NCBI GenBank assembly: GCA_031549605.1
Contig: JAVBPM010000005.1
Coordinates: 2,315 to 66,314 of the forward strand
DNA from: Oscillospiraceae bacterium
Lineage (GTDB): Bacteria; Bacillota; Clostridia; Oscillospirales; UBA929
Reading direction: 5' to 3'
DNA: 64,000 nucleotides
Within the stretch, counting starts at the first letter, position 1. The number at the start of each line of letters is the position of its first letter. The notes under the pieces are model-generated. The model searched no databases, was not told the DNA's origin, and saw only the letters and a list, made by a program, of their open reading frames with translations. Positions 1 through 64,000 of this stretch are shown here, in pieces. The translations under genes were made by a program, and so were the position numbers.

Positions 1-437
1 TCGGCCAAATCCAAGCGGCAGCTCTTGCCGTCAGCCTCGTGGGTGTAGAGAAAGTCGATGTCGGGCGCGCCTTGAATAAGCGTCAACAGCGTCGCTTTCA
101 TGTCACCCAGCGGCGGCCGGTCGATATGCGTCAGCCCAAAGCTGACGACGACCTTGGTGCCGACATCGGGCGTGCTGTCAATGAAAAAAGTGCCGTCGGA
201 CTGCTCGGCCGCCATTTTCAGCAGCGGCAACCCCATGCCCACCTTGCGCGTGGTGCGCGTTGTGGTAAAGGGGTCGGTCACACGGGCGAGAAAGTCCTTG
301 TCCATGCCGCAGCCGTTGTCCTCGACGGTCAGTGTCAGCAGCCCGTCGCGCTCGGCCAGCGCAATCACAATGCGCGTCGCCTTGGCGGTGATGCTGTTGC
401 TGACAATATCAAGGATGTGAAGCGACAGTTCCTTCAT
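1..437 (-). CDS. GHKL (HATPase_c)-type ATP-binding protein, C-terminally truncated by the window edge; usual partner of NuoE/NuoF-type hydrogenase operons
   Basis: Absent from the ORF track because it runs off the left edge. My reverse-strand translation from ATG 437-435 reads MKELSLHILDIVSNSITAKATRIVIALAERDGLLTLTVEDNGCGMD...GMGLPLL. It shows the N-box (LDIVxNSIxA) and DxGxG box of GHKL ATPases. TAATG stop/start overlap with the upstream gene. Confidence 0.7.
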   Translation of the reverse strand, partial: MKELSLHILDIVSNSITAKATRIVIALAERDGLLTLTVEDNGCGMDKDFLARVTDPFTTTRTTRKVGMGLPLLKMAAEQSDGTFFIDSTPDVGTKVVVSFGLTHIDRPPLGDMKATLLTLIQGAPDIDFLYTHEADGKSCRLDLA

Positions 438-931
438 TATTTATATTTGGCCAAAATGCCATCGACCTCATCGGGCAGAATGCGCCCGTAGACGTCACCG
501 TCGACAATCATGACCGGAGCCAGACCACAGGCGCCGACACAGCGTGTAGCGTCGATGGAAAACTGGCCGTCAGGCGTGATAGACCCGGCCTTGCAGCCGA
601 GATTGCGCTCCACGCGCTCAAGCAGGTCGCCGGCACCCTTGACATAGCAAGCAGTACCCATACAGACGCTGACCTGGTGCGTGCCCTTGGGGTTGACGGT
701 GAACTGCGTGTAAAACGAGACAACACCATACAACTCGGACACCGAAACATTGATTTCCTCGCTGATGATACGGAGCACTTCTTCGGGCAAATAGCCGTAG
801 ATTTCCTGCGCCTGCTGCAAGATGGGCATGACCAGACCCGGCGTGTTGCGGTTCTGCTCAATGACCTCACGCAGCTTAGCCTCCTGCTCCTTCGTGCCGG
901 TAAAAGGCACTAGCGTTTTTTGGTTGGGCAT
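437..931 (-). CDS. NuoE/HndA-like [2Fe-2S] thioredoxin-fold subunit (NADH dehydrogenase 24 kDa / [FeFe]-hydrogenase small subunit family)
   Basis: 164-aa ORF with Cys pattern VCMGTAC ... RCVGACGLAP typical of NuoE. AAGGAGG RBS upstream of ATG 931. Confidence 0.85.
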   Translation of the reverse strand: MPNQKTLVPFTGTKEQEAKLREVIEQNRNTPGLVMPILQQAQEIYGYLPEEVLRIISEEINVSVSELYGVVSFYTQFTVNPKGTHQVSVCMGTACYVKGAGDLLERVERNLGCKAGSITPDGQFSIDATRCVGACGLAPVMIVDGDVYGRILPDEVDGILAKYK

Positions 932-969
932 CGTTCATCCTCCTTGTTTATAACACTCCAGCCAGTATA

Positions 970-1665
970 TCATAGCGCCCTCAGGGCGTCAATGACAGCT
1001 TTCGGGGTTTTTTCCGCAATTACCAGCCGATTTTCAGCGTCGGGGATGGCGCTGAGATCATGCGCATCGCTGCTGCTAATAAACGGCAGCGGCGCGACAA
1101 AATCCTCGGGCGCATAGCGCGACACCTCCACAACGGAAAAGCCCATCTCCTCGTCGATAAAGCCGAGGTTGGCCAACAGCGAAAACGACGCGCGGTCGAT
1201 GTGCGCCGGTATGGCAATGCCGTTGTAGTGCGCCGCCAACGCAGCCACCTCGTAGCAGTTGATGGCCGTGGCATTGCTGAGCATACGCGACAACTCGCCA
1301 CGCACGGCATCGGCGTCATCCATCAACAGCTGATGACCGAAAATGTCGGGCTGGTTGTCGATATTGGGCAGGCGACTGTACACGTAGTCAGAGAATGCCT
1401 CAGCATCCTCCAGCGTGGCGAACAGGCAGAGCACGTGCACCTCCTCCTCGGTCGTCAGCTCCAGCCCGGGCACAAAAATCACGCCCGCCACCTTAGCAGC
1501 AATGGCCGCCGCTCGGCAGTTGGCGGCACTGTTGTGGTCGGTCAGCGCCACGATGTCATAGCCGCACAGCGCACACATATTCACGGCGTTGTACGGTGTC
1601 ATATCGTCGGCGCCGCAGGGCGACAGACAGGAGTGCATATGTAGATTGTAGGTCAACGCCGGCAT
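970..1665 (-). CDS. PHP-domain phosphoesterase
   Basis: N-terminal LHMHSCLSPCG...ALTDHNS and C-terminal SSSDAH metal-binding His/Asp motifs of the PHP fold. Start moved to ATG 1665, preceded by GGAGG. Same operon direction as the NuoE-like gene. Confidence 0.8.
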   Translation of the reverse strand: MPALTYNLHMHSCLSPCGADDMTPYNAVNMCALCGYDIVALTDHNSAANCRAAAIAAKVAGVIFVPGLELTTEEEVHVLCLFATLEDAEAFSDYVYSRLPNIDNQPDIFGHQLLMDDADAVRGELSRMLSNATAINCYEVAALAAHYNGIAIPAHIDRASFSLLANLGFIDEEMGFSVVEVSRYAPEDFVAPLPFISSSDAHDLSAIPDAENRLVIAEKTPKAVIDALRAL

Positions 1666-1786
1666 TGGGTTGCCTCCTCTGCTTGTCCTCAATTATAACA
1701 CAGCGCATTCCATTCTGCAAAGCCAAATACAGGGGCTGGTCGCCTTGCGTTTCAATAATAATTTATCGTTTATCAATAAATTTTTA

Positions 1787-1815
1787 TTGACATGCGCAAT
1801 GCGGCGCGCTATACT
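1787..1815 (+). promoter_or_regulatory. sigma-70-type promoter for the DUF2975/HTH/membrane cassette
   Basis: TTGACA (1787-1792), 17-nt spacer, TATACT (1810-1815), about 20 nt upstream of the GGAGGG RBS and GTG 1838. Lies in an AT-rich divergent intergenic region. Confidence 0.55.
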
Positions 1816-1837
1816 GTCGGCGAATGGAGGGACTATA

Positions 1838-2320
1838 GTGAAACTGTGCAAACTACTGATCGGCGTGTTTGCCGCCGCCATTGTCGCCATACTAGCCATC
1901 ATGTGCTTTGCGCCAGCGCTGGTGCGGTGGCGTGTCGACATTCTCAACGGGCTGCCGGTCGTCTACCGCGAGCCGGTTGTTCAAACGCTGGTATTTTACA
2001 TTGTCGCCGGTTTGCTGGCCGCGCTAACGCTGGGCTGCGGGCTGCGCGTGCTGCTCAACATCAGCTGCGGCGAGATTTTCGTGGCAAAAAACGCAACGGC
2101 CTGTCATGTCGCCGCTGTGGCCGTTTTTTCCATCGGCGGCGCGGCGTTTGTACGCATGCTGCTGCGCATGGCCGACTACGCCGACGCGGCCGCCGTGCTG
2201 CTGGAATACAACACGCTGGTCGCACCCGCCGCCGCCGTGGCCGGCTTGATGCTGCTGCTGTTTGGTCAAATCTTTGCACAATCGGCGCAGCTCAAGCAGG
2301 ACAACGACTTGGTGATATAG
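1838..2320 (+). CDS. DUF2975-like small integral membrane protein
   Basis: GTG 1838 preceded by GGAGGG. Four hydrophobic helices. Followed after 1 nt by a YozG-type HTH gene, the usual DUF2975/HTH pairing (family recalled, not searched). Confidence 0.6.
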   Translation: MKLCKLLIGVFAAAIVAILAIMCFAPALVRWRVDILNGLPVVYREPVVQTLVFYIVAGLLAALTLGCGLRVLLNISCGEIFVAKNATACHVAAVAVFSIGGAAFVRMLLRMADYADAAAVLLEYNTLVAPAAAVAGLMLLLFGQIFAQSAQLKQDNDLVI

Positions 2321-2321
2321 C

Positions 2322-2540
2322 ATGGCGATTATAGTCAATCTCGATGTCGTCATGGCCCAGCGTAAAATCGGGCTGATGGAGCTGGCACAAAAGCTGGACA
2401 TGACGCCGGCAAACCTGTCTATTCTGAAGAAAAACCATGCGCGCGCCATCCGCTTTTCCACGCTGGATGCACTGTGCCGCGCGCTTGACTGCAACGTTGA
2501 GGACATTCTGGTCTATCAAGAGGAGGATGCGTCGTTATGA
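2322..2540 (+). CDS. XRE (Cro/C1) family helix-turn-helix transcriptional regulator, YozG-like
   Basis: 72 aa. MAQRKIGLMELAQKLDMTPANLSILKKN is a classic HTH_3-type motif. Confidence 0.85.
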   Translation: MAIIVNLDVVMAQRKIGLMELAQKLDMTPANLSILKKNHARAIRFSTLDALCRALDCNVEDILVYQEEDASL

Positions 2541-3985
2541 ACAACCAGCCCAGCCCTTACAACGGCAACGCCAATGTGCCGTTTATCGCCAAGCCGCCAA
2601 CCGTGCCACAACCGCGCGAGTGTCTGTTTGTCATACTCACCTTTGCGCTCTGCTTGCTAACCGTCAACGTTTTCTGGCTTGGCCCACTGCCGCGTCTCGG
2701 CATTCCACTGCTGCTGCTCATTGCTATCGCGCTGTTTTTCCTCTATGCCGGCCGGCCGCTGGCGCAATACAACCGTAGCGGCCTGCTGCTACTGGCCGCC
2801 AGCGTTGCCAACGCGCTGCCGTTCGTGCTTAACGCCAACACGGCGCTCTACCCCATCCGGCTGCTGCTGGTGCAGCTGCTGGCTGCTATCGGCATCACGC
2901 TGGCTGTCAGCCCGTCGGCCGGCGGATTGGCTACGCCGACCGACGCGGCACACGCCGGCGGTGAGGCAATACGCCGCACATTTACCAACGTCAATAAGCC
3001 GGTACGCGTCTTTTTTGGTCTTAAAATCAAGGGCACCGTTGCCAAGGTACTGACCGGCCTGCTGATTGCCGTGCCGGTTGTCATTGTGGTCGTCGTGCTG
3101 CTGTCCTCGGCTGATACCGCCTTTGGCAAGGCCATTGTCGGCATCTTCGGCTCGCTGGCCAAATGGAACAGCGACCGCGTGCCGACTGTCATTTTCGCCT
3201 TGCTGCTCACCTTTCCGCTGTTCAGCTTTTTGTACAGCAACCGCCATGCCGACAGTCTAAATCCGCTGCAATGGCAGGAAAAACGAACGCCACAGAGCGA
3301 CGGCGTCATCGTATTGACGATCATAGCGCTACTCTGTCTGCTCTACGCTTTTTTTGCCGCGTTTCAAATGACCTACCTGTTCGCCAACCGTCCGCCGGTC
3401 GGCTTCTCCTATTCCGACTACGCGCGGCGCGGCTTTTTTGAGCTGACCGCTGTCACCGCCATCAACGTCGTGCTACTCCTGAGCGCAATTGTCTCGATAC
3501 GGCCGGACGGGCGCGGTTACAAGCTGCTGAAGCTGCTGGGCAGCGCCATGCTGGCGCTGACACTGGTCATTTTGGCCTCGGCTGTCTATCGCATGGTTCT
3601 ATACGTCCAGGCCGGTGGCTTCACACTGCTGCGCTTCCTCGTCTTCTGGGGCGAGCTGGTCATGCTGCTTACGCTTGTCATGACCGCCATCAAGCTGTGG
3701 CGGCCACGCGTGCACATCTTCCGCGCGCTAACCGGGCTGTGGCTGGGCGGCTTCCTGCTGCTCAATCTGTGCAACATCGACGCGCGCATCGCCGACATCA
3801 ATGTCGCGCTACACAACAGCGGCCATCTGCCCAACATCGACCTCGAGTATATGTCCACGTTGAGCATCGACGCCGTTCCGGCACTGCAGCGGTTGCCCGC
3901 CAGCGATCAGTGCGGCGACGCCATTCGGAGCATCCAACTGCACGAAAAGGAACAGCGCGTCAGCCTGTGGGACTGGCACTTCTAG
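2537..3985 (+). CDS. polytopic membrane protein (DUF4153/DUF4173-like)
   Basis: 482-aa ORF with an ATGA overlap on the HTH gene and at least 10 hydrophobic segments. The family name is recalled from this three-gene cassette and is not verified. Confidence 0.65.
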   Translation: MNNQPSPYNGNANVPFIAKPPTVPQPRECLFVILTFALCLLTVNVFWLGPLPRLGIPLLLLIAIALFFLYAGRPLAQYNRSGLLLLAASVANALPFVLNANTALYPIRLLLVQLLAAIGITLAVSPSAGGLATPTDAAHAGGEAIRRTFTNVNKPVRVFFGLKIKGTVAKVLTGLLIAVPVVIVVVVLLSSADTAFGKAIVGIFGSLAKWNSDRVPTVIFALLLTFPLFSFLYSNRHADSLNPLQWQEKRTPQSDGVIVLTIIALLCLLYAFFAAFQMTYLFANRPPVGFSYSDYARRGFFELTAVTAINVVLLLSAIVSIRPDGRGYKLLKLLGSAMLALTLVILASAVYRMVLYVQAGGFTLLRFLVFWGELVMLLTLVMTAIKLWRPRVHIFRALTGLWLGGFLLLNLCNIDARIADINVALHNSGHLPNIDLEYMSTLSIDAVPALQRLPASDQCGDAIRSIQLHEKEQRVSLWDWHF

Positions 3986-4035
3986 CCAAAACCGAACAGC
4001 GCGGCATCGGCCTTCTCGGCCGGTGCCGTTTGCCT

Positions 4036-4380
4036 TTAGACCCTCAGCAAGGCGTGCAGCTGGGTGGCCAGCGTGTAGGCGTCGGCGTCGGCAGTAAACA
4101 GCGCAATGCCCTTTTCCAGCGCGCGCGCGCGCAACGCCTCGTCGGGCGTCACGCCCTCGGCCAGCACGACACAAGCGACGTCGGCCAGCAGCGCGACAGC
4201 CGCCACATTGGCGTTCTGCATCACGGTTATCCACACACTGTCGGCGGGCGCGCGGCCCATCACCCAGCTCAGCAAATCGCCGATATAGCAGCCGGTTACC
4301 TCGCGGTCGGGTTCGGGCACCGGCACCTGCTCTTTGAGCGCCAAAGCCTGGCACAACTGTTGTACGGTCACAACCATCAC
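4036..4380 (-). CDS. DRTGG domain protein (hydrogenase-cluster accessory type)
   Basis: 114 aa. REVTGCYIGDLLSWVMGRA...VWITVMQNANVAAVALL...GVTPDE...EKGIAL matches the roughly 110-aa DRTGG proteins found next to PHP/HATPase/NuoE genes in Clostridia and Thermotogae. Confidence 0.7.
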   Translation of the reverse strand: MMVVTVQQLCQALALKEQVPVPEPDREVTGCYIGDLLSWVMGRAPADSVWITVMQNANVAAVALLADVACVVLAEGVTPDEALRARALEKGIALFTADADAYTLATQLHALLRV

Positions 4381-4448
4381 TCCTTATTGCCATTATACCA
4401 CATCGACACCGTGATGCAACGCAAACCGTTCAGGCGGCCTGCGAGAAA

Positions 4449-4755
4449 GAGACCCGCTGCTGTGCAGCGGGTCTCTCAGACTGTCAAAAAAGCGCGCACC
4501 GTAAAACCAGCGTCAGAAAAAGGAGAAACCGGCGACGCAAAGCTGTGTCTTGATTCTCGGCTAACAATTTTGCGGCGCACCGATAAGGTCGCTGCGCCGC
4601 AATGGTTTTACTTGCTGCAGAAACGCTGTCCTAGCGTACCATCGTACGCCGAAGGACAGCGTTTCTTTGCCTGCGCACTTCTTTGTCAGTTTGTCAGCGT
4701 GCCAAAAACAAGTTTTTTGACACGCTGCGAGACACGCTGCTGTGCAGCGGGTCTC
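4449..4755 (+). mobile_element. MITE-like non-coding element, copy 1 (core 4477-4728) with flanking duplicated 27-bp terminator hairpin (4449-4475 and 4729-4755)
   Basis: Core shares its first 33 nt exactly, and about 150 nt nearly exactly, with the copies at 34318-34570 and 59397-59631. Imperfect terminal inverted repeats are CAGACTGTCAAAAAA / TTTTTTGACACGCTG. Confidence 0.7.
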
Positions 4756-4776
4756 TTTCGCGCAAAACGGCTTCAA

Positions 4777-5181
4777 TCAGGACGGGTTGATTGGCTGTAA
4801 AATGGCACTGAGCGGAGTGTTATAGGCTAAAATATTGACAAATTTTATCGAGTAGAGATCACATAAAATGGTGTGGCTGTTGTCAATGGCACCCAGCAGG
4901 ATGTAGTTGGCGCCCACGCTGAGCAGATAGCCGGTGCGGTCGTTGAGCACGTCGCCAATCAAAAATTCAACGCGCATCAGCTTGCCCAGCTGCGTGCGCA
5001 TAAAGCCGGGCGTGTACAGCGGGCTGGTCAGTGTCTCGGGCATCGACGCCAAATCAATTGTTAGCGGCGCCTGGATGTCGGTCACCGGCGGCATAATCAT
5101 ATTGGTGCCTGGCACCGGCGACATGGTGCCCGGCGTCATCATGGTCGGCGGCAAAACGGGTGGGGTAGCGGTGGGATTCAT
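4777..5181 (-). CDS. gerQ: spore coat protein GerQ-like
   Basis: Pro/Thr/Met-rich N-terminus. C-terminal GKLMRVEFLIG...GYLLSVGANYILL...CDLYSIKFV resembles the GerQ/YwdL core. Sits directly downstream of a cwlJ-like gene, and CwlJ is functionally linked to GerQ in Bacillus. Confidence 0.6.
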   Translation of the reverse strand: MNPTATPPVLPPTMMTPGTMSPVPGTNMIMPPVTDIQAPLTIDLASMPETLTSPLYTPGFMRTQLGKLMRVEFLIGDVLNDRTGYLLSVGANYILLGAIDNSHTILCDLYSIKFVNILAYNTPLSAILQPINPS

Positions 5182-5199
5182 ACAAGACTTCCTCCAAAA

Positions 5200-5640
5200 C
5201 TATGTTTTTGCATACAGCGGCGTGGGTCGGTAGAAGCAATGGTCGTTGATGTCGGTGTGATACACACCGCTCTTGTTGTACGGAAAATAGGGAATACACG
5301 GCGCGTAGGGATTGAAGTACCACAGGCTGTTGCCGGTCTCGCCCAACCGCTGGCCGGCCAACGCCCAATCGGCGATTTGATAGTGAATGGGCTCGGGGTT
5401 CATATTGTAAATGTTCTGCGGGTTGTACTTGCCGCCCAGTGTCTCGGTCGCGCAGTCAAACTGCCCCGGCTGAAACACCACGCGTTGCAGGCTGCCCTGC
5501 CCTACGCGCAAGTATTCACCGGTATCGGCGTGGACACGGTTCATCACCACACTGGCCACACCGCGCATCCCGTTGTCGCCCTCGCCGCCCGCTTCACATT
5601 TAATGAGCCGCGCCAGCAGCTCTCGATCACTGAATGCCAT
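5200..5640 (-). CDS. cwlJ: spore cortex-lytic cell wall hydrolase, SleB/CwlJ (Hydrolase_2) family
   Basis: LIKCEAGGEG...GVASVVMNRV...FQPGQF motifs. AAGGAGG RBS before ATG 5640. Confidence 0.85.
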   Translation of the reverse strand: MAFSDRELLARLIKCEAGGEGDNGMRGVASVVMNRVHADTGEYLRVGQGSLQRVVFQPGQFDCATETLGGKYNPQNIYNMNPEPIHYQIADWALAGQRLGETGNSLWYFNPYAPCIPYFPYNKSGVYHTDINDHCFYRPTPLYAKT

Positions 5641-5705
5641 GTGCCGACCTCCTTAGGTTTCAACCCAGTCTATGTCGAACGCAGACCTTCTGCCACAGTA
5701 GACAA

Positions 5706-5740
5706 CGGGGCGGACGCAACCAACAGTTGCGCCCGCCCCG
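5706..5740 (-). terminator. GC-rich stem-loop between the vWA gene and cwlJ (possible operon terminator/attenuator)
   Basis: CGGGGCGGACGCAACC-AAC-AGTTGCGCCCGCCCCG. The apex is a near copy of the iterated GCAACC-N3-GGTTGC palindrome. The downstream U-tract on the minus strand is weak. Confidence 0.3.
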
Positions 5741-5756
5741 TATCATCTTTTGTGTC

Positions 5757-6917
5757 TCACTCGTCCTGTGTCAACGACTCTTTTTTCAACGCGCGTTCCA
5801 GCAGCTGCGGCAGCCTATTGGGCGTACAGGCAAAACAGGGGATGCCCAACACGGCAATGCGCTTGGCCGAGGCATGATCATAGGCGGGGTGCCCACGGTC
5901 GCTGAGCGCCGTCAGCACAATAACAGTAACACCGCTCTGCTGCAAATCCTCCAGCTGGGCATACAGCTGTGCCTGATTGCCGCCCTCATAGAGGTCAGTC
6001 AACAAGATGAAGACCGTGTCCTGCGGCTGCTCTATCAACTGCCGGCAATAGCCAACGCAGCCGTTGATGTCGGTTCCGCCACCCAGCTGCACGCCATACA
6101 GCATATCAACCGGGTCGTCGCCGCACTGCTCGGTTAAATCAACAACGGCGGTATCAAAGGCGACAACGTGCGTTTTCAGCGCCGCCATCGAGGCCAGCAC
6201 CGCACCGCACACGGCACCGTAGACAACCGATTCGGCCATCGAGCCCGACTGGTCCATGGCCAACACCACCGTCCACTTGCTGCTGCGCCGCGCTCTGTCA
6301 AAAAAGTAGACGCGCTCGGGCACAAGGCGGCGTAGCCCCACATTATAGCTTCTGAGGTTCTTGCCAATCGTAGTTTTCCAGTCGATGCTCGCCGCGTGGG
6401 GTATCGGGCTGTGCGCGCGTCGATTGACAGCGCCGGACACCGCCTGCTTCAGCTGACTCTCCAGCCGCTGATTAATATCGTCGACAACGGCCTGCACCAC
6501 TTGACGCGCCACCGCTTTGGTCTGCTCGGGCACCTTGTCCTTCAGCGCCATCAGCGTTGTCACAATGGCCATGTCCGGCTTGACCGCCGCCAGTGTCTCT
6601 GGCTCCAGCAACAGCTGTTTTAGGCCGCGACGCTCCATGGCATCGGCTTGCAGCACACTGACAACATCGCGTGGAAAGCAGCGGCGCACATCGGCCAACC
6701 ACCGCGCGATATAGGGCGCGCTGGCCTCGCGGCTGGCACTGCGCTGTTCGTCGTCTCCGTAGCGAAAGCCCTGCTGCGTCTCGTCGTAAATGGCGGCCAG
6801 CGCTTGGTCCATCAGGCGCTGCTCGCCGCTCAGCGGCGGTGCGCCCTGTTGGTCAAACCAGTCATCGACCTGCGGCCCCAGCAGCAGGCGCCAACGCGTC
6901 AGGTCAGCACCGCTCAT
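5757..6917 (-). CDS. von Willebrand factor A (vWA) domain protein, YehP-like
   Basis: 386 aa. MIDAS VVLAMDQSGSM ... GGGTD ... LLTDLYEGG. ATGA overlap (6914-6917) with the upstream PRTase gene. Confidence 0.85.
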   Translation of the reverse strand: MSGADLTRWRLLLGPQVDDWFDQQGAPPLSGEQRLMDQALAAIYDETQQGFRYGDDEQRSASREASAPYIARWLADVRRCFPRDVVSVLQADAMERRGLKQLLLEPETLAAVKPDMAIVTTLMALKDKVPEQTKAVARQVVQAVVDDINQRLESQLKQAVSGAVNRRAHSPIPHAASIDWKTTIGKNLRSYNVGLRRLVPERVYFFDRARRSSKWTVVLAMDQSGSMAESVVYGAVCGAVLASMAALKTHVVAFDTAVVDLTEQCGDDPVDMLYGVQLGGGTDINGCVGYCRQLIEQPQDTVFILLTDLYEGGNQAQLYAQLEDLQQSGVTVIVLTALSDRGHPAYDHASAKRIAVLGIPCFACTPNRLPQLLERALKKESLTQDE

Positions 6918-7432
6918 TCTTCAATCAATATGGCGTCGACAAAGTTGTCGTCGACCCAGCTGCGGGTGTGCTCATTCAATGCCATACCAATGGTCGCCAC
7001 GCCGGCAATGGCCACCTCCTCGGCATCGAGCAGCCGCAGTGCCGCGCGCACCTGTGCGCCGCTTTGAATCCACTCGTCGACCAGTACAACGCGGCTACCG
7101 CGCGGAATGCTGCCGCGCACAGCGCACAGCGTTTGTGACTGCCCCGTCGAATCGACGTAGCTGTCGCTAATCAATTCCTCCTCGCGGTAGGGCAGCTTGC
7201 CGCCCTTGCGCAAGGCGATAAACCCGACGTGCAGGCGTGCCGCCATCGCCGCGCCGAGGATCCAGCCCAGCGCCTCAGGAGCGGCCACATAGTCGACCTC
7301 GCCGTAGTAACCGGCGCTCAGCCGGTAGACAATGGCCTCAAAAAGCTGCGGCCGTTGAAACAGCGGCAGCAAGTCGTTGCGCCCAACCGTATTGCCCGGC
7401 AGCAATATCTTAATCTGTTCACGTAGATCCAC
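6914..7432 (-). CDS. type I phosphoribosyltransferase, adenine-PRTase (Apt)-like with a divergent PRPP loop
   Basis: 172 aa. VDYVAAPEALGWILGAAMAARLHVGFIALRKGGKLP aligns with the Apt core. The PRPP motif reads RVVLVDEWIQSGAQ instead of VDDLLATGGT. GTG start preceded by AAGGAGGG right after the upstream stop. Confidence 0.8.
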   Translation of the reverse strand: MDLREQIKILLPGNTVGRNDLLPLFQRPQLFEAIVYRLSAGYYGEVDYVAAPEALGWILGAAMAARLHVGFIALRKGGKLPYREEELISDSYVDSTGQSQTLCAVRGSIPRGSRVVLVDEWIQSGAQVRAALRLLDAEEVAIAGVATIGMALNEHTRSWVDDNFVDAILIEE

Positions 7433-7447
7433 AACAAGCCCTCCTTT

Positions 7448-9688
7448 TCAAAACCCGTCAAAATCAAAAGTCGATACCTCATCCAGCCATTGCCGCTCCT
7501 GCTCGCTCAGCGGCTGGCTGACAGCATCCTCCACTTGGTCGGCGCTCAACGCACGCAACTGTGCCAGCTGCTGACACACCATGCGCTTCTCGGCGGGTGA
7601 GAAGCCGGCCAACGCCCGGCGCAGGATTACCAACACCGGCACAAAGGCGTCCTCCTCAAGTGCCGCCATATAGTCGTCCAGCGCCTGCCACAGTTTGGAC
7701 AGCGACAGCAGCGCATAGTGATTGCGCGAGACCAGCCCTTCAAACCAGCGCGCACTGTCGGCCGGCAATGTGGCGGACGACAGTCGGTGGGTCATCAACG
7801 GCAGCCACCGTGTCTCGTCCATGCCGTCGCGCTCCAACAGCAGCGCCGCCGCCGTGCCCGCCAGCAGGGCATTAACACTCTGCCCGTCAGCCACGGCGTG
7901 CAACGCCTGACGCCACGCCTCGCCGTCACACAACGACGGGTGCTGGACGGCGGCCTCCTGCACCAGCCACAGCGCCTTTTGCACCGCTGCGGCGGCGTTA
8001 TCGTCACAGCCGCAACTGGTGGTTGCGATGCCCGTCGCGCGAACAAATAGCTGCGACAGCAACGGCTCCAGCGCCGTAGTATCGGTGTGTCGCAGTCCGC
8101 CAAACTTCACCGTCATGCTGAGCGTGTGCAGTGCCTCGGCCACTCCCTCAAGGCTGTCCTGTTGACCGGTAAAGTCGCGCAGTGCTTCAGCAGCGGCGCG
8201 CAGCGCGTCCGGCAGGCCGCACGCGGCCGCCGACTCGACAACAGCTGTAATATCGGCGATACATGTAACGCACTGTAATTGCTCGGCCAGCATCTCGCGT
8301 GCCGCCTTGTCAATCGTCTCGCCGCGCAGTGCGTTTTCGGCCAGCGCGATTTCGGTATCCGGCGTCCACTGCAGCGCATAGACTTCTTTCCACGTCGCAC
8401 CTGTCTGCCGCACCTGCTGACGCTTGCCAAAAGGCACCCCAAGCGCGGCCAAACGGTTGAGAAAGAAAAAACGATTGAGGTCAAGCCAGCGGCTCTGCAG
8501 ACGCTTGACCGCCGTGTTTTCGCGCAAGTCAAGCTGCAGTTCCTTGGCCACCGGCGTGCGGTAGCGCTCCAGTGTCAGCTGACGACACTGCCGCAAAAAA
8601 TCCTGCTGTATGGGCGCGCTCAGATGCTGCGTTGGCAGTGAGCCGGCCGCTGTGCCCACCTCGACGCGGTTGAGCGCCTCGGCTATCGGCGCCAGTTGAC
8701 CCTGTCCCAGGCAGGTAACCGCTGCGGCGCGCAAGTTGTCCAGTGTTGGCAACCGTTGGTTGCGTACCGATGCCAGCGCCAGTGAAAGCCGCGTTGCCTC
8801 CAGCACATCGGCGGCGGATACCGACCGACCCTGTTGCCGCAAGGTCTGTGCCAACTCAGCAAAAAACTGCACCGGAAGCGATTGCAGCGTATCGTCCCGC
8901 AGTGCACTCCACAGCAGTTCAAAGTAGCGAGGACTGTGGATGCCGGCTTCGTAGCCGGTTCGTGACGACAGTCGCAGATAGGTATAGGGCAGCGCCGTCA
9001 GCTGCACCGGCAGTCGCGGCAGGGCGTCGAGCTCGCTATCGCTCATCGGCGGCGCGTCTGTCAGCACCGACGCGTGATAAGCGCCACAGACGACCGCTAT
9101 GTCTTGGTCGGCCACGCCGCTGCGCCGCACGGTCTCGATTTTGCGGCGCATGTGGGCCTCGCGAACTAGGTTTTCCGGCGCGACCGGCTGTAAATCGCGC
9201 AGTCCTTGTCCCAGCTCGTACACCGCCTGCCGGTAGGCGGCGTCACTGCTGTTGTGCTCGAAGGCGGCTTCCCAATAGTCATCAAAGGTTTCATAGCCGT
9301 TGGCCGCTGCCAGTTGCCGGTAGAGATGCTGCACCGACCAGGTCGGCTGCTGGTCGTCTGCTGGTTTTCGTGCCGACAGCGCCAGAAAGACGCCGGTGGG
9401 CAAATCGATAAACTTGGCCTCGGCGCCATTCTCGGACGCCCAGCGCAGAGCGGTTAACTCGGGCGAGTAGTCGGCGTAGGGAAGCAGCAGCGATCGGACC
9501 GGCGGCTGGGCGGCGTAGGCCATGACCGCAACCGGCGGTTGCGTCTCCGCGTCAGTCAGCAGCGCAATCAGCTGTGTGACATCGCTGGGGCCTTCAACCA
9601 GAACGGCCTTGGGGCGCTGCCTGTCCAATGCCGCGCGCAGGTGGAGCGAGGCGGCCGGTGAAAAGTGCCGCACACCAAATACCATCAC
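7448..9688 (-). CDS. large uncharacterised protein, YehM/DUF5682-like
   Basis: 746-aa ORF. Size and position (between a MoxR-type AAA and a vWA gene) match YehM of the E. coli yehLMPQ cluster. The family name is recalled, not searched. Confidence 0.6.
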   Translation of the reverse strand: MMVFGVRHFSPAASLHLRAALDRQRPKAVLVEGPSDVTQLIALLTDAETQPPVAVMAYAAQPPVRSLLLPYADYSPELTALRWASENGAEAKFIDLPTGVFLALSARKPADDQQPTWSVQHLYRQLAAANGYETFDDYWEAAFEHNSSDAAYRQAVYELGQGLRDLQPVAPENLVREAHMRRKIETVRRSGVADQDIAVVCGAYHASVLTDAPPMSDSELDALPRLPVQLTALPYTYLRLSSRTGYEAGIHSPRYFELLWSALRDDTLQSLPVQFFAELAQTLRQQGRSVSAADVLEATRLSLALASVRNQRLPTLDNLRAAAVTCLGQGQLAPIAEALNRVEVGTAAGSLPTQHLSAPIQQDFLRQCRQLTLERYRTPVAKELQLDLRENTAVKRLQSRWLDLNRFFFLNRLAALGVPFGKRQQVRQTGATWKEVYALQWTPDTEIALAENALRGETIDKAAREMLAEQLQCVTCIADITAVVESAAACGLPDALRAAAEALRDFTGQQDSLEGVAEALHTLSMTVKFGGLRHTDTTALEPLLSQLFVRATGIATTSCGCDDNAAAAVQKALWLVQEAAVQHPSLCDGEAWRQALHAVADGQSVNALLAGTAAALLLERDGMDETRWLPLMTHRLSSATLPADSARWFEGLVSRNHYALLSLSKLWQALDDYMAALEEDAFVPVLVILRRALAGFSPAEKRMVCQQLAQLRALSADQVEDAVSQPLSEQERQWLDEVSTFDFDGF

Positions 9689-9699
9689 GGCTCTGCTTC

Positions 9700-10794
9700 T
9701 CAGCGTTCGGCGGCAGGCAGCAGCGCGGTGAGCGATTGGTATAAGCCCTGCCAGCCGGCGCGTTTTTTGACCACAGTGCTAAGATACTCGCGTAGCACGG
9801 CGGCGTCCTTTTGCTCATCCTTAACCACGGCACTCAACAGGCCGGGCGCGAGGTCGTTGTCGGTGATGCTGCCGCTGCCAAAGCAGCAGGACAGCGACAT
9901 GGCGCCCACCAGCAGACTGATAGCGTCGGCGGTCGACAGCACGCCGGACGGGCACTTTACGCGTTCACGGCCGTCCTCGGTCACGCCGGAGCGCAGCTCG
10001 CGGAACACGGACACGACCTTAGCGACGACCTCGTCACCCGGCTGCGCGCCACCTAGGTTCAGCGTATCGGACAGCTGCGCCACGCGGGTGGAAACAATAC
10101 GTTTTTCGTCCTCGGCGGTGGCCGGCGGTGGTAGCACCACCATGTTAAAGCGCCGTTTGAGCGCTGATGACATGGCGTTGACGCCGCGGTCGCGTGTGTT
10201 GGCGGTAGCGATGAGATTGAAGCCGCGAGCCGCTTTGACATCGGTGGCCAGTTCGGGTATGGCGATACTCTTTTCGCTCAGCAGGCTAATCAGCGCGTCC
10301 TGCACCTCGCCGGCGCAGCGGGAGATTTCTTCAAAACGGGCGATGGCACCGCGCTCCATGGCCTGATAAACCGGTGTCTTGACCAGCGCATCGGGCGTTG
10401 GGCCGTTGGCGATTAACAATGCGTAGTTCCAACCGTAACGAATTTGCTCTTCGGTGGTGCCCAGTGTGCCTTGCACCACCAATGTTGAGTCGCCGGATAT
10501 GGCAGCGGCCAGATGCTCGCTCAGCCACGACTTGGCCGTGCCCGGTTCGCCGATTAGCAGCAGGCCGCGGTCGGCCAGCAGCGAAGCGATGGCGATTTCA
10601 ACGGTGCGGCGGTCACCAATATACTTAGCGCTGATGTCCACGCCCTTGGCCTGTCCGCCCACAATATAGGTCAGCACGGCCTGCGGCGACAGCTGCCAGC
10701 CGTCGGGACGTGTGGCGGTATCGGCGGCGGCCAGCGCCTCGAGTTCGCGGCGATACAGCCATTCGGCCGGCTGACGCAGTACATTTTGGTTCAT
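9700..10794 (-). CDS. MoxR/AAA_5-type AAA+ ATPase, YehL-like
   Basis: Walker A LLLIGEPGTAKS, Walker B-like AIARFEEISR, sensor ATANTRD. Start set at ATG 10794 (GGGGTGG RBS); the ORF-track start at 10812 is a TTG. Confidence 0.85.
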   Translation of the reverse strand: MNQNVLRQPAEWLYRRELEALAAADTATRPDGWQLSPQAVLTYIVGGQAKGVDISAKYIGDRRTVEIAIASLLADRGLLLIGEPGTAKSWLSEHLAAAISGDSTLVVQGTLGTTEEQIRYGWNYALLIANGPTPDALVKTPVYQAMERGAIARFEEISRCAGEVQDALISLLSEKSIAIPELATDVKAARGFNLIATANTRDRGVNAMSSALKRRFNMVVLPPPATAEDEKRIVSTRVAQLSDTLNLGGAQPGDEVVAKVVSVFRELRSGVTEDGRERVKCPSGVLSTADAISLLVGAMSLSCCFGSGSITDNDLAPGLLSAVVKDEQKDAAVLREYLSTVVKKRAGWQGLYQSLTALLPAAER

Positions 10795-10808
10795 GTTGAC
10801 CACCCCAT

Positions 10809-11723
10809 TCAAAAATCCAGCAATGCGTTGTCCAAAAAGGGATACTGGCGCATAAAGCGCGGCAACTTAAGCGCTTGAATACAGGCGTCAAACAGTGCAA
10901 CATCGGCTGCGTGTCGTTCGGCAACCGTTGGTTGCGCCTTCTGCAACGCTTTTAACGCCGCTTTGTCACCCATCTGTACTAAGGCTTTCAGCGCCGCAAC
11001 GCGAACAACCTTATGGTTGTCAAGCAGTAGCGCCTCGAGGGTCGGACGCGCGTCCGGCTCCTTGCGCAAGCGATAGACCGCCTCAGACCGTAGCTCGCTG
11101 CAGCCGCGCTGCAGCACACGCTCAGTAAAACCACGATCCTTTTGGGCCGCCAACAGCCGAAAGGTGAGGCAGTTGCCTCGACGGCTGCTGGTCAACGTAA
11201 ACCGCGACTCAAGCGCGCTGACGGCGTCTTCGCCGATGCCCCGCAACGTCAGCGCGGCGAGTGTGGACACTTCGCTTGACTGACTGTGAAGTGCCATACA
11301 GAGCGAGGGCAACAGGCGCAGGTCGAACAGCTGGTTGCTGTCGAAGGCCCGCTGCAGCAGCTCGGCACGACCGGGTGCCGCTGTTGTCAATGCGGCGTGG
11401 AGGGCTGTCAGGTGGCTGTACGGCAATGTCGTGGTCAGCGCGCTACCTGCTGTACGCGGCGCTTTCGGCGTGGCAACCTGAGGTTGCTTACACTGCGCCA
11501 CCAGCAGCGCCTGTGTCAACGACAACGCGGCCAGCGGCGAGTCGCGCCCCTCGGAACACGCCAATACAAGTTGTTCGAGTCTTTGCAGTGCAGGTGTTTG
11601 GCTTGCCGCAACCTTTAGTTGCGCCGCCAGGCGCACCAACTGGGCATCGTCTTTTGCGGCGGCAGGGCCGGCAATGAGCAGCCGGCGCAGCTGCGTATGC
11701 AGCGCTGTTAACGTATCAGTCAT
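10809..11723 (-). CDS. all-alpha, HEAT/ARM-like repeat protein
   Basis: 304 aa, Ala/Leu-rich helical. The C-terminal DNHKVVRVAALKALVQMGDKAALKALQKA resembles HEAT_2/PBS-lyase repeats. Confidence 0.55.
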   Translation of the reverse strand: MTDTLTALHTQLRRLLIAGPAAAKDDAQLVRLAAQLKVAASQTPALQRLEQLVLACSEGRDSPLAALSLTQALLVAQCKQPQVATPKAPRTAGSALTTTLPYSHLTALHAALTTAAPGRAELLQRAFDSNQLFDLRLLPSLCMALHSQSSEVSTLAALTLRGIGEDAVSALESRFTLTSSRRGNCLTFRLLAAQKDRGFTERVLQRGCSELRSEAVYRLRKEPDARPTLEALLLDNHKVVRVAALKALVQMGDKAALKALQKAQPTVAERHAADVALFDACIQALKLPRFMRQYPFLDNALLDF

Positions 11724-11735
11724 CAGGCACCTCGC

Positions 11736-13160
11736 TTAGGCCAGGCGCAACAGGCCCTGCGGCCCGAGCAGCGACAACGGAGCCACCTGCAGGCTGCCGT
11801 CGCGGTAGGCAAAGCGGCCCAGAAGCGCCGAATACTGTGACAGGCGGCGACCCAGCAGCGATAGCACCGGCAGGGTGTCGGCCCAGCCACCGGAAACGGC
11901 GTTGGCCAGCTGAAACCACACAGTGCCGCAGCGCACGAAGTGGCCGCTCTTATCGGCAGAAAACTCGTCGCAGGAAAGCAACACATAGGGATGCCGACTA
12001 CAAAGCGGATTGATGAGCTGCTGCTTGACCTGACGGCAAATGTGCTCGCCGTCGGTCTGTCGGCATTGGCACGCGGCCTGCCAGTCGGCATCGTCCGGCG
12101 GTGTCATGGACGGCAACTCGTTCCAACGGATGCGACGGTTTTGGCCGGCCGTTGGATAGTGATAACACTGACGCACGGTCAGCATGCGGTCGCAGGAGTC
12201 TTCCTGTGGTACGTGCTGCACGGCGCGGTAAGGACGATAATTGACGCTTAGGTCAACGCGCGACTCCTCAAGGTTCAGCCACACGCCGAGGTCCTGATAG
12301 TGCAGTTCGGCCTCGTTGTCGTAGCAGGTGAAGGCCAGCTGCAGCAGGTGGGCTGTCGACGTATTTCCGATGGCCGCCAAGTCGCTCAGCTGCCACGCTG
12401 TGCCCAGTACGGCCTCGATTTCCGACGTAGTGTCGCGCGGCGCTTCAGGGTTGGCCAATCGGTCTTGCAGATAGCTGCGTCCACGCTGCACGAGGGCATG
12501 CACGCGCGCTGCGTCTTGACATACGATGGTATACATGGCCTCGGTGTCGGTCATGGCGAAGGTGTCCAACAGTTGTAGCAGAAGACCCTGCACGCCGGTC
12601 AGGTGGCAGTCGGCCAGCTGTTTGGTTTGGTTTTTCAGCGCCAGCAGCGTTTTTCCATTGACGGCTGCCAAGCCATTGGCGGTCAAAGCCTGCAGAACGG
12701 TTTCAGCCAGCGCTAACCCTTGCAGCTGTTGCTCAACCCGGCTGTTGCTGCGCGCGGTGCCGGCTGTTGTTGCTGCCGATGCCGCCGGCTTGGACTCGGC
12801 ACGTCGCGCCGCTTTTTCGCGCTTGTCAACCAACGGTTGCGGCAAGGCGGCGGTTGTAAACTTTCGGTTGCGCGCTTTGGCCAGCGTCAGCGCCAATGCA
12901 TGCTTGCACGGACGTTTGCGACTGGGGCAGCTGCAGCTGAAAGCGGGACTGGACTCGTCGGTAAAGTCGGCCGACACGGTGTAGCTGCTTTTGCCACTGC
13001 CGAGGCACTCACCAAAAAGGATGTGACCGTCGGGACTGCTATTCAGTTGCACCAGCTGGCCGGCTTGTTCTATCGCGTCGGCGTTGCGGAAGGAGGCCGG
13101 ATCGGGCGCTAAGGCCTTGACTACAGCTTCAGAAACGTGCACTTTGACCTCTCCCTCCAA
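11736..13160 (-). CDS. SWIM zinc-finger protein, YehQ-like
   Basis: CxCx7CxH SWIM signature FSCSCPSRKRPCKHALAL. The ORF-track start is a TTG. GTG at 13145 behind GGAGGGAGAGG is the likelier start. Confidence 0.8.
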   Translation of the reverse strand: MEGEVKVHVSEAVVKALAPDPASFRNADAIEQAGQLVQLNSSPDGHILFGECLGSGKSSYTVSADFTDESSPAFSCSCPSRKRPCKHALALTLAKARNRKFTTAALPQPLVDKREKAARRAESKPAASAATTAGTARSNSRVEQQLQGLALAETVLQALTANGLAAVNGKTLLALKNQTKQLADCHLTGVQGLLLQLLDTFAMTDTEAMYTIVCQDAARVHALVQRGRSYLQDRLANPEAPRDTTSEIEAVLGTAWQLSDLAAIGNTSTAHLLQLAFTCYDNEAELHYQDLGVWLNLEESRVDLSVNYRPYRAVQHVPQEDSCDRMLTVRQCYHYPTAGQNRRIRWNELPSMTPPDDADWQAACQCRQTDGEHICRQVKQQLINPLCSRHPYVLLSCDEFSADKSGHFVRCGTVWFQLANAVSGGWADTLPVLSLLGRRLSQYSALLGRFAYRDGSLQVAPLSLLGPQGLLRLA

Positions 13161-13320
13161 CCTTCTCTCTCTTCATCATACACCACCCATTAGGGCCTGT
13201 CAAACGACGCTACACCCTTTTTTTCGACATTTTTGGCACCGCTTGCGTTATGTCAACATAGACTGTAGTGGGTGCTGTCGGCAACGCCATCAGAACAACA
13301 TATATAAGGAGACATTGACT

Positions 13321-14394
13321 ATGGATTTGAAAAACTTTTATGAAAAGCTCGAGTTCGAGCCGACGGGAAAACCTCACAAGGAGGACCGCTGCTGCGGGTA
13401 TGACGGCTGTCACAAAAAGTGCGTCTGCATTTGCGAGGGCCCTAAAGGTGACCGTGGACCCTGCGGCCCCAAGGGTGAGACGGGCGATAAGGGCGAGCGC
13501 GGCCACAGGGGCGAGTGCGGCATGCCGGGTTGCCAGGGCGAGTGTGGACCTAAGGGCGAAAAAGGCGACAGGGGATGTCAAGGCGAGCGCGGCCCTAAGG
13601 GTGAGAAAGGCGAGCAGGGCAGCCGCGGTGAGTGCGGGCCCAAGGGTGAAAAAGGCGAGCAGGGTTGCCACGGCGAGCGCGGTCCTAAGGGTGAAAAAGG
13701 CGAGCAGGGCTGCCGCGGTGAGCGCGGTCCCAAGGGTGAAAAAGGCGAGCAGGGCTGCCACGGCGAGCGCGGGCCCAAGGGTGAAAAAGGCGAACAGGGC
13801 TGCCAGGGCGAACGTGGGCCTAAGGGTGAAAAAGGCGACTGTGGCGCTTGCGGCAGCGGCGAGCTGCTGGAAAACCCCGGCTTTGAGCACTGTCATTACG
13901 ACATTCCCTGCGGGTGGAAGCCCTGCTGCCAAGCCTGTGCCGATGATGCTGTGACAATGGCAACGGCGGACGGTCAGGCCGTTGAACCGGGCGAGGCTTT
14001 CCGACCCCACGCCGAGCGCAACATTGAGTGCGTCAACTGCGAGGGTACGGTTCACAGCGGCTGCCAAGCGGTGCGGCTAGAGGACAACGCCTGTTTATAT
14101 CAGACGGTCTACCGCGTTGAGAAAGACCGCTGCTATGCCTTCTCTTTCTTTGCCAAGGGCCAGGACGCCAAACTGACGGCTGAGGTGCTGTTTGAATCCA
14201 AGTGTAAGGATGAAACGGGCGCTTGCATCGTGGTGCGCGCCGGCGATTTGTGCTGTGACTGCTACGGCTATTACCGCGTCGTAACGTCCAAGGTGCCGTA
14301 CGACGTCGACTGCGTCACCGTGCGCTTTACCGTCGACGGCTGCGACTGCCGCGGCTATGTGCTGCTCGACGACGTTTCACTGACCGGCTGCTAA
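13321..14394 (+). CDS. Cys-rich collagen-like (Gly-X-Y) protein with a C-terminal jelly-roll/CBM-like domain; probable spore-surface or exosporium protein
   Basis: ATG 13321 behind AAGGAGA. About 47 uninterrupted GXY triplets (13438-13860). I count 37 Cys in 357 aa. The C-terminal domain is bracketed by ELLENPGFE ... VLLDDVSL. Confidence 0.85.
   Translation: MDLKNFYEKLEFEPTGKPHKEDRCCGYDGCHKKCVCICEGPKGDRGPCGPKGETGDKGERGHRGECGMPGCQGECGPKGEKGDRGCQGERGPKGEKGEQGSRGECGPKGEKGEQGCHGERGPKGEKGEQGCRGERGPKGEKGEQGCHGERGPKGEKGEQGCQGERGPKGEKGDCGACGSGELLENPGFEHCHYDIPCGWKPCCQACADDAVTMATADGQAVEPGEAFRPHAERNIECVNCEGTVHSGCQAVRLEDNACLYQTVYRVEKDRCYAFSFFAKGQDAKLTAEVLFESKCKDETGACIVVRAGDLCCDCYGYYRVVTSKVPYDVDCVTVRFTVDGCDCRGYVLLDDVSLTGC
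13582..13851 (+). repeat. six tandem 45-bp in-frame repeats encoding GE(R/C)GPKGEKGEQG(C/S)x
   Basis: Consecutive units GERGPKGEKGEQGSR / GECGPKGEKGEQGCH / GERGPKGEKGEQGCR / ...GCH / ...GCQ / GERGPKGEKGDCGAC, read directly from the sequence. Confidence 0.9.
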
Positions 14395-14410
14395 GTTGGA
14401 AAATCGGCGC

Positions 14411-14438
14411 AAAAGCCCCTGATTTCAGGGGCTTTTTT
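14411..14438 (+). terminator. rho-independent terminator of the collagen-like gene
   Basis: AAAAGCCCCTGATTTCAGGGGCTTTTTT lies 17 nt after the stop codon. Confidence 0.85.
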
Positions 14439-14504
14439 GCTGTTGAGCAACAGTTAAATATCTGCAACGAAAAAGGTTTTCCTTTTTTGGCTGTAGGGTG
14501 TACA

Positions 14505-15794
14505 ATGGGCGGTGAGGTGATGATTGTGGCTCGTAACACCCATCCCGATTGGCTGCGGCTTGACAACGCCGCTAAAATTTATCCGGCCACGCGCACGGAG
14601 GAATGGAGTGCCGTGTTCCGGCTGGCTGTTGTGCTAAAGCGGGACATCGACGCCGAGTTGCTGAAACAGTCACTGGACGTCGCGGTGCGCCGGTTTCCGT
14701 CGCTCTATGTGCAGATGCGGCACGGCGCTTTTTGGTATTTTCTCGACCGTCCGCCGGCGGGCATGGTTGTGCGTCCCGAGCCGGAGAGCATGCCACCCTG
14801 CCGGCCGTTACGCGACGCCGACGGCGTTGTGTTTCGCGTGCTGTACCACGGGCCGCGGCTGTCGGTGGAGTTTTTTCATGTGTTGACCGACGGCTCGGGT
14901 GCGATGGAGTTTCTCAAGGCGCTGACGGCCGACTACCTGACGCGCTGCGGTTTGCTGGACGAGCCGGTCAGCGGCGTGCTGTCGCTGCATGAGGATCCGC
15001 TGCCGCGTGAGTGGGAGGACAGCTTTGCCCGCTATGCCGACCCTGCCGCGCACGGCAGCCGCGCCGAGCCGCAGGCGTGGCAGGTGCCGGGCCAGCCGCT
15101 CAAGCAGCTGATGGTAACGCACGGTCTGTGCCCTGTTGCCGACATCAAGCGGGCCGCCAAGGCGATGGGCGTTACGATTACCGAGTACCTGACCGGTTTG
15201 CTGCTGACCATTTACAGCGGACAGAAAACCGATAACAGGCCGGTGAAAATTATGATCCCGGTCAATTTGCGCAACTATTTCCCCTCGTTTACACTGCGTA
15301 ATTTTTCGTCATATGTCAATGTTACGCAGGAGGAGGACACCGCTGATGTCGCTTCGGCCTGCCAATTGGCGCACCGTCAGCTGACCGAGCAGGCGCGCGC
15401 CGACGTGCTCAATCACCGCATGAGCCTCAACGTCAACAGCGAGCGCAATGTCTTTGTGCGCCTTGCACCGCTGCCGATTAAACGCCTTGTCCTCAAGGCC
15501 GCGTTTGCCATGTACGGCGAAAACTTATTTACCGCCTCGCTGTCAAATCTCGGATTGATTACGCTGCCGGAGGCGATGGGTCGGCACATTGAGCGCTTCG
15601 ATTTCACGCTGGGCGCACCCTATAAAAATGCACACGCCTTTGCCGTTATCGGCTTTGGCGACACACTGACCATTACCGTCACCCGTACCATTCGTGAGTC
15701 GTGGGTCGAGCGCGCGCTTTTTTCGCAGCTGAGCGCCGCCGGCGTGCCGGTGTCTATTATTGCCAACCAGGAGGTGCTGCCTGATGAAGTGTAG
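14505..15794 (+). CDS. HxxxD-motif acyltransferase (condensation / alcohol acetyltransferase-like superfamily)
   Basis: EFFHVLTDGSGAMEFLKAL contains the HxxxDG catalytic motif. The start is ambiguous (ATG 14505 or 14520; the ORF-track start at 14487 is a TTG). Confidence 0.65.
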   Translation: MGGEVMIVARNTHPDWLRLDNAAKIYPATRTEEWSAVFRLAVVLKRDIDAELLKQSLDVAVRRFPSLYVQMRHGAFWYFLDRPPAGMVVRPEPESMPPCRPLRDADGVVFRVLYHGPRLSVEFFHVLTDGSGAMEFLKALTADYLTRCGLLDEPVSGVLSLHEDPLPREWEDSFARYADPAAHGSRAEPQAWQVPGQPLKQLMVTHGLCPVADIKRAAKAMGVTITEYLTGLLLTIYSGQKTDNRPVKIMIPVNLRNYFPSFTLRNFSSYVNVTQEEDTADVASACQLAHRQLTEQARADVLNHRMSLNVNSERNVFVRLAPLPIKRLVLKAAFAMYGENLFTASLSNLGLITLPEAMGRHIERFDFTLGAPYKNAHAFAVIGFGDTLTITVTRTIRESWVERALFSQLSAAGVPVSIIANQEVLPDEV

Positions 15795-16437
15795 ACGATG
15801 CCAAGTTGAGATTTTATCGGGGCAACGGCGTTGTCCGCTGTGTCACGACGTGCTGACTGAAGCGGCCACGGAAAACACCGCCTACCCTGTCTATACGCTT
15901 AAAAAACAGCGCAGCGCCTTTTACCGTCGGCTGTTGCTCTTTGTGTCGCTGGCGGCTATTTTGGTCTGCTCGTTAATCAACATTCTGACCGGCGGACGGC
16001 TGTGGTCGATTTATGTCACGGCCAGTGTGCTCTGCTTCTGGCTGTTTATTGACTTCTCCGCCTTTCAGCACAGCTGGCTGCGCGCGACGCTGCGCTGCAC
16101 CTTCGCCGGTGCGCTGTTTGTCTTTGTCGTCGATGTGCTGGACGGGCATCTCGACTGGTCGTCGAGCTGGGTATTGCCGGCGGTATTCTTCAGCATTACG
16201 CTGCTGCTGACGGTTTTTATTATCGCCAAGCCGCTGCGGCTGCATGATTTTATGTTTTATCTGCTAACGATGGCTTTCTTTGGGCTGGCGCTGGTTGTCG
16301 GCGGCATTGTCGGGCTGTTCTCGCCCGTGTTGCCCGCCTATATCGGCGCGGCGTATCAGCTGCTGACAATTCTGGCGCTGTCGGTGTTTAGCGACCGCTC
16401 GATGGGTTCTGAGCTGAAAAAACGGCTGCATATTTAA
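15784..16437 (+). CDS. zinc-ribbon membrane protein (DUF6320-like)
   Basis: MKCRRCQVEILSGQRRCPLCHD zinc ribbon followed by about 5 TM helices. GGAGGTG RBS. The start overlaps the end of the acyltransferase gene. Confidence 0.6.
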   Translation: MKCRRCQVEILSGQRRCPLCHDVLTEAATENTAYPVYTLKKQRSAFYRRLLLFVSLAAILVCSLINILTGGRLWSIYVTASVLCFWLFIDFSAFQHSWLRATLRCTFAGALFVFVVDVLDGHLDWSSSWVLPAVFFSITLLLTVFIIAKPLRLHDFMFYLLTMAFFGLALVVGGIVGLFSPVLPAYIGAAYQLLTILALSVFSDRSMGSELKKRLHI

Positions 16438-16517
16438 TCGTTCGGACTTGTCGAAAGCGGTCGCAACTGGTATACTGATAAGAAAAGTAGCGTTGGAGGT
16501 GTGTCCTCATAGAATAT

Positions 16518-17942
16518 GTGCTTTGGGGTGCCATAGCTGTCTTTACAGTACTGGCCGTTTGGTTACTATTGAAAAAGCGGGTCGATCGCCTGCCGCGGCA
16601 GTATGGTGAGCTTTCAATTACGCTGCCGTCGCAGCAAACGATACAGCACGCCGCCGACAGCTTGTCGCTGATGGTGCGCTGTCCGACGGTCAGCGTGCCG
16701 GACGGCAAGGGCGACTTTGTCGCTTTTGACGTAATGCTGCGCTTTTTGAAGCTGGTTTACCCGCTTTGTTTCGCCAGAATGAAGCTCGATTTGGTCAATG
16801 ATTACAGTATTATGCTGCACTGGAAGGGCAAGAACAGCAAGCTGGAGCCGCTGCTGTTTTGTGCCCATCTGGACGTTGTGCCGGCCGGTGAGGGCTGGTC
16901 GCACGACCCCTTTGGCGGCGACCAGTCGGGCGGCTATGTGCACGGACGCGGCACGCTCGACGTGAAGAGCGCGATGGTCTGTTTGCTGGAATCGGCGGAG
17001 CAGCTGCTGGCCGAGGGCTACACGCCGGAAAATGACATTTATTTTGCCTTTGGGCACGACGAGGAGATTGGCGGTCGCCATGGAGCGGCGGCTATGGCTC
17101 GGCGGTTTGCGCATCGCGGCCTGCGGTTTGCCATGGTGCTGGACGAGGGCGGCTTTTGCATGAAGCACGGCGAGCAGTATGTGGCGCAGGTGGGTGTGGC
17201 CGAAAAGGGCATGATGAACCTGCGGCTGTCCTGCCGCGACGACGGCGGTCACGCCGCTACGCCGCCCAAGCACACAGCACTGGGCCGGCTGGCCGAGGCG
17301 ATTAGCCGCATTGAAGCTTGCCAGCCCAAGCCGAGGCTGACGACATTGACACGCGATTATTATACCGCCGTGGCGGCCACGCTGCCGCACAAGCAGCGGT
17401 TTTGGCTGGCCAACAGCCGGCTGTTTGGCCGGGCGCTGATCCGATCGCTGGCCACCGAACCGGCCGACAATGCGCTGCTGCGCACGACGGCGGTGCCGAC
17501 GGTAGCACAGGGCGGGGACACGCCTAACGTACTGCCGCGCACGGCTGAGGCGGTTGTCAATGTCCGGCTGTTGACCGGCGACAGCAGTCAGCATTTCCTC
17601 GACTATATCAAGCGGCTGACCTCTGATTTGCGCGTGGAAATCAACGTGCTGCGCGCGCAGGAGCCGAGTTTGGTTTCGCGTTACAACGATCGCGTCTTTT
17701 TTCAGCTGACCGAGTCAATTCAAGATGTGCTGGGGCCGGTTACGGTGGCGCCCTACCTGATGGCCGGGGCCACCGACGCCTCGAAGTACGAGCAGCTGAG
17801 CTATCACACCTATCGCTATTGTCCCTTTGTGCTGTCCAAGGCCAATCACGCCACCATTCATGCCGCCAACGAGCGTATTCAAGACAAGGCGCTGGGTTGC
17901 GCCGTGCTGTTCTATCGCTCGTTGATGAGTAAAACATGGTAA
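16518..17942 (+). CDS. M20/M25/M40 family metallopeptidase (carboxypeptidase-like) with an N-terminal membrane anchor
   Basis: FCAHLDVVPAGEGWSHDPFGG ... GRGTLDVKS ... FGHDEEIGG motifs. Confidence 0.8.
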   Translation: MLWGAIAVFTVLAVWLLLKKRVDRLPRQYGELSITLPSQQTIQHAADSLSLMVRCPTVSVPDGKGDFVAFDVMLRFLKLVYPLCFARMKLDLVNDYSIMLHWKGKNSKLEPLLFCAHLDVVPAGEGWSHDPFGGDQSGGYVHGRGTLDVKSAMVCLLESAEQLLAEGYTPENDIYFAFGHDEEIGGRHGAAAMARRFAHRGLRFAMVLDEGGFCMKHGEQYVAQVGVAEKGMMNLRLSCRDDGGHAATPPKHTALGRLAEAISRIEACQPKPRLTTLTRDYYTAVAATLPHKQRFWLANSRLFGRALIRSLATEPADNALLRTTAVPTVAQGGDTPNVLPRTAEAVVNVRLLTGDSSQHFLDYIKRLTSDLRVEINVLRAQEPSLVSRYNDRVFFQLTESIQDVLGPVTVAPYLMAGATDASKYEQLSYHTYRYCPFVLSKANHATIHAANERIQDKALGCAVLFYRSLMSKTW

Positions 17943-18769
17943 ACGCCCGCAGCAACGCCGCCGAAGCCGTCGGACTGACGCTACAGGCGTCGGGCGCAGT
18001 CAAAGCGGCTACCGTGTCGCTCGGTGCTTTGGCGCTGAGTCAACGGCGTCTCGACGCGTTGGCGCGCAAAGCTGGCGGCGTCAACAGCGTTTTGGTTGCC
18101 GCGTTTCCCTACTATGCCGGCCCGCGTGACCTGCCTATGTCTCTTTACGCACAGGGCCTTGACTATGTACCGGTGCTGACGGCGCGCATGGAGCGCGCGG
18201 TTGAAGCGCTGGCACGCCGCTGGCCGTCGGCTTTTTTTGCCGCGCTGCCGGAGGGCTCGCCGCTGCCTATTGTGGAGGTTGCGTATCGCGCCGGGCTGGC
18301 GCTCAAGGGCAAGAACGGACTGGCGATTGTACCGCCCTATGGCAGTCTTATTTTTCTCAGCGCACTGGTGTCCGACATGGACTGGTCGGCGCTGTTGCCG
18401 CCGTCTACGGTGTGCAGTGACAGCTGTCGTGCCTGCCTGTCCGCCTGTCCGACCGGCGCCTTGCTATCCGACGGGCTGGATCGAGGTCGCTGTCTGTCCT
18501 ATATCAGCCAGCGCTGGCAGGCGACGCCCGAGCAGCTGGCGCTGCTGGAAAAAGACCCGACTCTCTGGGGCTGTGACCGCTGTCAGCTGTGCTGCCCGCA
18601 CAACCATGCACCCGCGCTGTCGCCTTATCCCGAGTTTACCGCGTCGCTGCTGCCGCCGGTCATTGACGCCGATGCGCTGGTGGGACGCGCCTGCAATAAG
18701 CACGGCCTGGCACTGTTGCAACGCAACGCCGAGCTGGGCGGCTTTCACCACATTAAAGGAGATTCTTGA
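17936..18769 (+). CDS. 4Fe-4S cluster protein, epoxyqueuosine reductase (QueG)-like
   Basis: CRACLSACPTGAL ... RCLSYISQ ... WGCDRCQLCCPHN. Shorter than canonical QueG. Confidence 0.5.
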   Translation: MVNARSNAAEAVGLTLQASGAVKAATVSLGALALSQRRLDALARKAGGVNSVLVAAFPYYAGPRDLPMSLYAQGLDYVPVLTARMERAVEALARRWPSAFFAALPEGSPLPIVEVAYRAGLALKGKNGLAIVPPYGSLIFLSALVSDMDWSALLPPSTVCSDSCRACLSACPTGALLSDGLDRGRCLSYISQRWQATPEQLALLEKDPTLWGCDRCQLCCPHNHAPALSPYPEFTASLLPPVIDADALVGRACNKHGLALLQRNAELGGFHHIKGDS

Positions 18770-18771
18770 CC

Positions 18772-20130
18772 ATGACGCGTTCTACAAAACTGCTCGGTCT
18801 ACTACTGGCAGTCGTGCTGCTGGCTTCACTGCTGCCCTCGGCGTTGGCCGCTTCCAAGCCGGTGCCCGTCGTTTACATTAATAGTGCTGCGATTGCTGTG
18901 GCACGTGACACTATACCGGTGGTGCAGGACAAGGCCGCCTATGGTTCGGCGGCGTTGCTGTCGTCGTTGGGCACGTTGCATTGCAATAGTAAGGAAAGTG
19001 ACAACATGCTGTCGCTGACCGACGCTGTCGGCAATTGGATGGTGTTTGCGCTGGACGACGGCTATGTCTACACCACCGATAACCGCAACCTGTCTAAGTG
19101 CAAGCTGGTTAAGCAGGAGGGCACCTACTACCTGCCGCTGGCTGAAATCTGTAAATTCTTTGGTTACTATTACGAACTGTATACCGGCTCGTTTGGCGCG
19201 GCGGTGCTGATTGACACCACCACTACGGAACCAGCGTCGACCGAATTGGCGGCACTCAAGCAGCGCGCAGTAGCCGAGGTGCCTGTGTTGGTACGCGCGT
19301 ATCAGGACGGAGCGACCGCTCCCAGCGCCAATCCGACAGCGCCGCCTTCGGGCACGCCGACGACATCGCGTGTGACGCTGCCGCCGGTGATTCCTTCGGC
19401 CGGCAGCTACACCAGCCGACCCACGCCCACAGCAAGCCAGCCCACCGACGGCAGTGGAACGACCGAAGTCTCGCCGACGCCCAAGCCCATGACCACCAAG
19501 GTTATTTATCTGACCATTGACGACGGCCCCAGCCAGTATACCCATGCCATTCTGGACGTGCTGGACCAGCACGGCGCGAAAGCCACCTTCTTTATGCAGG
19601 GCTGCTATTATGAGGACGGCGACGACGCCCTGCGCCGCATTGTCGGCAGCGGGCACGCCTACGGGCTGCACAGCTATACGCACTCCGAGAGCAAGTTTTA
19701 CGCCTCGCCCGAGGCTATGATCGGTGAACTGAACCAGTGCAACGACTTGATGCGCGCCATCGCCGTTACGCGCTCGCGCTTGGTGCGAACGCCCTATGGC
19801 TCCGATCCCTATTTTTCACCCGGGGCTAAGAAACACCGCCCGGGCCAGCGCGAGGCGATGAACAACGCCGGCTTCCGCTATTGGGACTGGGATATCGACT
19901 CCAACGACTGGCGCTTCAAAAAGGATCAGGGCGCTGAGGTGGGGCAGGGCATTATTAACCAGCTGAAGAACCACGATTTTTCTTCGCCGGCAATCGTGCT
20001 TTTCCATGAAAAATCGTTTACCGCCGGCTTTTTGCCTGCCGTGTTGGCATACGGCAAAAGCATTGGCGCCGAGTTCCGCGCCATTACCGATGTTGACTCG
20101 CCCTATAACTACCAGCGCGATCGAACGTAA
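18772..20130 (+). CDS. secreted polysaccharide deacetylase (NodB domain) with an N-terminal stalk domain and a Pro/Thr linker
   Basis: Signal peptide MTRSTKLLGLLLAVVLLASLLPSALA. NodB motifs YLTIDDGP ... ATFF ... HSYTH. ATG 18772 behind AAAGGAG. Confidence 0.85.
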   Translation: MTRSTKLLGLLLAVVLLASLLPSALAASKPVPVVYINSAAIAVARDTIPVVQDKAAYGSAALLSSLGTLHCNSKESDNMLSLTDAVGNWMVFALDDGYVYTTDNRNLSKCKLVKQEGTYYLPLAEICKFFGYYYELYTGSFGAAVLIDTTTTEPASTELAALKQRAVAEVPVLVRAYQDGATAPSANPTAPPSGTPTTSRVTLPPVIPSAGSYTSRPTPTASQPTDGSGTTEVSPTPKPMTTKVIYLTIDDGPSQYTHAILDVLDQHGAKATFFMQGCYYEDGDDALRRIVGSGHAYGLHSYTHSESKFYASPEAMIGELNQCNDLMRAIAVTRSRLVRTPYGSDPYFSPGAKKHRPGQREAMNNAGFRYWDWDIDSNDWRFKKDQGAEVGQGIINQLKNHDFSSPAIVLFHEKSFTAGFLPAVLAYGKSIGAEFRAITDVDSPYNYQRDRT

Positions 20131-20138
20131 AAAAGGGG

Positions 20139-20167
20139 TTGCATCTTTTGCGCCGGTGTGCTACAAT
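20139..20167 (+). promoter_or_regulatory. sigma-70-type promoter of the tRNA-His locus
   Basis: TTGCAT, 17-nt spacer, TACAAT, about 30 nt upstream of the tRNA. Confidence 0.55.
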
Positions 20168-20196
20168 ACACTGCGCGCGGGCAAGAGTACCTATGT

Positions 20197-20274
20197 GGTG
20201 GGTGTGGCTTAGCTGGTTAAAGCACCAGATTGTGGTTCTGGGGATCGCCGGTTCGAATCCGGTCACCCACCCCA
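20197..20274 (+). tRNA. tRNA-His (GTG)
   Basis: Extra 5' G(-1), acceptor GTGGGTG/CACCCAC, anticodon loop TTGTGGT, T-loop GGTTCGAATCC, encoded CCA. Confidence 0.9.
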
Positions 20275-20312
20275 ACTTTTCTTGCGTTCAGGACGTCGAC
20301 ACGCCGAAAGGA

Positions 20313-20390
20313 TGGGACGTCCGCCAAGTCGGTAGGGCACTAGGCTTTGAATCTGGCCTTTTGCAGATTCAAATCCTGCCGAGACGTCCA
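20313..20390 (+). pseudogene. degenerate tRNA-Gln(TTG)-like sequence
   Basis: Aligns along its length with the tRNA-Gln at 23155-23231. It has an extra base after the acceptor 5' arm and A instead of G at the G53 position of the T-stem. Extra bases separate the T-stem from the acceptor 3' arm, and there is no CCA. I could not fold a clean cloverleaf by hand. Confidence 0.35.
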
Positions 20391-20401
20391 AGAGCAAATC
20401 A

Positions 20402-20447
20402 AATCGGACAAACCCTTGGAGAAACAGGGCTTGTCCGATTTTTTTGC
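20402..20447 (+). terminator. rho-independent terminator after the tRNA cluster
   Basis: AATCGGACAAACCC...GGGCTTGTCCGATTTTTTT. Confidence 0.8.
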
Positions 20448-20624
20448 ACAATAGTCGCTGATAAAAAAAAGTGCGTCAGGTATTTGCCAAATTGAACTGT
20501 CAAAATACATTACACAAAACAAAAGGACACGAGCTACCGCCACATTAACAGCGGGCTCGTGTCCTGTTTGTTATATCATGCTATAACACTCCGGTGTATT
20601 GCTATCTCTGTACTGCGGCAAGCC

Positions 20625-22667
20625 TCAAGTAGCATCGCTCACGCTGAACCGCTCGCTTATTCTCTGGACAACAGCAGCAACTTCACTGCGACGAGTGTCG
20701 TTAACCGGAGCAAATGTACCATTGCTGCCGACCATCAGCTTTTCAGCGATAACCCACTGCACAGCAGGTTTGGCCCAGTTGCTCACCTTGCCGGCATCCT
20801 TGAACGTACTCAAATCATCCCGCGCGGTAATATCGGCACCTTTGAACCGGGCGTATCTTTGCATAATGGCGGCCATCTGTTCACGGGTTACGACACGGTC
20901 GGGGCGGAAGGTCTCGGCGCTGAAGCCAACAACAATGCCTTTTTCAGCCGCCCAGTCAACGGCAACGTCGTAGTAAGCGCCGGCTGTGACATCGGTGAAG
21001 GTACAGGATGTATTCGCTGCAGGCTTGCCCTCCATGCGCCACAAGATGGTAACAAACATGGCACGGGTGGTGCCGACTGTCGGCGAGAACTTGTCAGCGG
21101 AGGTGCCCGCCATGAAGTCGTTTTGGAAGCAGAAGTCTACATTGGCGGCAAACCAAGCGTTTGCAGGTACGTCGATGAAGACGTGCAGTTTTTTCAACAG
21201 CGCATTGCAGTTGGCTATGGCATCTTTAACTGCACTGATTTCGGCAGCGGTCAGGTTGCCCGTATGGTCTTTCAGCAGCGCCTTGTAGGCAGCCAGCGCA
21301 GTGTTAATGTCGTCGCGGTCGTCCTCTGTTACCGTTTCCTTGGTCAAGCCGCTGACTGCTTCGTCGGCTTTGGTGACTTCGACTTTAACGCGACCCAAGA
21401 CGTCCAGCAAATCCTCACACTTGTCCAGGCCAGCCTGCAATGCAGCCAATTCTTCTTCGGTCGCATCGGTAGTGTCCAACGCTTTGAGTGCGGCGTCCAC
21501 ACGCTCAATGGTGGCCTTGTCCATAGATTTAACATTAAGCTCGGTCAAGTCTTTGATACTGGCGAGAATGCTGTTGATATCCAGCGAATTGCGGATGTCA
21601 TCCAGCGAGCTCTCCACATCGGGGTCCAGGCTCGAGTAGTAGTTGAAACTCGTCGAAGCGGAGGCCGCAATGCTTTGGAGGTTAAACGTAATGGCAATCG
21701 CACTATCCTCCAGGCTGTAGCCGTTCAAATCAGCAGCGGCCAGTTGCTCTTGCGTCAATGCAATGGCTTCTTCAGCTGCCTGCGTGGGCAAACCTTCGGT
21801 AGTTTCTGTCCACAACCCGTCTATGTAAGCCGATGTCGGCGCAAAAGCAACACCGTGTGAAACGCGCGCCCTGTTGTCAAATGCGATAAAAAACATACCG
21901 TCGAGCGTAGTATTGCCGCGTGCGACAACCATGGCGAAGTTCGACGTTGAACCGGCTACATCGGAAACCGGGTTGCAGATCACCTTGTTGTATGTTTCGT
22001 AGTTATTTGTCGGTTTGTAGTCCTGATCGGGATCAAAGCTGCGCATAAAGCGAACATTCTCGACCGCTGCGCTGCCCTGATTGGTAACAACCACCTGAGT
22101 ATCGTAATAACTGTCGTTAACGCCAAAGGAGTATGTAAGTTCTACCTTAACATTCTCGGCGGTAATGCCGGTGGTCACTGCCTTCAGCAAGTCCTTTGAC
22201 GTGTCTGACGCGTCAACAGTTGTCGGCTGCTGAATGGCCGTACCCGGCCAAGCCGCTCCGTTTCTATCCGCGAGCGGATAGTTGTAAGTAGTGGCGCCGA
22301 TTTGATATGTCAAAACCCAGCGCTCTTCCGGTGTCCCCGGTAAAAAGAAATCGCCCGTGGTTGGCGCATTGCCAATATTCCACCCGTCGCCGTCGGACAC
22401 TAACCCCAGGCCTTTGTACGCCATGTCTCTGTGAAAGCTGGCATCGGTCGGCGCGACTTGCGTACCGAACGAACCACCTTTACTGACGCCGACTTCGATG
22501 TAGTTGCCGCCCAAAAAGACGTCGCCGGTAGTGGCATTGTACTCGCTGCGTGCTCCGGGAAGTGTTCCTTCTTCGGCCCTTGCCGAAGTGAGTGGCCCGA
22601 TTGCGACAGACAGCGCCAACGCTGTCGTCAGCATGGTTGAGATGCCTTTTGTTGAAAACAGTTTCAT
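20625..22667 (-). CDS. S-layer-homology (SLH) anchored cell-surface protein
   Basis: Signal peptide from ATG 22667 (MKLFSTKGISTMLTTALALSVAIGPLTSARA, GGAGAAAAA RBS). Three C-terminal SLH repeats (FIDVPANAWF..., FTDVTAGAYY..., FKDAGKVSNWA...). The ORF-track start at 22838 is probably too far upstream. Confidence 0.85.
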   Translation of the reverse strand: MKLFSTKGISTMLTTALALSVAIGPLTSARAEEGTLPGARSEYNATTGDVFLGGNYIEVGVSKGGSFGTQVAPTDASFHRDMAYKGLGLVSDGDGWNIGNAPTTGDFFLPGTPEERWVLTYQIGATTYNYPLADRNGAAWPGTAIQQPTTVDASDTSKDLLKAVTTGITAENVKVELTYSFGVNDSYYDTQVVVTNQGSAAVENVRFMRSFDPDQDYKPTNNYETYNKVICNPVSDVAGSTSNFAMVVARGNTTLDGMFFIAFDNRARVSHGVAFAPTSAYIDGLWTETTEGLPTQAAEEAIALTQEQLAAADLNGYSLEDSAIAITFNLQSIAASASTSFNYYSSLDPDVESSLDDIRNSLDINSILASIKDLTELNVKSMDKATIERVDAALKALDTTDATEEELAALQAGLDKCEDLLDVLGRVKVEVTKADEAVSGLTKETVTEDDRDDINTALAAYKALLKDHTGNLTAAEISAVKDAIANCNALLKKLHVFIDVPANAWFAANVDFCFQNDFMAGTSADKFSPTVGTTRAMFVTILWRMEGKPAANTSCTFTDVTAGAYYDVAVDWAAEKGIVVGFSAETFRPDRVVTREQMAAIMQRYARFKGADITARDDLSTFKDAGKVSNWAKPAVQWVIAEKLMVGSNGTFAPVNDTRRSEVAAVVQRISERFSVSDAT

Positions 22668-22986
22668 GATATTTTTCTCCTTTTTCTTTTGATATACTAC
22701 CGCGGTATCGGGTCGCCGGTCACACGAAACCGCCAGTTTTTGGCACTTAATCATGTGACGTGACCGGAAAGAAAAAGTTCCTGCTTCTCCGTAAAAAAAT
22801 ATGCAATTGTTTTCTAGGGAGTTTGTGTTAGTGCGCAAAAATGGGAATTTTTATTTACGTTTCGCCAAACAATTGCATTGCGACAACGATTAATATCCTA
22901 GTCACACAGCGCATAGCGTCATGCCAGCGCTTCGTTGTATTTTGTCATAATGCCCATAAGGATGCGACCGTGCCTGAAAAATATGA

Positions 22987-23015
22987 TTGACAAATTCGGT
23001 TTACTATTATAGAAT
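22987..23015 (+). promoter_or_regulatory. sigma-70-type promoter of the tRNA-Gln/tRNA-Lys locus
   Basis: TTGACA, 17-nt spacer, TAGAAT, about 140 nt upstream of the tRNA-Gln. Confidence 0.5.
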
Positions 23016-23154
23016 AGTTGGGCAACTGCTTAGAAGGTGTCTGACACACGCTGTCATCCTACTATAAGTATTGCCATAGGTTGTTGTTTTTGCTACAGCT
23101 ATGAAAAGCTCAGTAAAATCAGTGTTTTGCTGACTCTACCGCAGTCTCAAACAT

Positions 23155-23231
23155 TGGGATGTCGCCAAGTCGGTAAGGCACCAGACTTTGACTCTGGCAT
23201 TTCGCAGGTTCGAGTCCTGCCATCCCAGCCA
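23155..23231 (+). tRNA. tRNA-Gln (TTG)
   Basis: Acceptor TGGGATG/CATCCCA, anticodon stem-loop CCAGA-CTTTGAC-TCTGG, T-arm GCAGG-TTCGAGT-CCTGC, encoded CCA. Confidence 0.9.
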
Positions 23232-23268
23232 CGAAGCATCGCGGCAGGCCTCGCTTGCCGCCTTTTAC

Positions 23269-23344
23269 GGTCTGCTAGCTCAGTCGGTAGAGCATCTGCC
23301 TTTTAAGCAGGTGGTCCGCGGTTCGAATCCGCGGCAGATCACCA
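23269..23344 (+). tRNA. tRNA-Lys (TTT)
   Basis: GGTCTGCTAGCTCAGTCGGTAGAGC..., anticodon loop CTTTTAA, T-arm CGCGG-TTCGAAT-CCGCG, encoded CCA. Confidence 0.9.
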
Positions 23345-23347
23345 GAT

Positions 23348-23387
23348 AAGCAGGGTCTTTTCGACCCTGCTTGTTTTCTTTTTTTCT
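23348..23387 (+). terminator. rho-independent terminator after tRNA-Lys
   Basis: AAGCAGGGTCTTTTCGACCCTGCTT followed by a T-rich run. Confidence 0.8.
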
Positions 23388-23464
23388 TGACAACGAGGCT
23401 GTATGCTGGTATGCTGTTTGCCGGCAATAGATTTGCCAATGAATGAAATGTAAGGGGAAAAAAC

Positions 23465-23962
23465 ATGAAAACATCGACCAAACTCGCTGCGCTGCTCATG
23501 CTGGTGCTGGTGCTGCTGACCGCCTGCGGCGGCGAAAAAGCCACCTCGACCACCGCCGCTCCGGCCATTGAAGGCGCGCCGAACGGCACCTACAAGGCCA
23601 CCTTGGATGACACCGAGATGACGCTGAGCTTCAACGGCTACAACTTCACCATGGATGTTCCGGCCGACCAGATGGGTCTGACCGATGGCTCCACCTTTAA
23701 GCTGAGCGGCACCTTTACTATGGACGACAAGACCGTTAAGTTCAAGCCCGATGAAGACGCGCTGAAAACCGAGATGCGCACGCTGGTTAAGAAGATGCTG
23801 AAAGACCAAGGTATGGATGACTCGGTCATTACCGATGATATGATTAACAGTATGCTCGACAGCCAGATGGGTCAGCTGACCTCCTCCTTCGAGCAGATGG
23901 TCGGCACCTATGATGCCGACGCCGACACCGTTACGGCCGGCGAAAACGTCTTTAAGAAGTAA
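23465..23962 (+). CDS. small lipoprotein of unknown function
   Basis: Lipobox LLTAC-GGEK after a hydrophobic signal sequence. 165 aa. Confidence 0.75.
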   Translation: MKTSTKLAALLMLVLVLLTACGGEKATSTTAAPAIEGAPNGTYKATLDDTEMTLSFNGYNFTMDVPADQMGLTDGSTFKLSGTFTMDDKTVKFKPDEDALKTEMRTLVKKMLKDQGMDDSVITDDMINSMLDSQMGQLTSSFEQMVGTYDADADTVTAGENVFKK

Positions 23963-23977
23963 AACACACACAACCTC

Positions 23978-24026
23978 AAAAAAACAAAGCAGGTCGGGAT
24001 ATGTTCCCGACCTGCTTTGTTTTTGT
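23978..24026. terminator. bidirectional rho-independent terminator (lipoprotein gene / PBP2 gene)
   Basis: A-run, ACAAAGCAGGTCGGGA-TATGT-TCCCGACCTGCTTTGT, T-run, between convergent genes. Confidence 0.85.
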
Positions 24027-24027
24027 C

Positions 24028-26073
24028 TTACGGCAGCAGCTGGTTGGCTTGGGTCTGCCGGTTGAGCGCCAGCTGCCGGGCGAAATAACAGTCGTAGATG
24101 GTGCGCGCGATGGGTGCGATGTTGCCGCCCGAGTCGCCTTTTTCCACCACTACGGCTATGGCAATCTCCGGCTGTTCGTAGGGCGCGTAGCTGACGAAGA
24201 TGCCATTTGTTTTGCCGTTGACCTGTGCGCTGCCTGTTTTGGCGGCGACGGCGATAGGGTAATCGCCAAACACCGATGAGGCCGTGCCGCCTGTCTGGCA
24301 GACTAGGCGCATGCCCTGTTGCACGGCGGCAAGATTGGCCGGGTCAAACTCCAGCTGCGCCAGCACGGTTGGCTGCACCGTTTGGGTCACTGTTTTGTAG
24401 TCATAGCTTTTGGCCAACTTGAACAGATGGGGCTGGTAGCGCGTGCCGCCGTTGGCGATGGTGGCCGTGTAGTTGGCCAGCTGCAGCGGCGTAAACAGAT
24501 TGTCCGACTGGCCGATGGCCATTTGCAGCGTGTCGCCGGGATTCCACGTCTTGCCCTGCGCGGCGCGATTTTGCGAGCCGGCCAGCACGCCCGCCTGCTC
24601 ACCCGGCAGATCAAGACCACTGCGCTGGCCGAGGCCCAGCCGATTGGCCATGCCCTCCAGCGGTACGATGCCCATGCGGTCGGCCGTTTCATAAAAAAAG
24701 TAGTTGCAGGATACCTGCAGCGCTGCGGCGACATTGAGGGCGCCATGCGTCTGCCGCGCACTTTTGTAGAGCCCGCACATCGGCGCGTAGCCGACGTTTT
24801 GATAGGCGGTAAACACGCCCAAATCGGTGATGGTGGCGGTTGGCGATACCACTCCGGCCTGCAGCGCCGCCATGGCCGAGCTCATTTTCATCGTCGAGCC
24901 GGGCGCGTACGTGCCGGCAATGGCGCGGTTGAACAGCGGCTTGAGCGGGTCGGCCAGCAGCTTTGCGTAGTCGTTGGTGAGCGTTGACGGCGCGTAGGTG
25001 GGGTAGGTGGCCATAGCCAGCACCTCGCCACTATTGACGTCTATGACCACCACAGCACCGGCGTCGGCCTCTCCGCCAACGCCACGGCCGCCGGCCAGCT
25101 CGGCAATGCGGTCGGACAGCGCTTGCTCAGCGACGCGTTGCAGCTCAATATCCAGCGTGAGCAGGCAGTTGTCGCCCGGCTGCGCCGGCTTGTCGACAGT
25201 CACGCCGGTGGTGTCGCCGTCGCCGTTGGTTTCCACGGTGCGACTGCCGGCGATTCCGCGCAGCCGCGACTCCAGCTGTTTTTCCATACCCTCCTTACCG
25301 ACGATGGCGTCAAGGCTGTATTGCTCAGCTTTTAGCTGCTCGTATTCCTCGGTTGAAATAGGGCCGGTGCGCCCCAGAATATGCGCCGCCAGGTGGGTCT
25401 CGTAGTGACGCGCTGTCTCCTGCGCTGCGCTGACACCGTCCAGCTTTCGCTCCTGTATGGCGGCCACCAGCGCCGCGTCGATATCGCTGGCGAATCGGTA
25501 GGCGCTGATATTGCCGAAGTGGTGGCGCAGCTCAACCTCGTAGCGTACGCCGATGAGTGCCCGGGCCTCGCGCTCGGGTACTTCGGCCTCGACACGGTAG
25601 GTTTTTTTAAGTTTCTCTATGAGGGTTTCGGCGTTGATGTCGGCCGGCCACTCGCGTTTCTTGAGAAAGCGCTCGAGCCGGCTGCGCGCCGTGTCGCTGA
25701 GCGGCTCGAGGTAGCGGTAGGGTGGCTCAGCGGTGATGGGTAACGTGTCAGTGTGCGGCGTGTTGTACTGACGGCACAGCGAAAGCAGCGCCAGCAAGCT
25801 GGCATTGGCGGTCTTGTGGTTGCTCATCAGCGCTGTGGTATCCAGTTTGACGTAGCTGGTCACGCGGTTGGTGACCAACGGGCGGCCGTTGCGATCGAGC
25901 AGCGCGCCGCGCGCGGCGTCAAGGCGCTCGGTTTTGGTATAACGGCGCGTGTCGACGGTATCGGCCTTGGCTGTCAGCAGTTGCAGACGGTAGAGGTTGC
26001 CCAGCAGGGTCAGCAGCGTCGCGGAAAAGCAGAGCCCCAGCAGGATCAAACGCAGGATATAGCGTCGGCGCAC
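24028..26073 (-). CDS. mrdA: penicillin-binding protein 2 (elongation-specific peptidoglycan D,D-transpeptidase)
   Basis: 681 aa. PGSTMK (SxxK) and KTGSAQ (KTG) motifs. Directly downstream of mreC-mreD. GTG start behind AGGAGG. Confidence 0.85.
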   Translation of the reverse strand: MRRRYILRLILLGLCFSATLLTLLGNLYRLQLLTAKADTVDTRRYTKTERLDAARGALLDRNGRPLVTNRVTSYVKLDTTALMSNHKTANASLLALLSLCRQYNTPHTDTLPITAEPPYRYLEPLSDTARSRLERFLKKREWPADINAETLIEKLKKTYRVEAEVPEREARALIGVRYEVELRHHFGNISAYRFASDIDAALVAAIQERKLDGVSAAQETARHYETHLAAHILGRTGPISTEEYEQLKAEQYSLDAIVGKEGMEKQLESRLRGIAGSRTVETNGDGDTTGVTVDKPAQPGDNCLLTLDIELQRVAEQALSDRIAELAGGRGVGGEADAGAVVVIDVNSGEVLAMATYPTYAPSTLTNDYAKLLADPLKPLFNRAIAGTYAPGSTMKMSSAMAALQAGVVSPTATITDLGVFTAYQNVGYAPMCGLYKSARQTHGALNVAAALQVSCNYFFYETADRMGIVPLEGMANRLGLGQRSGLDLPGEQAGVLAGSQNRAAQGKTWNPGDTLQMAIGQSDNLFTPLQLANYTATIANGGTRYQPHLFKLAKSYDYKTVTQTVQPTVLAQLEFDPANLAAVQQGMRLVCQTGGTASSVFGDYPIAVAAKTGSAQVNGKTNGIFVSYAPYEQPEIAIAVVVEKGDSGGNIAPIARTIYDCYFARQLALNRQTQANQLLP

Positions 26074-26076
26074 GGC

Positions 26077-26589
26077 TTACCTCCTGACGGCGGCCGCTTG
26101 GCCGCTCATGGCGCGAACCAGCCACCATAGTGGCGGCACAAACAACAAAGAATAGAGCAGTTCGGGCGCCAGCACTGTCCACAGCGCCGACACGCCGGCA
26201 TAGCCGGGCATCCACAGGTGGAACAGGCCGTACAGCAGCTGCCCCAGCAGCGAAACGACGGTTGACCAGGCGAAGGCTGCCGCCACCGTTTTGGGGTAGA
26301 CGTTCTGGCTCAGCCGCTGGATGCCCCATGCCAGCATGGGGTAGAGTAATGTGAACAGCAGCTCGCCGGGACGAAAGGCGTCACACCACGATCCGAGCAG
26401 CAGCGCGTATAGCAAGACGCCGCCGCCGCTCTCAAACGTAACTATGCAGCCGAGCAGTATCGGCGGCAGAAACGGGCCGGCACCACGTGGAAAGAGGCCG
26501 GGCAACACCGTTAACTGGAGCGCCAGCGTCACAGCGCTTAGCATGCCATAGCGCAGCCATTTGGCCGCGTTTTGCTTGCACTGGTTCAT
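26077..26589 (-). CDS. mreD: rod shape-determining protein MreD
   Basis: Polytopic, about 170 aa, immediately after mreC. ATG 26589 lies 1 nt after the mreC stop; the longer ORF-track start overlaps mreC. Confidence 0.75.
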   Translation of the reverse strand: MNQCKQNAAKWLRYGMLSAVTLALQLTVLPGLFPRGAGPFLPPILLGCIVTFESGGGVLLYALLLGSWCDAFRPGELLFTLLYPMLAWGIQRLSQNVYPKTVAAAFAWSTVVSLLGQLLYGLFHLWMPGYAGVSALWTVLAPELLYSLLFVPPLWWLVRAMSGQAAAVRR

Positions 26590-26590
26590 A

Positions 26591-27436
26591 TCAGTTGACG
26601 ACCGTGAAGCCGGTGATGACGTAGACGTTATCGGCATCGGCCGGCATGGCCGCAGGGCTGACAGTGGCCACCACGCCCATGCCGGACGGCTGCGTTTCTA
26701 CGGCCTCAATGCGGCCAATGGTGATGCCGGGCGGATAGAGCTGGCCGGCCCCCGACGACAGGATAAGATCGCCCTGTTGCACGCCGGTGTCCTGGGGCAG
26801 AAAAGTCAGCTGCAATCGTCCCTTGGACATTAGCTCGAAGCTGCCAGACGCCATACACAGCCCGCCGGTTCGATCATCGACGGCGCCGACACTGGTTTCA
26901 GGGTCAACGACGCTGGCGACCTTGGCCCAGCCGTCTCCGACCTCGGTGATGACACCGACGAGCGCCATGGACTCGTTGACCACACACATATCGGCGGCTA
27001 CGCCGTCAGCGGTACCGACATCCAGTGTCATGCGCGAGCGCCAGCCGTTGTCGTCGCGCTCAACAATTGCGGCGGCGGCAAAGGTCAGGTCACGGCGCTT
27101 ATCGGCCATGCCTAACAGCGTGCGCAGGCGCTGGTTTTCCACGGTATCGGCGCGCGTGGCGCGCAGCTGCTGCTCCAGCTGCGCCACCTGCGCACGCAGG
27201 GCGGTGTTGTCGTCCTGCAGCTCAAGCATAGACTGCCGGTCGGCGAATTGTGTACCCGCCCAGTGTAAGACAGCCGAAAAACCCTTTTCCACGGGCAAAA
27301 AAAGCCGATTCCACAGGCCGGTCAGCGGCGAGGCCCGGCCGCCCGACAGCAGTGTCGCCACCACGAGCAGCAACGCCAAAAGCCCGGTGCACAGCAGGCC
27401 AAACCACGCCTTGTGGCGGCTGGCAAACGAGCGCAT
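26591..27436 (-). CDS. mreC: rod shape-determining protein MreC
   Basis: N-terminal TM, a coiled coil (LELQDDNTALRAQVAQLEQQLRA) and beta-rich domains with GDLILSSGAGQLYPPGITIG. Confidence 0.85.
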   Translation of the reverse strand: MRSFASRHKAWFGLLCTGLLALLLVVATLLSGGRASPLTGLWNRLFLPVEKGFSAVLHWAGTQFADRQSMLELQDDNTALRAQVAQLEQQLRATRADTVENQRLRTLLGMADKRRDLTFAAAAIVERDDNGWRSRMTLDVGTADGVAADMCVVNESMALVGVITEVGDGWAKVASVVDPETSVGAVDDRTGGLCMASGSFELMSKGRLQLTFLPQDTGVQQGDLILSSGAGQLYPPGITIGRIEAVETQPSGMGVVATVSPAAMPADADNVYVITGFTVVN

Positions 27437-27438
27437 AG

Positions 27439-28017
27439 CTATTGCAGCTCGGCCAGCCAGCTGCCCAGTTTGCCCAGCGGCAGGCCGACGACGCAGGTGT
27501 AGTCGCCGCGGATCGACTCGATGAAAAGCGCGCCTTTCTCCTGCGCGCCGTAGGCGCCGGCTTTGTCATATGGCTCGCCGGTGCCGATGTACCAGTCGAG
27601 CTCTGTCGGTGTTATGGTGCGAAAAGTGACCTCTGCAGCCTCTGCGGCGCAACGAGTGCAACCGCTGGTTGCGTCGTGTAACCACAGGCCGGTGTAGACG
27701 GTGTGGGTCTGTCCCGACAGACTGGTCAGCATTTGGCGCGCTTCGACTTCGTCGCGTGGCTTGTTGTAAATCTTGCCCTGAAAGGCGACGACGGTGTCGG
27801 CGGCGAGAATAAGACAACTGCTGTGGCGCTGCGCCACCTCAAGACCTTTGCGCGCGGCCAGCTCGGTGACAACCTCGGCGGGCGACAGGTCGGCGCCGAC
27901 GGTTTCGTCGGCGCTGGAGGGGTCAATGACGACGTCAAACAGCCCCAGCTGTGCCAGCAGTGCGGCACGGCGCGGCGATGACGAGGCCAGAATGAGTTTT
28001 GTTGTTTTGCTCTGCAT
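27439..28017 (-). CDS. maf: Maf-like nucleoside triphosphate pyrophosphatase
   Basis: LILASSSPRR...LLAADTVV...DKAGAYGAQE motifs. Upstream of mreCD as in many Firmicutes. Confidence 0.9.
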   Translation of the reverse strand: MQSKTTKLILASSSPRRAALLAQLGLFDVVIDPSSADETVGADLSPAEVVTELAARKGLEVAQRHSSCLILAADTVVAFQGKIYNKPRDEVEARQMLTSLSGQTHTVYTGLWLHDATSGCTRCAAEAAEVTFRTITPTELDWYIGTGEPYDKAGAYGAQEKGALFIESIRGDYTCVVGLPLGKLGSWLAELQ

Positions 28018-28274
28018 GAACTCGCCTCAAATCGTTCAGAATTCCTTGGTTTCGCGTTTTGCAACCGTTGGTTGCGTCCGACGGACACAACCATGCCTTT
28101 GTATAGTTTATCCAGCGCTTGGCATTTCAGACCTCAATGACCGCGTTTTTCCTGCGCTGAGGATAAACAACGCGCCATCGGTGAAACCCCTATGGCGCGC
28201 TGTGGTGGCGGTGCTGCGCTGCTGCCCCGCCGTTGTTATGAACTTTTGACGCCGCTTGTGATTGCCGCGCGTTA

Positions 28275-28595
28275 TCAGTTGGCGGCGTTATTACGTAGGC
28301 GAATCAGGTCGCGCTTGAGATCGTTGATTTCCATCTTGGCCTTGGACAAATCCTCAATGTAATCCTTGAGCTGGGCGCGCATGTGCTCGGCCTGATCGTT
28401 GGCGCGCAGCAGCTCGTCGATGATGTTTAGACAGGCCAGCGTCGAGGCCTGGCTGGCCGACACGTGCGACGCCTCGACAATGCTGCGAATTTTTTGGTCG
28501 GCGATTGAGGCGACGCGGTACATATACTCCTCATTTTCGGCCACCAGCAGGTGCAATTCCTGTCCGGCGACATTGACTGTAATACGATTTCTCAT
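28275..28595 (-). CDS. zapA: cell division protein ZapA
   Basis: 106 aa. N-terminal ITVNVAGQELHLLV...EEYMYRVASIAD and a C-terminal coiled coil. Confidence 0.8.
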   Translation of the reverse strand: MRNRITVNVAGQELHLLVAENEEYMYRVASIADQKIRSIVEASHVSASQASTLACLNIIDELLRANDQAEHMRAQLKDYIEDLSKAKMEINDLKRDLIRLRNNAAN

Positions 28596-28683
28596 GGTGA
28601 TCCTCCCGACATTATTGATGCCAACATTATAGCATTGACTGGCGCAAACGACAAGCCGTAAACGTGATTTTCGTCAACAATCG

Positions 28684-29136
28684 CTATTTGGTAAATAGAC
28701 CACCGTAAAACTCAAAGGTGTCCTTTTCCTGATTGTACACCAGCTGCTGTTGTTTGGCTAGGGTGCTATCCTGCAGATAGAGCGCTAACGATTGTGCTGC
28801 CAGTGCTTCGTCGGGTTCGTCAACACCCTGCTCGCGCAGCTGTGACAGCACTAGCGGACGATACAGCTCGGCAACCGCCTGCTGGTCAAAGGTCAGTGTC
28901 AGCGCGGTGCCGCTCTGGCTGTAGCTGCCGGTAACTGTGGCGTTGCCCTGACTTTGCAACTGCAACAGTGTCTGTGGCAGCGTCAGCGTAAAGCTGCCCT
29001 TGTCGAAGGCGAGGCTTGCGCCAATGGAGGCCGCGGTGTATGTGCCCTCCACCTTATGGGGGCCGCAGGCCGTCAGCAGCGACAGCAGCAGCGCCAGACA
29101 GAGCAACCGTGCCGCCCTTGCTCGCTTCTTTCCCAA
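28684..29136 (-). CDS. lipoprotein of unknown function
   Basis: Signal sequence plus lipobox LLTAC-GPHK. 150 aa. Confidence 0.7.
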   Translation of the reverse strand: MGKKRARAARLLCLALLLSLLTACGPHKVEGTYTAASIGASLAFDKGSFTLTLPQTLLQLQSQGNATVTGSYSQSGTALTLTFDQQAVAELYRPLVLSQLREQGVDEPDEALAAQSLALYLQDSTLAKQQQLVYNQEKDTFEFYGGLFTK

Positions 29137-29248
29137 ATCACCACCCCCTCATAGTGTCCATTGTAGCCCGACGGGCATTGACTGTCAACACAACGCCGTT
29201 GCCAAAACGGGTAATATCGACTATAATAGCACCGATGGAGGTGTCCAC

Positions 29249-30130
29249 ATGGCTTATTCACCGATAACCGATTTGTCCGCACTGCCTTACGGCGCCGTTA
29301 TGCTGCGTCTGTCGGATGGCAAACCGCTCTACGCCAACGCCATGGCGCTGGATGCGCTGGGCGTTACCGAGCTTAATGAAATGGGCAATTGGCTGATTTC
29401 CTGCCGCAACGAGCAGGAGCAGGCGCCGCTGTTTGACGCTGTTGCCACCGTTGAGGTCAGCAATCAGCAACGACTGCGCCTGACCGGCTCATGGCTACCG
29501 CTGCCGCATCAACCGCAGCGTGAGCAGATGGCGTTGTTTGTGCTGCATTTGTCACCGTTGGTGCATCCGTGGCGCGGTATGCTGATTGAGCTGTCCAACA
29601 CCGGCAGCGCCTCCATTCCCGAACAGCCGGTGGTCTATGATGAGCAGGCCGAATCGCTGCCAACACTGTCGCCTGCCTCGGAAGCCGAGGATCGGCTGTT
29701 GTGGGAGCGCGCCCGTTTCGCGGCCCTGGCGGCCGCTGTCTCGCAGGGCGCGAAGGTGGTTATGCTGTGGGATATTGATTCGGGCGTTATCAACTATGTG
29801 TCGGAGAACCTGCGTGACTGGGACGTGCTGTGCACGACACCGGTGTATATGAGCGAGTGGCTGGACACGGTGCATCCCGCCGACCTACCCGAGCTGCAGC
29901 TGGCGCGCGCCAAGCTGGCCGTCAGCATGGAGGCCGATATCACGCTACTGTCCTACCGTGTTTACGGCGAAAACGACACCATCTTGACGGTGGGCGAACA
30001 TACGCGCCGTGTGCCGGCACCGGGCGGTATCGCGCTGGCCTGTACGGTATTGGACAACCGCACCATGCCACATACACTTAAACACATTGATCCGCTGGCG
30101 CACAACCGCGCCTTTCAATACAATCCATGA
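29249..30130 (+). CDS. hypothetical cytoplasmic protein with two PAS-like segments and no output domain
   Basis: ATG 29249 behind GGAGGTG. Segments GAVMLRLSDGKPLYANAMALDALG and VVMLWDIDSGVINYVSENLRDW...VHPADL resemble PAS cores. Confidence 0.55.
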   Translation: MAYSPITDLSALPYGAVMLRLSDGKPLYANAMALDALGVTELNEMGNWLISCRNEQEQAPLFDAVATVEVSNQQRLRLTGSWLPLPHQPQREQMALFVLHLSPLVHPWRGMLIELSNTGSASIPEQPVVYDEQAESLPTLSPASEAEDRLLWERARFAALAAAVSQGAKVVMLWDIDSGVINYVSENLRDWDVLCTTPVYMSEWLDTVHPADLPELQLARAKLAVSMEADITLLSYRVYGENDTILTVGEHTRRVPAPGGIALACTVLDNRTMPHTLKHIDPLAHNRAFQYNP

Positions 30131-31545
30131 CACGACCAAAGGGTCGCCTATCGGTTTGGATTGCCGCCAGCTTTTTGGCCTCGCTGCTGTTTTTTTGGCT
30201 GGTGTGCCTTTCCGTTAACAGCACCAAGGCCGACGGAATGCCCTCTGTGGGTCTGTTTGACGCCTCAAACTACAACACCTACACGCTGCAGGCCGAGCGG
30301 TGGTGGCAGGGCAAGCTCGATTTGGGCACCAACTACGCTCATCTGGAGATTGCCGAGTACAACGGCCGCTACTACTGCAGCTTTCCGCCTGTTCCGTCGG
30401 TGCCGCTGCTGTTGCTCACGCCGCTTTTCAGCGGCACCGATGCCTTTGGCTCCGGCATTTACAGCACACCGGATCGCCTGATTGGCTTTCTTTACCTCTA
30501 TGTCGGTTGTCTGATGCTGGCGCTCTTTTTGCGGCGCCATATGGCTGATAAGCACGCCTTCTTCTGGGCTTTTTTTGCCGGTATGGGCAGCAATCTGCTC
30601 TCAGTTGACGTTTTTGCCGGTGTTTGGTTTATGGCGCAGTCGCTCTCCTTTGCGCTGTGTTGTGCCGCGTTGTGGGCCATTGACAGCCCCCATAAGAAAG
30701 CGTGGCCGTGGAGCTTTGTCTTTTGGGCGCTGGCGGTGGGCTGCCGGCCACTACAGGCGCTGTACCTTCCGGTACTGCTGATTTTGCTGTTTCGCAACCA
30801 GCGGTTGCCCCTTGGCAAATGGCTGTGTCAGCTGCCCCGTTTTTTGCTGGCGCCGGCCGGCATTGCGCTGTGCTATTGCTGGCTTAACTACGCTAGGTTT
30901 GGCAACCCGCTGGAGTTTGGCCACAGCTATCTGCCCGAGATGCTCAACGCGCCGCACGGGCAGTTTAATCCCTATTATATGTTTGTACGAGGCGACAACT
31001 GCGCGACCAGCAACCTAGCCAGTGTGCTGCGCTGGCCGTCGCTGTCGGACTATGATTGGTCTTTTAGTTTGGCGCATCCGTTGCAGAGCTTGGGTGACTT
31101 CTTTCGTTACAAGCTGCACTTTCCGTCGCACAACGGCTTTTTTTACCCGTTGGCCAACCCCATTTTCATCAGCATGTATCTGTCGCTGTTCGGCTTTATC
31201 GGCTGGAAGCGGCGACATCGCGACCCGTTGGCCGACATTGCCCTGCCCGACGTCGAGAGCGCGTCGCAGGCAGTGACGCCGCGCTTCTCGCGCTGTTTGA
31301 TTTTAACCGCGCTGGCGCTGACGGTTGTCCATATGGCGGCGTTGCTGTGCCATACGACAAACGGCGGCTGGCACTTTGGCGTGCGCTACTTCTGCGACGC
31401 CATTCCCTTCTTGATGCTGTTGTTGTTTGCCCGAAAGCGGACGGCGCCGCGCTGGGCCGACATAGCGCTGGCGGTCTTTGCGTTGGCCTTCCAGTGGTAT
31501 GGCACGCTGGGTTGGCTGGGACAATGGTGGCTACAGACGGCATAA
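30127..31545 (+). CDS. polytopic membrane protein, GT-C fold (ArnT/PMT family 39-like) glycosyltransferase candidate
   Basis: 472 aa with more than 10 TM helices and an ATGA overlap with the upstream gene. The family assignment is weak. Confidence 0.5.
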   Translation: MTRPKGRLSVWIAASFLASLLFFWLVCLSVNSTKADGMPSVGLFDASNYNTYTLQAERWWQGKLDLGTNYAHLEIAEYNGRYYCSFPPVPSVPLLLLTPLFSGTDAFGSGIYSTPDRLIGFLYLYVGCLMLALFLRRHMADKHAFFWAFFAGMGSNLLSVDVFAGVWFMAQSLSFALCCAALWAIDSPHKKAWPWSFVFWALAVGCRPLQALYLPVLLILLFRNQRLPLGKWLCQLPRFLLAPAGIALCYCWLNYARFGNPLEFGHSYLPEMLNAPHGQFNPYYMFVRGDNCATSNLASVLRWPSLSDYDWSFSLAHPLQSLGDFFRYKLHFPSHNGFFYPLANPIFISMYLSLFGFIGWKRRHRDPLADIALPDVESASQAVTPRFSRCLILTALALTVVHMAALLCHTTNGGWHFGVRYFCDAIPFLMLLLFARKRTAPRWADIALAVFALAFQWYGTLGWLGQWWLQTA

Positions 31546-31548
31546 GCG

Positions 31549-31590
31549 ACCCCCTTTTGGCAGACAATAGGCCAAAAGGGGGCTTTCTTT
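31549..31590 (+). terminator. rho-independent terminator after the GT-C gene
   Basis: CCCCCTTTTGGC-AGACAATAG-GCCAAAAGGGGG followed by CTTTCTTTT. Confidence 0.7.
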
Positions 31591-32495
31591 TGTACACAAT
31601 CCGCACCGATTTGGCCATTGAGGCTCATCAACTCTGGCAACAGTCGAGCCGGCAGACCACACAACTGAGCGGCGTGCAGGCCACAGACAGCACCGTCTTT
31701 GGTTGCGCTGTCAACACCGTCAATATTTTGGACGACGAGGGTGCCTCGGCGCTCGGCAAGCCGGTCGGCACGTATATTACCGTCAGTCTTCCCGACATGC
31801 GACGCCGTGATGTTGACGACTTCGAGCGCGGCGTCCACGCTGTGGCCGACCAGTTGCGCGCGGTGCTGACACCGCTGAACGCGCGCACAGCGCTTGTGGT
31901 GGGACTGGGCAATCGCTCCATTACACCCGACGCCGTTGGGCCACTGACAGTGGAGAGCACCATGATTACACGCCATCTGCTCGATCGGCACCCCGATTTG
32001 TTTCGACAGTTGTCGCCGGTGTCGGCGCTGGCGCCGGGTGTGCTGGCCTCGACCGGCATGGAGGTGGCCAGCATTCTGCAGGGCGTAGTGCAGCAGCTGA
32101 AGCCGGATGTGGTGCTGGTCATCGACGCCTTGGCCAGCCGGCAGCTGTCTCGGCTATGTGCGACAGTGCAGCTGTGCGACACCGGCATTATTCCCGGCGC
32201 CGGCGTCGGCAATGCGCGCGCCGCGATTAACCGCGATACGCTGGGTGTGCCGGTGCTGGCGCTGGGCGTGCCGACTGTCGTCGACGCCGGTACGCTGGCG
32301 CTCGACCTGCTGGAACAGGCGGGACAGCCGCAGCCGGAGCATGACTTGCTCGCGCAGCATGGTGGCTCGCTGATTGTCACACCTAAGGACATTGACAGCC
32401 TGGTCTCCGAGGTGGCGCGCCTGATGGGCTATGCGCTTAATTTGTCGCTGCACAACGGCTTGGAGCTTTCCGACGTGCGTAGCTTCTTATCCTAA
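31590..32495 (+). CDS. gpr: germination protease GPR (spore endopeptidase, A25 family)
   Basis: IRTDLAIEAH...VVGLGNRSITPDAVGP...DTGIIPGAGVGN motifs. The start is uncertain: TTG 31590 behind AAGGGGG, or ATG 31524, which would overlap the upstream gene and terminator. Confidence 0.85.
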   Translation: MYTIRTDLAIEAHQLWQQSSRQTTQLSGVQATDSTVFGCAVNTVNILDDEGASALGKPVGTYITVSLPDMRRRDVDDFERGVHAVADQLRAVLTPLNARTALVVGLGNRSITPDAVGPLTVESTMITRHLLDRHPDLFRQLSPVSALAPGVLASTGMEVASILQGVVQQLKPDVVLVIDALASRQLSRLCATVQLCDTGIIPGAGVGNARAAINRDTLGVPVLALGVPTVVDAGTLALDLLEQAGQPQPEHDLLAQHGGSLIVTPKDIDSLVSEVARLMGYALNLSLHNGLELSDVRSFLS

Positions 32496-32544
32496 CCGGC
32501 GCCGCATATACTGTATGGACATACTACGAAAGAGAGGGTTGTCC

Positions 32545-33783
32545 ATGCACAAAACCACCCCGATTCCGCTGCGCCGCAAGTCTTCACGTCGTTTTCGGCT
32601 GACGGCTTTACGGCCGATTGCGGCGCTGTCACTGCTGACCGCCGCGCTTTATCTGCTGTTAAACACCAGCCTACTGGCCACCATCGGGCGTGCCGCTCAC
32701 GCGGCCACGCAACAGCCGGCCATTGCCCGACAAGCGCTGGCCTATCAAAGTGCGCTGTTTGATGAGCCGGTTGACCCCGATGTGTGCGACGCTATTACAC
32801 TGCAATCGGCGTCGGTGGCCAGCTGGCTGGAACTGGCGCCGACGGCTGTCACGACGCCGGCGGACGGCGCCTGGACGCCGCCCAACCTGCCGGTACGATT
32901 GCCGAGCGCAACGTCGGAAACCACTGCGCCGCAGTCCTCTGATCCACCTGCGCAACCAGCGGTTGCGACACCGTTTGTACCCAACCTCAACGCCGACAAG
33001 ATTCGTGAGGGCACCTTTGTGCCCACGAGCACTGAGGGCTATACTTATTACAAAGACGTGTATATCAAAAACATTTCCGGCTATAAAGTCGATGTCAAAA
33101 AACTGTCGGAGCAGCGACTCAAGCTGTCGCTGGCGGCTGGTAAGCCACAGATACTGATTGTGCACACCCACGGCAGTGAGTCCTATTTCCCCGATCAGGA
33201 GAACTGGTATGAGCCAACCGACGTCGAGCGTACGGAGGACAAGAATTTTAACGTCATCCGCATTGGCGACGAGCTGGAAAAGGTCTTCACCGCGCGCGGC
33301 TTTGTGGTACTGCACGACCGCAATATCTACGATTATCCCACCTATACCGGCTCGTATAACCGCTCACTTGACTCGATTACGCGGTATATTAACGACAACC
33401 CCAGTATTGCCATGGTGATTGACCTGCACCGTGACTCGATTAACAATGACGCCGGTAACATCTACAAAGCGGTCACCAGTGTCGACGGCCAGAAGGTGGC
33501 GCAGCTGATGCTGGTGATGGGTTCGGACGGCAACGGGCAGCCCTTTCCCAACTGGCGGGATAATTTGGCGCTGGCCGTGCAGCTGAATCAGGCGCTGGCC
33601 GAGAAATATCCGCAGCTGATGCGGCCGATGTCGCTGCGCAAAGGGCGGTACAACGAGCACGCCACCACCGGCTCGATTTTGCTGGAGGTCGGTGCGTTTG
33701 GCAACAGCTTGCCCGAGGCGCTGCGCGCAATTCGCCTGTTTGGCAATACGGCCGCCGACCTATTGCAGCCCTATGTTGACTGA
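32545..33783 (+). CDS. spoIIP: stage II sporulation protein P
   Basis: ILIVHTHGSESY ... DLHRD ... catalytic-domain motifs. N-terminal TM and a Pro/Ala-rich linker. Conserved gpr-spoIIP adjacency. Confidence 0.85.
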   Translation: MHKTTPIPLRRKSSRRFRLTALRPIAALSLLTAALYLLLNTSLLATIGRAAHAATQQPAIARQALAYQSALFDEPVDPDVCDAITLQSASVASWLELAPTAVTTPADGAWTPPNLPVRLPSATSETTAPQSSDPPAQPAVATPFVPNLNADKIREGTFVPTSTEGYTYYKDVYIKNISGYKVDVKKLSEQRLKLSLAAGKPQILIVHTHGSESYFPDQENWYEPTDVERTEDKNFNVIRIGDELEKVFTARGFVVLHDRNIYDYPTYTGSYNRSLDSITRYINDNPSIAMVIDLHRDSINNDAGNIYKAVTSVDGQKVAQLMLVMGSDGNGQPFPNWRDNLALAVQLNQALAEKYPQLMRPMSLRKGRYNEHATTGSILLEVGAFGNSLPEALRAIRLFGNTAADLLQPYVD

Positions 33784-33875
33784 TAACTGTATAATCCGGC
33801 ACGGTTTATACTTCTTGTTTTTGTTTTTGCGCTGTGCTATGATGAGATTAACTTGTTGTCGCACAGGAGGTTGCT

Positions 33876-34283
33876 ATGGATTTTCAAGAGCTTTACCGCC
33901 GCGCCGCCGAGGTAGCGGTGCCGCATGAACTGTCCCTGTATGGGCTGTCCGGTGTTGTGGGCGCCGCCTTGCTGACGCAGCAGGGCCATGTCTATGTCGG
34001 CGTGAATGTTGATACCGCCTGTGCTGTTGGCTTTTGTGCCGAGCACGCCGCCGCGGCCGCCATGCTGACTGCGCACGAAAATGTGGTGGTGAAGATGATT
34101 GCCGTTAACAGCAATGGGCAGATTTTGCCGCCCTGCGGGCGGTGTCGCGAATTTATCAACCAGCTGTCTGATTTGAACTGCGACGCCGAGGTGATGATTG
34201 GTGTCGACAGCGTTGTCAGGTTGCATGAGCTGTTGCCTCACGACTGGCGCAAGGTGGCGCCTAAACAGGATTTTCCGTTGTAG
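33876..34283 (+). CDS. cdd: cytidine deaminase family protein (Cdd / blasticidin-S deaminase-like)
   Basis: CAEHAA (C/H-A-E) and PCGRCRE zinc-ligand motifs. 135 aa. Confidence 0.8.
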   Translation: MDFQELYRRAAEVAVPHELSLYGLSGVVGAALLTQQGHVYVGVNVDTACAVGFCAEHAAAAAMLTAHENVVVKMIAVNSNGQILPPCGRCREFINQLSDLNCDAEVMIGVDSVVRLHELLPHDWRKVAPKQDFPL

Positions 34284-34291
34284 CGCACAGA

Positions 34292-34595
34292 AGGACCGTG
34301 CCGGCCGGCACGGTCCTCAGACTGTCAAAAAAGCGCGCACCGTAAAACCACAGCGCCAGAAAAAAGAGGGAGCGGCGACGTAAGGCGGCGTTTTACTGCT
34401 CGGCTAATGATTTGCGGCGCATCGACAAGGTCGCTGCGCCGCAATGGTTTTACTTGATGCAGAAACGCTGTCCTTGCGTACCATCGTGCGCCGACGGACA
34501 GCGTTTCGTTGCCTGCGCACTTCTTTGTCAGTCTGTCAGCATGCCAAAAAACAAGTTTTTTGACGCGCTGAGGACCGTGCCGCCGGCACGGTCCT
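34292..34595 (+). mobile_element. MITE-like non-coding element, copy 2 (core 34318-34570) with flanking duplicated 25/26-bp terminator hairpin
   Basis: Same ends and internal hairpins as copy 1. Flanked by AGGACCGTGCCGGCCGGCACGGTCCT (34292-34317) and AGGACCGTGCCGCCGGCACGGTCCT (34571-34595). Confidence 0.7.
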
Positions 34596-34618
34596 TTTCG
34601 TTAGGCAACCGTTGGTTG

Positions 34619-36298
34619 CTATTCCATTTCTTCTACGGCGGCAATGTAGTTGTCAATATTCAGCCGCGGTGACAGGATGTAAAACTTGATTTTGGGCTCG
34701 GTGCCGGACGGGCGCACCAGTGTGGTCACGCCGTCGGCCGTTGTGAAGCCCAGCACGTCGGAGCCGGACAGCTCGATGGGCGTTGTGCTGCCGTCAGCGG
34801 CAATGGCCACGCCGGCGAGGTAGTCGGTCTTGGTCACGACGTCGACACCGGCAAACTGCGCCGTGTGCTCGTTGCGCAGCCGTTCCATCAACTGCTGCAT
34901 CTTGGTCAGGCCGTCGAGCCCGGGCATGATTTTGTTGATTGTCTTTTCGGTGTAGCGGCCATACTTGTCATACAGCGCCTCGAGCGCGTCGCTGAGCGTC
35001 ATGCCCTGACCGGCGTACCAATGGGCCATTTCAACAATCAGCAGCGATGCCGTAACGGCGTCCTTGTCGCGGCAAAAATCGCCGGCCATGTAACCGTAGG
35101 ACTCCTCAAAGCCAAGCAACAGTTTGTTTTTATCCTTGTTTTGTTCCATTTTCTCGGCAATGAACTTAAAGCCGGTGAAGGTGCGGAACAAGTCCACGCC
35201 ATGCTCGGCGGCAACGGCATCGACCATTTTGGTGCTGACGACGGTGGTAATGATGCAGGCGTCGGACGCCAGTGTGCCCGTCTCTTTGCGAGCGCGGATG
35301 AGGTAGTCGCAGAGCAGCACGCCGGTTTGGTTGCCGCTCAACGCGATGTATTCGCCGCGGCTGTCATGCACGACGACACCGACACGGTCGGCATCGGGGT
35401 CAGTGCCGATGATGACGTCAACACCCTTGGCCTGCGCCTGCGCTACGGCCAGCGAGAAGGACTCAAGGTTCTCGGGATTGGGGGAGGCGACGGTGGGAAA
35501 GCTGCCATCGGGCACAGCCTGCGCCTCGACCAGCGATACGCCGGTGTAGCCGGCCTCGCGCAGCACCTGCGGCACAAGAGCGTAGCCGGCGCCGTGAAAG
35601 GGCGTGTAGACGATGCTCAGCTGGCGCTGCGGCGGCTGCGGAAAAACACGCTGGGCCAGCGCGCAGTCGAGAAAGGCACGGTCGACGGCGGCGTCTAGCA
35701 CCGTAATAGTGCCATCGGCGACGGCGGCATCGTAATCGGTCGTTTTGGCGCCGCTAAAGATGTCGAGTGCGGCCATTTCGGCGGCGACCTTGTCGGCGTG
35801 GTGCGGCGGCAACTGGGCACCGTCCTGCCAGTAGACCTTGTAACCGTTATATTCGCGGGGATTATGCGAGGCCGTGATGTTAATACCGGCCGTGGCGCCA
35901 AAATAGCGGATAGCAAAAGAAACCTGCGGCGTGGGGCAGAGGTTGGCAAACAGTTTGACGGTAATGCCGCTGGCGGCCAGCACACAGGCGGCTTCGCGCG
36001 CGAAGAGCTGGCTGTTTTCGCGGCAGTCGTATCCGATAATGACGCCGGCGTCGCAGGCTTGTCGACCCTCGGCGACGATGAGGTTGGCCAGCCCCTGTGT
36101 GGCTTGGCGCACGACATAGCTGTTCATGCGGTGCAGTCCGGGGCCCATAACACCGCGCAGGCCGGCCGTGCCGAAGGACAGCGGCGCGTAAAAACGGGCC
36201 TTGATTTCACCCTCGTCAAGCTGGCGCAGCTCCTCGCGCTCGGCCTCGGTGATGACAGGGCTGTTGAGCCACTGTTGGTATGCTTCTTGTCCGATCAT
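34619..36298 (-). CDS. pgcA: phosphoglucomutase / phosphomannomutase family (PgcA-like)
   Basis: Active-site TASHNPREYNGYK. 559 aa. Confidence 0.9.
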   Translation of the reverse strand: MIGQEAYQQWLNSPVITEAEREELRQLDEGEIKARFYAPLSFGTAGLRGVMGPGLHRMNSYVVRQATQGLANLIVAEGRQACDAGVIIGYDCRENSQLFAREAACVLAASGITVKLFANLCPTPQVSFAIRYFGATAGINITASHNPREYNGYKVYWQDGAQLPPHHADKVAAEMAALDIFSGAKTTDYDAAVADGTITVLDAAVDRAFLDCALAQRVFPQPPQRQLSIVYTPFHGAGYALVPQVLREAGYTGVSLVEAQAVPDGSFPTVASPNPENLESFSLAVAQAQAKGVDVIIGTDPDADRVGVVVHDSRGEYIALSGNQTGVLLCDYLIRARKETGTLASDACIITTVVSTKMVDAVAAEHGVDLFRTFTGFKFIAEKMEQNKDKNKLLLGFEESYGYMAGDFCRDKDAVTASLLIVEMAHWYAGQGMTLSDALEALYDKYGRYTEKTINKIMPGLDGLTKMQQLMERLRNEHTAQFAGVDVVTKTDYLAGVAIAADGSTTPIELSGSDVLGFTTADGVTTLVRPSGTEPKIKFYILSPRLNIDNYIAAVEEME

Positions 36299-36711
36299 GT
36301 TGTCTCCTCCGATTCTTCAAAGACGGGCGGGGCATTGAGCAGTTCGAGCGCCTCTTCGTGCCGGCTCTGCGGCACAAAGACGTCGAATTCAAAGCGGTTT
36401 TGCCAAGTGCCGCCGAGGTAGATTTTGGAAATCTCGGTATCGCGCGGGGCTGGCACAAACGTGGCGATGCCCATGGCGTCCAGCATACCGCGCAACGCGT
36501 CGAGGCGCATGTTAATGTTGTCCATGCTGGTCAGCAATGCCGGCGTTTCGGGCTCGTTGTCGTCGCCATTGGGCCAGTCGCCCAGCACGTTGGTCGGCGA
36601 CACCTGCTGCCAGTCGCTTGGCTCGGTCGGCTGGGGCAGAGGCTCATCGCAATAGGGACACTTCTCCGGCCAATCGGCCAATAAGGCTTGACCGTGTGGG
36701 CAGCGATCCAT
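36295..36711 (-). CDS. small zinc-ribbon protein with a DUF2007-like C-terminal domain
   Basis: MDRCPHGQ...CPYCDEP zinc ribbon. ATGA-type overlap with pgcA. Confidence 0.55.
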   Translation of the reverse strand: MDRCPHGQALLADWPEKCPYCDEPLPQPTEPSDWQQVSPTNVLGDWPNGDDNEPETPALLTSMDNINMRLDALRGMLDAMGIATFVPAPRDTEISKIYLGGTWQNRFEFDVFVPQSRHEEALELLNAPPVFEESEETT

Positions 36712-36723
36712 GGGAAATCCCTC

Positions 36724-37146
36724 CTATTTATGGTATGCGCGCCCGTCGCGAATCATAAAGGCGCGGTAGATTTGCTCTAGCAGTATGGCACGCGCCATGT
36801 GGTGCGGAAAGGTCATAGGCGACAGCGACAACCGCCAGTCGGCGCGGCGCTTGTCCTGCTCGAACAGGCCGTCGGAGCCACCGATGAGAAAACGCCACTT
36901 GGAGTGACCGCTGTCGGCTTTTTGCCAAAAGGTGTCGGCAAACCGCTGGCTGGTCAGCAGCTCACCCTCAATGCAAAGTGCCACCGTAAAAGCGCGGTCG
37001 TCGGGCAGCGTCAGCGGCCTACCCTCCGGCTGCTCTTGGACAGACAGCTTGCAGCTGGTGGACAGTCGCTTGCTATACTCCTTGCAGGCATCGCCCCAAA
37101 AGGCTTCTTTCAGCTTTCCGGCGCAGACAATCTCAACAGTCAGCAT
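36724..37146 (-). CDS. rlmH: 23S rRNA (pseudouridine1915-N3)-methyltransferase RlmH (SPOUT)
   Basis: 140 aa. IGGSDG...LSLSPMTFPHHMARAILLEQIYRA C-terminal knot motif. Confidence 0.85.
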   Translation of the reverse strand: MLTVEIVCAGKLKEAFWGDACKEYSKRLSTSCKLSVQEQPEGRPLTLPDDRAFTVALCIEGELLTSQRFADTFWQKADSGHSKWRFLIGGSDGLFEQDKRRADWRLSLSPMTFPHHMARAILLEQIYRAFMIRDGRAYHK

Positions 37147-37912
37147 AGAGACTCACCGGCTCGCAGGGCTCGGAACGGGGCGCAACCTGCAGTTGCACAT
37201 CTTGCCCCACAACAACTCCATGGTTGTTCAGCAGTGCTTCCGTGGTGGCGAAGGCCAGTTCCGGTCGGTTGTTGTCCTTGGACAGGTGCATAAGTACCAG
37301 GCTGCGCAACTTACGGTTGACACAGGCCAGCGCCGCTTGGGCGCAGTCGTAATTGGACAAATGGCCAAGTGAACCGGCGATGCGCTTTTTCAGAAAGGGC
37401 GGGTACCGGCCGGTAGACAGCAGCTGCTCGTCGTAGTTGGACTCGAGGAACAGCACAGGGATGTCGGCGAGCAATGACAGCACATCGGGCGGCATGTAAC
37501 CCATGTCGGTGGCCAGCGCCATGCGGTAAGCGCCCTGCTGCAGTACATAGCCGACGCTGTCGGGCGTGTCGTGCGGCGTGGCGAAGGGTGTAATGACAAC
37601 ATCGTTGACGGCAAAGGCATTGCCGGCCGCGATCAGCTGCGGCGTACCGGGCAGCCGCGCGCTGGTGCCCAGCGTGGCGTAGACAGGAATGTGCTTGGGC
37701 AGCGCCGGCAGCGCCTGTATGTGGTCGCTGTGCTCATGCGTAATCAACACGGCCGAAAGGTCGTAAGCTGACAGTGAAAAACGAGCCAGCGCCTTGGACA
37801 AGGCGCGGCCCGAAAGTCCTGCGTCAAGCAGGATATGGGTCTTTCCGTCGGAAAACAGTGTGGCATTTCCGGCCGAACTGCTGGCTAGCGTGCAGGCGAA
37901 CGGCTGCGTCAC
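37133..37912 (-). CDS. MBL-fold metallo-hydrolase, WalJ/YycJ-like
   Basis: HEHSDH metal motif. 259 aa. The adjacency to rlmH is as in the Bacillus walJ region. Confidence 0.8.
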   Translation of the reverse strand: MTQPFACTLASSSAGNATLFSDGKTHILLDAGLSGRALSKALARFSLSAYDLSAVLITHEHSDHIQALPALPKHIPVYATLGTSARLPGTPQLIAAGNAFAVNDVVITPFATPHDTPDSVGYVLQQGAYRMALATDMGYMPPDVLSLLADIPVLFLESNYDEQLLSTGRYPPFLKKRIAGSLGHLSNYDCAQAALACVNRKLRSLVLMHLSKDNNRPELAFATTEALLNNHGVVVGQDVQLQVAPRSEPCEPVSLYADC

Positions 37913-39201
37913 GGTGCGGCCGTGGCGGTCGTTTGCTCCTCCTCCGCCTCCTCAATGCGTTGGATATGCGCGCCGACGGCGGTCAGCTTGCCAATCATGT
38001 CCTCGTAGCCGCGCTCAATTTGATAGACGTCGGTGACGGTGGTGGTGCCCCAGGCGGCCAGGCCCGAGATGACCATGGCGGCGCCGGCGCGCAGGTCACA
38101 GGCCTGCACCGGTGCGCCGGTGAGACGCGGCACGCCGCTGATGTGTGCGACGCGGCCATCAATCTTAATGTCAGCGCCCATGCGGCGCAATTCGTTGACG
38201 TAACGATAGCGGTTTTCCCACACGCGCTCGGTAATCATAGACTCGCCGCCGGCGATGGCCAACAGTGCGCCGATTTGCGGGTTCATATCGGTGGGAAAGC
38301 CGGGGTAGGGCATAGTTTTGACGTTGGTGGCGGTCAAGGGCTTGTCGCGGCGCACGATGATGGCGTCGTCCAGCTCCTCGATGTCCACGCCCATCTCCAG
38401 CAACTTGACGCTGATGCACTCCAGATGCTTGGGGATGACATTGTTGATTTTTAGCTCGCCGCCGGTTGCGGCTACGGCGGTCATGTAGGTGCCGGCCTCG
38501 ATTTGGTCGGGGATGACCGAGTAGTTGCGCGCCTCCAGCTCCGATGTGCCGTGGATTTTAATGACGTCGGTACCGGCGCCGCGCACTTCGGCGCCGCAAT
38601 AATTGAGAAAGTTAGCCAAATCGACAATGTGAGGCTCTTTTCCGGCGTTGTCAATGACAGTTGTGCCGGGCGCCAGTACGGCGGCCAGCATGATGTTGAT
38701 GGTAGCGCCAACCGAGCCGCTATCCAAGTATACGGTGCCGCCCGTCAGTGTTTCGGCCTCAGCGACAATAGAGTCGCCGCTGACGTCGACAACGGCTCCC
38801 AGCGCCGAAAAACCCTTGATGTGCTGGTCGATGGGCCGTACGCCGAAGTCGCAACCGCCCGGCATGGCCACCTCAGCGCGGTGGAAGCGCCCCAAACAGG
38901 CGCCGACCAGATAGTAGCTGGCCCGAATACGGCGCGCCAGCTCAAAAGGCGCGACATGCGAATTGGCGTAGTCGGCGTTGAACTCGTAGCAGTTGTTGTC
39001 AATTTTTGCGATTTTGACGCCCATGCCGCGCATAATCTCAATGATTGTGCGGACGTCATGTACGTCGGGAATATTGTCAATGCGGCAGGTGCCCTTCAAC
39101 AGAAGGGTTGCCGGTAAAATGGCCAAAGCCGCGTTTTTTGCACCGCTTATGGTGATGGCACCCTTCAGCTGAAAGCCACCCTCGATGCTGTAATAAACCA
39201 C
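37909..39201 (-). CDS. murA: UDP-N-acetylglucosamine 1-carboxyvinyltransferase
   Basis: 430 aa. GAKNAALAILPA..., GGCDFGVRPID (active-site Cys loop), PGFPTDM. Confidence 0.95.
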   Translation of the reverse strand: MVYYSIEGGFQLKGAITISGAKNAALAILPATLLLKGTCRIDNIPDVHDVRTIIEIMRGMGVKIAKIDNNCYEFNADYANSHVAPFELARRIRASYYLVGACLGRFHRAEVAMPGGCDFGVRPIDQHIKGFSALGAVVDVSGDSIVAEAETLTGGTVYLDSGSVGATINIMLAAVLAPGTTVIDNAGKEPHIVDLANFLNYCGAEVRGAGTDVIKIHGTSELEARNYSVIPDQIEAGTYMTAVAATGGELKINNVIPKHLECISVKLLEMGVDIEELDDAIIVRRDKPLTATNVKTMPYPGFPTDMNPQIGALLAIAGGESMITERVWENRYRYVNELRRMGADIKIDGRVAHISGVPRLTGAPVQACDLRAGAAMVISGLAAWGTTTVTDVYQIERGYEDMIGKLTAVGAHIQRIEEAEEEQTTATAAP

Positions 39202-39349
39202 GATTGCTGCACCTCATTTGTATTGGCGCACGGACGCACCATAATACGTGTATTATAGCACCTTTCTAAACGCAAATCAAAGGTTTTTTTCTCGAATGAA
39301 AAATTGGTTGGCGGTTTGCCGGTTATGTAGGCCGCAACAGCGGCCATTG

Positions 39350-39553
39350 CTAGAAATCTTCAACCTCTCGGCGTTCGCGGAAGAGCAGCGAGATACACCA
39401 TACACCGGCCAACGCGACCACTGTGTATACGATGCGGCTCAAGGTTGCCGTCTGGCCACCAAAAATCGCTCCTACGAGGTCGGTCTTGAATAGCCCGATG
39501 CTACCCCAGTTCAGCGCACCAATGATGGTGAGCACCAATGCAAAACGATCCAC
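39350..39553 (-). CDS. DUF378 small membrane protein
   Basis: IGALNWGSIGLF motif. GTG 39553 behind AAGGAG; the ORF-track start is probably too long. Confidence 0.7.
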   Translation of the reverse strand: MDRFALVLTIIGALNWGSIGLFKTDLVGAIFGGQTATLSRIVYTVVALAGVWCISLLFRERREVEDF

Positions 39554-39705
39554 GGAGTACACTCCTTCTTTTTCGATTTGCGCGCGATGGGCGCATGAAA
39601 CGAAATGTTTCAGGCATAGTATCGTCATTTGCTTTCGCTAGTATGTATAGCAACGCTGTTCAATCATTTCCATTGTCGGCATGCTCCTTTTGAAAAATGG
39701 CGCAA

Positions 39706-39740
39706 AAAAAGCAGGGCACGCTGCCCTGCTTAAAAAACGG
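39706..39740 (-). terminator. rho-independent terminator of the V-type ATPase operon
   Basis: Minus-strand GCAGGGCAGCGTGCCCTGC followed by TTTTTTT, just after the subunit D stop. Confidence 0.8.
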
Positions 39741-39745
39741 ATGTG

Positions 39746-40351
39746 CTAGGCTTGCTGGCGTTTGATGACCTTGAGTCGGACAAACTCCTCGCGCTCTTTT
39801 TCCTCCAACGCATCGGTGATGAATTTTACTGAGTTGTTAAAGTTGGGAATAATGATATTTTGCAACGCATTGGCGCGTTTTTGCGTCTTCTTGATGGCGT
39901 AGGCGAGTCTATAAATAGAGGTTTCGGTCTCGGCCAGCTGCTGGGTCAGCAGTTTGACTTGATGAAACTGTGCGGCGGCCTCGTCGAGCATCGAGTTGGA
40001 GAAGGCAAAGCCGTATTCCATGACCGGCGGCGCATCGGAGGCCGCAACGGCTGGGATTTCCACGCCCATAACGCTGCGGAAGCGGATGGCCACGCTGTCA
40101 TCGACGCGTACCGACTGCGACAGCTCCTCGGTGATGCCGATGGTGATGTTGGCCATTTGCAGTGCCGCGTAAGCCTTTTCAAAGGTGCCGGCTATGCGTG
40201 TTTGCAGTTCTCCCGCCTCGTCGATGAGCGACATCATCTCGCGTATGAGAATATTGCGCTTGCGGTCCATCAGGTCGTAGCCCAGCTCGGCCAGTGCCAG
40301 CGAGCGCTTGATGGCCATTAAATTGCCCTTGGTTGGTATGACTTGTGCCAC
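39746..40351 (-). CDS. ntpD: V/A-type ATP synthase subunit D
   Basis: 201 aa. MAQVIPTKGNLMAIKRSLALAELGYDLMDRKRNILIRE is the typical subunit D N-terminus. Confidence 0.9.
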   Translation of the reverse strand: MAQVIPTKGNLMAIKRSLALAELGYDLMDRKRNILIREMMSLIDEAGELQTRIAGTFEKAYAALQMANITIGITEELSQSVRVDDSVAIRFRSVMGVEIPAVAASDAPPVMEYGFAFSNSMLDEAAAQFHQVKLLTQQLAETETSIYRLAYAIKKTQKRANALQNIIIPNFNNSVKFITDALEEKEREEFVRLKVIKRQQA

Positions 40352-40389
40352 GCTGGCTCACCTCCTCGCCTTTGCGCTGTGATGGGGTA

Positions 40390-41787
40390 CTATACGCCGC
40401 GTAGCGCCAGACCGGCGGCCTCGGTGTAGTATTTTTTCAACAAAACGGCGTCAATGCGGTCAAGCTCTTCCTTGGGAAGGATGGACAACAGCTGCCACCC
40501 GATTTCCAGCGTCTGGTCAATGCTGCGGTTTTCCTCACGACCCTGCTGCACGAAGTTTGCCTCGAACAGCCGGCCGAATTCCATGTACTTACGGTCGATG
40601 GCCGACAGCTCTTCTTCGCCGATGACGCTGGCCAGCGAGCGCGCCTCCTGCACCTTGGCGTAGCAGGAGAACAGCTGGTTGGACAGGCTGGGGTGATCCT
40701 CGCGGGTATAGCCTTTGCCGATGCCGTCCTTCATCAGACGCGACAGCGACGGCAGTACCGAGATGGACGGATAGGTACCGCGGTTGTCCAGATCACGGTC
40801 GAGCACGATTTGCCCCTCGGTGATGTAACCCGTCAGGTCGGGGATGGGGTGGGTGATGTCATCGTTGGGCATGGTGAGCACCGGCACCTGCGTAACGCTG
40901 CCCGGTAGCCCCTCAATCATACCGGCGCGCTCGTAGAGCGACGCCAGATCGGAGTACAAATAGCTGGGATAGCCCTTGCGGCTGGGAATTTCGCCCTTGG
41001 ATGACGAAAATTCGCGCAACGCCTCGCAGTAGCTGGTCATGTCGGTCATGATGACAAGCACGTGATAGCCGTGCTTGAAGGCCAGATACTCGGCGGCGGT
41101 CAGCGCGCAGCGCGGCGTGAGTATGCGCTCAATGATGGGGTCGCTGGCCAGATTCATAAACATACAGACGCGCTGCAAGGCGCCCGACTCCTCAAAGTCG
41201 CGGCGGAAGAACTCGGCCGTGTCGTTCTTGACGCCCATGGCGGCAAAGACGATGGCAAAGTCGGCGTTGGTGTCGGCGACGCTGGCCTGACGCACCATCT
41301 GCGCCGCCAGCTCGTTGTGCTTCATGCCCGAGCCGCTGAAAATGGGCAGCTTTTGGCCGCGAATCAGCGTCGACATGCCGTCGATAGCCGAAAGGCCGGT
41401 ATAAATGCAGCTGCGCGGGTAGAGACGCGACACGGGGTTGATGGCCGCGCCGTTGATGTTGCGCTGCTCGTCGGGCAGCAGTTCGCCCAGCCCGTCGATG
41501 GGCGTGCCAGAGCCGCTGAACACACGGCCCAGCATGTCCTTGGACAGCGCCAGCTCCATCGGTCGGCCGGTGAAGCGGGTGCGTGTATTTTCCAGACTGA
41601 TGTTCTTCGTGCCCTCGAAGAGCTGCACAACAACACGGTCTCCGTCGATGAGGATAACGCGGCCCTTGCGGCGCTCGCCGTTGTCGAGTGTGACCTCGGC
41701 CATTTCCTCATAGCTGACGCCGGTGACCTTTTCCAGCACAATCAGGGGTCCGCTGACCTCCTGCAGGCCCATATATTCGAGACGCAT
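40390..41787 (-). CDS. ntpB: V/A-type ATP synthase subunit B
   Basis: 465 aa. Non-catalytic beta-like subunit motifs GQKLPIFSGSG ... SYLYSDLASLYERAG. Confidence 0.95.
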   Translation of the reverse strand: MRLEYMGLQEVSGPLIVLEKVTGVSYEEMAEVTLDNGERRKGRVILIDGDRVVVQLFEGTKNISLENTRTRFTGRPMELALSKDMLGRVFSGSGTPIDGLGELLPDEQRNINGAAINPVSRLYPRSCIYTGLSAIDGMSTLIRGQKLPIFSGSGMKHNELAAQMVRQASVADTNADFAIVFAAMGVKNDTAEFFRRDFEESGALQRVCMFMNLASDPIIERILTPRCALTAAEYLAFKHGYHVLVIMTDMTSYCEALREFSSSKGEIPSRKGYPSYLYSDLASLYERAGMIEGLPGSVTQVPVLTMPNDDITHPIPDLTGYITEGQIVLDRDLDNRGTYPSISVLPSLSRLMKDGIGKGYTREDHPSLSNQLFSCYAKVQEARSLASVIGEEELSAIDRKYMEFGRLFEANFVQQGREENRSIDQTLEIGWQLLSILPKEELDRIDAVLLKKYYTEAAGLALRGV

Positions 41788-41799
41788 GGCGGTCCCTCC

Positions 41800-43563
41800 C
41801 TATCGGTTGGCGGCCAGAATCTGGTCTACCGTTTTATCAATGTCGGTCTTATACTCATCCAGCAGCTGTAGCTGGTCGTTGGGTACGTCGTACTTGATAC
41901 GAATCAGCTTGTCGAGCAGCTCGGTGGATTTAAGCGTGTTCATGGGAATGTTGTTGTCGACCAGCTGCTTGGCGCGGTCGAATAACTGCATATACAGCTC
42001 CATCATCTTGAGCTGCTTGTCCAACGGCACATAGGTGTCGGTGGCGTGATAGGCGTTTTGCTGCAGGAAGCCGAGGCGCACGACACGCGCTACCTCGATA
42101 ATCAGTTTTTGGTCCTCGGGCAGGATGTCGCTACCGATGAGCTTGACGATTTCGTTTAGTTTGGACTCCTCTTGCAATAGGCGCGAAATGCGCTGTCGTA
42201 GCTCGGCAAATTCCTGGCCGTAACGCTGCTGATACCACGGCAACAGCTCGTCGAAATACTCGGAGTAGGAGGTAATCCAGTTGATGGCCGGGAAGTGGCG
42301 TGCGTAGGCCAGACTGCGGTCGAGCGCCCAGAAGCAGCGAATAAAACGCTTGGTGTTCTGCGTAACCGGCTCGGAGAAGTCGCCGCCCTGCGGGCTGACG
42401 GCGCCGATAACGGTGACGCTGCCCTCGGTGCCGCTCTTGGTCTCCATGTAGCCGGCGCGCTCGTAAAACTCGGCCAACCGCGACGACAGATAGGCGGGGT
42501 AGCCCTCCTCGGCGGGCATTTCCTCGAGTCGGCCGGAAATCTCGCGCAGCGCCTCGGCCCAGCGGGAGGTCGAATCGGCCATGATGGCAACGTGATAGCC
42601 CATGTCACGGAAGTACTCGGCCACCGTCATGCCGGTGTAAATGGACGCTTCACGCGCGGCGACCGGCATATTGGAGGTATTGGCAATCAGTACGGTGCGG
42701 CCCATCAGCGGCTTGCCCGTCTTGGGGTCGAGCAGCTCAGAGAACTCCTCAAGCACCTGCGTCATCTCGTTGCCGCGCTCGCCGCAGCCGAGGTAGACAA
42801 TGATGTCGGCGTCCGACCACTTGGCCAGCTGGTGCTGGGTGATGGTCTTGCCGGCGCCGAACGGGCCGGGCACGGCGGCACAGCCGCCCTTGGCGATGGG
42901 AAAAAGCGTATCAATGATGCGCTGGCCGGTAATCAGCGGTCGGTCGATGGGCAGACGCTTGTCGACCGGGCGCGGCTTGCGGATGGGCCAACGCTGGCAG
43001 AGCGTTAACGTAAAGGTCTCGCCCTTGTCGTTTTGCACCTCGGCCACGACGTCGGTAACTGCATAGTCACCGTCAGGCTTGGCGCTGATGACCTTGCCGC
43101 CGGCGCCGATGGGTACGAGCAGACGGTGGGTCACGGCCTCGGTCTCCACGCAGGTGGCGTAGACTTGGCCGTCCTTGACCTCGTCGCCGGTCTTTATGGT
43201 CATCTTGACCGGCCATTTCTTTTGGTTGTCGAGCGAATCAATGTTGAGTCCGCGAGCGATGAACATACCGCTCTTCTCGGCAATTACGCGCAGCGGACGG
43301 GCGATACCGTCAAAAATGTTGTTGAGCAGGCCGGGGCCAAGCAGCACAGACATCGGGCCGCCGGTCGGGATGACCGGTTGTCCCGGCATCAGGCCGGTTG
43401 TGTCCTCATATACCTGCACAATGGTATCGTCGCCATGCACGCCAACGACCTCGCCAATCAAACGGTCGTCGCCGACATAGACCATTTCCATCATGGTCAG
43501 TCCGCGGCCACCGGTGACGGTAACAACAGGCCCGTTGACGCCTTGTACGCTATAGAGCGGCAT
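41800..43563 (-). CDS. ntpA: V/A-type ATP synthase catalytic subunit A
   Basis: Walker A GPFGAGKT, ...ADSTSRWAEALREISGRLEEMP. Start at ATG 43563 behind GAGGTGA; the ORF-track start overlaps subunit E. Confidence 0.95.
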   Translation of the reverse strand: MPLYSVQGVNGPVVTVTGGRGLTMMEMVYVGDDRLIGEVVGVHGDDTIVQVYEDTTGLMPGQPVIPTGGPMSVLLGPGLLNNIFDGIARPLRVIAEKSGMFIARGLNIDSLDNQKKWPVKMTIKTGDEVKDGQVYATCVETEAVTHRLLVPIGAGGKVISAKPDGDYAVTDVVAEVQNDKGETFTLTLCQRWPIRKPRPVDKRLPIDRPLITGQRIIDTLFPIAKGGCAAVPGPFGAGKTITQHQLAKWSDADIIVYLGCGERGNEMTQVLEEFSELLDPKTGKPLMGRTVLIANTSNMPVAAREASIYTGMTVAEYFRDMGYHVAIMADSTSRWAEALREISGRLEEMPAEEGYPAYLSSRLAEFYERAGYMETKSGTEGSVTVIGAVSPQGGDFSEPVTQNTKRFIRCFWALDRSLAYARHFPAINWITSYSEYFDELLPWYQQRYGQEFAELRQRISRLLQEESKLNEIVKLIGSDILPEDQKLIIEVARVVRLGFLQQNAYHATDTYVPLDKQLKMMELYMQLFDRAKQLVDNNIPMNTLKSTELLDKLIRIKYDVPNDQLQLLDEYKTDIDKTVDQILAANR

Positions 43564-43594
43564 TGCTTTCACCTCAAATCGTGTGGATAAAGAA

Positions 43595-44203
43595 TTACTC
43601 GGCGTCTGGCTGGACACTGCCCAGCAACGCGTAGAAGCGCTGGTTCAGCGCCAGATAACGGGTGTCAAAGGTGTCATCGACCTGCCAGCCTTTGGCGGGG
43701 CACTGACACAACAGTCCGCCCAGCTTAAAGCTGCCTTCAAAAAAAGACAGCTCGGCGCCCGGCAGCGCCGCTTGCAGCTGCGCTGTTTTGTCCATGTCGC
43801 GGGCGCATAGGTAAACGTGGATGGGGTCATTGCCAAACGCCTTGTGGATTTTCTTGAGCGTTTCAATCAGCGCGCTGACGTAGTCGGGCGTGGCCGTATA
43901 CTGCGCCAGCTTGGCGTCGACGTCGGCCTTGCTCTGCTCAAACATACGCTGCTGCAACGCGTGCAGCTCCCGCTTGTTTTCCAGCATCTTGTGGCTGACG
44001 CTGCGGCGCATCTCGGTGCGCAGGCGGCTGACCTCGTTTTTGATATAGCGGTAGGTCTCGTTGAGGTACTCGTCCTCGGCAGCCGTCATTTGCTGCTGGC
44101 TTTCGGCCTGAACCTCTTCCATGACCTTAGAGGCCAGCGCGGCGGCCTCGGCGCTGATGGCCGAAGTAAAAAAGGATAGCTTTTCGTCGGCGTGAGACGT
44201 CAT
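43595..44203 (-). CDS. ntpE: V/A-type ATP synthase subunit E
   Basis: 202 aa. Long N-terminal coiled coil plus a globular C-terminus. Lies between F and A. Confidence 0.75.
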   Translation of the reverse strand: MTSHADEKLSFFTSAISAEAAALASKVMEEVQAESQQQMTAAEDEYLNETYRYIKNEVSRLRTEMRRSVSHKMLENKRELHALQQRMFEQSKADVDAKLAQYTATPDYVSALIETLKKIHKAFGNDPIHVYLCARDMDKTAQLQAALPGAELSFFEGSFKLGGLLCQCPAKGWQVDDTFDTRYLALNQRFYALLGSVQPDAE

Positions 44204-44221
44204 TGCGGCTGCACCTCCTTA

Positions 44222-44530
44222 CTATACTTTGATGCCGATAGCTTCACGGATATAATGGGTGATCGAATCGGCGCTGCGCCCGGTGCCAAACCGGTGCGGA
44301 ATTTCCACAACCAGCGTGTGGTTGGTCTTGAGCTTGAGCTCGTAAATCAGCTCGGGGCACAGCTGCGCCAGTCCCTCGGTAATGAGCAAAATGCCGATGG
44401 AGGGATCTTTAATCACGTTGTCGATGGCCTCCTGCACCTCAGCCTTTTCGGTGAGGTACGCGCCCTCAATACCGGCCAGCCGGAACCCGTTGATGGTGTC
44501 GTAGCTGTCGGCGATGCAATAGTAGCGCAT
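44222..44530 (-). CDS. ntpF: V/A-type ATP synthase subunit F
   Basis: 102 aa. GFRLAGIEG...IGILLITE pattern. Confidence 0.8.
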   Translation of the reverse strand: MRYYCIADSYDTINGFRLAGIEGAYLTEKAEVQEAIDNVIKDPSIGILLITEGLAQLCPELIYELKLKTNHTLVVEIPHRFGTGRSADSITHYIREAIGIKV

Positions 44531-44535
44531 GGCGT

Positions 44536-44943
44536 TTAGCCCAGAATCATAAAGGCGATGATCAGACCCCAGAGTGAAATACCTTCGGCCAGTGCGACCA
44601 TAATCAAGCTCTTACCGAAAACTGTCTCATTCTCACTGATGGCGCCCAGCGCGGCAGCAGCGGCCGACGACACGGCGATGCCGCCACCGATGCCCGACAG
44701 ACCAACCGAAAGCGCGGCGGCGATATACTTGAGGCCCGATTCGGCCGTTGCGGCAGCGGCCTGAGTGCCCTCGGCACTACCGGTCAGCATGAGGCCGAGG
44801 CCGGCGACGCCGACGACAAAAAAGCAGGCGATTTGCGCGATCAGCGGGCTTTTGACCGATTTGCCGCTCTTGCGGCGCAAATAGACGTAGAGCAGTGGGG
44901 CCACGATGATGGCGGTCATAACGATAGGATAGAGGTATTTCAT
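44536..44943 (-). CDS. ntpK: V/A-type ATP synthase proteolipid subunit K (c)
   Basis: Gly/Ala-rich helical hairpins with the essential Glu in LAEGISLWGLI. ATG 44943 behind AAAGGA. Confidence 0.85.
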   Translation of the reverse strand: MKYLYPIVMTAIIVAPLLYVYLRRKSGKSVKSPLIAQIACFFVVGVAGLGLMLTGSAEGTQAAAATAESGLKYIAAALSVGLSGIGGGIAVSSAAAAALGAISENETVFGKSLIMVALAEGISLWGLIIAFMILG

Positions 44944-45011
44944 TTGAAACAGTCCTTTCAAAAGTGTGAGTCTTTTTTTATGATACAGGCAGTTGCCGAA
45001 CGATAGGGGAG

Positions 45012-46943
45012 CTATTCTTTGCGGGACTTATAATCGATAAAGACAGGCTTATAGGGCTTGCCCCCGCCGGAATAAAAGCGGCTAAAGAACTCGTAGAATT
45101 CCAGACGCAAAACCTGGATGCCAACCAGCAGACCCTCCAGACACATGACGATGAGGTTGCCAATGATAATAATGACCAGATTTTTACTCTCACCGGCCAT
45201 AGAGAAGATAGCGCCCATTAGGCTGGCGTGGCTGATGGCGTAAGCACCGACACGCAAAAAGGACAACGAGTTGGTGATGTACGACAGAATAATTTCCAGC
45301 ATCTCAAACAGGTTTTCAACAATAAACCCGCCCACGGGGTGCTTTTGCTCCTGCTTAGTCCGCTGTACCCAGCGTGCCAAAGGCTCACGCAGAAAAATGA
45401 CAACAAGTGGCACTGCTATGATGGCAAAGAATGCGCCGGCCGACAGCAGCGGCTCGCCAAAGCCGACAATGGGCAAGAAGAAAGCCATCAGCGCCAGATA
45501 GAATATCAGGCCGGCCAATCCGTTATGGCCGAACAATAACTTGACCAATGATTTCTGCCGTATGCCGTTCCACATGTTGACGATAATGCAAACACTGAGC
45601 AACGCCACACCCATATACAGTCCCGCGCGCAATACCGTGTTTGATTGGTGCAGCACGCTGAGGTGCAGCGGGTCAGGCAGCAGATGGTCAAACTCAAAGC
45701 CAAAAATGCTTCCATAAAAGAGGCCGAAGCACACGGCGCTAAGCCCGGCATAGGACACTATCTTTCCCAGCCACATTTTTTTCAGCTTCCACAGCAGCCA
45801 CCCGCCAAGCGCCAGCACGGCGCCCTGACCGGCGTCGCCAAACATCATGCCAAAGATAAAGGTATAGGTCAGGCACATCAGCGCTGTGGGGTCGGTCTCG
45901 TTGTACTCGGGCAACCCGTACATTTCGACAAAGGGCTCAAAGGGCCGCACCAACCGGGTGTTTTTCAGCTTAATGGGTGGCGTATAATCGCGTATCTTCT
46001 CGGCGCTGTCGCTGACAACGACGAGATTGGCGTGGGGATAGGTTTCCAACTGCTGCACAAATGCGTCGTGCTGTGCGGCGGGCACCCAGCCCAGCATATA
46101 GAAGCTTTCCTCGGTGTGCGCGGCGTAGCCACGCAGGTTGTAGGAGTCGTTCATGTAGCGCACATAGGAGTAATAGGGCAGGAACTGTTGCTCTATTTCG
46201 ACGCGCAACGCGTCAAGCTCGCCGGCGATGGCCGTGATGCGGGCGCTGCTCTGCTCGTTTTCCCGATGCAGCCGCTCGGCCGCCTCGCTACTGGTGCCGT
46301 AGGCGTGGTCGCTGATGCGGATGCGCTCAAATTGCAGCGACAGGAACAGCGCGTCGATACGTTCCTGCATCTGCCCGGGTGTCAGGTACATGCCGTAGAC
46401 ATAGTCTTTCTCCATGCTGGTGGCAAAGAAATAGACATCCTTGCGCTCCAGCAGGTGAGGGAGGAAGTCATTGTAAATATCGCGTGGCATGCGGCCGAAA
46501 CGGAACTTGACAAAACGGACCGAGAAGAAGTCCTGTAGGTTGACGTTGATGTCACCCAAATGTGTCAGCTGAATGGCGACTTGCTCGTTTTCAATGATGC
46601 TGCGTTTAAGTGACTCGCGCTCGTCCAACAGCTGCGTGAAGCGCTGCTGCGACTGCTCGAAGAACTGCGCCAGCTCAGTTGAGTCTAGTTTTACGTCCTC
46701 AAAGTCGCGGTAGCCCAGCTTGATGCCACCGACCTCCGACAACTGCTCGGCCTTGCGCAGCAGCTCGGTAAAGGGATTGCTTTGGTCAAAGGCATGCAGG
46801 AACTTGACCTTGCGCATGACCTGTGCCGCCGATTCGGGATGAAAATCACGATTGATAATACAGCCGCGAACGACATTGTCAAACTCCTGCAACGGGCCGA
46901 CAATCGTCACCAGTTTCATGGGCGTTACGGCCATGATTTTCAC
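45012..46943 (-). CDS. ntpI: V/A-type ATP synthase subunit I (a)
   Basis: 643 aa. Soluble N-terminal half plus a polytopic C-terminal half containing SFLRVGAYAISHA (essential Arg region). Confidence 0.9.
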   Translation of the reverse strand: MKIMAVTPMKLVTIVGPLQEFDNVVRGCIINRDFHPESAAQVMRKVKFLHAFDQSNPFTELLRKAEQLSEVGGIKLGYRDFEDVKLDSTELAQFFEQSQQRFTQLLDERESLKRSIIENEQVAIQLTHLGDINVNLQDFFSVRFVKFRFGRMPRDIYNDFLPHLLERKDVYFFATSMEKDYVYGMYLTPGQMQERIDALFLSLQFERIRISDHAYGTSSEAAERLHRENEQSSARITAIAGELDALRVEIEQQFLPYYSYVRYMNDSYNLRGYAAHTEESFYMLGWVPAAQHDAFVQQLETYPHANLVVVSDSAEKIRDYTPPIKLKNTRLVRPFEPFVEMYGLPEYNETDPTALMCLTYTFIFGMMFGDAGQGAVLALGGWLLWKLKKMWLGKIVSYAGLSAVCFGLFYGSIFGFEFDHLLPDPLHLSVLHQSNTVLRAGLYMGVALLSVCIIVNMWNGIRQKSLVKLLFGHNGLAGLIFYLALMAFFLPIVGFGEPLLSAGAFFAIIAVPLVVIFLREPLARWVQRTKQEQKHPVGGFIVENLFEMLEIILSYITNSLSFLRVGAYAISHASLMGAIFSMAGESKNLVIIIIGNLIVMCLEGLLVGIQVLRLEFYEFFSRFYSGGGKPYKPVFIDYKSRKE

Positions 46944-46992
46944 CTCCCTTGTCTTTATAATAAGGAAACGAGGGGCGCATCCTGTCTTTGGC

Positions 46993-48039
46993 TCAGAACA
47001 GCAGCAGGTTTACGTTGGCTTGGTGCGGCGCTACGCCATAATAGACACATTCAATGACGTTGATGAGGTTCTTGACCTCAATTTGCTTGAGCAGCAGGTA
47101 GGATATGGCGCTGAGGATAGACGGCACGCCCGAGGATATCTGATGGTGATGAAATTCATACATCAGCCGGTAATAATACTCTTCGATATGACTAAACGTA
47201 TTGTTGGTAAACAGCTTGGCGTAGGGCGAGCTCCTGAGCTGCTCATCCACGGCCTGGTCATCCTTGGCCTCAAGCAGCGTCTTGAAAAAGGCCGGCTTAA
47301 GGTTGAAGTAGATGGGCAGCAGGTAGCCGTTGACGTTGTCGGCCATGCCGCCAAAGTACTTGCGAACGCGCACGACGTGGATGAGGTTAATCATGTCTAT
47401 CTGCTGGCCAAACGACTTGATTAGCAGCTGGCGTATCTTGCCGCCGTAGGCTTTTTGCACGCTGTTGTACACGGTGCGATAATAATAGCTCTGCATGATG
47501 ATTTCGACCTGTGCGTAAGGTGGCAACGAGCCGTCATCGGGCGCGATGCGCTCCAGCGCGTCGCGGAAGTCGGCCTCGCGGACGGCGGACAACAGACCCT
47601 CGTAGGTGGTGGCCTCTGATAACTCCTGGTAGTATATGGCGCTTTCTCTACGCAAAAAGGGCGGCAGCGTGCAGTTGTACTCGTGGCTGCGGCCTTGCGC
47701 AGTCAGGCGCATAAAGGCCATGACCTCCTCCATTTCGGCGGCGATGACGGGGAAGTGCATGACCTCCTTGTCCTCACGCGACATGAAATGGAACAGCTTC
47801 ATGTAATTGTTGTACTCGGCACGGTGGATGGCGCCAATCAGCACGGCGCGGTTGGTGCCCTCGCTGTGAAACTCGCGCAGACCCTCGCTCCAGCCGGGCG
47901 CCTGCTTGAGATAGCTGGCGATCTCAGGGATGGATTTCATATCCATCAGCTTGGCGAAATCCTCTTTTTTCAGCCGTTTGCCGTACATGGCACGCACCTT
48001 GGTGGCCAGCGCGCCATATTTCATTTGTTGCCGAAGCAT
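46993..48039 (-). CDS. ntpC: V/A-type ATP synthase subunit C (d)
   Basis: 348 aa, all-helical. Lies upstream of subunit I. Confidence 0.75.
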   Translation of the reverse strand: MLRQQMKYGALATKVRAMYGKRLKKEDFAKLMDMKSIPEIASYLKQAPGWSEGLREFHSEGTNRAVLIGAIHRAEYNNYMKLFHFMSREDKEVMHFPVIAAEMEEVMAFMRLTAQGRSHEYNCTLPPFLRRESAIYYQELSEATTYEGLLSAVREADFRDALERIAPDDGSLPPYAQVEIIMQSYYYRTVYNSVQKAYGGKIRQLLIKSFGQQIDMINLIHVVRVRKYFGGMADNVNGYLLPIYFNLKPAFFKTLLEAKDDQAVDEQLRSSPYAKLFTNNTFSHIEEYYYRLMYEFHHHQISSGVPSILSAISYLLLKQIEVKNLINVIECVYYGVAPHQANVNLLLF

Positions 48040-48085
48040 ATGACCACTGCCTTTACCGGAATGTCAACCGTTGGTTGCGCCTTGC

Positions 48086-48418
48086 TTACTCACCCTCGAC
48101 GCTCGATTGCGTGACGTACGAAAACAGCGCTTCTGTCCAAGTTGACGCGTTTTCCTGATAACTGCGTTGTAGCTGCTCGCGGCTAGTGACCATCTGCTTT
48201 TCCAGCTGGGCCAGATTTTCCTCGGCTTCCTCTTGGTCCTGCTGGCGGACAAGCTCGACGCGCCGTTTGGCGCGCTCGACAAATTGGTCGTGCAGATTTT
48301 GCTTTTTTTCGGTTAGGCTGCTGGCAAGGTTTTGTTTTTGCGCCAATGCGTCATCGGCCACTTTCTGGGCGGCCTGCTCGGCCTCAATAATCTTGACAAT
48401 GACCTCAATGTGTTCCAT
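48086..48418 (-). CDS. small coiled-coil protein, probable V/A-type ATPase peripheral-stalk subunit (G/H-like)
   Basis: About 110 aa, Glu/Gln/Ala-rich helix. First gene of the ATPase operon. ATG 48418 behind GGAGGCGAG. Confidence 0.5.
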   Translation of the reverse strand: MEHIEVIVKIIEAEQAAQKVADDALAQKQNLASSLTEKKQNLHDQFVERAKRRVELVRQQDQEEAEENLAQLEKQMVTSREQLQRSYQENASTWTEALFSYVTQSSVEGE

Positions 48419-48710
48419 GCACTCGCCTCCGTTCAAACGCTTCTCATAGAATAGCAGAGCTGCCGACAAAATTCTATAGGAAAATCGAAAATAGTAGCCA
48501 ATTCAAAGCGGCGGCGCCCCACCCCTTTTGGCAATATTGCCAGTTGATGGTGCGCGACGAGGCACAGCACTTCCGATTCCAGTAAAATCTGCCTATTAAT
48601 TTTAAGAAGGGCGGTCGCCCGCCGGCCGAACACAGGCTCACGCGACGGTGCATTCGGCGTAATTGATTTATAGTATAGTCCCTTTTGCCGAAAAAAGCAA
48701 ATCCTTTACC

Positions 48711-48739
48711 TTGTCAGTCGGCACCCCATATGCTATGAT
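48711..48739 (+). promoter_or_regulatory. sigma-70-type promoter of the ABC exporter pair
   Basis: TTGTCA, 17-nt spacer, TATGAT, about 20 nt upstream of ATG 48759. Confidence 0.5.
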
Positions 48740-48758
48740 AGCCGCAAGGGGTGACAAT

Positions 48759-49496
48759 ATGCTTGTTTTACACGGCTTGACCAAGAAATTCGGCGACTTT
48801 ACCGCCGTTGATAACCTGTCGCTTGAAATCAACGACGGCGAGGTCTTTGGCCTACTGGGTGCCAACGGCGCGGGCAAAACCACGACGCTGCGCATGCTGG
48901 CCACCATGCTGGCGCCGACATCGGGTCGCGCTACGGTCGAGGGCTTTGACGTGGTTGACCAGCCGGCGACCGTGCGCAAGAGCGTCGGCCTGCTGTTTGG
49001 TGGCGACACCGGCCTGTACGACCGCCTGTCGGCGCGCGAAAACATTGAGTATTTCGCCCAGCTCAACGATATGCCCGCCGAGGAAGCGTCGCAACGCGTT
49101 GAGCAACTGGCGCAGCTCTTTTCTTTTACCGAATTTCTCGACAAATGGACGGGTAAACTGTCCAAGGGCACGCGCCAGAAGGTGGCCTTTGCCCGCGCGA
49201 TTATCAACAATCCCAAGGTTATGCTCTTTGACGAGCCGACGACGGGCTTGGACATCACCAGCCGGCAGAACGTCGAGGAGTTTATCGACGCTTGCCGGCG
49301 CAATGGCAGCACCATTATTCTATCCGACCACAACCTCGACAGCATTGAGCGCGTCTGCGACCGCATTGGCATTCTTGACCACGGCCGGTTGATTGGCGTC
49401 GGCACGGTTGAGGAGCTGTGCCGCAGCCACGGCTGCGCTTCACTCAAGGATGTCTTTTTCAAGCTGGCAACGCCGGAGAGCGGAGGTGTGGCATGA
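48759..49496 (+). CDS. ABC transporter ATP-binding protein (ABC-2/NatA-like)
   Basis: Walker A GANGAGKTT, signature LSKGTRQK, Walker B MLFDEPTTGLD. Confidence 0.9.
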   Translation: MLVLHGLTKKFGDFTAVDNLSLEINDGEVFGLLGANGAGKTTTLRMLATMLAPTSGRATVEGFDVVDQPATVRKSVGLLFGGDTGLYDRLSARENIEYFAQLNDMPAEEASQRVEQLAQLFSFTEFLDKWTGKLSKGTRQKVAFARAIINNPKVMLFDEPTTGLDITSRQNVEEFIDACRRNGSTIILSDHNLDSIERVCDRIGILDHGRLIGVGTVEELCRSHGCASLKDVFFKLATPESGGVA

Positions 49497-50740
49497 AAAA
49501 GAACCGTTACACGCGCATTGTATTGCGCAAGGAGCTCAAGGACGCTTTCCGCGACAGGCGGACGATTCTGACCGGCATGTTGATGCCGCTCGTGCTTTAT
49601 CCGCTCATCTTTTGGCTGATGGGCAGCAGCGCGCTGGGCGCGCAAAAGGAAGCGGTTACCAACACCACCATCGCGCTGATTGACGCCGCACAGCAGCAGC
49701 CGGTACAGGAGTTTCTGACCCGTGAGGTGTTTGAAGGCAACCACGGCATTAAGTTCGCGCAGCATGACGACGCCAAGCAGGCGTTGGCCGACGGCGATGT
49801 CAAGCTGGTGCTGAGCATGACTGAGGAGGCGGCCACGGCGCTGCTTTCCGGCCAACAGGCCGACATCGCGCTGCTGTACAACGACACCAAGGCGGCCTCG
49901 TCGGCCAGCCTACAGGTGGTTACCGTCGCCATCAACAACTACAACAACCGCATTGTTTCCGACAAGCTTAAGCAGCAGTTTAACACCAGTCTCGGCGCGC
50001 TGCAGCCTATTCACATGGGCACGCCACAGATTTACAACGAGACCATTGCCAATGGCGGCGAGAGCAGTGGCGGCAACGTGTTTCTGTCGATGATGATTCC
50101 GCTGCTGCTGCTGATTATGCTGTCGGTGGGCAGCATGGCGGCGGCCGTTGATATGTTTGCCGGCGAAAAAGAGCGGCGGACGCTTGAGCCGCTGCTGACC
50201 ACACACGCCGGACGCTCGTCTATCCTGTCGGGCAAGTTTCTGGCTGTCTCGCTGCTGGGACTGCTGACAACACTGCTGACGCTGCTGGGCATGGTCATTG
50301 GCTTTGCCATGACGCCCGAAATACTGGAACAGACGAGCGAGGCTGGCGCAACCTCATCCGGACTCAACATTCCGATACCGGCGGTGGCGCTGTGCGTGCT
50401 GTTGGTCGTGGTGGTGCAGCTCAGCTTCTCGGCCATTCACGTCATGCTGTCGGCCTACGCGCGCAACATCAAGGAGGCCTCAACCTATTCGACCTTCGTC
50501 ATGATGGCCGGCATGATTCCCGCCTACGCCACGATGTATTTGCAGTCGGGCGACGTGTCGACGTGGATGATGTTTGTGCCGGTTCTCAATGTGGCCGGTG
50601 CGCTCAAAATGTTACTGGGCGGCCTGCTTGACTATGGTCTGGTGGCTATATCGTTGGCCATTTCACTGGCATTTCTCGCCGTGCTGCTGCGTTTCACGGC
50701 GCGCATGTTCCACAAAGAGTCGATTATGTTGCGCAGCTAA
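49493..50740 (+). CDS. ABC-2 family permease (NatB-like) with a large extracytoplasmic loop
   Basis: ATGA overlap with the ATPase gene. One TM, a loop of about 150 aa, then 5 TM helices. Confidence 0.8.
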   Translation: MKKNRYTRIVLRKELKDAFRDRRTILTGMLMPLVLYPLIFWLMGSSALGAQKEAVTNTTIALIDAAQQQPVQEFLTREVFEGNHGIKFAQHDDAKQALADGDVKLVLSMTEEAATALLSGQQADIALLYNDTKAASSASLQVVTVAINNYNNRIVSDKLKQQFNTSLGALQPIHMGTPQIYNETIANGGESSGGNVFLSMMIPLLLLIMLSVGSMAAAVDMFAGEKERRTLEPLLTTHAGRSSILSGKFLAVSLLGLLTTLLTLLGMVIGFAMTPEILEQTSEAGATSSGLNIPIPAVALCVLLVVVVQLSFSAIHVMLSAYARNIKEASTYSTFVMMAGMIPAYATMYLQSGDVSTWMMFVPVLNVAGALKMLLGGLLDYGLVAISLAISLAFLAVLLRFTARMFHKESIMLRS

Positions 50741-50744
50741 ACCG

Positions 50745-50902
50745 GCAACGCCTGATTGTTGAAAGGAGTGAACGTAGTGGATCCGTATCCTAGTCGAAAA
50801 CCCACCGGGACTCCTGTGGCTACCACTGCGTTTGCGTCAACACTTTGATGCAGTGTGGCTGTGCGGCGTCCCTCCCAATTGAACGAAAGAGGGGTGTGCC
50901 GT
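50745..50902 (+). promoter_or_regulatory. structured mgtE 5' leader; possible Mg2+-responsive (M-box-like) riboswitch with an SD-sequestering hairpin
   Basis: About 155 nt with no ORF before mgtE. CCCTCC...GAGGGG pairing can occlude the RBS. Only loose resemblance to M-box core strings (…GGGACTCCTGTGG…, …GCGTCAACAC…). Confidence 0.25.
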
Positions 50903-52249
50903 ATGGACGCACAATGGCTGGAGTTGCTGCAAGGCAACCGGCTTACCGCACTGAAAAAGGAGCTTTCCGGCGCGAATGCCGTCGATTTGGCCGAGTTTTT
51001 GGAGACGCTGGACAACGACAAGCTGCTGCTGGTGTTCCGCATCCTGCCCAAGGATGTGTCGGCCGAGGTCTTTGCCTACATGACGCCGTCGCAGCAGCAG
51101 ATTATCGTCGAAGGCATCAGCAACCGCGAGGTGCGCGCGCTGGTCGATGACTTGTTCCTCGACGATACCGTCGACTTTTTAGAGGAGGTGCCGGCCAGCG
51201 TCGTGAAAAAGGTGCTGTCCAACACCGATGAAAACACGCGCAAGCTGATTAACCAGTTTCTCGCCTACCCCGACGACAGTGCCGGCGGGCTGATGACCAT
51301 TGAATACGTCGACCTCAAGGACACCTACACGGTAGGACGCGCGCTGGACGACATTCGCAAGACGGGTCTGGAAAAAGAGACGGTCAACACCTGCTACGTC
51401 ACCGACGCCTCGCGGCGGCTGACCGGCACCGTTTCGTTGCGGCGGCTGATTCTTTGCCAGCCGGAGCAGGCGATTCGCGATATTATGAGCGAGAGCCACA
51501 TCCGTGTCAACACCCACGACGACCAGGAGACGGTCGCCGATATGTTCCGCAAGTACGATTTGACCGCCATGCCCGTCGTCGACGGCGAGGACCGGCTGGT
51601 CGGCATCATTACCGTTGACGATATCATCGACGTCATCGAGGAGGAAAACACCGAGGACTTCCACAAGATGGCGGCTATCGTGCCTTCAACCGACGAGTAT
51701 ATGAAGACCAGCGTGCTGACGCTGGCCAAAAACCGCATCTTGTGGCTGCTGGTGCTGATGATTAGCGCCTCGCTGACCAGCACTGTCATCAGCGGCTTTG
51801 AAAACGCCATGGAGAAAATCGCCGTGCTGACCACCTTTATCCCTGTACTGATGGGCAGCGGCGGCAACGCCGGCTCGCAGACGACGACGATGGTCATCCG
51901 CAGTATGGCGCTTGACGAAATTACACCCGCCGACGTCTGGCGCGTGCTGTGGAAGGAGCTGCGCGTGGCGCTGCTGACCGGCGGCATACTGGCGCTCGTT
52001 AACTTCGGCCGCGTGCTGCTGCTTAACATAGGTACAGCAGGCATGACTCCGACTGTGGCGCTGGTCATGAGCCTGAGTATGTACATCACGGTCATTCTGG
52101 CCAAGATGATTGGCACGCTGATGCCGATGGCGGCCAAGAAGCTGAAGCTTGACCCGGCGCTGCTGGCCAGCCCCATGATCAGCACCATTGTCGATACCAC
52201 CTCGCTGTTGGTCTACTTCTCGCTGGCTACCGTTATTTTAGGTCTGTAA
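50903..52249 (+). CDS. mgtE: magnesium transporter MgtE
   Basis: N-domain, tandem CBS (MTIEYV... / LTAMPVVD...) and a TM domain with GSGGNAGSQ. Confidence 0.95.
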   Translation: MDAQWLELLQGNRLTALKKELSGANAVDLAEFLETLDNDKLLLVFRILPKDVSAEVFAYMTPSQQQIIVEGISNREVRALVDDLFLDDTVDFLEEVPASVVKKVLSNTDENTRKLINQFLAYPDDSAGGLMTIEYVDLKDTYTVGRALDDIRKTGLEKETVNTCYVTDASRRLTGTVSLRRLILCQPEQAIRDIMSESHIRVNTHDDQETVADMFRKYDLTAMPVVDGEDRLVGIITVDDIIDVIEEENTEDFHKMAAIVPSTDEYMKTSVLTLAKNRILWLLVLMISASLTSTVISGFENAMEKIAVLTTFIPVLMGSGGNAGSQTTTMVIRSMALDEITPADVWRVLWKELRVALLTGGILALVNFGRVLLLNIGTAGMTPTVALVMSLSMYITVILAKMIGTLMPMAAKKLKLDPALLASPMISTIVDTTSLLVYFSLATVILGL

Positions 52250-52271
52250 GATTATAGTAGGAGGCCATTGT

Positions 52272-53960
52272 ATGAAATTTTCCGAGATCCCCTATCAGCG
52301 CCTGACCGTTGAGCAGGTCGCGCCTCAGGTCGAGCAACTCATTGCCGCACTAGATGCCGCAACCAACGGTTGCGAGGCCTGCGAGGTCTACGAGCGCTAT
52401 AATGCGCTGGTTGTGCAGGTTGAGTCGACGGTGGCGCTGGTGTACATCCGCAACCACCTCGACACCACTGACGCGCTGTACGCCGCCGAGCAGGACTATT
52501 ATGACGAGCAGATTCCACGCCTGACCGAGCTGCTGCACGGCTTTGCCACCAAGCTGATGCTAACGCCGCACCTCAAGGCGTTGGAGGACAAGTACGGCGA
52601 GCAGGCCTTCCGCCGGACGGCCATTGAGCTGCGCACCTTCTCGCCCGCTATTCTGGAGGATATGCAAGAGGAGAACCGGCTGGAGACGCAGTACACCAAG
52701 CTGCTGGCCAGCGCTCAGATTGACTTTGACGGCGGCGTTTACACACTGGCACAACTGGCCGCCTTCCACGTCCACGCCGACCGCGACGTGCGCAAGCGCT
52801 CGATGGAGACAAAGGCGGCGTGGTTTGAGAGCCACAAGGCGGAATTTGACGAGCTGTATGACAAGCTGGTGGCGCTGCGCACGCAGATGGGCCGCAAAAT
52901 GGGCTATGACAACTATCTGCCGCTGGGCTACGACCGCCGTGCCCGCGACTGCTACGGCCCCGCCGAGGTTGCCAAGTTCCGTGCCGCTGTGGTGGAGCAC
53001 ATTGTACCGGTGGCGCACCGTCTCAAGCGCGAGCAGGCGGCGCGTATTGGCGCTGACGCGCTGACGTTGTTCGACGACGGTTTTCTGTACAAGAGCGGCA
53101 ACGCCGCACCCATTGGCACGCCGGAGGAGATTTTTGCCAACGGCAAGAAGATGTACCACGAGCTGAGCGACGAAACCGGCCGCTTTATCGACGATATGCT
53201 GGATATGGACGCCTTTGACGTGCTGGCGCGTCAAAACAAGGCGGGCGGCGGCTTCTGCTATTCCATGTCGGCCTACAACCTGCCCTTTATCTTCGCCAAT
53301 TTCAACGGCACGTCCGACGACATTGAAACGCTGACACACGAGGCGGGTCACGCCTTTGCCGCCTGGGAGGCTTACAAATACCCAGCCGAGGCGCAGCGCA
53401 ACCCCACCTATGACGCCGCCGAGACACACTCGATGTCGATGGAGTTTTTGACCTGGCCGTGGATGGAGCTGTTCTACGGCGGTCAGACCGACAAGTTTAA
53501 GCAGTCGCATCTGGCGGGTGCGTTGACCTTCCTGCCGTATGGCGTCATGGTCGACCATTTTCAGCACATCGTGTATGAAAATCCGTCGCTGTCGCCGCAG
53601 CAGCGTTGCGACGAATGGAAGAAGCTGGAGGCCATTTACCGCCCGTGGCTTGACTACGATATGCCCTTCTACGGCGAGGGACGCCGCTGGATGGGGCAGG
53701 GTCACATCTACACCGACCCGCTTTACTACATTGACTACTGCTTTGCACAGGCCAATGCGCTGAGCGTGTGGGCGCTGGCGCAGCAGGATGCCGCCGACGC
53801 CTGGCGACGCTACTACGGCTTTGTCTCGCTGGCCGGCACCAAGAACTTTGTCGACCTCAACCACGCGGCGGGCCTGGGCGACCCCTTCAGCGCCGAGACG
53901 CTCAAGCGTGTGGCCACTGAGGCACTGGCGTGGCTGGACGAACAGCCCAAACTCGATTAA
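52272..53960 (+). CDS. pepF: M3B family oligoendopeptidase F
   Basis: 562 aa. Zinc motif HEAGHAF. Confidence 0.85.
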   Translation: MKFSEIPYQRLTVEQVAPQVEQLIAALDAATNGCEACEVYERYNALVVQVESTVALVYIRNHLDTTDALYAAEQDYYDEQIPRLTELLHGFATKLMLTPHLKALEDKYGEQAFRRTAIELRTFSPAILEDMQEENRLETQYTKLLASAQIDFDGGVYTLAQLAAFHVHADRDVRKRSMETKAAWFESHKAEFDELYDKLVALRTQMGRKMGYDNYLPLGYDRRARDCYGPAEVAKFRAAVVEHIVPVAHRLKREQAARIGADALTLFDDGFLYKSGNAAPIGTPEEIFANGKKMYHELSDETGRFIDDMLDMDAFDVLARQNKAGGGFCYSMSAYNLPFIFANFNGTSDDIETLTHEAGHAFAAWEAYKYPAEAQRNPTYDAAETHSMSMEFLTWPWMELFYGGQTDKFKQSHLAGALTFLPYGVMVDHFQHIVYENPSLSPQQRCDEWKKLEAIYRPWLDYDMPFYGEGRRWMGQGHIYTDPLYYIDYCFAQANALSVWALAQQDAADAWRRYYGFVSLAGTKNFVDLNHAAGLGDPFSAETLKRVATEALAWLDEQPKLD

Positions 53961-53980
53961 CAACTAAGGACGGACAAACC

Positions 53981-54928
53981 ATGCAAGACTGGCAGCTCAC
54001 CAAACCGGCTCATTTAACCATACCTGCCCGCGCGGCGCGCTCGCTGATTAACGAGCGCGCCGGCGACGCCTTGCTGCTGTATTTTCACATGCAGCTGGCC
54101 GGCGGACGGCTCAACGGCAAAGGCGCCATGGAGGAGCTGGACCTGACCGCCGACCAACTTAACAGCGCGCTACATACGCTGCAGCAGCTCGGCTTGGCCG
54201 ATGTCGAGGGCGCCGCCGTCCGCGCGCTGCAGAGCGAGAAGCGGCCCGATTACTCGCCCGACGAGCTGACGGCCAGCCTACAGCGCGACAACCATTTTCA
54301 GCAGCTGACCGAGGATGTGTCGCGCAAAATGGGTAAAATTCTGTCCAACAGCGACTTGGCGACATTACTGGGATTGTACACCTGGCTGGGTCTGCCCGCC
54401 GACGTCATCAGCCTGCTGGTGGTCTATTGCCAAACCGAGCACCGGCGCCGTATGGGCACCGGAGGCCGCGGCCCTACGCTGCGACAAATTGAGAAAACGG
54501 CCATTGAGTGGGAGAAGCAGGGACTGGTCACCGCCGAGCGGTGCGAGGCGTGGATGGTCGAGCGCGAACGGCTGCAGTCGACCACGGCTCAGCTGGCGCG
54601 CGCGGTGCAGATTACTGGCCGCGTGCCCACCAACAGCGAGGAGGGCTATCTCCAGCGCTGGGCGACAATGGGACTGTCGCCAGAATTGGTTTACGAGGCG
54701 TACGACCGCACGGTGCTGCGCTGCGGCAAAATGGAGTGGAAGTACATTGACGCCATTTTGGGCAACTGGCACCAAAAAGGCCTGTTGACCGTGGACGATG
54801 TGCGCGGTGGCGACAAAAAAAGCACCTTTGACAACGCCAAGGACAAGCGCAAGACGGGGCAGCCGGGTGATTTCGAGCGGCTGGCCGTCGAGCAAATGCG
54901 TCTACTGCGGCAGAAAAAGGAGGACTAA
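53981..54928 (+). CDS. DnaD-domain replication initiation / helicase-loading protein (DnaB/DnaD-like)
   Basis: Two DnaD-type (DnaB_2) C-terminal repeats: ...LLGLYTWLGLPADVISLLVVYC... and YLQRWATMGLSPELVYEAYDRTV...YIDAILGNWHQKGLLTVDDV. Confidence 0.75.
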   Translation: MQDWQLTKPAHLTIPARAARSLINERAGDALLLYFHMQLAGGRLNGKGAMEELDLTADQLNSALHTLQQLGLADVEGAAVRALQSEKRPDYSPDELTASLQRDNHFQQLTEDVSRKMGKILSNSDLATLLGLYTWLGLPADVISLLVVYCQTEHRRRMGTGGRGPTLRQIEKTAIEWEKQGLVTAERCEAWMVERERLQSTTAQLARAVQITGRVPTNSEEGYLQRWATMGLSPELVYEAYDRTVLRCGKMEWKYIDAILGNWHQKGLLTVDDVRGGDKKSTFDNAKDKRKTGQPGDFERLAVEQMRLLRQKKED

Positions 54929-54931
54929 GCC

Positions 54932-55921
54932 ATGCCCTATTCGGCAGAACTGGTCAATACGGCGCTGGCGCAGCTGCGCGCGCGTCGACATCGTGATGAG
55001 GCGGCGTTGATTGAGCGGCGTACGCGGCTCTATGAGCATCTGCCCGACTTACAGCGGCTGGACGCACAGCTGGTCACGACGGTGTCGCGGCTGTTGACGC
55101 TGCCGCGTGACGAGACCGAGCAGGAGTGGGCGCTGGCCGAGCTGCGCGCCGAGAACCTGCGTTTGCAGGCGGAACGAGCCGCCTTGCTGGAGGACAACGG
55201 CTATGACGCCGATGTGTTGGATTTGCCCATCTACTGCACCAACTGCAACGACAGCGGTTACGCCGACGGCGCAACCTGTGGTTGCGTTGAGGCGCTATGT
55301 GCCGCCGAACAGCGCAAGCGGCTGAGCCATATGCTCGACCTGCGCGGTCAGACCTTTGACTCGTTTGACCTATCCTATTACAGCACGCAGGTCGACCAAG
55401 CCATGGGTGACAGTCCGCGTGCGCTGGCCGAAATCAGCCTGCGCTATTGCCGGCGTTACGCCGCCGAGTTTTCGCTTGACAGTCCCAGCTTACTGCTGCT
55501 GGGCAAGCCGGGTTTGGGCAAGACTTTTTTATCGGCCGCCATCGCCGGCGTCGTGGCGGGAAATGGCTTTTCGGTCGTCTACGACAGCATTGGCGCCATC
55601 ATTACCACGATGGAGGCCGAAAAGTTTGAGCGCCGCGACGGCACGCAGGGCAGCGAGCGCTATCTAAACTGCGACCTGCTTATTCTCGACGATTTGGGCA
55701 CGGAAATGGCCACACCCTTTGCCCAATCGGCATTGTACACGCTTGTCAACCAACGGTTGACAAGCAGCCGACCCACCATTATCAGCACCAATTTGACGAT
55801 GGACGAGCTGGGCAAACGCTATAACCCCGCTCTGCTCAGCCGTTTGCGCGGCGTTTATGAGACGCTTTTTTTCCTCGGCGAGGACATTCGCCAGCAGAAA
55901 AGGCGCTTCACCCAGCCTTAA
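54932..55921 (+). CDS. DnaI/DnaC-like AAA+ helicase loader
   Basis: Zinc-binding CTNCNDSGY...CGC, Walker A GKPGLGKTF, Walker B LLILDDLG. Directly downstream of the DnaD-like gene. Confidence 0.8.
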   Translation: MPYSAELVNTALAQLRARRHRDEAALIERRTRLYEHLPDLQRLDAQLVTTVSRLLTLPRDETEQEWALAELRAENLRLQAERAALLEDNGYDADVLDLPIYCTNCNDSGYADGATCGCVEALCAAEQRKRLSHMLDLRGQTFDSFDLSYYSTQVDQAMGDSPRALAEISLRYCRRYAAEFSLDSPSLLLLGKPGLGKTFLSAAIAGVVAGNGFSVVYDSIGAIITTMEAEKFERRDGTQGSERYLNCDLLILDDLGTEMATPFAQSALYTLVNQRLTSSRPTIISTNLTMDELGKRYNPALLSRLRGVYETLFFLGEDIRQQKRRFTQP

Positions 55922-56014
55922 ATTGTGAACAAGCTTTACAAATTGTTCACTTTTTCGCCCATTCGTTGCCGTATACTGGTTCTAACCTACTGACAACTGT
56001 GTGGAGGGAACAAG

Positions 56015-56704
56015 ATGGCAACCAAGGTGCTGATTATTGAGGACGATCACAACATAGCCCAGCTGCTCCGTTTGTATATGGAGAAGGAGGATTATGTGGT
56101 TGAGACGGCCGGCGACGGCCACACCGGCCTTGAGCTGTTCCACAGCTTTCAGCCGAACCTGGTGCTGCTTGACCTCATGCTGCCGGGCATTGACGGCTGG
56201 CAGATTTGCCGCGCCATCCGCGCCGCCGGTCCGACGCCGGTCATCATGCTGACGGCCAAGGACGAGAGCTTTGACAAAATTGCGGGGTTGGAAATGGGCG
56301 CCGACGACTATGTGACCAAGCCCTTTGACGCCAAGGAACTGGTGGCGCGCGTACACGCCGTGCTGCGCCGCACGATGCCCGGCGGCGACAACAAAGAGCG
56401 CGTGCTTGGCTTTGACAAGCTGATTATTAACCTTGACGCCTATGAGCTGCTGGTCGACGGCCAGCGGGTCGACGCGCCGCCCAAGGAGATGGAGCTGCTG
56501 TTTCATCTGGCCTCCTCGCCCAACCGCGTTTTTTCGCGCAATAGCCTGCTGGACGAGGTGTGGGGGTTTGACTACTTTGGCGACTCACGCACGGTCGACG
56601 TGCACATCAAGCGCCTGCGCGAGAAGCTGGAGGGCGTTAGCCAGCAGTGGGCACTCAAGACAGTGTGGGGTGTCGGCTATAAGTTTGAGGTCATGCGCCC
56701 ATGA
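56015..56704 (+). CDS. OmpR/PhoB-family response regulator (WalR-like)
   Basis: Receiver LVLLDLMLPG..., DDYVTKPF, winged-helix C-terminus ...TVWGVGYKF. Confidence 0.9.
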   Translation: MATKVLIIEDDHNIAQLLRLYMEKEDYVVETAGDGHTGLELFHSFQPNLVLLDLMLPGIDGWQICRAIRAAGPTPVIMLTAKDESFDKIAGLEMGADDYVTKPFDAKELVARVHAVLRRTMPGGDNKERVLGFDKLIINLDAYELLVDGQRVDAPPKEMELLFHLASSPNRVFSRNSLLDEVWGFDYFGDSRTVDVHIKRLREKLEGVSQQWALKTVWGVGYKFEVMRP

Positions 56705-58143
56705 AATCGGCTTTTCTACGCTATTTCCGCATGACTGCGCTGCTGTTATTTGTCAGCGTGCTGTCGATTGGAGTTGCCTTTTCCGGCCTAATTCGCAATT
56801 ACATTGCCGACCAGCGCGCGGCCCAGCTGCACAAGCACGCCGAAAGCTTGCGCACTTACGCTTCTCAGACCATCAACAATTCGCCCTTTATGGCACAGGA
56901 CAGCTCGTTTCGACGTACCATCAATTTGGTGGCCAACGTTTCGGATACGCAAATTCTGCTCGTTGATCTCAACGGCAACATCACCTTTGAGTCGGAAAAC
57001 TCGGTCGAAAAGACGGCAGGCGTCACCTCGGTCAGCCTCGATCTGGTCGACAACGTGTTAGACGGCCTGATGTTTGACAAAACGCGCAATTTTGAGGGCA
57101 CGCTGGGCGGCTATTACAGCAAGCCGCAAAGCACAGAGGTCGTGCCGGTTGTGTACAACGACCAGTACATCGCGCTTTTCTTTGTCTCTATGCCGGCCAA
57201 CAACTACGCGCCGCTAGCCACGGAGCTGCTGCGCATTTTCCTGCTGGTGTCGCTTCTGGTGCTGTTGATTGCGGCTGTGTTTGCCTATGTGCTGTCGCGC
57301 CGCATGATGCGGCCGCTGCGCTATATGCACACCGTTGTCTCCAGCTTCACGCTGGGTGATTTCGGCGCTCGCATCCCCATCACCGGCAAGCGTGACGACG
57401 AGTTTGTCGAGCTGGCGCGCGCCTTTAACTCGATGGCCGACGCGCTGGCGCAGGGTGAGACGCTGCGTCGCGGCTTTATCGCCAACATCAGCCACGAAAT
57501 GCGGACGCCCATGACCAACGTGCTGGGCTATATCAACGGCGTGCTGGACGGCACCATTCCGCCCGAGAGCACACAGCACTACCTCGGCATTATCAGCGAC
57601 GAAATCCAGCGCCTGTCGCGATTGATTCAGCGTATGATGGACCTGGCGCGGCTACAGTCGAGCCAATACGCCGTGCATCCGCGGCCGCTGCCGCTCAACG
57701 AGCTGGCCACGCGCGTGCTGCTCTCGTTTGAGACAAAAATCAATCAGCACAGCCTTGAGGTTGAGGCCGATTTTCCCGACGACAGCTGGTGCATGGCCGA
57801 CGCCGACGCCATTACACAGGTGCTGTTTAACCTGATTGAAAACGCCATCAAGTTTGCCGATGAGGGCTCGACGCTGCTGCTGGCGCTTTCGCACGGCGGC
57901 GGCAAGGTTTTTTTCTCGGTCAGTAACCATGGCACGCCGATACCGCCCGATGAGCTGCCCTTTATTTTTGACCGCTTTCACAAGGCCGACCGCTCGCGCG
58001 CGCTTGACCCGACCGGACTCGGGCTCGGTCTGTATTTGGTGAAAACGATTGTCAACGCCCACGGTGAGCAGGTTTCGGCGACCAGTCAGGGCGGCCTGAC
58101 CACCTTTGTCTTTTCACTGCCCAGCTGCAAAAAACCGAATTAG
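56701..58143 (+). CDS. sensor histidine kinase (two TM, extracytoplasmic loop, HAMP, HisKA, HATPase_c)
   Basis: H-box SHEMRTPMT, N-box NLIENAIKF, G-boxes. ATGA overlap with the regulator gene. Confidence 0.9.
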   Translation: MKSAFLRYFRMTALLLFVSVLSIGVAFSGLIRNYIADQRAAQLHKHAESLRTYASQTINNSPFMAQDSSFRRTINLVANVSDTQILLVDLNGNITFESENSVEKTAGVTSVSLDLVDNVLDGLMFDKTRNFEGTLGGYYSKPQSTEVVPVVYNDQYIALFFVSMPANNYAPLATELLRIFLLVSLLVLLIAAVFAYVLSRRMMRPLRYMHTVVSSFTLGDFGARIPITGKRDDEFVELARAFNSMADALAQGETLRRGFIANISHEMRTPMTNVLGYINGVLDGTIPPESTQHYLGIISDEIQRLSRLIQRMMDLARLQSSQYAVHPRPLPLNELATRVLLSFETKINQHSLEVEADFPDDSWCMADADAITQVLFNLIENAIKFADEGSTLLLALSHGGGKVFFSVSNHGTPIPPDELPFIFDRFHKADRSRALDPTGLGLGLYLVKTIVNAHGEQVSATSQGGLTTFVFSLPSCKKPN

Positions 58144-58153
58144 GAGCATCAGT

Positions 58154-59398
58154 ATGCCGAAAAAAAAGAGTGACCGCGCCTTTATTTTCACTGTTGTCGT
58201 GCTGACAACGGTGTTGTTTGGCATTATCACGACCGCCATTGTGCTGTTTACCGCCGGCCATGTCAAGATTTACTCCAACAACGGACATCTGACCATTGGC
58301 GTGCCGCCGGCATCCTTGGCGCCCACCGGCGCGGTACCGCCAGCCGACGGCTCGTCGCCAACGCCCTACGATGGCAGTCCCACGCCCGTGCCTACCTATC
58401 CCGGCGCGCAGTCGGGCAGCGGCGGTGTGGACGCGACGGTGCAAATTCTGCCGCCGCCCGTGGCGGCGACACCGCAGCCGGTGCTTGACGGCGTGCTGAC
58501 CACCGAGCAAATCGGCCAGCTGCTGACGCCCTCTGTTGTCGGTATTACCAGCACCAACAACGGTGTTGAAGGCGAAGCGACCGGCACCGGCATGATTTTC
58601 AGTGCCGACGGGCTGATTTTAACCAACAACCATGTCATCGAAGGCTTTGACACACTGACGGTCACGCTTTTCGACACTTCAGAGCACCCCGCGACGCTTA
58701 TTGGCCGCGACCGGCAGACCGATTTGGCCGTGCTGAAAATTGAGGCGGGTAAACCGTTGCGAGCGGTTGTCTTCGGCAATTCCGACCAGTTGTCGGTGGG
58801 CGAGCGCGCTGTGTGTATTGGCAACCCCTTCGGGCTTGAGCTGTCAGGCACGCTGACGCAGGGCGTTATCAGCGCTGTCAATCGCAGCATTTCGGTCGAC
58901 GATTTGACCATGACGGTCATCCAGATTGACGCCGCTGTCAATCCCGGCAACTCGGGTGGCCCGCTGATTAACCAGTACGGGCAGGTGGTCGGCGTCATTA
59001 GCAGCAAGCTGATGGGTAGCTTCAACACCGCCGTCGAGGGGCTTGGTTTTGCGATACCCATCGTTAAAGCCGCCCCGATTATTAACCAGCTGTTATCAAC
59101 CGGCTACATCGCAGGACGTCCGGCTATCGGCATTACCGGCACTGATACTCCGGCTCAAGGCGACGCGCCGGCCGGCTTTTTGGTTGCGACCGTGAGCCTC
59201 GACAGTGACGCCCACCGTGCCGGCATTAAGCCGGGCGACATCATCTACACCTTTAACGGGAAGACCATTACCACGCGCACCGAAATCAACGTCATTAAAA
59301 ACGACCTGAAAGCCGGCGACACTATTACCGTAGGCGTCTACCGCGACGGCGATCGTTTTGATGTAGATTTTAAGCTGATGGACGAGAGCGGCCATTAA
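58154..59398 (+). CDS. htrA: HtrA/DegP-family serine protease with a PDZ domain, membrane-anchored
   Basis: Catalytic TNNHV ... DLAVL ... GNSGGPL triad. C-terminal PDZ (GIKPGDIIYTFNG). AGGAG RBS. Confidence 0.9.
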   Translation: MPKKKSDRAFIFTVVVLTTVLFGIITTAIVLFTAGHVKIYSNNGHLTIGVPPASLAPTGAVPPADGSSPTPYDGSPTPVPTYPGAQSGSGGVDATVQILPPPVAATPQPVLDGVLTTEQIGQLLTPSVVGITSTNNGVEGEATGTGMIFSADGLILTNNHVIEGFDTLTVTLFDTSEHPATLIGRDRQTDLAVLKIEAGKPLRAVVFGNSDQLSVGERAVCIGNPFGLELSGTLTQGVISAVNRSISVDDLTMTVIQIDAAVNPGNSGGPLINQYGQVVGVISSKLMGSFNTAVEGLGFAIPIVKAAPIINQLLSTGYIAGRPAIGITGTDTPAQGDAPAGFLVATVSLDSDAHRAGIKPGDIIYTFNGKTITTRTEINVIKNDLKAGDTITVGVYRDGDRFDVDFKLMDESGH

Positions 59399-59661
59399 CT
59401 TGACTTGGCACGCTGCAGACTGACAAAGACGTGCGCAGGCAAAGAAACGCTGTCCGTCGGCGTAGGATGGTACGCTAGGACAGCGTTTTTGCAGCAAGTA
59501 AAACCATTGCGGCGCAACGACCTTGTCGATGCGCCGCAAATCATTACCCGGGTATCAATACGCAGCCTCACGCCGCCGTGTCCTCTCTTTCCTGATACTG
59601 GTTTTACGGTGCGCGCTTTTTTGACAGTCTGCAAAGGACGCAGGGCAAGCCTGCGTCCTTT
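59397..59661 (-). mobile_element. MITE-like non-coding element, copy 3 (core 59397-59631, inverted) plus one adjoining terminator hairpin (59633-59661)
   Basis: The reverse complement starts with the same 33 nt as copies 1 and 2 and shares the conserved about 150-nt hairpin region. It lacks the TTTTTTGAC end and the second hairpin copy. Its truncated end abuts the htrA stop codon. Confidence 0.65.
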
Positions 59662-59675
59662 TGTTCTATCAATTA

Positions 59676-60404
59676 TTACAGCAGCGCGTCGAGTGCGCCG
59701 ATGGCGACGTCTATGGCCTGTTGCCCGTTGACAAACCGGCCGGTGCCGCCGCTGTCCTGATTCCACACCGTTTGCAGCACGGTGCCGACGCGCACGCCCA
59801 GCGCGGCACCGACGACGTAGAGTGCCGCCGTTTCCATTTCCGAGGCCAGGACGTTGAGTCGTTTCCATGCCGTCCAGTAGGCGATAAGCTGCTCGGAAAC
59901 CGGCATGCGCTGTGGGTCGTGCTGGCCGTAGAAGCTGTCCTTGGACTGCACGACGCCGACGTGGTATGGCAGCTGTTGCGCCTGTGCGCTGTCGGCCAGC
60001 GCGCGCAGGACGGCGTAGTCGGCAGTGGCAGGGTAGTGCAGCGGCGCGTATTCGCGCGTGGTGCCCTCCTGACGGCAGGCGGCGCTGGCAATGACGACAT
60101 CGCCGCCCTTGACCTGCTCAGCAATGCCGCCGCAGGTGCCGATGCGAACGGCGGTCTTGACGCCCAGCGCGGCCAGCTCCTCCAGCGCGATAGCGGCACT
60201 GGGGCCGCCGATGCCGGTGCTGGTAACGGTAATCAGCTCGCCCTTGTATCGACCGGTGTAGGTAACAAATTCACGGTTGGCAGCGGCCAACCGCGGCTGC
60301 TCAAGCCGCGCGGCGATGGTCTCGACGCGCCCGGGGTCGCCCGGCAGCAGGGCAATACGTCCGACGTCCTCGGGCCGGCAGTGCAGATGAAAGGCGGGTT
60401 GCAT
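59676..60404 (-). CDS. udp: uridine phosphorylase (PNP/UDP family 1)
   Basis: LLPGDPGRVETIA ... STGIGGPSAAIALEELAALG ... RIGTCGG. Closer to Udp than to DeoD strings as I recall them. Confidence 0.7.
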   Translation of the reverse strand: MQPAFHLHCRPEDVGRIALLPGDPGRVETIAARLEQPRLAAANREFVTYTGRYKGELITVTSTGIGGPSAAIALEELAALGVKTAVRIGTCGGIAEQVKGGDVVIASAACRQEGTTREYAPLHYPATADYAVLRALADSAQAQQLPYHVGVVQSKDSFYGQHDPQRMPVSEQLIAYWTAWKRLNVLASEMETAALYVVGAALGVRVGTVLQTVWNQDSGGTGRFVNGQQAIDVAIGALDALL

Positions 60405-60413
60405 ACGCGCACC

Positions 60414-61847
60414 CTATATGGGTGCGCCCACGATGTGGACGCGCTGCATGTTGGTGGCCGGGCCTCCTTGTGCGTGCAGTGGCAGGCCGGCGGTCAGCAC
60501 TACGAGGTCGCCATCCTTAACGTAGCCGGCGTCTTGTGCCGCTTTGACGGCGTTGGCCATCAACTGCTCGCTGGTGTCCACAATGGTGGTCATCACGGGC
60601 CGCACGCCCCAGAACAGCGCCATCTGGTGGTAGGTTTTCTCCACCGGCGTACAACCGATAATCATGCAGTCGGGGCGGTGCTTGGCGATATGCTGCGCTG
60701 TTTCGCCGCTCTTGGTGATGGTGATAATGGCCTTGGCGTTAAGGTCGGTGGCCGTGGTGCAGGTAGAGTGGCTGATGGCGTTGGCAATCATGGTGTTCTG
60801 GTCGGTGACGATGTTGCGCGTGTGCTTGACCGGTACATAGCCGGCCTCGGTGCACTTGGCAATGCGCACCATCGTCTGCACCGTTTCAACCGGGTACAGG
60901 CCGCTGGCCGTCTCGCCCGACAACATAATGGCGCTGGTGTTGTCGTAAATGGCATTGGCGACGTCGGTCACCTCGGCGCGGGTCGGGCGGGGGTTTTGCG
61001 TCATCGAGTCCAGCATCTGGGTGGCGGTAATGACCGGCTTACCCCAGTAGAGCCCCTTGCGAATCAGCTTCTTTTGGATGATGGGCAGCTCTTCGAGCGC
61101 GACCTCGACGCCCATGTCCCCGCGCGCGACCATGATGCCGTCAGCGGCATCAAAAATGTCGTCAACCTCGGCGATGCCCTCGGCGTTTTCAATCTTGGCA
61201 ATAATGCGCAGCCTGTCGCCGCCCATGTCGTGCAGCGCCTCGCGCAGCGCCCTAATATCGGCGGCGTTGCGCGTGAACGAAGCGGCGACGTAGTCGAAGT
61301 CGTTGTCGACGGCAAATTGCAGGTCTTTCTTGTCCTGTTGGGACAGGAAGGGCATGTGCAGCTTGACGTTGGGCACGTTAATGCCCTTGCGCGAGTTGAT
61401 TTTGCCGCTGTTCATGACCATTGTATAGATGTTTTGCGAGTCGGTGCGCTCGACAGTCAGCGCAATCAGCCCGTCGTCGAGCAGTATTTGGTCGCCGGCT
61501 TTGACGTCCCGCGGCAGCTCGTCGTAACTGATACCGATGCGCTCGGCGGTGCCCTCACACTCCTGCGTCGTCAGCGTCAGCGTCTGACCTTTTTGCAGCA
61601 TGATGGGGCCATCTTTGACAAGGCCGGTGCGGATTTCAGGGCCGCGTGTATCGGCCAGCAGTGCCAAGGGCATGTTAAGCTCGGCACGCAACTTTTTGGC
61701 CATCAGCACACGCTTGAGCTGTTCGTCGTGGTCGCCGTGGGAAAAGTTGAAGCGCACAACGTTGGCGCCGGCCAACAGCAGCTCGCGCATGGTCTTTTCT
61801 TCACCGCTGGCGGGGCCGAGGGTGGCTACAATTTTTGTTTTACGCAT
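60414..61847 (-). CDS. pyk: pyruvate kinase
   Basis: MRKTKIVATLGPAS ... NFSHG ... MVARGDMGVE. Confidence 0.95.
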   Translation of the reverse strand: MRKTKIVATLGPASGEEKTMRELLLAGANVVRFNFSHGDHDEQLKRVLMAKKLRAELNMPLALLADTRGPEIRTGLVKDGPIMLQKGQTLTLTTQECEGTAERIGISYDELPRDVKAGDQILLDDGLIALTVERTDSQNIYTMVMNSGKINSRKGINVPNVKLHMPFLSQQDKKDLQFAVDNDFDYVAASFTRNAADIRALREALHDMGGDRLRIIAKIENAEGIAEVDDIFDAADGIMVARGDMGVEVALEELPIIQKKLIRKGLYWGKPVITATQMLDSMTQNPRPTRAEVTDVANAIYDNTSAIMLSGETASGLYPVETVQTMVRIAKCTEAGYVPVKHTRNIVTDQNTMIANAISHSTCTTATDLNAKAIITITKSGETAQHIAKHRPDCMIIGCTPVEKTYHQMALFWGVRPVMTTIVDTSEQLMANAVKAAQDAGYVKDGDLVVLTAGLPLHAQGGPATNMQRVHIVGAPI

Positions 61848-61990
61848 GGGTCAACATCACCATTCTTTTTATAGTGTTTCCAGTATATCAAAATTGAGCC
61901 GGTGCGACAAGATTGTTTTACCACTTTTCGTAGGCTTTCCCACGTATGCCGCCGATACGCAATAGGCAGACTAGCAGCGAGGTGATTATT

Positions 61991-62605
61991 ATGAAACGCT
62001 GGATTATACACTGCTGTGCGGTCGCTTTTGCGTTGACAGCACTGCTTTTGCCGGTGCAAGCGCAGCCGGGCTCGTGCACGGTGCGCAACGGTGACACACT
62101 CGATTCGATTGCCAAGCGCTATCAAATTAATATTAACGAGCTGCGCAAGGCCAACCCGCAGTGTGGCAAGGGCACCGCGCTCAAGCCGGGCCAGAAGGTC
62201 AGTATTCCCAACACCGACAAGCTGGCCGGTCTCGAGGAGGAAGTGGCGCGCCTGGTCAATCAAGAGCGCGCCAAGCGCAAGCTGCCGGCGCTGGCCTACA
62301 ACGCCGAGCTGTGTCGGCTGGCGCGCATGAAATCGCAGGACTTTATCAACAAGGGCTATTTTGCCCACCAGTCGCCGACTTACGGCAGTCCCTTTGATAT
62401 GCTCAAGCGCAACGGCATCAAGTACACGTCGGCGGGCGAGAACATCGCCAAGGGTCAGCCGACGGCGCAGTCTGTGATGGCCGGCTGGATGGCGTCGACG
62501 GGTCACCGCGGCAACATCCTGTCGTCCGCCTTTACCAAGATTGGCGTCGGTGCGGCTAAGGACTCTAAAGGAAATTTGTACTGGACACAGCTGTTTATCC
62601 GCTAA
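61991..62605 (+). CDS. secreted LysM + CAP/SCP (YkwD-like) domain protein
   Basis: Signal peptide, LysM (CTVRNGDTLDSIAKRYQININELRKANP), CAP domain ending GHRGNILS...IGVG. Confidence 0.85.
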   Translation: MKRWIIHCCAVAFALTALLLPVQAQPGSCTVRNGDTLDSIAKRYQININELRKANPQCGKGTALKPGQKVSIPNTDKLAGLEEEVARLVNQERAKRKLPALAYNAELCRLARMKSQDFINKGYFAHQSPTYGSPFDMLKRNGIKYTSAGENIAKGQPTAQSVMAGWMASTGHRGNILSSAFTKIGVGAAKDSKGNLYWTQLFIR

Positions 62606-62625
62606 TTCCTACTCTTTTCTATGCA

Positions 62626-62663
62626 AAAAGCAATGCCGCAACCAATGGTTGCGGCATTGCGCT
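62626..62663 (-). terminator. terminator hairpin downstream of the minD-like gene (possibly bidirectional)
   Basis: GCAATGCCGCAACCAATGGTTGCGGCATTGC. On the minus strand it is followed by CTTTTTGC. The apex is a copy of the iterated palindrome. Confidence 0.6.
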
Positions 62664-62665
62664 GT

Positions 62666-63463
62666 TCAGTCTTTTTTCTTGGGCATGACAAACCGGGAGG
62701 GTGACGACTTGATTTTCTTGGGCAGCTGAACCGTCTGGCCGTCGATGCGCTTGGCGATGTTGAGAAAGGCGAGGCCGGCGGCTGTTTTGCCCTGTAGCAC
62801 CAGCGGCGTTGTGTGGTTGGCACAGGCGATAACCGTTTCGTCCTCAGGCACCAATCCCAGCAACGGTAGGCCGGCGATGTCCATGGCCTCGTCGATGTTG
62901 GCGGCCTCACCGGCTTTGATTTGGTGCGGGCGCAGCCGGTTGATGATGAGTCGGCAGTCGGTGATGTTCATTTCGCGCAACAGCTGGTGGGTACGTGCGG
63001 CGTCGCGCAAGCTGACCAGCTCGGTGTTGGCCACAAGAATTGCCGATTCGGCCGCGCCGGCCGCCAGCTGAAAGGCGGTGTCGAGACCGGCGGCACAGTC
63101 GATGAGCACATAGTCATAAAACGGCTTGACCGCGCGCATGATGGCGCGGAACACCTGCGGCTCAATGTCGCCCGGCATAATGGACATAGGTGCGGCCAGC
63201 AGCGACAGCCGCTTGATTTTGCGATGGCTGACAATGGCGTCGTTGAGCGTGCAACGGCCCTGAATGACGTCGTTGTAGTCAAAAGGCACCTGCTCGTTCA
63301 TGCCCAGCACGAGATCGAGGTTGCGCAGACCGATGTCGCCGTCTATTACCAGCACACGACGGCCCAGACCGGCCAGACAGCTGGCAATGGCCGCCGTACA
63401 GGTCGTTTTGCCCGTGCCGCCCTTACCCGATGTGACAACGATTGACTGTCCGATACCGCTCAC
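62666..63463 (-). CDS. minD: MinD-family septum-site-determining ATPase
   Basis: Deviant Walker A SGKGGTGKTT and the MinD signature DGDIGLRNLDLVLG. No minC or minE adjacent. Confidence 0.8.
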   Translation of the reverse strand: MSGIGQSIVVTSGKGGTGKTTCTAAIASCLAGLGRRVLVIDGDIGLRNLDLVLGMNEQVPFDYNDVIQGRCTLNDAIVSHRKIKRLSLLAAPMSIMPGDIEPQVFRAIMRAVKPFYDYVLIDCAAGLDTAFQLAAGAAESAILVANTELVSLRDAARTHQLLREMNITDCRLIINRLRPHQIKAGEAANIDEAMDIAGLPLLGLVPEDETVIACANHTTPLVLQGKTAAGLAFLNIAKRIDGQTVQLPKKIKSSPSRFVMPKKKD

Positions 63464-64000
63464 CTCCCGACGCCGAGCGCCTTCAGCAACTCAAGAATGC
63501 CCAACACAACAGGCTGATGTGCCAGATAGATGATCAGCGTGTGGCGGCCGATCCAAGGCAGCACCGGCATGTGAAACGTGTAAAACCAGCGCGGAAATCT
63601 GTTGTAAACGACCTGACGGCCCAGCCACGTTCCCAACAGAAAGAGAAAAAACCAGGGCAGCAACGGGAAAAAGTCCCAGCTTTGGATCCCCGTATAGCCG
63701 AGGCCCAAAGGTAGTGTCCATTTGGGCAGTTGGCGTTCGATGGGCAGCCAGCAATAGCTGGCGATAAACATCGCGCCGTATACCCACGGCTGCGCGCGGT
63801 TAAGCAACAGCTGCAGCGGCTTTTGCAGCGCCGCATAGAGCAGCATGGCTGTGCCTAAGAAGTGCAGTATGCCAAACCAGACGGGGTAACCGGCAAAATA
63901 CATCACAACGCTTACTGCTATGGCACATGCCCATGTCTTGAGTCCGCGTGCGACATTCGAGCGAGCGAAATAGCAGCTCATGCCCGACAGCAGAATAAAC
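63460..64000 (-). CDS. DUF1624 / heparan-alpha-glucosaminide N-acetyltransferase-like membrane acyltransferase, N-terminus outside the window
   Basis: Polytopic with a WDFFPLLPWFFLFLLG motif. The reading frame stays open upstream of Met 63981 to the window edge (…FILLSGMSCYF…). 4-bp overlap with minD. Confidence 0.6.
   Translation of the reverse strand, partial: FILLSGMSCYFARSNVARGLKTWACAIAVSVVMYFAGYPVWFGILHFLGTAMLLYAALQKPLQLLLNRAQPWVYGAMFIASYCWLPIERQLPKWTLPLGLGYTGIQSWDFFPLLPWFFLFLLGTWLGRQVVYNRFPRWFYTFHMPVLPWIGRHTLIIYLAHQPVVLGILELLKALGVGR

Follow-up and report, generated by a model that had tools for sequence, protein, structure and literature searches.

A non-coding element that lies between two converging genes of an Oscillospiraceae bacterium is framed by two almost identical hairpins, and this arrangement raises the question of whether an entire hairpin can be duplicated as the target site of a transposon and, if so, which transposase could be responsible. 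The locus is contained in a 64,000-nt stretch of DNA, hereafter called the window, in which an earlier note had described two copies of the element, bracketed by duplicated hairpins that differ between the two loci. Both pairs of hairpins were found at these loci as it had described them, and Table 1 lists their positions together with those of a third, decayed copy. The cytidine-deaminase-like and phosphoglucomutase-type genes converge on copy 2, whose right hairpin is followed by TTTCG and then by the 3′ end of the phosphoglucomutase-type gene on the minus strand. The hairpin sequence of copy 1 differs from that of copy 2. Two other kinds of repeat were observed in the window. The short palindromic motif GCAACCnnnGGTTGC recurs many times (at 34598-34619, 8742-8763, 10914-10935, 28054-28075, 52354-52374 and 62633-62653, among other sites), one copy being located directly 3′ of the right hairpin of copy 2, and at least seven tandem 45-bp units at 13447-13844 probably constitute a coding repeat.

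Table 1. Copies of the miniature transposon and their target hairpins in the 64,000-nt window.
Feature	Position	Strand	Remarks
Copy 1, left target hairpin	4448..4476	.	
Copy 1, miniature transposon	4477..4727	+	251 bp; 89% identity to copy 2
Copy 1, right target hairpin	4728..4756	.	27/29 identical to left hairpin
Copy 2, left target hairpin AGGACCGTGCCGGCCGGCACGGTCCT	34292..34317	.	9 nt past stop of cytidine-deaminase-like gene
Copy 2, miniature transposon	34318..34570	+	non-coding; 253 bp here (family 251 bp)
Copy 2, left terminal inverted repeat CAGACTGTCAAAAAAG	34318..34333	+	identical to left termini of six full-length IS1182-family ISs
Copy 2, internal hairpin 1, TGCGGCGCA...TGCGCCGCA	34413..34443	+	self-match on opposite strand; kept in family consensus
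Copy 2, internal hairpin 2, GAAACGCTGTCC...GGACAGCGTTTC	34462..34507	+	kept in family consensus
Copy 2, internal right-end-type repeat CTTCTTTGTCAGTCTG (reverse complement CAGACTGACAAAGAAG)	34520..34535	+	end of 216-bp core unit
Copy 2, terminal 34-bp palindrome CAGCATGCCAAAAAAC-AAG-TTTTTTGACGCGCTG	34537..34570	+	second left-end-type repeat and its inverted copy
Copy 2, right target hairpin AGGACCGTGCCGCCGGCACGGTCCT	34571..34595	.	one loop G fewer
Copy 3, miniature transposon	59405..59631	-	decayed; right terminus and second hairpin deleted
Copy 3, sole remaining target hairpin	59632..59662	.	adjoins CAGACTG end

The whole assembly (1.95 Mb in 88 contigs, 58.5% G+C, 96.9% complete) was searched for the element by BLAST, which yielded 51 matches longer than 150 bp, including 40 complete copies of 247-253 bp with both termini. 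The expectation that each genomic copy would be flanked by its own duplicated hairpin was borne out in 39 of the 40 complete copies, where a locus-specific duplication of 19-39 bp (median 29) abuts both ends. The fortieth is the inner one of two copies that form a tandem dimer on contig C83, and here the duplication is found at the outer edges of the dimer. True pairs of left and right flanks gave local alignment scores of 16-39; when left flanks were aligned with the right flanks of other copies, the scores averaged 6.8 and did not exceed 19. The hairpin duplication is real, general, and far above chance.

Each duplicated unit folds into a GC-rich stem-loop, and its sequence is unlike at every locus. 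The insertion sites are located 30-50 bp downstream of stop codons, and at 35 of the 36 classifiable loci at least one gene has its 3′ end facing the site (20 sites between convergent genes, 15 between tandem genes, and one doubtful). The duplicated units are intrinsic-terminator hairpins. The earlier proposal that it is the whole terminator hairpin that becomes duplicated was thus upheld, since the unit folds as a hairpin and its length follows that of the hairpin; the duplications are true, locus-specific target-site duplications of the entire hairpin, which obey no fixed ruler. The orientation of the element was biased neither with respect to tandem genes (7 versus 8) nor with respect to local GC skew (20 versus 20).

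Whether the hairpins are duplicated target DNA, or instead belong to the element or were already present in tandem before it inserted between them, was judged from several observations. The latter explanation, which involves no target duplication, is a formal possibility, and no empty site of the same species was recovered: a metagenome scan with the 32-nt left end and a scan of species-representative genomes with the 21-nt left end each gave 0 exact matches, and the protein of the flanking deaminase-like gene had no identical entry on record. For the full-length ISs of other species described below, look-ups of flanking proteins gave nothing or only filled sites. We nevertheless find this explanation barely credible. 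From locus to locus the element is constant but the hairpins are not, and recently inserted full-length ISs have flanking hairpins that are 100% identical. A genome scan for stably folding direct repeats, 18 bp or longer and separated by no more than 2.5 kb, detected no terminator-type hairpin repeats without the element between them, except for one unrelated cassette. The sole same-genus relative (G001, about 66% DNA identity) has diverged too far for the loci to be compared one by one; one orthologous terminator was readable in it, and a single hairpin is present there, 3′ of the phosphoglucomutase-type ortholog. Two findings that the earlier note had regarded as fatal to its claim, hairpins that are part of the element consensus and tandem hairpins at the orthologous sites of relatives, were therefore not encountered, the second at the one readable site. 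Given the lack of element-less tandem terminator hairpins and the one hairpin behind the sister ortholog, we conclude that the hairpins are target DNA duplicated on insertion, being neither part of the element nor a pre-existing tandem.

The exceptional cassette is located outside the window, at C73:450-1070. Its 555 bp contain two small ORFs of the helix-turn-helix type, divergently oriented, and it is bordered on both sides by a perfect 33-bp direct repeat, CAAATAGCAAAAGACACGCCGAAGCGTGTCTTT, that includes a stop codon and a terminator hairpin. It has no CAGnnTGTC termini or terminal repeats, and thus represents a different kind of insertion or duplication.

The consensus of the element is 251 bp long, and pairwise identities among its copies are 80-96%, with a mean of 88%. 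A 216-bp core begins with CAGACTGTCAAAAAAG and ends with CTTCTTTGTCAGTCTG; 3′ of it come one T and a 34-bp palindrome, which reads CAGCGTGCCAAAAAAC-AAG-TTTTTTGACACGCTG in the consensus and whose outer half is the working right terminus. The terminal inverted repeats, CAGACTGTCAAAAAA and CAGCGTGTCAAAAAA, are alike at 13 of 15 positions, and internal hairpins are conserved at consensus positions 95-125 and 143-188. The element contains no ORF longer than 86 aa, only short and unconserved ones. An RNA gene was ruled out, as the Rfam search of the element gave no match. The element is short, non-coding, and present in many copies, with terminal inverted repeats and a flanking target-site duplication, as is typical of MITEs. 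It was absent from the 40 relatives searched, and is a lineage-restricted, non-autonomous MITE. About 10 copies are truncated, always at the right end, one of them through a GTGCC microhomology with its own flanking hairpin. The right end is composite (34520-34570 in the window), with an internal right-end-type repeat, one T, and a palindrome of two left-end-type repeats. The tandem dimer at C83:9330-9795 fits slippage between these two left-end repeats.

To which family does the MITE belong? According to the earlier note, no described family fits. This claim has to be abandoned, since the termini are identical to those of IS1182-family ISs, a family published as targeting hairpins or palindromes; furthermore, the duplication of a whole stem-loop has been drawn as pathway b in Fig. 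13 of PMC5678879, and IS1630, of the IS30 family, has been published as duplicating inverted repeats. Over its first 16-17 nt the MITE is identical to the exact left termini of six full-length ISs of the IS1182 family from the same bacterial order, the transposases of which have 57-66% identity to the clade alignment (A1). These full-length ISs are 1.5-1.6 kb long, with the left end CAGnCTGTCrAAAAAG and the right end CAGnCTGTCrAAGAAC. The MITE retains their dimorphism of a left-end AAAAAAG and a right-end AAAGAA, and the repeat at the end of its core, CAGACTGACAAAGAAG, is of the 'AAAGAA' type found at the right ends of the full-length ISs. The clade transposases, encoded in relatives from the same family and order, are 470-500 aa long and score 379-450 bits against the IS1182 model NF033551 (cut-off 270); the two clade representatives tested contain DUF772, DDE_Tnp_1, and DDE_Tnp_1_6.

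The search for a cognate transposase, which the earlier note had suggested, gave a divided answer. In the element's own assembly (96.9% complete) there was no match to NF033551 or to clade alignment A1, whereas the longer, end-matching elements in relatives encode a transposase of the IS1182 type. Beyond the 16-17-nt terminal repeat the MITE had no similarity to the sampled ISs, and its direct parent was not found among them. An undescribed transposon family with its own structure-directed recombinase would account for both the lack of a transposase match in the genome and the restriction of the likeness to known ISs to 16-17 terminal nucleotides. We consider such a family very improbable, however, as in six independent IS1182-family ISs the common nucleotides form the very termini, the MITE bears the right-end variant of these ISs too, and the full-length ISs yield the same whole-hairpin duplications. 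Mobilization by an IS30-family transposase of the IS1630 type is even harder to credit. Its outcome would be the same, in that duplications of variable inverted repeats, 19-26 bp long, appear in Fig. 1 of PMC2853133 and such duplication is named in a title cited as ref. 23 of PMC7648426, but the IS30 model NF033563 found no match in this genome, no IS30-family elements with CAGnnTGTCAAAAAA termini were seen, and the ends of the MITE match IS1182-family ISs.

Several other kinds of element were considered and rejected. IS200/IS605 elements have sub-terminal hairpins of their own, no terminal inverted repeats, no target duplication, and strand-biased insertion; membership in this family or among its palindrome-associated derivatives does not agree with locus-specific hairpins, inverted repeats, duplications, and the lack of strand bias. 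Site-specific recombination of the integron or att type was rejected because the element carries no copy of the target, and a Cas1-type integrase because the ends are of the IS1182 type.

Full-length ISs of the clade were then inspected for the same kind of flanks. In two samples together, 33 of them are flanked by perfect whole-hairpin duplications of 18-38 bp. In the first sample, from the same order, flanks were readable for 15 ISs, and in 10 of these a perfect hairpin duplication of 18-34 bp directly adjoins the element. The second sample comprised 80 loci from named genomes of Oscillospiraceae, Ruminococcaceae, Acutalibacteraceae, Butyricicoccus, Christensenellaceae, and others; duplications of 20-38 bp were present in 23 of the 49 readable ISs, as in Oscillibacter valericigenes Sjm18-20, Chakrabartyella piscis BP5G, and Butyricicoccus porcorum BB10. 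The remaining full-length ISs, which make up about half in draft genomes, mostly have unlike hairpins at their two ends. Among the ISs of the second sample, duplications were present in only 1 of 16 where the contig was shorter than 5 kb, but in 22 of 33 where it reached 5 kb or more and in 9 of 10 where it reached 1 Mb or more. Gemmiger sp. An87 has one mismatched copy, whose left hairpin recurs as a right flank at a different contig end and whose right hairpin recurs as a left flank at a third; partners across contig ends were found for 6 of 8 left flanks in this genome (loci L098/L163, L169, and L180). A second mode of insertion, between two different hairpins, was rejected on these grounds. 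The concentration of mismatches on short contigs and the cross-contig pairing in An87 indicate that the mismatched flanks were swapped by assembly or by recombination.

Contigs with unlike hairpins, 15 of which are shorter than 5 kb among L066-L145, are thus either chimeric or carry recombined copies, and they call for caution when target duplications are read from draft genomes. A different situation was observed once, in the same-genus genome (G001:C9, about 540-2030; L039), where an IS1182-family IS of another subgroup, with the termini GGAGCTGTTGACAAAC, appears to be seated in the loop of a hairpin (AAGGGGT ... ACCCCTT on each side) that is not duplicated. This single case would match the 'loop' pathway drawn in Fig. 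13 of PMC5678879.

The geometry of the cuts was determined from 39 perfect duplications (31 of ISs and 8 of MITEs) placed in reconstructed empty sites. The duplicated segment is centred exactly on the axis of the palindrome in 30 of the 39 and lies no more than 2 nt off it in 37. Its edges vary in position, the outermost lying 2 nt beyond the stem and the innermost a few A:T pairs within the maximal stem. The first base is A in 33 of the 39 duplications, and by symmetry the last base tends to be T. Since the cuts are often displaced by a few A:T pairs into the maximal stem and so many duplications begin with A, some sequence preference may act besides structure. The symmetry about the axis, together with a length that tracks the hairpin, agrees with strand transfer at both outer feet of the palindrome, and the absence of orientation bias relative to genes and GC skew fits a symmetric, double-stranded target. 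The earlier suggestion of staggered cuts at both feet of the hairpin remains the best mechanism in view of the symmetry in 30 of 39 cases, except that the cut is not always made at the foot of the maximal stem.

On the basis of these observations, we infer a pathway in which the MITE is mobilized in trans. The DDE transposase of an IS1182-type IS would bind the CAGnnTGTCaAAAAA termini and would select a palindrome, which in practice would be the hairpin of an intrinsic terminator downstream of a gene. Both 3′ ends of the element would then be joined to both DNA strands at mirror-image positions, namely the outer (5′) feet of the palindrome. This would occur most simply on an extruded cruciform, where the two attacked positions sit side by side; a cruciform is proposed because only extrusion of the palindrome brings the two 5′-foot positions next to each other. 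When the two single-stranded gaps are repaired, the entire hairpin would be copied to both sides of the element, which would explain why duplication and hairpin have the same length (19-39 bp). In our judgement, the MITE very probably derives from the clade of IS1182-family ISs that is common in Oscillospirales-type Clostridia, and was moved by strand transfer at the hairpin feet.

The same family could produce the same outcome on a target other than a cruciform, either on single-stranded hairpins at the replication fork or on a duplex palindrome with a flexible stagger. Such a target would agree with cuts that deviate from the foot of the maximal stem, often leaving out the outer 2-5 A:T pairs, and with the 33 of 39 duplications starting with A, a hint that sequence is read. 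Single-strand transposons, on the other hand, have an orientation bias that is not seen here with either GC skew (20 versus 20) or gene direction, an argument that is weak for a symmetric target, and the duplex version would need a stagger of 18-39 bp, which is hard to achieve with one active-site geometry. We therefore regard a non-cruciform target as rather unlikely and retain the cruciform in the proposed pathway.

The history of the family in this genome was examined by comparing the two hairpin copies at the 39 MITE loci (e.g., C55:43811-44058 and window 4448-4756). Overall identity between the two copies of a locus is 95.9%, with a perfect match in 14 of the 39 pairs. Differences between left and right hairpins were found at 25 of 195 unpaired positions and 29 of 834 paired positions, making them 3.7 times denser in the unpaired parts (binomial p = 4e-6). 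In four cases both partners of a base pair have changed, and at least one of these is clearly compensatory. At 35 of 39 loci both hairpin copies fold at -8 kcal/mol or better. The bias of the differences toward loops and the compensatory changes suggest that both hairpin copies are under selection as stem-loops. The loops have diverged by about 13%, which is comparable to the 12% divergence between copies of the element. Taken together, the data point to a single ancient burst, after which the copies decayed while selection preserved the stems of both hairpins. In this genome the family looks old and inactive, or extinct, since its copies are divergent and often truncated and no transposase turned up.

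Since both hairpin copies can still fold, each neighbouring gene keeps a 3′ stem-loop. The duplication itself includes only 0-5 trailing T residues, and for this reason the gene-proximal hairpin copy probably terminates transcription poorly, so that transcripts may run through the element. A wider picture can be put forward tentatively, as slightly less likely than not: a large, uncharacterized IS1182 clade and its MITEs in gut and anaerobic Clostridia may insert by 5′-foot strand transfer on an extruded terminator cruciform, in a mirror image of the deletion made by IS1272. As the hairpin would be rebuilt beside both genes, the elements would occupy a near-neutral safe harbour and would lengthen 3′ untranslated regions across the genome. 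Both stems are kept while the loops drift, a hint that the two hairpin copies remain functional.

These insertions (39 of the MITE and 33 of full-length ISs, with 39 perfect duplications) provide a large and clean natural data set on how one transposase family picks structure over sequence. Apparently one family can either delete a hairpin, as IS1272 does, or duplicate it, as in the clade studied here, and the two outcomes would differ only in which foot of the stem is attacked. Such elements occupy terminators throughout the genomes of uncultured Clostridia. MITE-finding software that expects duplications of 2-14 bp will miss elements that duplicate hairpins, and the full-length ISs of the clade break or scramble short-read assemblies.

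ISfinder lists direct repeats of 0-60 bp for IS1182. Our literature search returned no paper on whole-hairpin duplication by IS1182-family elements or their MITEs. The best-studied member of the IS1182 family is IS1272 of staphylococci, which, with its composite TnSha1, targets hairpins, often proven terminators, in both orientations and without sequence specificity, removing part or all of the stem-loop and leaving no duplication (PMC4923244, PMC5678879). For other palindrome-targeting members of the family, both papers refer to Siguier et al. 2015. Wan et al. (2017) assigned to IS1272 an attack at the 3′ foot with loss of the stem-loop, and drew the duplication of a whole stem-loop through 5′-foot attack as a possible pathway (PMC5678879). 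IS1272 thus shares with our MITE the targeting of hairpins and the transposase family, through the full-length ISs whose ends the MITE carries. It also has variants with extra copies of the end repeat, comparable to the right end of the MITE; the composite right end and the dimer recall the end-duplicated 'IS1272L' forms (PMC5678879). The two differ in that IS1272, compared here by its published description, deletes the hairpin, whereas the whole stem-loop is duplicated at the sites of the MITE, which is a 251-bp non-coding derivative without a transposase.

In its outcome, the MITE resembles IS1630 of Mycoplasma fermentans and ISMhom-1, in which a whole inverted repeat is duplicated. IS1630 (Calcutt, Lavrrar and Wise 1999, J Bacteriol 181:7597) is represented in our sources by the title on inverted-repeat duplication in ref. 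23 of PMC7648426 and by the 19-26-bp duplications of Fig. 1 of PMC2853133, and as far as these sources extend it is the only published case of the duplication of a whole inverted repeat. According to the same sources, IS1630 and ISMhom-1 are autonomous and have an IS30-family transposase, whereas the ends of the MITE match those of IS1182-family ISs. With ordinary bacterial MITEs the element has in common that it is short, non-coding, and multi-copy, with terminal inverted repeats and a borrowed transposase. IS1182 MITEs derived from ISMac2 in Methanosarcina acetivorans have duplications of 0-4 bp (PMC3852290), in contrast to the 19-39 bp set by the hairpin here. An analogy can also be seen with an unrelated system. 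When Cas1-Cas2 integrates a CRISPR spacer, staggered strand transfers flank a repeat that is often palindromic, and gap repair duplicates this repeat; the enzyme is unrelated, the repeat length is fixed, and there is neither homology nor any common sequence feature. Therefore, with the IS1630 precedent of 1999 and the published sketch for IS1182, the hairpin duplication described here is a clean further example within a known family and involves no new principle.
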